Shown in pieces: positions 1-25,949 of a DNA stretch of 25,949 nt. The stretch lies in the IMG/VR virus record IMGVR_UViG_3300017722_000321, positions 1-25,949 of that record; one strand, written 5' to 3'. This DNA comes from a virus (lineage: Duplodnaviria; Caudoviricetes). Numbering within the stretch: the stretch's first letter is position 1; each line of letters begins with the position of its first letter. Made by a program: the position numbers and the translations under genes. The notes beneath the pieces are model-generated. The model did no database searches, had not been told where the DNA came from, and saw nothing but the letters and a program-made list of their open reading frames with translations.

Positions 1-9
1 AGTAGCACC

Positions 10-38
10 AGTATATTAAGTTACCTTAACAATATCAA
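10..38 (-). promoter_or_regulatory. Leftward sigma70-like promoter with operator in the spacer
   Basis: Minus strand reads TTGATA-17 nt-TATACT. The spacer contains the palindrome TTAAG-TTAC-CTTAA (16-29). Confidence 0.75.
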
Positions 39-86
39 CGCATTCTTATTAGGATATACCCTAATATGTTGTAAAAATGAGACAGG

Positions 87-149
87 TGGGGTGGGTCGGC
101 AGTCCCGTGAAGGAGTATAGATTGTGTCTAACCCTGCCGCCCGTTCCCA
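87..149. other. GC-rich stem-loop downstream of the exonuclease gene
   Basis: GGGTCGGCAG (93-102) pairs with CTGCCGCCC (134-142), extendable with G-U pairs. The loop carries AAGGAG (110-115). Confidence 0.5.
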
Positions 150-893
150 TTATATGCCGTTCTTGATCTGATAGACCCGTAATAGGTGTTGAAAGCACTC
201 CCAGCCATTTTGTAACTTTTGTTCCTCAATCTCAATTAGCTTGACTTGGTTGGTCGTGCCGTTGACAAACACAATGGCGCACCGTGCTGTTGGAACGCCA
301 AGGCCTTCACGGTAAGCCGCCAGTTGCATCTCATGTTCAAAATAAACATCGACTTTATCAAGGTCAGTATCTTTGGTCTTGAAATCGACTATAAAGCCGT
401 TTTTAGCCATCAAATCGCATTTGCCACCAAACCCTAGCGGATGCCCAAACGACTTCTCAGGCAGCCACAGTTGCTCTCCAAACGCACTTTTAAGCGTACT
501 ATCAATCGCATCTAAATACGGTGGCTTTTCAGGCATATAAACTTGGTCAAAATAGGCTTCAATAACCGCATGAATAGCCGTACCTCGTTCCGCAGCTTCA
601 CGACCCGTAGCCTTGGAATCCTGCATTACCCTAGCCAACCAGTCGGCTTCAGGTTCGTCAGGCTGTCTTGGCAGCGTTAATGCAGCTAAGAGGACTTGTT
701 GCTGTTTCCATGTATCAAGCCCTGCTTTCGATAACATTCCGTTAATTGTTGTAACACTTGGCAGAAGTCCGAGTTTCCGTGCGTCACGAAGCGTTGTGGC
801 TCTTTCCCCAGTCTTGCCGATGGTTGTATAGGCTGGAGTGCCGTCTTTGGTGTACCAATGACCATTTTCTTGTGCCTTTTCTTTAACTATCAT
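150..893 (-). CDS. PD-(D/E)XK exonuclease (Cas4/RecE-like phage nuclease)
   Basis: Motifs PSVTTI, RGTAIH, E..GGKCDL..IVDFKT and QLAAY. Start moved to ATG at 893 (MIVKEK), with AAGG upstream and just after the previous gene's stop. Confidence 0.85.
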   Translation of the reverse strand: MIVKEKAQENGHWYTKDGTPAYTTIGKTGERATTLRDARKLGLLPSVTTINGMLSKAGLDTWKQQQVLLAALTLPRQPDEPEADWLARVMQDSKATGREAAERGTAIHAVIEAYFDQVYMPEKPPYLDAIDSTLKSAFGEQLWLPEKSFGHPLGFGGKCDLMAKNGFIVDFKTKDTDLDKVDVYFEHEMQLAAYREGLGVPTARCAIVFVNGTTNQVKLIEIEEQKLQNGWECFQHLLRVYQIKNGI

Positions 894-900
894 ATTTGCC

Positions 901-1515
901 TTAGAACGGGATGGAAGATAAGTCATCATCTACAAGCGTAGGTTTTTCAGCTTCACGCTGTTTCTGACCACGCCATTCAGACGATTCGGTAATCTTTTCT
1001 TTGTAATACTTTGGCAGCGCATCGTACTTAGCTTGGTCAAATTCAGCCAGCCAAAAGTGATTAACAGGGTTTACGCCTTCAGGCTGAGCGTTACGCAAAG
1101 CACTAGGAACGGGGCTAATGCCGCTGATATTAGCGTACTTACCATCTTCACTATGCGTAATGTTTACCATGCAAAACTTACCAAGCAAGCCTTTAAGGTC
1201 AAAGTTCTTACGATCTTCCGCAGTCATCTTTTTATTTGACCAGCTTTCTAAATCTTGCCGTAAACGGGCTTGATCGCCTAAACTAACGGTATATCGTTTG
1301 GACACGATTAAAGGCTTTCCCTCGTCTGTTTTTAGCGGAAGTCCTGCGTCATCGTCACCGTGCAGTTCCCAAGTAAATACGACTTTGTGCATGATTTTGG
1401 TTTCGCCAGCCCATTCAGTAGCTTGATGACCTAAATCAATAATGCTATATAGCCGTGCCATATGTAAGCCAGCAGGGGCAATCTTAAAATCTTTTTGCGT
1501 ATCAGTAATAATCAT
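901..1515 (-). CDS. Phage single-stranded DNA-binding protein
   Basis: Beta-rich core with an acidic C-terminal tail DDDLSSIPF typical of SSBs. Adjacent to the exonuclease. Confidence 0.7.
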   Translation of the reverse strand: MIITDTQKDFKIAPAGLHMARLYSIIDLGHQATEWAGETKIMHKVVFTWELHGDDDAGLPLKTDEGKPLIVSKRYTVSLGDQARLRQDLESWSNKKMTAEDRKNFDLKGLLGKFCMVNITHSEDGKYANISGISPVPSALRNAQPEGVNPVNHFWLAEFDQAKYDALPKYYKEKITESSEWRGQKQREAEKPTLVDDDLSSIPF

Positions 1516-1733
1516 TTGTTTGCTCCAAAAATTTGACCAAAGTCGTTCACAATGTCACGAATGACGGGGTTTACATGGGTATTGCGTTTAGGTGCGACAT
1601 ATCCGCAGCAATGGCGTAATAGGTCTACTTGACGATTGGTAAGAAGTACACCATCTTCCAAGTCTTTAAATACTTCATCCAGTTCAAACTGCATCTGAAC
1701 TTGGTCTGCTAACTGCTGGTCGTAATCACTCAT
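1512..1733 (-). CDS. Hypothetical protein
   Basis: 73 aa, ATGA overlap with the SSB-like gene, purine-rich RBS upstream. Confidence 0.8.
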   Translation of the reverse strand: MSDYDQQLADQVQMQFELDEVFKDLEDGVLLTNRQVDLLRHCCGYVAPKRNTHVNPVIRDIVNDFGQIFGANK

Positions 1734-1789
1734 TTTTAGTCTTTCTCACCCTGTTGGGTAGTTATCACGGCACATACCGTACTTAGATA

Positions 1790-1803
1790 TTAAGCCATCT
1801 TAA
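1790..1803. promoter_or_regulatory. Operator-like palindrome over the leftward promoter
   Basis: TTAAG-CCAT-CTTAA, overlapping a minus-strand TTGTTT-17-TAATAT promoter candidate. Confidence 0.7.
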
Positions 1804-1822
1804 ACAGTAAAACAAGAACTAT

Positions 1823-1858
1823 TTGTAAAAATGTTGTAAATAAGTTAAGATACCTTAC
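1823..1858 (+). promoter_or_regulatory. Promoter and operator of the Cro-like gene
   Basis: TTGTAA (1823-28)-17-TAAGAT (1846-51). Operator TTAAG-ATAC-CTTAC (1845-58) abuts the ATG. Confidence 0.65.
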
Positions 1859-2080
1859 ATGAACGCAACAGCAATTATCAAATTATTGGGTGGATGTACC
1901 CGTGTATCCAAGCTGGTCGGGGTATCTGTCCCAGCCGTATCTATGTGGCAAAACGGTGATATACCCCAAGATAAGCTGATAGTGCTGGCTGCAACGCTAG
2001 AAAAAGAATCGCATGGGCTAATTACCCGTAAGTCGCTTTTTCCCAACACTTACAAATTAATTTGGCCTGAGTTGGAATAG
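1859..2080 (+). CDS. Cro/YdaS-like helix-turn-helix regulator
   Basis: 73 aa with HTH LGGCTRVSKLVGVSVPAVSMW and C-terminal LIWPEL. Divergent from the recombination operon. Confidence 0.85.
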   Translation: MNATAIIKLLGGCTRVSKLVGVSVPAVSMWQNGDIPQDKLIVLAATLEKESHGLITRKSLFPNTYKLIWPELE

Positions 2081-2089
2081 TGCTATACT
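2062..2089 (+). promoter_or_regulatory. Extended -10 promoter driving the non-coding region
   Basis: TTGGCC (2062-67) followed by TGcTATACT (2081-89). Confidence 0.6.
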
Positions 2090-2132
2090 GTGCTGGCAGA
2101 GTGATGTCTGTTTAGTAAGTAGCTCTATACAC

Positions 2133-2229
2133 AAGACCCTTTCGGGTTGTTCTGAGTGTTTAGTAAATGATTTAGAGCCATTTATTAAGCAACATCACCT
2201 TAGAACAACCCCAAAGGGTTTTTTTATTT
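2133..2229 (+). ncRNA. C4/P4-CI-like antisense RNA / attenuator hairpin
   Basis: Outer stem 2133-2156/2199-2222 and inner stem 2157-2169/2179-2191 with G-U pairs. Loop TAGAGC and bulge ACATCAC are complementary to upstream GCTCTA (2122-27) and GTGATGT (2101-07). Followed by a T tract. Confidence 0.7.
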
Positions 2230-2237
2230 CTGCACGG

Positions 2238-2420
2238 TATTGACTGGGCGGGATCCGACACCAGCAGTCAATATACAAGTGCTACTGGGGGATAGTTGAT
2301 GCAACAGCACAAATATAGGTGGCGAAGCTAGTGCCTATTCAACGAACGACTGGCGGGTTCTGTGGCTCCGAAAGGCAAACAGTTGAAGGCGAATCTAGGA
2401 AGGCTAGGTTCGTTCACCAA
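2238..2420 (+). ncRNA. Putative multi-stem structured RNA of unknown family
   Basis: Stems TATTGACTG/CAGTCAATA, GTGCT/AGCAC, ATAGGT/GCCTAT, CGACTG/CAGTTG enclosing a CC-GAAA-GG tetraloop, and GGCGAATCTAG/CTAGGTTCGTT. Mismatches are mostly G-U on the + strand. Confidence 0.55.
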
Positions 2421-2484
2421 AAAGCAAGAAATTACTTATATAGACTTAAATATAACACTAGGGTTAATACCTAATAAATAGTTA

Positions 2485-2513
2485 TTGCATTAGTTAAGAT
2501 AACTTAATAAACT
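2485..2513 (+). promoter_or_regulatory. Rightward promoter with operator in the spacer
   Basis: TTGCAT-17-TAAACT. The spacer contains TTAAG-ATAA-CTTAA (2494-2507). Near copy of the promoter at 10-38. Confidence 0.75.
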
Positions 2514-2554
2514 GGTGTTACTCAATAACGAGTGAAATAGAAAAGGACACCAAA

Positions 2555-2773
2555 ATGACATACATAAGCAACCAAATTATTCAACAGGCTGTAGATTTAA
2601 TTATCAATACACGGGATTTTTGCGGTGATGAAAAACAAGCCGTAAAAGAATTCTGTATTGAAGAGAACATCAGCGATTGGAAAAAAGTATGGGGCATTGC
2701 TAATTTCAGGGCCAATGCTACTTGGAATCAATATAAAAAAGAAGCTGGCGTTAATCCAAAATATTGTTTTTAA
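2555..2773 (+). CDS. Hypothetical protein
   Basis: 72 aa, AAAGGA RBS, first gene after the promoter. Confidence 0.8.
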   Translation: MTYISNQIIQQAVDLIINTRDFCGDEKQAVKEFCIEENISDWKKVWGIANFRANATWNQYKKEAGVNPKYCF

Positions 2774-2781
2774 ATTAAACC

Positions 2782-2798
2782 AGCCCCTACGGGGGGCT
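2782..2798 (+). terminator. GC hairpin with TACG loop (weak terminator or processing/stability hairpin)
   Basis: AGCCCC-TACG-G-GGGGCT followed only by ACCTTT. Confidence 0.45.
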
Positions 2799-2819
2799 AC
2801 CTTTAAAGGTGAGATAGAC

Positions 2820-2888
2820 ATGAAAGATTTATTAGGTGCTTGCATACTTGGTGCAATTCTTGGCGCAATGATCGCCCTTTCCATATGA
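2820..2888 (+). CDS. 22-aa hydrophobic peptide
   Basis: MKDLLGACILGAILGAMIALSI, AAAGGTGA RBS, ATGA-coupled to the next ORF. Confidence 0.65.
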   Translation: MKDLLGACILGAILGAMIALSI

Positions 2889-2983
2889 TTGAAACCATTG
2901 TTATAGTATTTGCAATAGGCGTATTTATTCTATTTGCAACCCTTATGGTGCTTGCTGCCATACTTCTTTTTTGGATAAAGTAA
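2885..2983 (+). CDS. 32-aa single-TM peptide (not in ORF track)
   Basis: MIETIVIVFAIGVFILFATLMVLAAILLFWIK, with ATGA overlap upstream and TAATG overlap downstream. Confidence 0.7.
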   Translation: MIETIVIVFAIGVFILFATLMVLAAILLFWIK

Positions 2984-3618
2984 TGACATTTTTAGTCGCT
3001 AACATACCCCCAGTTAAATGTTTTGTGCGTAAAGAGTTCCTTTACAACCATGAGAAAGGACACGGGGAATTAGAGCCTTGTGTGTGGATGACCGCCAAAG
3101 CCATTAAAGGTCAAGCCTTTCGCATTGAATCCATGCTGACTAATTACGGTGCTTTGTACGATAAGCTGCCAATTAGTGCCTATGTTTGGAAGGAAGTAAC
3201 AGAACCCTTGCCGCTGGATTATTTGCAGATATGGGACTGTCTTTCCTACGACATGGCGGTAATCGAAAAGTCTAATCTGCGTGGGCTAAAGGTCAAATAT
3301 TTTGGCAAAGACAGGCAGTTTCACTTTGGCAACTACTTGTTTACCATTGATTTTGCCGATCCTGACAGTAATCGTTTGGATACAACCTTTAGTGAAGGGG
3401 TTGAGGAACATAAGAGTTATAACTTTATAAAGCTAGACAATGGGCAGTTTGCTTGCCAGCCTAACAATCGTTGCCTTTGGTACGATGTATCGCTTGTGCC
3501 AGCCGAACTTAAAACCCCCGACTTTAAAATACCAACAGAAATCTATAGCGTTGAAAACCATGCTAAATGGTCAGCTAAAGATGAATGGTTTTACAACTTT
3601 GACGAGATAACACGATGA
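2983..3618 (+). CDS. Conserved hypothetical phage protein
   Basis: 211 aa from ATG at 2983 (TAATG coupling). Aromatic-rich globular protein, function not recognised. Confidence 0.8.
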   Translation: MTFLVANIPPVKCFVRKEFLYNHEKGHGELEPCVWMTAKAIKGQAFRIESMLTNYGALYDKLPISAYVWKEVTEPLPLDYLQIWDCLSYDMAVIEKSNLRGLKVKYFGKDRQFHFGNYLFTIDFADPDSNRLDTTFSEGVEEHKSYNFIKLDNGQFACQPNNRCLWYDVSLVPAELKTPDFKIPTEIYSVENHAKWSAKDEWFYNFDEITR

Positions 3619-3998
3619 ACTTTGCTGACTTTTATAGCCTTTATCCTCGCAAAATGGGGCGTAAAGACGCTGAACGGGCATGGAACAGGCTAACCCCTAT
3701 CCAGCAAGCAGAGTGCCTAGAAGCCATGCCTAATTACCTTAAATACTGGAAGATTAAAGAAACGGCTAAAGACTTTATACCGTACCCTGCGTCATTTTTA
3801 AACGCTGAACGCTGGACAGACGAACTTGATATTGAGCCGATTGTCAGCAAAAAGCCTGAACTTCCGTTTTACGCTACTGAAGAACTTACCCTTAAAAAAG
3901 CCCAAGAAGTAGGCATTACGCCATACGCAGGTGAGGGTTGGCAGCAGTTAAGGGCAAGGATCAGTCAAAAGATAAAGCAAATTGAGGAACAAACCTAA
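3615..3998 (+). CDS. Phage replication-initiator C-terminal-domain-like protein
   Basis: F..FYSLYPRK.GRKDA..AW and FIPYPASFLNAERWTDE motifs. No N-terminal HTH. Confidence 0.7.
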   Translation: MNFADFYSLYPRKMGRKDAERAWNRLTPIQQAECLEAMPNYLKYWKIKETAKDFIPYPASFLNAERWTDELDIEPIVSKKPELPFYATEELTLKKAQEVGITPYAGEGWQQLRARISQKIKQIEEQT

Positions 3999-4528
3999 TG
4001 GATTTGTTTATGCAAGAGCGTGTTGCTCCTGCGTCACCAACCACAATGAATTTGCGTGAAGTAGGCGTTAATTACGCTATGGATAAAAACATGGATTGGC
4101 ATAGCCGTTTACCCGTTACAAGTCACTCAAACATGATTAGAAACGCTCACAAGGTGTTTTATGGGGCAGAGTATCAAGACCATTGCTTTGCCGTTGCCAT
4201 GTGGACTGATCCAGTAGCAGGTAATCGTATGGCTAAAGACCAAGTATGGCTTGAGTTAAGACGGTTAGCTGTTGCCCCTGATGCACCTAAATTTACCGCT
4301 ACTTGGATGATTGCTAAAATGGTTAAAGACATTAAAAAACGCTTTCCTGATGTTACTAAGCTGGTTTCTTACCAAGATACCGAAGTGCATACAGGTACGA
4401 TATATAAGGCTGCAAACTGGAAATTGGACACAGTTAGCAAGTTTCAATAATGGTCAAATGAAAAACGACAAAGAAACGCATTACAAAGTAAATCAGACAA
4501 AATCAGATGGACACTTGAAATCAGATAG
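3998..4528 (+). pseudogene. Mom-like GNAT DNA-modification protein interrupted by an in-frame TAA
   Basis: Motifs LELRRL, LVSYQD and HTGTIYKAANW. After TAA (4448-50) the frame continues WSNEKRQRNALQSKSDKIRWTLEIR to TAG at 4528. Confidence 0.7.
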
Positions 4529-4655
4529 TTACCTTGTTGATTGGTATATAGGCGTAGCCAAAAGACGGGGCTGGGATGAAGTTGTACGGTTACTTGTACA
4601 AGAAAAAGACCAAGAACGCATGAAAATGTTAATTAAGAAAAGACTAGGAAAATGA
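4515..4655 (+). CDS. Hypothetical protein
   Basis: TTG start candidate reading KSDSYLVDWYIGVAKRRGW..., ATGA-coupled to the next gene. Start uncertain. Confidence 0.55.
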   Translation: MKSDSYLVDWYIGVAKRRGWDEVVRLLVQEKDQERMKMLIKKRLGK

Positions 4656-4981
4656 GAGAGATAGACCCAAATAAATGTATAGACTTTATTCTTGAGAACG
4701 CAGGTAAATATGCACAAGCAAAAGGTGAATTGGCGCAACTTGAGGCGTATAAAAGTTCGCTTAAGGCAATTAAAATGGCTGAAACTAGCGAACAAACTAT
4801 CGGGGCGCAGGAGCGTGAAGCGTATCGAAGCGAAGATTATCAAAATTTATGTAAAGCGATTGGAGCAGCTACGGAAAACGCAGAAAAATTAAAATGGGAA
4901 TTAGAAGCTGCTAGGCTTAGACACGCTACATGGCAAACTTTAGAAGTATCAAATCGCAACCAAGATAGAATCTTAAAATGA
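4652..4981 (+). CDS. Coiled-coil hypothetical phage protein
   Basis: 109 aa helical protein with overlapping start/stop codons on both sides. Confidence 0.8.
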   Translation: MREIDPNKCIDFILENAGKYAQAKGELAQLEAYKSSLKAIKMAETSEQTIGAQEREAYRSEDYQNLCKAIGAATENAEKLKWELEAARLRHATWQTLEVSNRNQDRILK

Positions 4982-5151
4982 CACAATTAAAAATAACCGA
5001 AGAATTCCTTATACTTAAACTGCTTACTAAAATGTACGATGATGCTTTAAGGCGCAACGATTTAACCCAAATGTTAGAGATTAGCGTAGATATTGCTGAA
5101 TCCGCAGAAAAGTTAGAACAGATGACCGTAGATCATATAAATGGCCACTAA
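4978..5151 (+). CDS. 57-aa hypothetical protein (not in ORF track)
   Basis: MTQLKITEEFLILKLL...TVDHINGH, ATGA overlap, fills the gap between genes. Confidence 0.7.
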   Translation: MTQLKITEEFLILKLLTKMYDDALRRNDLTQMLEISVDIAESAEKLEQMTVDHINGH

Positions 5152-5419
5152 GAAAAATGAAAAAGAAAGAAACAGAAGAATTGCTGAATTGGGATGCTCA
5201 TTATGTAGGTATCTCGGCTCTGAGGGAACAGAAGCGTGCTTGCATCACATTAGAAGAGGTGGTAGACGAAGTGATGCCCCTGTTATCCCCTTATGCCCGT
5301 ACCACCATACTGGGTCAAATACCTCAATTCATGGAATGGGGCGCAAGCGATTTGAAAGGGAATATGGCATATCTGAAGAGCAGTTACTTGAGCAAACCTT
5401 GGAGTTGATTGGTGAGTAG
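5141..5419 (+). CDS. Ref-like HNH nuclease (recombination enhancement family)
   Basis: IAELGCSLC, HHIR, IPLCPYHH and IH..G.K.FE..YG motifs. Confidence 0.8.
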   Translation: MATKKNEKERNRRIAELGCSLCRYLGSEGTEACLHHIRRGGRRSDAPVIPLCPYHHTGSNTSIHGMGRKRFEREYGISEEQLLEQTLELIGE

Positions 5420-6149
5420 GGTTATATCGTGGTTCTCTTGCGGTGCGGCTAGTGCAGTTGCTACTAAGCTGGCTATTGCTGAAAGCACAACACCCGTAGA
5501 AGTGGTTTATTGCCATGTAAAGGAAGAACACCCTGATAACTTGCGGTTTATGAAAGACTGCGAAAATTGGTTTGGTCAGCCCATAAAAGTTATTGAAAAC
5601 GAAAAATACAATGGCAGCATTTACGAAGTATTTGAAAAGCGCAAGTACATTGTCGGCATTGGTGGTGCGCCATGTACTGTACACCTAAAAAAAGATATGC
5701 GGAAAGCGTTTGAATTACCCAATGACAGGCAGGTATTTGGGTACACCGCAGAAGAACAAGACCGTGTAGATCGTTTTATAGACGCTAACAATAATGTTAA
5801 TTTATGGTCAATCCTTATAGATAAAGGTCTTGGCAAGTCTGATTGTTTGGCTATGATTGACAGGGCAGGTATTGAATTGCCAGCAATGTACAAGCTAGGC
5901 TACCAAAATAACAACTGTATAGGGTGCGTCAAGGGTGGCTTGGGTTATTGGAATAAGATACGGCACGACTTTCCTGAACAATTTGATCGTATGGCGCAAA
6001 TAGAGCAAACTGTAGGGGCTAAAATACTTAAACATAAAGGTGAACGCATTTGGCTTACAGAACTGCCTTTAGATGCAGGTGATTATCCAACCGAGCAAGC
6101 AATCGAATGTGGTATTTTTTGCCATATGGCAGAAGAAGATATTAAATGA
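5412..6149 (+). CDS. PAPS-reductase-like PP-loop enzyme with probable Fe-S cysteines
   Basis: N-terminal SWFSCGAAS, APCT..LK, NNNCIGCVKGG and C-terminal ECGIFC. GTG start at 5412. Confidence 0.75.
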   Translation: MSRVISWFSCGAASAVATKLAIAESTTPVEVVYCHVKEEHPDNLRFMKDCENWFGQPIKVIENEKYNGSIYEVFEKRKYIVGIGGAPCTVHLKKDMRKAFELPNDRQVFGYTAEEQDRVDRFIDANNNVNLWSILIDKGLGKSDCLAMIDRAGIELPAMYKLGYQNNNCIGCVKGGLGYWNKIRHDFPEQFDRMAQIEQTVGAKILKHKGERIWLTELPLDAGDYPTEQAIECGIFCHMAEEDIK

Positions 6150-6292
6150 GTAGCTGGCTAATTATTCTTACGGGACTTATTTATGTGTACATCGCTGGAG
6201 AGCAGTTGTTTAAAGGAGATTTTGGACTGGCTTGTATGTATGCTGGATATGCTTTTGCGAATTATGGGGCTTACTTGATTGCTACTAAATGA
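6146..6292 (+). CDS. 48-aa membrane protein (not in ORF track)
   Basis: MSSWLIILTGLIYVYIAGEQ...YAGYAFANYGAYLIATK, ATGA overlaps at both ends. Confidence 0.75.
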   Translation: MSSWLIILTGLIYVYIAGEQLFKGDFGLACMYAGYAFANYGAYLIATK

Positions 6293-6408
6293 GTTTCACA
6301 ATTTATACCCATAAAGGTATAAAAGTTATTCAATACTTTTTTAGTATGGATGAACTGATTAAATCAATGCTTAACAACCCTAAAGACGCTTACCACCGCA
6401 ATTTATAA
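6289..6408 (+). CDS. 39-aa hypothetical protein (not in ORF track)
   Basis: MSFTIYTHKGIKVIQYFFSMDELIKSMLNNPKDAYHRNL, ATGA-coupled. Confidence 0.55.
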   Translation: MSFTIYTHKGIKVIQYFFSMDELIKSMLNNPKDAYHRNL

Positions 6409-6753
6409 CTCTAGCGGATCAAGGCCAAGTTCCGTTGCTACCATTTTGCAACGGGTTCTAAACGGCTTACCATGTTGCAGCCATTTATCGCCCTTTTGCC
6501 TGTAAAAAGACATATGTATCATTTCATGGCATAGCGTTGTAAGAACCGTGTAGTAATGACCGCACCGTGCAGAAGATATAGTTACAGTATGTTCAAATTC
6601 ATCGCTGGTATATAGATAAGTACCCATTAGTTCGGGGTCATCTGTAACTACAAAATTGATTTCTTCAGGTAACGGCATTTTCCACTTGCTATACGGATAG
6701 CAACACGCTAATGAAGCGTATAAATTGCTCAAGACCGCTGGAGTTAATTTCAT
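6403..6753 (-). CDS. SprT-like zinc metalloprotease
   Basis: TLCHEMIH (HExxH) followed by HGKPF. Confidence 0.75.
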   Translation of the reverse strand: MKLTPAVLSNLYASLACCYPYSKWKMPLPEEINFVVTDDPELMGTYLYTSDEFEHTVTISSARCGHYYTVLTTLCHEMIHMSFYRQKGDKWLQHGKPFRTRCKMVATELGLDPLEL

Positions 6754-7733
6754 ACTTTGTTAATACAACCCCGAAATTCAAATTCACCTTCTAATTCATC
6801 CGTAACCATAATCATTTCAGGCATTAACATTCTGCCTTGGTCAAACGAAAGCATTACAAAACCGCTGCGCCAGTCTTTAGGCCCATCTTCCGCATATTCG
6901 AAGCTAGGTGACATAGGATCAGCTAAGCAGCCTGTTTGTACGCCCCAATAAGTGCCTTGATAGTTTGTAATTGGTTGCAAAGCTAATACATGGGTATGCC
7001 CTGTAATGATATTGGTATTGCCAGCCGCCAGTAAGTTGGCATAACCAGCATTTCGACCACCACGATGGCGATGTTTAACTACAGTATCTTCACCAATCCA
7101 ATACGACCAACAGGTTTTCCATTCAGGAAAGTGGTATTTAAGGCTAAAGCCATCAACACCGCTATATTCAGGCACTTTATTTACTAACCAAGATTCATAA
7201 CGCATATCGTGATTACCAAGTGTCCAAATTAACTCACACCCTGCTGGGCGGTGTTTAGCAATTTCGTCTAAGTGATAGCGGCAAGCGTTCAATTCTTGCA
7301 AGACATTAGGCTTTTTATCGTAGTTAATGCTAGGAAAGCGGCTAAGTATCTGCCCGTCAAACGCATCACCATTACAGATAATGACCTGCGGCTTAAATTC
7401 TTTAATCATTACCAGCAACGCTTTAAACGCTGTCGTTGTTGTATCGGTAAAGTGGGCATCCGAAAACACAATAACCCGTTTTACTTTATCTACATCAATG
7501 CCCCTGCGAACATTGTGCGCTGCTAGTTCTCTTTTCTTTGGCTTTTCTTTTTTTGGATCACGCAACGAATTATGAGTTGGTAATTTAATGCCATATCTAA
7601 TTTCCAAGCTATTTCGCCTGTTTGATACGCTTCTTGGATTTGTGCGAGTTGCTTGTGCTACTAAAGTTGGACTTCCTAATTTATTCCAAAGTTCAATAAA
7701 TTCTTGATCTTTCTTTTTATTTGGATGACCCAT
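6750..7733 (-). CDS. Calcineurin-like metallophosphoesterase with N-terminal extension
   Basis: SDAH, NGDAFD, GNHD and GHTH motifs. AAAGGA RBS. Confidence 0.85.
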   Translation of the reverse strand: MGHPNKKKDQEFIELWNKLGSPTLVAQATRTNPRSVSNRRNSLEIRYGIKLPTHNSLRDPKKEKPKKRELAAHNVRRGIDVDKVKRVIVFSDAHFTDTTTTAFKALLVMIKEFKPQVIICNGDAFDGQILSRFPSINYDKKPNVLQELNACRYHLDEIAKHRPAGCELIWTLGNHDMRYESWLVNKVPEYSGVDGFSLKYHFPEWKTCWSYWIGEDTVVKHRHRGGRNAGYANLLAAGNTNIITGHTHVLALQPITNYQGTYWGVQTGCLADPMSPSFEYAEDGPKDWRSGFVMLSFDQGRMLMPEMIMVTDELEGEFEFRGCINKV

Positions 7734-7788
7734 ATCAAATCCTTTATGATAAAGTTTCCCAATACTAACTTAATATCAAGAATAATCA

Positions 7789-8073
7789 ATGACATACGCA
7801 AGAGTAGACACAAATCATAAAGAAATTGTTGCTGCATTGCGACAAGCTGGTGCAACGGTAGTGTCTTTGGCTGCAATGAAACATGGATGCCCTGACCTTT
7901 TAGTAGGATTTGCAGGTGAAACCTTGCTTATGGAAATAAAAAAAGATGCTAAAGCCAAGTTCACGCCTGACCAACTTGAATTTATGAGTAAATGGAAAGG
8001 CGGTGCTGTAAGCCGTGTGGATAGTGTGGATGCCGCAATAAGAGCGTTAGGAATTATCCAAAAAGTGTTATAA
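7789..8073 (+). CDS. VRR-NUC / resolvase-like PD-(D/E)XK endonuclease
   Basis: RVD.N..EIV.ALR..G, GCPDLLVG, MEIK and TPDQ motifs. Confidence 0.8.
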   Translation: MTYARVDTNHKEIVAALRQAGATVVSLAAMKHGCPDLLVGFAGETLLMEIKKDAKAKFTPDQLEFMSKWKGGAVSRVDSVDAAIRALGIIQKVL

Positions 8074-8096
8074 AATAAAGTAAAAGGAGCTTTTTT

Positions 8097-8453
8097 ATGG
8101 AAAACTGTGCATTATTTGTAGCTACATTACTACATTCTGCGACCAATACGCATTTCTTTCATTGGTCAACTGACAGCTTTTCTAAGCACAGCGCACTTGC
8201 CGAATACTATGACAACATCGTAGATTTGACCGATACTTTTGCCGAATCCTATATGGGCAAATACGGTAAGTTCACTGCCTTCCCAAGCGTGTACCACCAG
8301 CCTAAAGACCCAGTACGCTACATGGAATCCTTGCAAAAGTTCGTGGCAGAAGCCCGTCAAGACTTGCCGCAAGACAGCGAATTACAAAACATCATTGATG
8401 AGATCGCAGACCTTATCAACACTACTGCTTATAAACTTAAGTTCTTGAAATAA
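8097..8453 (+). CDS. Ferritin/Dps-like four-helix protein (DUF5856-like)
   Basis: HFFHW, H.AL.EYYD, D.FAE and terminal YKLKFLK. AAGGAG RBS. Confidence 0.75.
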   Translation: MENCALFVATLLHSATNTHFFHWSTDSFSKHSALAEYYDNIVDLTDTFAESYMGKYGKFTAFPSVYHQPKDPVRYMESLQKFVAEARQDLPQDSELQNIIDEIADLINTTAYKLKFLK

Positions 8454-8463
8454 AAGGATATTT

Positions 8464-8649
8464 ATGCCACTTATCAAATCAGGTAGCGCAGAAGCAGTCG
8501 GCAAGAACATCAAGACTGAGATGAAAGCTGGCAAGCCTAAAAAACAAGCCGTAGCCATTGCACTTAGCGTTGAGCGTGAAAACGCCAAAGGTGATCGCAA
8601 AGCCAAGCTAGAAGATGCCTACGCTAAATACATTGAAGAAAAAGCATGA
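8464..8649 (+). CDS. Small basic phage protein
   Basis: MPL.KS.S..AV.KNI..E...GKP.KQAVAIALS, AAGGA RBS. Confidence 0.8.
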   Translation: MPLIKSGSAEAVGKNIKTEMKAGKPKKQAVAIALSVERENAKGDRKAKLEDAYAKYIEEKA

Positions 8650-8912
8650 GTAGAAGGGATGACATTCGTGCCGCAGTAGAAAAGCACGATAAGCCTATTG
8701 CCAAGACAACTAAAGGCAAAGGGCGTCATTACCAGTCAGTAGAAGAAGGCGCAGGTATGACCGCAGCAGGGCGCAAAGCATACAACGCCAAGAACAACGC
8801 AAATTTACAAGCACCTCAGTCTAGTGGGCCAAGGCACGATAGTTTCTGTGCTAGGTCAGCAGGATGGACAGGGGAACGGGGAAAAGCAGCAAGAGCAAGG
8901 TGGAAATGCTAA
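8646..8912 (+). CDS. Small basic phage protein (DUF6321-like)
   Basis: GAGMT.AGR.AYN, SFCAR and terminal RWKC. Confidence 0.75.
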   Translation: MSRRDDIRAAVEKHDKPIAKTTKGKGRHYQSVEEGAGMTAAGRKAYNAKNNANLQAPQSSGPRHDSFCARSAGWTGERGKAARARWKC

Positions 8913-9094
8913 TGAAACAAGGACTATACGCAAATATTCACGCCAAACGGGAACGCATCAAAGCGGGATCAGGCGAAAAGATGGCTACAAAGGTTTCTGA
9001 AGGCAGACCCAGCGCACAAGACTTTAAAGATGCTGCTAAGACTGCCAAGCCTACCCGCAGGGAAATGATTGCTTCTAAGATGAAGGATATGTAA
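8912..9094 (+). CDS. Small basic phage protein
   Basis: MKQGLYANIHAKRERIKAGSGEKM, TAATG coupling. Start moved to 8912. Confidence 0.8.
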   Translation: MKQGLYANIHAKRERIKAGSGEKMATKVSEGRPSAQDFKDAAKTAKPTRREMIASKMKDM

Positions 9095-9252
9095 TGACAC
9101 CAATTACCCCTATGAGCCGCAAGTATAAAAAAGAGGATGCCATGCTTAGACCTGAGCATCAATCTACATTAGAGAAGAATCAGGCTGACCGCATTGCTCG
9201 TAGGAAGCTGATTGCTAACAAACTTAAAGACTTGGATAAAGAGGTCAAATAG
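9094..9252 (+). CDS. 52-aa basic protein (not in ORF track)
   Basis: MTPITPMSRKYKKEDAML...ARRKLIANKLKDLDKEVK, TAATG coupling. Confidence 0.7.
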   Translation: MTPITPMSRKYKKEDAMLRPEHQSTLEKNQADRIARRKLIANKLKDLDKEVK

Positions 9253-9292
9253 TAGTAGAATTAAGCATCATTAACTAACTACTTGGTTAAAT

Positions 9293-10480
9293 ATGCAAAT
9301 AAATGAAGTCGCTGTTGATAAACTAATCCCTTACGCAAAAAACAGCAGAACCCACAGCCCTGAACAAGTAGGGCAAATTGCGGCCAGCATTAAAGAATTT
9401 GGCTTTAGAAACCCTATATTGGTAGACGGGGTAGGCATTATCGCTGGGCATGGCAGACTAATGGCCGCTCAAAAGCTAGGGTTAGATAAAGTACCTACAA
9501 TTGATTGCTCAGATATGACTGAAAGCCAAAAGAAGGCTTACATCATTGCTGACAATAAACTGGCTATGAATGCTGGTTGGGATAATGAATTCCTTACATT
9601 AGAGCTAAAAGACCTAGAAGACGAAGGCTTTGACCTAACACTTACAGGTTTTGACGATAAAGAGCTAGATGCCCTGCTAAATGTAATTGAAGGCACTGAC
9701 GGTTTAACAGATGAAAACGCTGTGCCTGATGTACCCGAAGAGCCTAAAACCAAGCTAGGCGATATATATATTCTTGGAAATCATAGACTTATGTGCGGTG
9801 ACAGCATAAGCATTGATTCGGTTGAAAAGCTAATGAATGGGCAACTAGCAGACCAGCTAGTAACCGACCCGCCATACAACATCGCTTACGAAGGCGGCAG
9901 CAAAAAGCGGGAACAAATCAAAAATGATGAAATGGCAGATGAGGAGTTCAGGCAATTTTTAAAAGATGTTTATATAGCTGCCAACGCTGTTATGAAGGCT
10001 GGGGCTGTATTTTACATATGGCACGCAGATACAGAAGGCTACAACTTTAGGGGCGCAGCTAGGGATATGGGCTGGAAAGTACGCCAAACACTTATATGGA
10101 ATAAAGACAACTCAGCGTTTGGTAGGTCTGATTACCACTGGAAGCACGAACCCTGCCTTTATGGTTGGAAAGAAGGTGCAGCACACCTATGGGCAGCAGA
10201 CCGAAAGCAAACGACCGTCATTGAGTGCAAAAGACCATCAAAAAGCGATTTGCACCCTACTATGAAGCCAGTAGAACTAATGGAATACCAAATATTAAAC
10301 AACACCAAAGGCTCGGACATTGTGTTGGACTTGTTTGGTGGTAGCGGTTCAACTATGATAGCTGCTGAAAAAATAGGCAGAAAGTCATGTTTAATGGAAT
10401 TAGACCCTAAATACTGCGATGTAATCGTTAAGCGTTGGGAAGACTTTACTGGCAAAAAAGCTGTGCTTTCGGAGTTATAA
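9293..10480 (+). CDS. ParB-N domain fused to an N6A/N4C DNA methyltransferase (beta class)
   Basis: PYAKNSRTH, IIAGHGRL and IADNKL, then DPPY, HPTMKP and DLFGGSGS. Confidence 0.93.
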   Translation: MQINEVAVDKLIPYAKNSRTHSPEQVGQIAASIKEFGFRNPILVDGVGIIAGHGRLMAAQKLGLDKVPTIDCSDMTESQKKAYIIADNKLAMNAGWDNEFLTLELKDLEDEGFDLTLTGFDDKELDALLNVIEGTDGLTDENAVPDVPEEPKTKLGDIYILGNHRLMCGDSISIDSVEKLMNGQLADQLVTDPPYNIAYEGGSKKREQIKNDEMADEEFRQFLKDVYIAANAVMKAGAVFYIWHADTEGYNFRGAARDMGWKVRQTLIWNKDNSAFGRSDYHWKHEPCLYGWKEGAAHLWAADRKQTTVIECKRPSKSDLHPTMKPVELMEYQILNNTKGSDIVLDLFGGSGSTMIAAEKIGRKSCLMELDPKYCDVIVKRWEDFTGKKAVLSEL

Positions 10481-10481
10481 A

Positions 10482-10811
10482 ATGGCACAAGGAAAACAAC
10501 ATATACCGACAGAAGCTACGCAAGAACAGGTTAAACGCCTTTCTGCGCTAGGTTGCCCACATGAGGACATAGCCACAAGGCTAAAGATTAGTGCCGACAC
10601 GCTGGTTAAGTATTACAAGGATGAGTTAGATGAAGGGCGTATAGATGCCAATGCCGCCATTGCTGGGACACTGTTTAGCCAAGCCAAGAAAGGTAATACG
10701 GCTGCCGCTATATTTTGGCTAAAGACACGGGCAAGGTGGAAAGAAACGCAAGTAAACGAGGTAACTGGGGCTAATGGCACAGACCTAAGAATATCTTGGG
10801 CAGATGAGTAG
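10482..10811 (+). CDS. terS: Terminase small subunit
   Basis: HTH followed by GNTAAAIFWLKTRARWKE, immediately upstream of TerL. Confidence 0.8.
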   Translation: MAQGKQHIPTEATQEQVKRLSALGCPHEDIATRLKISADTLVKYYKDELDEGRIDANAAIAGTLFSQAKKGNTAAAIFWLKTRARWKETQVNEVTGANGTDLRISWADE

Positions 10812-12144
10812 GGATATAAAGCTCAAATACCGCCCTAGAAGCGTTTTTGAGGACTTCCACAGCCGTAAGGAACGCTGGGCAGTAATCGTGGCTCACAGGC
10901 GTTGTGGCAAGACCGTAGCCTGTATTAACGACCTAATCGTCAAAGCCCTTCTAGAAAACAAGCCCCACGCCCAGTACGCTTACATAGCCCCTTTTTACAG
11001 TCAGGCTAAATCAGTGGCTTGGCGGTATTTGGAACGCTTTTCCGAGCCAGTTATGACTAAGGCTAATCAGTCTGAACTATGGGTGGAATTGGTCAATGGC
11101 GCACGGATTAGACTATTTGGGGCTGATAACCCTGATGCACTCCGAGGCAACTTCCTAGATGGCGTAGTGATGGACGAAATGGCTGATATGAAGCCTAGCG
11201 TTTGGGGTGAGATTATTCGTCCCTTATTAGCAGACCGCCGCGGCTGGGCCACTTTTATTGGTACGCCAAAGGGCCACAACGCCTTTTACGATATATACAA
11301 CGAAGCCACTAAAAAGCCAAATTGGTATGTAAAAGTGCTACGGGCAGACCAAACCAACCTGCTGGCGCAGTCAGAACTAGACGATGCCAAGGCAACAATG
11401 TCTGATAACCAATATGAGCAAGAGTTTCTATGTAGCTTTGAAGCTGCCATACTAGGTGCGTATTACGGGCAGGAGATGCGTAGAATCACCGATCTTGAGC
11501 GTATCACTACCATAGACTATGACCCCATGTTCCCCTGCAACACGGTATGGGATTTGGGGTATAACGATTCAACGGCAATTATTTGGTTTCAGGTGGTATA
11601 CGGTGAAATACGGGTGCTGGATCACCACTCAAGCAATGGTCAGCCAATATCCTATTACACAGGTTTACTGGCTCAAAAGGAAGATGAGTTTGGGTACAAA
11701 TATGGCACTCATTGGCTACCTCATGACGCTAGAGCAAAAACACTAGCAAGCGGTGGCAAGAGCATAATTGAGCAAATATCTGCAAAAATTGACATAAAAT
11801 ATCTAAAAATCGTACCAAATCTGTCAATTCAAGACGGAATACAAGCATCACGACTTGCATTAACTCGCACTTGGTTTGATAATAGATGTGAAGAATTAAT
11901 CGAATGTTTGCGTCAATATCAACGAGAGTGGGATGATGATAAAAAAGTATTTAGAGATCGCCCGAAGCACGATTGGACAAGCCACTCAGCGGATGCGTTC
12001 CGCTATCTCAGCATTGTATGGAAAGACGAAGAAAGCCCTATCCTCAAAGATGACCGCATTAAAGGACTACATATTGGGCAAACGGATGTAACTTTGAACG
12101 AAATGTGGAAAGAAACCCCCAAAGTAATTAACAGGAGAATTTAA
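10804..12144 (+). CDS. terL: Terminase large subunit
   Basis: Walker A HRRCGKT, Walker B VVMDE, GTPKG, WDLG and SHSADAFRY. Confidence 0.95.
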   Translation: MSRDIKLKYRPRSVFEDFHSRKERWAVIVAHRRCGKTVACINDLIVKALLENKPHAQYAYIAPFYSQAKSVAWRYLERFSEPVMTKANQSELWVELVNGARIRLFGADNPDALRGNFLDGVVMDEMADMKPSVWGEIIRPLLADRRGWATFIGTPKGHNAFYDIYNEATKKPNWYVKVLRADQTNLLAQSELDDAKATMSDNQYEQEFLCSFEAAILGAYYGQEMRRITDLERITTIDYDPMFPCNTVWDLGYNDSTAIIWFQVVYGEIRVLDHHSSNGQPISYYTGLLAQKEDEFGYKYGTHWLPHDARAKTLASGGKSIIEQISAKIDIKYLKIVPNLSIQDGIQASRLALTRTWFDNRCEELIECLRQYQREWDDDKKVFRDRPKHDWTSHSADAFRYLSIVWKDEESPILKDDRIKGLHIGQTDVTLNEMWKETPKVINRRI

Positions 12145-12447
12145 ATGACAACAGCAGCCGCAACCTTTGCACTACCCTATGAGCATGTAGCAGCTTCACA
12201 AACAGCCCAAGTATTAGGCACAACTGGTGCTACAGGTGATTATTTACACCGTTTAGTCATTACTGTATCCGCTACAGCTACTTCTACTGTAAGCCTGTTA
12301 GACAATAATACATCTCATGTATTGGTAGCCGCTAATACTGCAATCGGTGTTTATTCCATTGAAATGAATACTTTTTCTAAACTTGGTGCTTGGAAAGTAA
12401 CTACTGGCGCAGGTGCAGAAGTTATAGCAGTAGGTAACTTTACCTAA
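12145..12447 (+). CDS. Hypothetical beta-rich (probable virion) protein
   Basis: 100 aa, Thr/Ala-rich, AGGAG RBS, located between terL and portal. Confidence 0.7.
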   Translation: MTTAAATFALPYEHVAASQTAQVLGTTGATGDYLHRLVITVSATATSTVSLLDNNTSHVLVAANTAIGVYSIEMNTFSKLGAWKVTTGAGAEVIAVGNFT

Positions 12448-12455
12448 GGATTAAC

Positions 12456-14735
12456 ATGGATCATACATACGAAGATTGGTATAACTGCATAGCGCAGTAC
12501 GAGCGTACATTCAAAGAATGGGAAGGCAGAGCCGATAAGATCGTCAAGCGTTACCGTGACGAATCACGCAGCCGCAACAATCCAACCGCTAAGTTTAATA
12601 TTCTGTGGAGCAATGTTCAAACCATTACCCCCGCGGTATTTGCTCGATTACCAAGACCCGATGTAAGCCGTAGATTCCGTGATAACGACCCTATTGGTCG
12701 TGTAGCATCAATGATGCTAGAACGGGCATTAGAGTACGAAATTGAGCATTATGGTGACTATGCCAGCGCAATGAAGCAAGCAGTACAAGACCGTTTACTT
12801 GGTGGTCGTGGTACAGCATGGGTTCGTTACGAGCCACATATTACTGGTGAAGCTGGTGGAATGGGTGAAGGTGCGCCCGAAGATGGCTTTCAAGTAACCG
12901 AAGATACAGACGAAGCTGAAACCGAAGGCGGCATTTACCGTGAAGATCAAGAGCGTATTGAGTATGAGTGCGCTCCAGTCGACTATGTTTACTGGCGTGA
13001 CTTTGGATTGACTGTTGCCCGTACATGGGAAGAAGTAACCGCAGTATGGCGCAAAGTCTATATGGAACGCCCTGCCCTTGTTGAACGCTTTGGCGAAGAA
13101 CTAGGCGGTAAGATTCCGCTAGATACCAAGCCTGAAACATCCAAAGCATTTAACGAAAAGATGGGTGAAATGGCACGGGAAGCCCTGATTTATGAAATTT
13201 GGGATAAAGCGACTGGTCAAGTGATTTGGTTATCCAAGTCAATGGGTAAGATTCTTGATACCCGTGACGATCCCCTTCAACTTGAGAACTTTTGGCCTTG
13301 CCCAAAACCCATGTTCTCTACCCTGACAACAGACAGCCTAATCCCTGTACCTGACTTTGTACTGTACCAAGATCAAGCAAGACAGCTAGACACGCTGGCA
13401 GATCGCATTGATGGCTTTATTCAAGCCCTTAAAGTACGAGGTGTTTACGATGCGGCAGAGCCAAGTCTTGCCCGTTTGTTTACTGAAGGCGAGAACAACG
13501 CTTTGCTACCAGTTAAGAATTACGGTGCATTTAGCGAAAAAGGTGGACTTGCAGGGGCTATTAACCTTGTAGACATTAAACCGATTGCTGAAGGCTTAAA
13601 CATGGCTTATCAGGCTATGGAGCAAGTTAAGGGTCAAATCTACGAGATCATGGGCATTGCTGATATTCAGCGTGGTCAGACCGATCCGAATGAAACCCTT
13701 GGCGCACAGATTATTAAGTCGAACAACGCTTCAGGGCGTTTAAAGACAATGCAGCATGAAGTAGTGAACTTTGCTACTACCTTGCTACAGATCAAAGCAC
13801 AGATTATTTGCCAGCATTTTACCGATGACACCATTATCAAGATTAGTGGTGCAATGCAACTAAGCCCACAAGATCAGCAATTGATCCCCCAAGCCTTGAT
13901 GCTTTTGAAAGATGAACCTGCTAAGAACTTCCGTATCGAAGTGACTACAGATTCCATGATTTATCAGGATGAGCAGCAAGAAAAGCAAGACCGCATGGAG
14001 TTCTTGAGCGCAGTTAGCGGATTCCTAAGTCAAGCCGTACCAGCCGCACAAGCTACACCTGAACTTACCCCAATGCTAGTTGAGATGCTCAAGTTTGGCG
14101 TAACCGCATTTAAAGCTGGTAAAGGCTTAGAAGGATTGATTGACGAAACCGCAGATAAGTTCCGTCAGCAAGCCAAAGCAGCAGAAGGCCAACCAAAGCC
14201 ACCATCACCTGAACAACAGAAGATGGAAATGCAAATGCAGATGGAACAAGCCAAGATGCAAGCCCAAGCACAAGCTAAACAGGCTGAAATGCAGATGGAA
14301 ATGCAAATGGAGCAACAAAAGATGCAGATGCAGATGGAACTGGAGAAGGCTAAACAAGAGTACCAAGCCCAAGAGAACCAGCTTAAATTCCAATTAGAAG
14401 AACAGCGCAATATGATGGATCGTGAGATGGAAGTTAAAGTCGCACAGATGAAAATGATGACTGAGCGCAATACTCAAGTCTTATTGGCGCACATCAATAA
14501 CGGGGCTAAGATTGAGGTTGCTCGAATTGGTTCAGACGATTCTGATGGCGCAATGGCTTATGCTAACGAGCAAGATATGGCACAAGCTATGCAGAATCCT
14601 ATGGAAACCGTTGCCAATGCAATTAACAACAATAGCAACCAAATGGCTATGATGCTAGGCGAAATGATGAATAAGTTAAGCCAGCCCAAGACTGTAATTC
14701 GTGGCCCTGACGGTAAAATCCAAGGCGTTCAATAA
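12456..14735 (+). CDS. Portal protein with long Q/M/E-rich C-terminal coil
   Basis: 759 aa, position after TerL, helical C-terminal barrel reminiscent of P22 portal. Confidence 0.85.
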   Translation: MDHTYEDWYNCIAQYERTFKEWEGRADKIVKRYRDESRSRNNPTAKFNILWSNVQTITPAVFARLPRPDVSRRFRDNDPIGRVASMMLERALEYEIEHYGDYASAMKQAVQDRLLGGRGTAWVRYEPHITGEAGGMGEGAPEDGFQVTEDTDEAETEGGIYREDQERIEYECAPVDYVYWRDFGLTVARTWEEVTAVWRKVYMERPALVERFGEELGGKIPLDTKPETSKAFNEKMGEMAREALIYEIWDKATGQVIWLSKSMGKILDTRDDPLQLENFWPCPKPMFSTLTTDSLIPVPDFVLYQDQARQLDTLADRIDGFIQALKVRGVYDAAEPSLARLFTEGENNALLPVKNYGAFSEKGGLAGAINLVDIKPIAEGLNMAYQAMEQVKGQIYEIMGIADIQRGQTDPNETLGAQIIKSNNASGRLKTMQHEVVNFATTLLQIKAQIICQHFTDDTIIKISGAMQLSPQDQQLIPQALMLLKDEPAKNFRIEVTTDSMIYQDEQQEKQDRMEFLSAVSGFLSQAVPAAQATPELTPMLVEMLKFGVTAFKAGKGLEGLIDETADKFRQQAKAAEGQPKPPSPEQQKMEMQMQMEQAKMQAQAQAKQAEMQMEMQMEQQKMQMQMELEKAKQEYQAQENQLKFQLEEQRNMMDREMEVKVAQMKMMTERNTQVLLAHINNGAKIEVARIGSDDSDGAMAYANEQDMAQAMQNPMETVANAINNNSNQMAMMLGEMMNKLSQPKTVIRGPDGKIQGVQ
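14212..14460 (+). repeat. Low-complexity Q/M/E coding repeat
   Basis: Repeated ATGCAGATGGAA-type units encoding QMQME. Confidence 0.7.
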
Positions 14736-17170
14736 TGGCTATAACGGTAAAACATAGTAAAGTCAGCACAATCCCTGATGATGCCAACACAGACCTAGTT
14801 CGCCCAAGTGATTGGAACGCTGACCATACTTTAGTCGGTACGATTGATGTAGCAAACGGTGGTACTGGGGCAACGACTTTAACGGGATATGTAAAGGGTA
14901 ACGGCACAAGTGCAATGACGGCTGTTGCAACCGTACCAAGCACCGATATTACTGGCCTTGGGACAATGTCTACCCAAAATGCCAACGCAGTAGCCATTAC
15001 AGGCGGCACAATCAATGGCACTACTATCGGTGCTACTACCCCATCTACTGTAAACGCTACTACGATTACAGGACAGACAGCTAATATTACTGGTACTGGA
15101 CAAAATTTATTACTTCAATCCAATACTTTTACCAATGGTGTTTGGGCATTAACAAACACAACTGTAGCAACAACTGTAGCCACTACAGACCCTTTAGGTG
15201 GTTCAAATGCTTATAAACTTACAGACAATGTAACAAACGCAAATCACACTATTCAACAAAATTCATTTGGTTCGGTAGTGGGGCAAGAATATTTAACTTC
15301 TTCAATTTATGTTAAATCTGCGGAATATAGTCAATTTCAAATTGATATGTCAGACGCATCTACTGGAAATGTGTCTTGTATATTTAATTTAAGCACAGCT
15401 ACAGCAGGGGCAATTAGTACAGGTGGTTCTTGGACTAATGCCTCTACTTCTATTACTGATGTTGGAAATGGTTGGTATCGTTGTGCTTTATCTGCAAGCA
15501 AAGGCGGTGGTGCTGGAAATGTTATTGCACTTTATAAAATTGCAAATGCTGGTTCTGTAACATTTGCTGGCACAGGAACATCAGGAATTTACATTTATGG
15601 CTCACAGTTAGAAGCCGCAAATAGTGTTGGTGTTCCAGTAATAACAACATCTGCTGTTGTATTTAACGCACCAGCTTTACGCTTAGCTGGCAACACAGTA
15701 CTAAGACTAGACCAATTTGGTAATTTATCTGTAAGCCCATCTTTTCCTTCAGGAGCATTACAAGCACAAGCTACTACATCTACTACAGCAGGTGGTAATG
15801 CTAGGGGTGCTAATGCTGTTGATTGGCAGACATTAAGAGATGGTGCAACAAAAGTAGCGTCAGGTACTTCTTCTGTTTTATGCGGTGGTCAATATAACCA
15901 AGCAAGCGGTGTTCAATCCGTAACAGTTGGTGGAAATAGTGTTGTAAGTAGTGGCAGTCAAGCATTTAGTGGGGGCGGCTCAAATAATACAAATTCGGCA
16001 CAATTAGCATTTTTAGGTGGTGGTTATTTCAATACTATTTCATCTAATGGTCAATTTGGTGTTTTAAGTGGTGGATATTCAAACACATTAGCTGGTTTTT
16101 ATAATGTTATTGGTGGCGGTTTTACTAACTCAGGCACAAGTGGTTCAGCCGTAACTACGCAGTCAGGGACAATGAACGCTACAACAGCCGTTACATTGTC
16201 AGGTTCTAACGCAAGCATCAAAGTAGGACAGCTAATTACTGGCACAAGTATTCAAAGTTTTCCAGCAACCTATGTAGCCGCCATATCAGGAACAAGCCTT
16301 ACCCTTTCCCAAGCCGCATCAGGTTCATCTACAAGCACTCTATCTTTCTTTACTCCTCATGGAATAGTAGTAGGCGGTGGTAATAACCAAGCTACAGGTA
16401 GTTATTCATTTATCGGTGGTGGTGGTGATGCTGGTACTGCGGCTAATAGGAATGTGGCTAGTGGGGATTGGAGTTTTGTTGGTGGTGGCATTAAGAATGT
16501 GGCTTCAGGGATAGCATCTTTTGTAGGTGGTGGTGGAACAGATGGTTCAACTATTGCTGGCAATACCGCAAGCCAAACTGGCTCTGCCGTTCTTGGCGGT
16601 TATCTAAATAATGCTACTGGTACATATTCAACTGTTAGCGGTGGATATACCAATACTGCAAGCGGAAGTTCTGCAATAGTAGTTGGTGGTAGATTTGGCA
16701 CATCTAGGGGTATCAACGGAATGACTGTTATGCCAGCTAGTGCCAATCCAATATCAGGAACTCTTGGAGTTCAACAATCAGCAATATTAGTTCTTGGTGT
16801 TCAAACTACTGATGCCACAGCTACAGCATTAAAAAGTGATGCAAATGCAGTAGGTTCTACAAACCAAGTAATACTACCTAACAACTCTGCTTACTTTTTT
16901 AGAGGTGAAGTGGTATCAGGAGTTACTGGCGGTGGTGATACTAAAGGCTGGACTATCGAGGGTGTAATTAAACGAGGTGCTAACGCTGCGGCTACTACCC
17001 TTGTTGGAGTTACAGTATTGTCTACCCACGGTGATGCAGGGGCAGCTACTTGGACTATTGGAGTAACAGCCGATACGACCAATGGTGGAATACGAGTTAC
17101 CTTTACAGGACAAGCTAGTACGACTATTCGTACAGTTTGCCAAATCCGCACAACCGAAATGACTTTCTAA
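14735..17170 (+). CDS. Mosaic fibre/spike protein (head or tail fibre)
   Basis: 811 aa, G/T/S-rich. Contains V.NGGTGAT, a NLLLQSN...GNGWYRC...GSQLE beta-sandwich domain and GGG..N.ASG beta-helix repeats. Confidence 0.8.
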   Translation: MAITVKHSKVSTIPDDANTDLVRPSDWNADHTLVGTIDVANGGTGATTLTGYVKGNGTSAMTAVATVPSTDITGLGTMSTQNANAVAITGGTINGTTIGATTPSTVNATTITGQTANITGTGQNLLLQSNTFTNGVWALTNTTVATTVATTDPLGGSNAYKLTDNVTNANHTIQQNSFGSVVGQEYLTSSIYVKSAEYSQFQIDMSDASTGNVSCIFNLSTATAGAISTGGSWTNASTSITDVGNGWYRCALSASKGGGAGNVIALYKIANAGSVTFAGTGTSGIYIYGSQLEAANSVGVPVITTSAVVFNAPALRLAGNTVLRLDQFGNLSVSPSFPSGALQAQATTSTTAGGNARGANAVDWQTLRDGATKVASGTSSVLCGGQYNQASGVQSVTVGGNSVVSSGSQAFSGGGSNNTNSAQLAFLGGGYFNTISSNGQFGVLSGGYSNTLAGFYNVIGGGFTNSGTSGSAVTTQSGTMNATTAVTLSGSNASIKVGQLITGTSIQSFPATYVAAISGTSLTLSQAASGSSTSTLSFFTPHGIVVGGGNNQATGSYSFIGGGGDAGTAANRNVASGDWSFVGGGIKNVASGIASFVGGGGTDGSTIAGNTASQTGSAVLGGYLNNATGTYSTVSGGYTNTASGSSAIVVGGRFGTSRGINGMTVMPASANPISGTLGVQQSAILVLGVQTTDATATALKSDANAVGSTNQVILPNNSAYFFRGEVVSGVTGGGDTKGWTIEGVIKRGANAAATTLVGVTVLSTHGDAGAATWTIGVTADTTNGGIRVTFTGQASTTIRTVCQIRTTEMTF

Positions 17171-17180
17171 GGAGATTTAA

Positions 17181-17447
17181 ATGGCACTAAAACTAGCAGT
17201 TGAAACCCAATTTGGCGTACCAGCCCCCGAAGCCTACGCACGAATCACTAACTTTTTTGGTACAAAAGACCAAATCCAAGTTCAAGTTGCAATCTATTAC
17301 AACGAAGATGCTCGGCATGGCAACATGGCTACCGTTAAAGAAAACGCACATTACATCGCTATGGAAGATTTAGAAGGCGATTTAATCCCTGCAATCTACG
17401 CTGTATTAAAGACTTTTAGCGATTATGCTGGGGCAGAGGACTGCTAA
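17181..17447 (+). CDS. Small fibre-associated protein (possible chaperone)
   Basis: 88 aa directly after the fibre gene, AAGGAG RBS. Confidence 0.65.
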   Translation: MALKLAVETQFGVPAPEAYARITNFFGTKDQIQVQVAIYYNEDARHGNMATVKENAHYIAMEDLEGDLIPAIYAVLKTFSDYAGAEDC

Positions 17448-17915
17448 TTGTTTCAAACCGCTTTTCAAGCCAATGCGTTCCAAAACAACGCATTTCAAGT
17501 ATTTGTATCGCCAACTCCTGTTGGTGGGGATGATGGCGGATATTGGACTAAAGAAGAACTAAAGCGGATACAGAAGCTACAGCAGAAGATTGGTGAAAGA
17601 CAGCGTTTATTAGAAAAAGCCACCAAAGACGCTAATGCCTCACGAAAGCAAGCATTTAAAGATTTAATTGATCCTGTTGCTAAAGTTAAGCAACCTAAAG
17701 TACAATTGAAACAAGAGGTTAAGGCTGATATACCGTTAGCTGAAACAGAAGATTTAGAACGGTCTATAAGCTACCTTGAAAGACAACGGGATAACATCCT
17801 TGCGGCAGTAGCTTACAGAAACCAGCAATATCTCATAAAAGAGCAATTGCGAGTAATGGAAGCCCAACGCCAGCAAGAAACTGACGATGAGGCGGCACTA
17901 TTACTACTGTTATAA
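17448..17915 (+). CDS. Hypothetical protein with N-terminal FQxxA repeats
   Basis: TTG start with GAGGA RBS, coiled coil, C-terminal DDEAALLLLL. Confidence 0.7.
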   Translation: MFQTAFQANAFQNNAFQVFVSPTPVGGDDGGYWTKEELKRIQKLQQKIGERQRLLEKATKDANASRKQAFKDLIDPVAKVKQPKVQLKQEVKADIPLAETEDLERSISYLERQRDNILAAVAYRNQQYLIKEQLRVMEAQRQQETDDEAALLLLL

Positions 17916-18808
17916 ACCCACACGCTGAATATAAGAAGGCTTACGATAACTTACACGCTGGCAGATACGCTGCTGGCTTTAGGCTATTTGAGTACCGCTG
18001 GCATAAAGACATACTAGCCAACCAAACAATCCCTTACGCAAGACTGCCTGTAGCCCCAAAAACATGGCAGGGCGAGTCTTTGTTAGGCAAAACTATCGCA
18101 GTACAGATGGAACAAGGCTTTGGCGATATATTCCAATATGCTAGGTTTTTGCCAGCCTTAAAGGTTTTAGGTGCAAAAAGGGTAATAGTTTTGACTGTAC
18201 CTAATTTATTTGGTGTTTTAGGGCAAATGGAGTGTATTGACCAGCTTACGAACCTGACAGAATCAGGCCCTGCCCATGAATGTGACTATTGGATTGGCTC
18301 AATGTCGCTTCCCTATTACATTGACTGCGCTATGCCGTATGTAAAAGCCTTATTTCCAATCAGCAATAAGAAAGTCGTGGGTTCAGAAGGCTATTTTGAA
18401 GCCGAACCAAGCAATATTCCCAAGAAAATAGGGGTAAATTGGTCTGCAAGCAAGGGTACATTGCATTGGATCAAGTCCATTTCTGCTGAACACATGGAAA
18501 AGCTGGTCGGTGACGATGTTTATAGCCTAAATCCTGAGATGGATGGCAACTTTAGACCCTTACCTAACGATGGCTGGAAGAAAGACTGGGCAATTACCGC
18601 TAAACACATGAAAGCCATGCGTGGCGTGGTTACGGTAGACACTGGAACAGCCCATTTAGCAGGTGCTTTAGGCGTAAGGTGCGTAGTTTTGCTGCCAAAA
18701 GAGGAATTTGTTTGCTGGCGGTGGAAAAATGCCCGTTGGTACGACAGCGTTTGCCTACTTAGACCTGATGAATACGATCAATTACCCGAAATTTTAAGGA
18801 GAATGTGA
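17912..18808 (+). CDS. GT9/heptosyltransferase-like glycosyltransferase, probable non-AUG start
   Basis: FEYRW, WQGESLLGK, EQGFGD and VVTVDTGTAHLAGALG motifs. The frame is open and protein-like ~56 codons upstream of the tracked TTG at 18080. Confidence 0.8.
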   Translation: MNPHAEYKKAYDNLHAGRYAAGFRLFEYRWHKDILANQTIPYARLPVAPKTWQGESLLGKTIAVQMEQGFGDIFQYARFLPALKVLGAKRVIVLTVPNLFGVLGQMECIDQLTNLTESGPAHECDYWIGSMSLPYYIDCAMPYVKALFPISNKKVVGSEGYFEAEPSNIPKKIGVNWSASKGTLHWIKSISAEHMEKLVGDDVYSLNPEMDGNFRPLPNDGWKKDWAITAKHMKAMRGVVTVDTGTAHLAGALGVRCVVLLPKEEFVCWRWKNARWYDSVCLLRPDEYDQLPEILRRM

Positions 18809-19185
18809 TGATTTGCCCGAAATGCGGATATTCCGAGGGAAACCATGTTGAAGCTAAACAAACGGATGAAGAATTCTTTCTAGAGTGGTGGACACCTACC
18901 ATTGGTGCAGAAGCCGCCAAAGCATCGTGGCAGGATAAGGTAGCCATGAAGTCTAGGGAAGCCCCTATGGTCATGCCTGACATTGCAGGCCATATAAGCA
19001 TGGCTGACGGTACATGGGTTTCTAGCCGTTCTAAGCACCGTGAGAACCTAAAGCGTAATAACTGCGTGGAAATAGGCGATGCTGTGCCTATGCAGCAAAA
19101 ACCCATTGAATTTAGCCGCAAAGAGCAGGAAGCCCGTAAACGGCAGATTGCTGAAATTGCATATTCCAAACTTTCTTACCGATAG
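18808..19185 (+). CDS. Hypothetical protein with N-terminal CxxC
   Basis: MICPKCG and DG..VSSRSKHRE.LKRN.C.EIG, AAGGAG RBS. Start is GTG 18805 or ATG 18808. Confidence 0.75.
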   Translation: MICPKCGYSEGNHVEAKQTDEEFFLEWWTPTIGAEAAKASWQDKVAMKSREAPMVMPDIAGHISMADGTWVSSRSKHRENLKRNNCVEIGDAVPMQQKPIEFSRKEQEARKRQIAEIAYSKLSYR

Positions 19186-19193
19186 GAACAACC

Positions 19194-20279
19194 ATGTCAG
19201 ATGACCGCAGAGAATTACTAGAAGCCGCTTTAGAACAAGCCGAAGAAGGCACACTCGAAACCCCTGTAGAAAAGGAGATTGAAGTAAATGACGATCCAAT
19301 CCAAGCCGAGAACGAAGAAACCAGCGTTGAAGAAAGCGACAACCGTGACGAAAAAGGTCGTTTCAAGAGCCAAGAAGCCAGTTCCGACCAAGATAGTGCT
19401 GAAGAATCTGACGTGGTGGGAGAAGCTAATGATGTTCCTGACGAGGAAATAAAACGCCCTACTACTTGGAAGAAAGAGTATGTCGAGGTATGGGACAAAA
19501 TGGCAGGCGGTAAACCGTTAGATAAAGCGGAGTTTGCTAAGTTTGCTGAATACGCTAACCAGCGTGAATCCGAGTATAAAAAGGGCGTTTCTGCCTATAA
19601 AGCCGAAGCCGACAATGCACGGCAATTAACCGAAGCAATTGGTCAATTTACCCCTGAATTGCAAAAACACGGTATTCACCCAGTCGCTTGGATCAATAAT
19701 TTAGGTAGGGCGCACTACACTTTAGCTAATGGAACTTACGAGCAAAAGTTAAATGCCTTTAATAGACTAGCGCAAGATTATGGAATACAATTAAATCAAG
19801 ATGCACTTCAGATGCCTGAACAGGCGTATGTTGATCCGTATCAGCAACAGTTAATGCAGCAACTTCAAGCAACACAGCAACAAGTTCAGCAACTGTCAGC
19901 GATACGGGAGCAAGAAGAAAATGCTCGGTTGAGCCAAGAAATCAGCCGAGTAAGTAGTGACAAAGAGCGGTTTCCGCACTTTGAGATGGTACGGGAAGAT
20001 ATGGCTCAACTACTTGAGCGAGGTTTAGCCCCAAACCTAGAAACGGCTTATGCCAAAGCGGTGCGTATGAATGACGAAGCGTACAAACTGGAACAAGATA
20101 AACTCTTGCGTTCAGCTAGTACCCAAGCGTCTAAGGCACAGCAAGTAGCTAAAGCTAAAGCAACTGCTGTTAGTCCACGATCCGTTACTCCTAGCGGTCA
20201 AGTGTCTAAGACAGATGCAAAGGATAGACGATCCTTGCTGTTGGCTAATCTGGCCGATGCAGAGGGTGGTCGGGTTTAA
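19194..20279 (+). CDS. Capsid scaffolding protein
   Basis: Acidic disordered N-terminus with RDEKGRF, Q-rich coil, directly upstream of the capsid gene. Confidence 0.8.
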   Translation: MSDDRRELLEAALEQAEEGTLETPVEKEIEVNDDPIQAENEETSVEESDNRDEKGRFKSQEASSDQDSAEESDVVGEANDVPDEEIKRPTTWKKEYVEVWDKMAGGKPLDKAEFAKFAEYANQRESEYKKGVSAYKAEADNARQLTEAIGQFTPELQKHGIHPVAWINNLGRAHYTLANGTYEQKLNAFNRLAQDYGIQLNQDALQMPEQAYVDPYQQQLMQQLQATQQQVQQLSAIREQEENARLSQEISRVSSDKERFPHFEMVREDMAQLLERGLAPNLETAYAKAVRMNDEAYKLEQDKLLRSASTQASKAQQVAKAKATAVSPRSVTPSGQVSKTDAKDRRSLLLANLADAEGGRV

Positions 20280-20302
20280 CTTAATCTAATAAAGGAAATA
20301 TC

Positions 20303-21283
20303 ATGGCATTCGCAAATAGCGCAATCACCGATATTATCGCTACCACCATACCAAGTCGTAGCGGAGTATTGGCTGATAACTTAACAGAAAACAATGCAAT
20401 TCTTCAGCGTCTTAATTCCAAAGGTAATGTTCGCCCATTCTCGGGTGGTAATGTGATCTTGGAAGAAATCATGTACAACGACCCAGCAACCAACAATGCT
20501 AATAGCTATAGCGGTTACGAAGTCTTGAACATCACTCCTGATAGCCCAATCTCGGCTGCTCAGTTCAGCATTACCCAATATGCTGACTCAGTAACCATGA
20601 GTGGTCTAGAAATGTTGCAAAACAGCAGCAAAGAAGCAATCATCGACCTGTTGGATGGTCGTATGCAAGTTTCTGAAGCCCGTCTGTTGAACCGTATTTC
20701 TACCGACCTTTATGGTGACGGTACTGGTAACGGTGGTAAGAACATCACAGGTTTAGCCGCTGCTGTTTCTACTTCCCCAACAACTGGTACATACGGTGGT
20801 ATTAACCGTGCAAACTGGACTTTTTGGCGTAACCAAGCAACAACTGGTGCTAACACAGCCGCATTGATCCAAGCTGCTATGACAACTGCTGCTATCAAAT
20901 CTGTTCGTGGTAATGATAAGGTTGACCTTATTATTGCTGGTAACACTTTGTATCAGCGTTATGTTGAGTCATTGCAGGCTATCCAGCGTATTGCTGGTGT
21001 AGAAGAAGGTGCTGCTGGTTTCGCATCCCTCAAGTTCTACGGTGGCGGTATGTCTGCTGATGTGGTACTAGGTGGTGGTATTGGCGCACAAGAGAACGCA
21101 TTGTATATGTACCTCTTGAACACCAATTACATCTTCTTCCGCCCACACAAAGAGCGTAATTTCGTTCCTATCGGTGGTGAGCGTCAATCGATTAACCAAG
21201 ATGCAATCGTGAAGCTGTATGGTTGGGCCGGTAATTTAACTTGCTCCAACGCTTCACTCCAAGGCATTTTGAGCGGTACTTAA
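20303..21283 (+). CDS. Major capsid protein
   Basis: 326 aa, LADN...NN.IL.RL, LYGDGTG and GNLTCSN motifs, strong codon bias, AAGGA RBS. Confidence 0.9.
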   Translation: MAFANSAITDIIATTIPSRSGVLADNLTENNAILQRLNSKGNVRPFSGGNVILEEIMYNDPATNNANSYSGYEVLNITPDSPISAAQFSITQYADSVTMSGLEMLQNSSKEAIIDLLDGRMQVSEARLLNRISTDLYGDGTGNGGKNITGLAAAVSTSPTTGTYGGINRANWTFWRNQATTGANTAALIQAAMTTAAIKSVRGNDKVDLIIAGNTLYQRYVESLQAIQRIAGVEEGAAGFASLKFYGGGMSADVVLGGGIGAQENALYMYLLNTNYIFFRPHKERNFVPIGGERQSINQDAIVKLYGWAGNLTCSNASLQGILSGT

Positions 21284-21310
21284 TCAACTGACTAAATAAA
21301 GGAAATTATC

Positions 21311-21607
21311 ATGTCATATAACATTACCCCTACCTCGGGCATCAATTTGGATGATGTAGTCCAAACTAACCCTAACTCTGCTGGTACTGGCGTTCCTGTC
21401 AATGGCCCACTTGGTTCACAAGTGTTTGGCTCTGATGGTTTGCGTTATGTATTAGCGGTTGCTAATGCGGCTATTACAGCTTCTACAGCAACTTGCTCTA
21501 TCAATGCTTCCACATTTGTAGCTTCTCCTTCTGCTGGTACATATTTAAGCCCAGCCGTTGCAGTAGCTTCAGGTGATTATGCTTGGTTTAGCAAAGCTAG
21601 TGTTTAA
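21311..21607 (+). CDS. Capsid decoration/cement protein
   Basis: 98 aa, A/S/T-rich, GSDG..YV and GDYAWF, lies between MCP and a terminator. Confidence 0.7.
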   Translation: MSYNITPTSGINLDDVVQTNPNSAGTGVPVNGPLGSQVFGSDGLRYVLAVANAAITASTATCSINASTFVASPSAGTYLSPAVAVASGDYAWFSKASV

Positions 21608-21629
21608 TAGCAAAATGTAGTAAAAACAG

Positions 21630-21657
21630 GGGGTTACCTTAATCGGTAGCCCCTTTT
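21630..21657 (+). terminator. Rho-independent terminator
   Basis: GGGGTTACC-TTAATC-GGTAGCCCC-TTTT. Confidence 0.8.
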
Positions 21658-21694
21658 ACCTTTAACTTTACCTAATACCTTAGGAGATTTAAAA

Positions 21695-22345
21695 ATGGCT
21701 TTACCTTCAGACACACAAGGAGCAGATTCACGCCTGCAAGTACGCTTTTACAAGAAATCCGTACAACAAGAGCAGGAATCCATAGATGCTGGCAGACCAA
21801 TTTACAAAGACTTTGACTTTGTGCAAATCTGCGTTGCTGGCGATACCCTAACCGAAATCGACACTTATGCGCTACAAAGCCATAAGCAGCGTTTCCCTAT
21901 TCAATGGGCTAATTACATGAATAGACAAGGAGCGCATGACGAAGAAGTAGTTGGAACGCCTGTAGCGGAATGGCCTTTAATATCAAAAAGCCAAGCCGAA
22001 GAATTAAGGGCAATTAAGTTCCAAACGGTAGAATCTATTGCAAATGCTTCAGATCAGCAGTTACAGCGCATGGGAATGATGGCAGGAATGTCACCCTATT
22101 CGTTCCGTGACAAGGCAAAAGCATTTTTAAATCTAGCGACAACAGCGGCAGAAACCGATAAGCGTGAGAGTGAAATTAACGCTTTAAAAGAAGAACTTGC
22201 CAAAAAGGAACTAGAAACTGCTAAAATAAAGGCAGAAACAGATGCGAAGCTAGCCTTAATGCAAGAGCAAATGGCTACTATACTTGCTGCTGTTGGTGAA
22301 AAGAAACCCCGTAAAACGAAAACGGTAGCCACAGAGGAAGCCTAA
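21695..22345 (+). CDS. Hypothetical morphogenesis-region protein
   Basis: 216 aa, GTP..EWP motif, C-terminal coiled coil, GGAG RBS. Confidence 0.75.
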   Translation: MALPSDTQGADSRLQVRFYKKSVQQEQESIDAGRPIYKDFDFVQICVAGDTLTEIDTYALQSHKQRFPIQWANYMNRQGAHDEEVVGTPVAEWPLISKSQAEELRAIKFQTVESIANASDQQLQRMGMMAGMSPYSFRDKAKAFLNLATTAAETDKRESEINALKEELAKKELETAKIKAETDAKLALMQEQMATILAAVGEKKPRKTKTVATEEA

Positions 22346-22346
22346 T

Positions 22347-23252
22347 ATGTCATCAACAATGCTGGAATTGGTGCAGCAAGTCACCGCTGAACTTAACTTA
22401 GCCGTACCTACTTATGTAGCAGGAAACACTAGCCAAGATGTGCAGCAGATTCTTGCGTTAATGAACCGTGCAGGGTACGACTTAATTAAGGAACACAATT
22501 GGCAAGCATTGGAGCTGGAATATCGGTTTTACACCACAGCAATCACCACAACCTGCGATACAACGAATAATAGCTATCTATTAAGCAATATTCCAAGTAC
22601 CGCAGGTTTGGACAATACTTATTCTATTGTTGGTACAAGTGTTCCCCAAGATACTTATGTTGATACGGTTCTTACTGCAAATAGCTTAAATACAACCCAG
22701 TTATCTTCAGCAACATCGGTAGGCGGCACAGTTACTTTTAGCAAAACCATTTACCCCTTGCCGCCTGACTACGAAACCATTACCGATAATACGCATTGGG
22801 ATAAGACAAAGCATTGGCAAATGCTTGGCCCTGTTGATGCACAGCAATGGCAATGGCTCAAGTCGGGTTATATTTCAACAGGCCCTCGGGTTCGTTGGCG
22901 TATTCTTGGCAATCAGTTTGAGATTTGGCCACCATATAGCACCCTTGAATATCTAGGCTTTGAATACCGTTCTAAAGGATGGGTAAGAAGTGCCGCTGGT
23001 GCTGTCAAGAACAGCTTTACAGTTGATACTGACACAAGCGTATTAGACGATTCAATTATTGTCTTGTTGACTAAATTAAAGTATTTCCAAATCAAGTCGT
23101 TTGATACTACTGCATTGCAACAAGATTACAGCCGTTATTTGAGCATTGCTAAAGCAAACGATAAAGGCTCTGCTACCCTGTCTTTTGCACCACAACCAAG
23201 TGCTGTGCTTATCGGTTGGGCTAACATTCCCGACACTAATTACGGGTCATAG
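22347..23252 (+). CDS. Head-tail adaptor / tail tubular protein A-like
   Basis: N-terminal helices TMLELVQQV..EL, YPLPPDY, and position before the gp10-like gene. Confidence 0.7.
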   Translation: MSSTMLELVQQVTAELNLAVPTYVAGNTSQDVQQILALMNRAGYDLIKEHNWQALELEYRFYTTAITTTCDTTNNSYLLSNIPSTAGLDNTYSIVGTSVPQDTYVDTVLTANSLNTTQLSSATSVGGTVTFSKTIYPLPPDYETITDNTHWDKTKHWQMLGPVDAQQWQWLKSGYISTGPRVRWRILGNQFEIWPPYSTLEYLGFEYRSKGWVRSAAGAVKNSFTVDTDTSVLDDSIIVLLTKLKYFQIKSFDTTALQQDYSRYLSIAKANDKGSATLSFAPQPSAVLIGWANIPDTNYGS

Positions 23253-23253
23253 T

Positions 23254-23739
23254 TTAAAAATCATGTTGCCACAAAACGCCATTTTTAATTCGACTAATAA
23301 CGCTTTGTCTAACGCCATATTCTTCTGCAATGATGCGTTGAAGTCGATCATCTTTTCGAATGGCATTAACTTGTTTAAGCGTCAATTTGGCAGTTCCGCA
23401 ACGCTCACCACGATTGGTAGTTCCATGTCTAATTTTATCGACAGAATTATTTTTTGGGGTGTCCCAACGAAGATTGCTAATGTGGTTGTTTTGATGGTTT
23501 CCGTCATTGTGGCAACATTCCATTCCCTCAGGGCATTTTCCTACAAAAGCCTCAAGAACCAATCTATGAGGTCTTACAATTTTTTGTTGACCAAATTTCC
23601 AAATATTCAAATATGGTCTGCCATCGTCTTTTGCAAAAGTAATCTTTTTAAATTTTTGAGTTATTTTGGAACGTACCCTGCCATGATCAGAAACTTCATA
23701 AATATCTTCAAATCCAACAACATCCAGCCATTGTTCCAT
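23254..23739 (-). CDS. NUMOD4-HNH homing endonuclease
   Basis: W.DVVGFE..YEVSD.GRVRS, HRLVLEAFVG, CCHNDGN..NN..SNLRW and a C-terminal HTH. ATG at 23739 with GGGGA RBS. Confidence 0.9.
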   Translation of the reverse strand: MEQWLDVVGFEDIYEVSDHGRVRSKITQKFKKITFAKDDGRPYLNIWKFGQQKIVRPHRLVLEAFVGKCPEGMECCHNDGNHQNNHISNLRWDTPKNNSVDKIRHGTTNRGERCGTAKLTLKQVNAIRKDDRLQRIIAEEYGVRQSVISRIKNGVLWQHDF

Positions 23740-23740
23740 A

Positions 23741-23771
23741 AATATCCCCGTAACATAGATATGGGGATATT
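23741..23771. promoter_or_regulatory. Inverted repeat holding the RBS of both divergent genes
   Basis: AATATCCCC (23741-49) and GGGGATATT (23763-71). Confidence 0.7.
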
Positions 23772-23776
23772 GTAAC

Positions 23777-25549
23777 ATGGCGGTTGCTAAAAAGTTCTCG
23801 GCTAGAACTACATCGTTAGCTTCCCCTATTGGTGGTTGGAACGCAAGGGATTCTTTAGCTGAAATGCAACCGTTAGATGCGGTGCAACTAATTAACTTCT
23901 TTCCTACCCCTACCGATGTGACCCTTAGAAAAGGCTATTCACGAGCATCCATAGGCATTACGGGGGAAGTAGAAACCCTAATGAATTACGCTGGATATGA
24001 TGGCACAAATACCCTTTTTGCCGTAGCCAACGGAACGATATATAACGCATCAACTTCTACTGCTACTGTTGCATTTACAGGGCTGGCTAATAGCAGATTC
24101 CAGCATTGCATGATTAGTACCGATGGCGGTAACTTTATTATTGCTGTAAACGGTCAAGATTCGGCAATGGTTTATGACGGTACACGCTGGTTTAGGATGG
24201 CTACTACATCTACCGCACAGACTATTAGTACCATTACAAGAGGCGGTGCAGGTAATCTGACGGCTACCCTAACAACTGCTTCACCGCATGGCTTAGTAAC
24301 AGGAAACCGTGTCACCATTACAGGCGCAACAGAAGCCAATTACAACGGTACTTATGTCATTACCGTAACAGGTGCTTCAACCTTTACTTATACGATGGCT
24401 ACCGCACCTGCGGCAAACGCTACCGTAGTTGGCACTTATAGTGTTTTAGGCATAACAGGCGTAAACAGTAACACATTTGTTAATGTCAATATGTGCCAAA
24501 ACAGGCTTTTTTTCGTACAAAAAGACAGCATGACCTTTTGGTATTTGAATGTGGAATCTATTGCTGGCGCAGCTTTAGACTTCCCATTAGGGGCTATTGC
24601 AAGGTCAGGCGGTTTCCTGCAAGCAATGGGTACATGGACTTTAGACGCTGGTTACGGGGTAGACGATTTATCCGCTTTTGTTACAAGTATGGGTGAAGTC
24701 ATCGTTTATAAGGGTACAAACCCTAGCGATCCTACAAATTGGAGTGAAGTTGGCGTATGGCAATTAGGTCAAACCTTTAGCCGTAGGTGTTTCTTTAAGT
24801 TTGGTGGTGATTTACTGCTATTAACCCAAGACGGCCTAGTGCCAATGTCAGGCGCATTGCAATCGTCACGCTTAGACCCACGAATTAACCTAACCGATAA
24901 GATTTATTTTGCGGTAAGCCAAGCGGCAACGGTTTTCTATGCAGAATTTGGCTGGCAAATTAACTATTTTGCTAGTGAAAATATGCTGATTTTAAATATT
25001 CCTACTGGCACAGGCTTTGAGCAGTATGTAATGCACACCATTACTAAGTCTTGGGCTAGATTTACAGGGATAAACGCTATTTGCTGGGAAGTATCGGGAA
25101 ATAACAGGATTTTCTTTGGTGCTGACGGATATGTTGGCGAGTTCTATACCCAGCTTTCTGATAACGGCTCAAATATTGTTGCAACTGCACAGCAAGCGTA
25201 CAGCTATTTTGACAGCCGTGGACAGTTAAAACGCTTTACCCTAGTACGCCCTATCCTTCAGACCGATAACGGCTTACCGACTGTTCTATGCGGTATTAGC
25301 ACCGATTTTGATACCCAGCCATTGACCAATCAAATAGCCTTTAATCCTGCCACATTAGATATTGGTGTTTGGGACACAGGTATATGGGATGACGCTAACT
25401 GGGGTGGCAATTTAACTACCACTAAGTTTTGGCAAGGGGTTACAGGAACAGGCTTTGCTGGATCAATTAATATAAATGTTGCATCGCAAGGTATTGACTT
25501 TCATTGGGCATCAACCGACTATGTGATGGAAAACGGGGGCGTACTGTAA
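23777..25549 (+). CDS. Tail tubular B / P22 gp10-like head-closure protein
   Basis: 590 aa beta-propeller-like protein with PIGGWNARD and NRLFF motifs. Confidence 0.75.
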   Translation: MAVAKKFSARTTSLASPIGGWNARDSLAEMQPLDAVQLINFFPTPTDVTLRKGYSRASIGITGEVETLMNYAGYDGTNTLFAVANGTIYNASTSTATVAFTGLANSRFQHCMISTDGGNFIIAVNGQDSAMVYDGTRWFRMATTSTAQTISTITRGGAGNLTATLTTASPHGLVTGNRVTITGATEANYNGTYVITVTGASTFTYTMATAPAANATVVGTYSVLGITGVNSNTFVNVNMCQNRLFFVQKDSMTFWYLNVESIAGAALDFPLGAIARSGGFLQAMGTWTLDAGYGVDDLSAFVTSMGEVIVYKGTNPSDPTNWSEVGVWQLGQTFSRRCFFKFGGDLLLLTQDGLVPMSGALQSSRLDPRINLTDKIYFAVSQAATVFYAEFGWQINYFASENMLILNIPTGTGFEQYVMHTITKSWARFTGINAICWEVSGNNRIFFGADGYVGEFYTQLSDNGSNIVATAQQAYSYFDSRGQLKRFTLVRPILQTDNGLPTVLCGISTDFDTQPLTNQIAFNPATLDIGVWDTGIWDDANWGGNLTTTKFWQGVTGTGFAGSININVASQGIDFHWASTDYVMENGGVL

Positions 25550-25949
25550 TTGCTGTGTTTTGATAAAGACTTATTGGGGCCATTTATCGCCCAAAAGTTA
25601 AACACAGTATGGACACCTGAGAATTCCAGCACAATAGGCTGGGTAACAGATGAAATAGAATCAGTAGTTTGGTATGAGGATTTTAATAAAAGGTCAGTAA
25701 CTTGCCATATTTACCTAGAAAAAGGGTTAAATAAGCAATATTTACATACCATTTTTCATTATCCTTTTGTACAATTGGGGGTAGATAAGATAATTGCCCC
25801 AGTAATAAGTAGTAACGACAAGTCGGTAGAGTTTGTCAAGAAATTGGGGTTTGAGGAACAAGCACGATTACTTGATGTTTTTCCTACTGGAGATTTGTTG
25901 TTTTTTGTAATGTCAAAAGACAAATGTAGATTTTTAGGAGAAAGATATG
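25550..25949 (+). CDS. GNAT-fold acetyltransferase-like virion-module protein (partial)
   Basis: TTG start. Reads IFHYPFVQLG...SSNDKSVEFVKKLGFEEQARL and runs off the window end. Confidence 0.75.
   Translation, partial: MLCFDKDLLGPFIAQKLNTVWTPENSSTIGWVTDEIESVVWYEDFNKRSVTCHIYLEKGLNKQYLHTIFHYPFVQLGVDKIIAPVISSNDKSVEFVKKLGFEEQARLLDVFPTGDLLFFVMSKDKCRFLGERY

Follow-up and report, generated by a model that had tools for sequence, protein, structure and literature searches.

An extended Betaproteobacteria-1 RNA with a loop that matches its own tail, a candidate origin RNA in the replication module of tailed phages

The window, i.e., the whole stretch of DNA that was analysed, was a linear viral record of 25,949 nt, 76% complete, with terminase, portal and capsid genes. 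The structured element studied here lies between the leader that follows a Cro-like gene and an AT-rich tract, with a gene for a partial initiator-family protein further downstream (Table 1). The promoter-like site in front of the leader is weak when taken alone because the scan returned 3 sites against 3.5 expected; similar hexamers were seen by eye ahead of homologous leaders. Positions 2104-2107 of the leader pair with 2192-2195 (35 leaders, 100% Watson-Crick, z 8.6-19), and its 5' loop pairs with the bulge of the long hairpin, as judged from covariation. The apical loop of this hairpin also has a match, seen by eye, at 2122-2127. The leader is a separate module, as the same family precedes this RNA and three other non-coding classes (B, C and D, below), and the junction with the element falls just after the U-tract. 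No meaningful Rfam match was obtained for the leader at 2096-2233, which resembles P4 CI or P1 C4-type control and could set copy number.

Table 1. Features at the locus (window coordinates).
Feature	Position	Strand	Basis
Cro-like HTH gene, upstream of the module	1859..2080	+	phrog_35 E 2.6e-9; P22_Cro E 8.9e-7, under Pfam's cut-off
Promoter-like site, extended -10 (TATACT 2084-89)	2062..2089	+	promoter scan
Leader: 5' hairpin, long hairpin (about 2137-2220), U-tract	2096..2233	+	terminator-like site in scan
Rfam Betaproteobacteria-1 core	2237..2358	+	Rfam match, covariation
P1	2238-46/2265-73	+	covariation
P2	2279-83/2306-10	+	covariation
P4	2327-32/2349-54	+	covariation
Pseudoknot helices	2261-64/2285-88; 2295-99/2339-43; 2315-19/2334-38	+	covariation
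3' extension with P5 and P6, outside the Rfam model	2359..2413	+	covariation
P5	2359-63/2379-83	+	92% paired, two-sided changes
Site A, variable P5 loop, candidate guide	2368..2378	+	identity covariation
P6	2389-98/2404-13	+	inner part 81% paired, two-sided changes; less well aligned
Site B, 3' tail copy of site A	2417..2427	+	sequence, identity covariation
AT-rich tract, putative unwinding element	2428..2493		sequence, homologues
127-aa protein, C-terminal part of a phage initiator family only	3615..3998	+	phrog_270 positions 179-262 of 383

The AT-rich tract that had been noticed 3' of the element was borne out by comparison, being AT richer than its own locus in 60 of 63 homologues. The separate promoter ascribed to the next gene can be read in the sequence (TTGCAT 2485-90, 17 nt, TAAACT 2508-13) but was omitted by the promoter scan. 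The palindrome TTAAG-N4-CTTAA gave seven matches in the window against 2.1 expected; those at 16-29, 1790-1803, 1845-1858 and 2494-2507 sit at the contig start, at divergent promoters and at the promoter after the RNA, and are likely operators of the Cro-like protein. Further downstream, a Mom-like ORF (3998-4450) stops at TAA 4448-50 with coding-like sequence continuing beyond, so the stop is possibly premature.

A covariance-model scan revealed a match to the Rfam family Betaproteobacteria-1 (RF02932) at 2237-2358, scoring 103.8 bits (E 7e-19) against a gathering cut-off of 49.4 bits. The match spans the whole model (positions 1-120) with zero non-standard pairs marked, and the three consensus hairpins are all present, with covarying helices. 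The element is therefore not unclassified, as it had been called in the original prediction, nor does it found a new structured RNA class, an Rfam match having been named beforehand as the result that would speak against novelty. RF02932 was the only Rfam family matched in the region, a tRNA search of the window returned none, and no plasmid matches were found with two homologues as queries. The family was reportedly described by Weinberg et al. (2017). The word "Betaproteobacteria" is absent from the main text of that paper (PMC5737381), and a full-text search on the motif name retrieved only unrelated papers. Among open-access papers, none was found on the function of the motif, and none on the extension, pseudoknots, self-matching loop or slot exchange reported below; Betaproteobacteria-1 is a catalogued motif without a functional explanation.

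Pattern scans of viral contigs and GTDB genomes recovered at least 222 matches, at least 119 of them unique and full-length, from which 68 representatives with <90% identity were drawn. The GTDB matches comprised 13 loci, several in Betaproteobacteria. The search pattern fixed TGGCGAAGCTAG, so that the invariance of this segment in the pattern-found set is built in; it varies in homologues found later via proteins. The cultured Acidovorax phage AP1 carries the element at 11852-12064, 3' of genes annotated as partition-related protein, helicase and primase. Compared to L248, one copy (L242, near 3127) lacks P5 along with half of P6, possibly through a natural deletion or an assembly error.

Comparison of the homologues indicated that the true unit is a multi-helix element of about 190 nt on the + strand, 2238-2427, extending beyond the RF02932 model. 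The multi-stem character predicted for the + strand was thereby upheld, and of the extent first given (2238..2460) the part up to 2427 is structured, whereas 2428-2460 is flank. With 67 sequences aligned to a model built from nested helices only, 92.9% of 3148 cells of the 49-pair structure were paired, with two-sided changes at 40 of the 49 pairs, compared to 29-47% paired in slid controls. The pseudoknot helices reached 96.7, 97.0 and 91.3%, though they had not been given to the alignment model, and when 18,546 column pairs were scanned unsupervised, the helices were again among the top pairs. Across the structure G-U outnumbered A-C (219 vs 43), which fixes the + strand. The structure rests on covariation, because the window sequence by itself folded no better than shuffles (z -1.22).

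Several details of the predicted fold could be checked against this alignment. The long-range pairing of GTTGA with TCAAC (2295-99/2339-43) is a helix that was 97% paired, with two-sided changes at 5/5 pairs; that of TGGGGGA with TTCACCA fell outside the 60 strongest covarying pairs, and the GAAA tetraloop is variable among homologues and part of the repeat described below. The G5 tract pairs with the P1 loop as the 3' strand of a pseudoknot, and just 34 of 64 sequences have G at position 2288. It was discarded as a ColE1-like G stretch, given this pairing and the absence of a conserved G run. The GTG ORF at 2319-2474 runs open for 51 codons in the window. In 50 of the 68 representatives this frame reaches a stop in fewer than 40 codons, the variation follows base pairs and no protein family matched; the ORF was rejected as a gene, and the chance that it codes for protein is negligible.

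The variable loop of P5 (site A) recurs in the 3' tail (site B) in the same orientation. In the window the sites are 9/11 identical, a match that by itself would not be significant, and the repeat reaches 5' of site A to about 2355. Among homologues the columns covary by identity (2376/2425, z 14.6; 2375/2424, z 10.8; also 2359/2410), with identical bases at 2359/2410 in 76 of 86 and at 2356/2407 in 77 of 86. In the 64 representatives that could be parsed (4 of the 68 were left out as deleted or unparsable), the longest word shared with the element's own tail averaged 6.86 nt, against 4.15 nt for the tails of other homologues, 4.77 nt for the nearest relative's tail, about 4.0 nt for other windows of the same locus and 3.53 nt for the reverse complement. 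The own word was greater than the comparison in 49, tied in 10 and lower in 5 of the 64 (Wilcoxon 6e-9). Held-out homologues (21 kept of 34, <90% identity) gave 7.48 vs 4.06, a value reached in 0 of 20,000 permutations. By this comparative evidence the two copies change together.

Both sites vary fast, even among close relatives, and the A-to-B spacing is continuous at 43-66 nt (one at 85), with no obvious phasing. The exact shared word is short (many homologues have 5-7 nt, the window has 4 nt), and where the loop is short it runs into the 3' strand of P5; in the 300-nt flanks it was slightly raised in both orientations. Its reverse complement was not enriched in the core (2 of 58, 2.8 expected) or in P6 (0 of 58, 1.6 expected), and was found 3 times in the P5 5' strand against 0.8 expected. 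Covariation by identity without an internal partner is what would be expected if the loop paired with the opposite strand of site B. A wobble direction test (loop G opposite tail A) gave 78 vs 8 raw, but did not exceed its composition-preserving control (0.277 vs 0.26; 1215 of 5000) and so lends no support to a direction of pairing.

Two other functions were considered for a folded RNA with such a repeat. A ribozyme or processing element might cut or join at the two similar sites, and the compact multi-pseudoknot core, the strongly conserved linker GGCGAAG, the exchange between U-G (79 of 88) and C-A (8 of 88) at 2320/2333 and a purine-purine covarying contact at 2356/2385 would suit it. The invariance of the core, however, is partly built in by the search pattern, no Rfam ribozyme family matched even at E 5, and the strand order and variable 2385 do not fit the consensus of HDV-like or hairpin ribozymes. 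The ribozyme initially suggested found no support among known family models and is very improbable. Alternatively, the element might regulate the downstream early genes, as a put-like antiterminator or as a conformational switch in which the strand 2383-2388 alternates between two look-alike partners, 2354-59 and 2404-10. This would allow the 5' half of the repeat to be accounted for within the RNA, by the identities at 2359/2410 and 2356/2407 and by 2383/2410, complementary in 72%, and the position in an early operon after cro would be fitting. Such regulation accounts neither for the 3' half of the repeat, for which the RNA offers no partner, nor for the absence of the RNA from initiator-bearing relatives, and a promoter-like site lies 3' of the element in the window; we regard it as quite unlikely.

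The genomic neighborhood pointed to replication. Genes for an SF2 helicase, a Toprim primase, a primase-helicase or an initiator C-terminal domain lay no more than about 4 kb from the RNA in 48 of the 68 representatives. Among the listed loci of ≥4 kb from a viral-contig scan, such genes accompanied the RNA at 28 of 33 loci and chance matches at 3 of 29, context counts that are inflated because the protein queries came from RNA-bearing loci. No replication gene was present in the available DNA of the other 20 representatives, 3 of which are loci of about 600 nt; exceptions include copies between capsid genes (L172), beside housekeeping genes (L289) and near a reverse transcriptase (L286). Among the best 80 loci of a primase search, 23 carried the RNA, about half of them on contigs already in the homologue set, and in 16 of the 23 it starts 2-19 nt after the primase stop. 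The remaining 57 were without it, and many of these had nothing recognisable after the primase. The supposed gating by an attenuator holds for a subset only: a U-tract lies just upstream in 29 of 68 representatives, while many elements directly follow a primase stop. Other common non-coding elements lie right after the primase stop at L380, L387, L388 and L434, at L390 and L392, and at L376 and L382. No protein family was common to all RNA loci, and no recombinase was seen among the recurrent neighbour families scanned (54 proteins in one scan, 39 in another).

The position of the RNA was further compared with loci found through the 127-aa protein. In the best 80, the slot next to this protein held the RNA in 19, another non-coding class in 44 (32 class B, 8 class C, 4 class D) and an initiator gene in one (L334, DUF1376); none held two classes, and 16 fitted no class, 9 of them incomplete. 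The 127-aa protein is possibly a partner of the RNA, but not specific to it. The idea that the RNA specifically replaces the missing HTH of this protein was dropped, as they adjoin in only 19 of the 80 loci and the protein adjoins a full initiator in L334. None of classes B, C and D matched an Rfam family (18 loci scanned). Class B is a non-coding element of about 210-230 nt (e.g., L306:4304-4540, L303, L309, L333, L347) with covarying helices (25 sequences) and an internal CACC(T/C) that recurs 3' with one identity-covarying position (96% vs 50%). Classes C and D are conserved non-coding elements (L299:5262-5460, L296, L300, L301, L314, L340; L302:1951-2180, L304, L305). At L339:7738-7804 an Rfam int-alpA match of 39.5 bits was noted.

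The reciprocal search with the L334 initiator gave 598 related loci, the best 80 of which held 0 copies of this RNA and 0 seed matches to the other slot classes. Thirteen of the 80 carry the same cro family as the window, and there the initiator lies 131-307 nt after cro, mostly right behind a hairpin and U-tract. Genome-wide, DUF1376 was found in 0 of 39 RNA-bearing records (L031 was left out of the genome counts because it has no RNA), and it was rare in the protein-found sets (L334 and L384 only). Of 35 records, 10 matched phrog_270 and 3 matched phrog_678, in each case through the C-terminal part only and once within an open frame of 241 aa, and HTH_36 was never over its cut-off in RNA-bearing records, so that the absence of an initiator covers these four families. 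The lack of an initiator HTH remarked at this locus was confirmed, in that a full-length initiator is absent from the window. DnaB_C, phrog_2249 and phrog_16 were absent from five near-complete window-like genomes. In L384 the DUF1376 gene follows the primase directly, and a second leader type (GGCTAGG...GAAAAG...CCTGCC) lies upstream of many DUF1376 initiators (L462-L532).

This exchange applies equally to an origin acting as DNA, through folded ssDNA, protein-bound repeats or a slipped-strand A/B structure, with a ParB-like protein, the primase or the 127-aa protein as candidate binders. Iterons are usually direct repeats, the form that A and B take, and the G-U excess fixes the strand, not the polymer. 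GCGAAGC in the element is a possible DNA mini-hairpin, but it is broken in variants that keep P4 (2328/2353 is C-G in 72, T-A in 10 and A-T in 5). Motifs of this kind can be ssDNA, according to the main text of Weinberg et al. (2017; PMC5737381). Against a DNA origin stand the fast variation of A and B with unphased spacing, the lack of a protein family shared by all loci, and the promoter- and terminator-like signals upstream, and we consider it unlikely, if less so than catalysis or regulation by the RNA.

The RNA likely starts phage DNA replication, because its knotted fold is longer than catalogued, its loop repeats its tail and it takes the position of the initiator gene in relatives. Comparison of homologues established the fold and the slot as well as the AT-rich tract and the repeat of loop and tail; from these we propose, with about even confidence, a transcription-dependent origin RNA whose variable loop would base-pair to the template strand that lies beneath the RNA's own 3' tail. 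The RNA would be made when the leader is read through or as part of the primase operon transcript, and the knotted core would present loop A, which would re-anneal to the template strand of site B as RNA polymerase passes. This pairing would nucleate a persistent RNA-DNA hybrid and open the AT-rich tract for loading of helicase and primase, presumably phage-encoded in one group and host-encoded in window-like phages; alternatively, RNase H cutting would leave a primer. The leader would set the frequency of initiation. Of the origin or preprimer first suggested, context, slot exchange and the covarying repeat speak in its favor, but the G5 tract is not the ColE1-like element, for which the variable loop is the candidate. 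The promoter scan listed no minus-strand promoter in the element. In the sequencing runs, <30% of the element's words were present; contigs were obtained from four runs, and the two that cover the RNA extend beyond it, although contigs cannot show ends or strand. More broadly, and with doubt slightly prevailing, many tailed phages may swap an initiator-plus-iteron module for interchangeable RNA origins, of which Betaproteobacteria-1, a 190-nt knotted RNA with a reprogrammable loop targeting its own template strand, would be one, at least three further uncatalogued structured elements occupying the same slot. If right, this would give a function to an orphan Rfam RNA and explain how phages without a recognisable initiator replicate; the natural loop/tail pairs are ready material for compensatory tests.

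Compared to the Rfam consensus of Betaproteobacteria-1, which has three hairpins and ends at 2358, the element gains three pseudoknot helices and two 3' helices, though the 2017 supplement may draw more, as well as the loop/tail repeat and the replication context. In IS110 bridge RNAs, an internal loop likewise covaries by identity with a DNA site; here the matched site is the element's own tail, and no recombinase was found among the annotated neighbour families. ARRPOF, GEBRO and PAGEV are also structured motifs (223-349 nt) tied to replication regions, as described in the main text of PMC5737381, but they are plasmid-borne, and the region here matches RF02932 only. The only systems with RNA-mediated initiation named in the papers cited here are two plasmid families, ColE1 and MRB, besides the promoter-driven R-loops of T4. 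MRB plasmids, a second and unrelated RNA-based class (PMC3035462; PMC6380287), share a Rep-free origin with a structured RNA and terminator hairpin (PMC3035462), but are Vibrionaceae plasmids with a 68-nt antisense RNA I, whereas two homologues of the element gave no plasmid match. In ColE1, opening and priming of the origin both fall to a 550-nt RNA (PMC5043065), contact of an rG stretch of RNA II with a template dC stretch is essential for the R-loop (PMC4412123), and the trigger of this contact is still called speculative (PMC5043065). The present element differs in its length (about 190 nt, or 330 with the leader, against 550), in showing no homology in Rfam and plasmid searches, in having a variable loop instead of a fixed G run, in occurring in phages, often beside a phage helicase and primase, and in having no listed promoter for a counterpart of the antisense RNA I. 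Both systems lack a Rep protein, for the present element as judged from four initiator families, have an upstream regulatory leader and contain a stretch of RNA that repeats the non-template strand close to the 3' end (PMC4412123). The element belongs to RF02932 and stands outside the ColE1 and MRB families, though it is likely ColE1- or MRB-like in its working, and, if the proposal is right, it would be a natural form of the ColE1 RNA-template contact with a variable guide.
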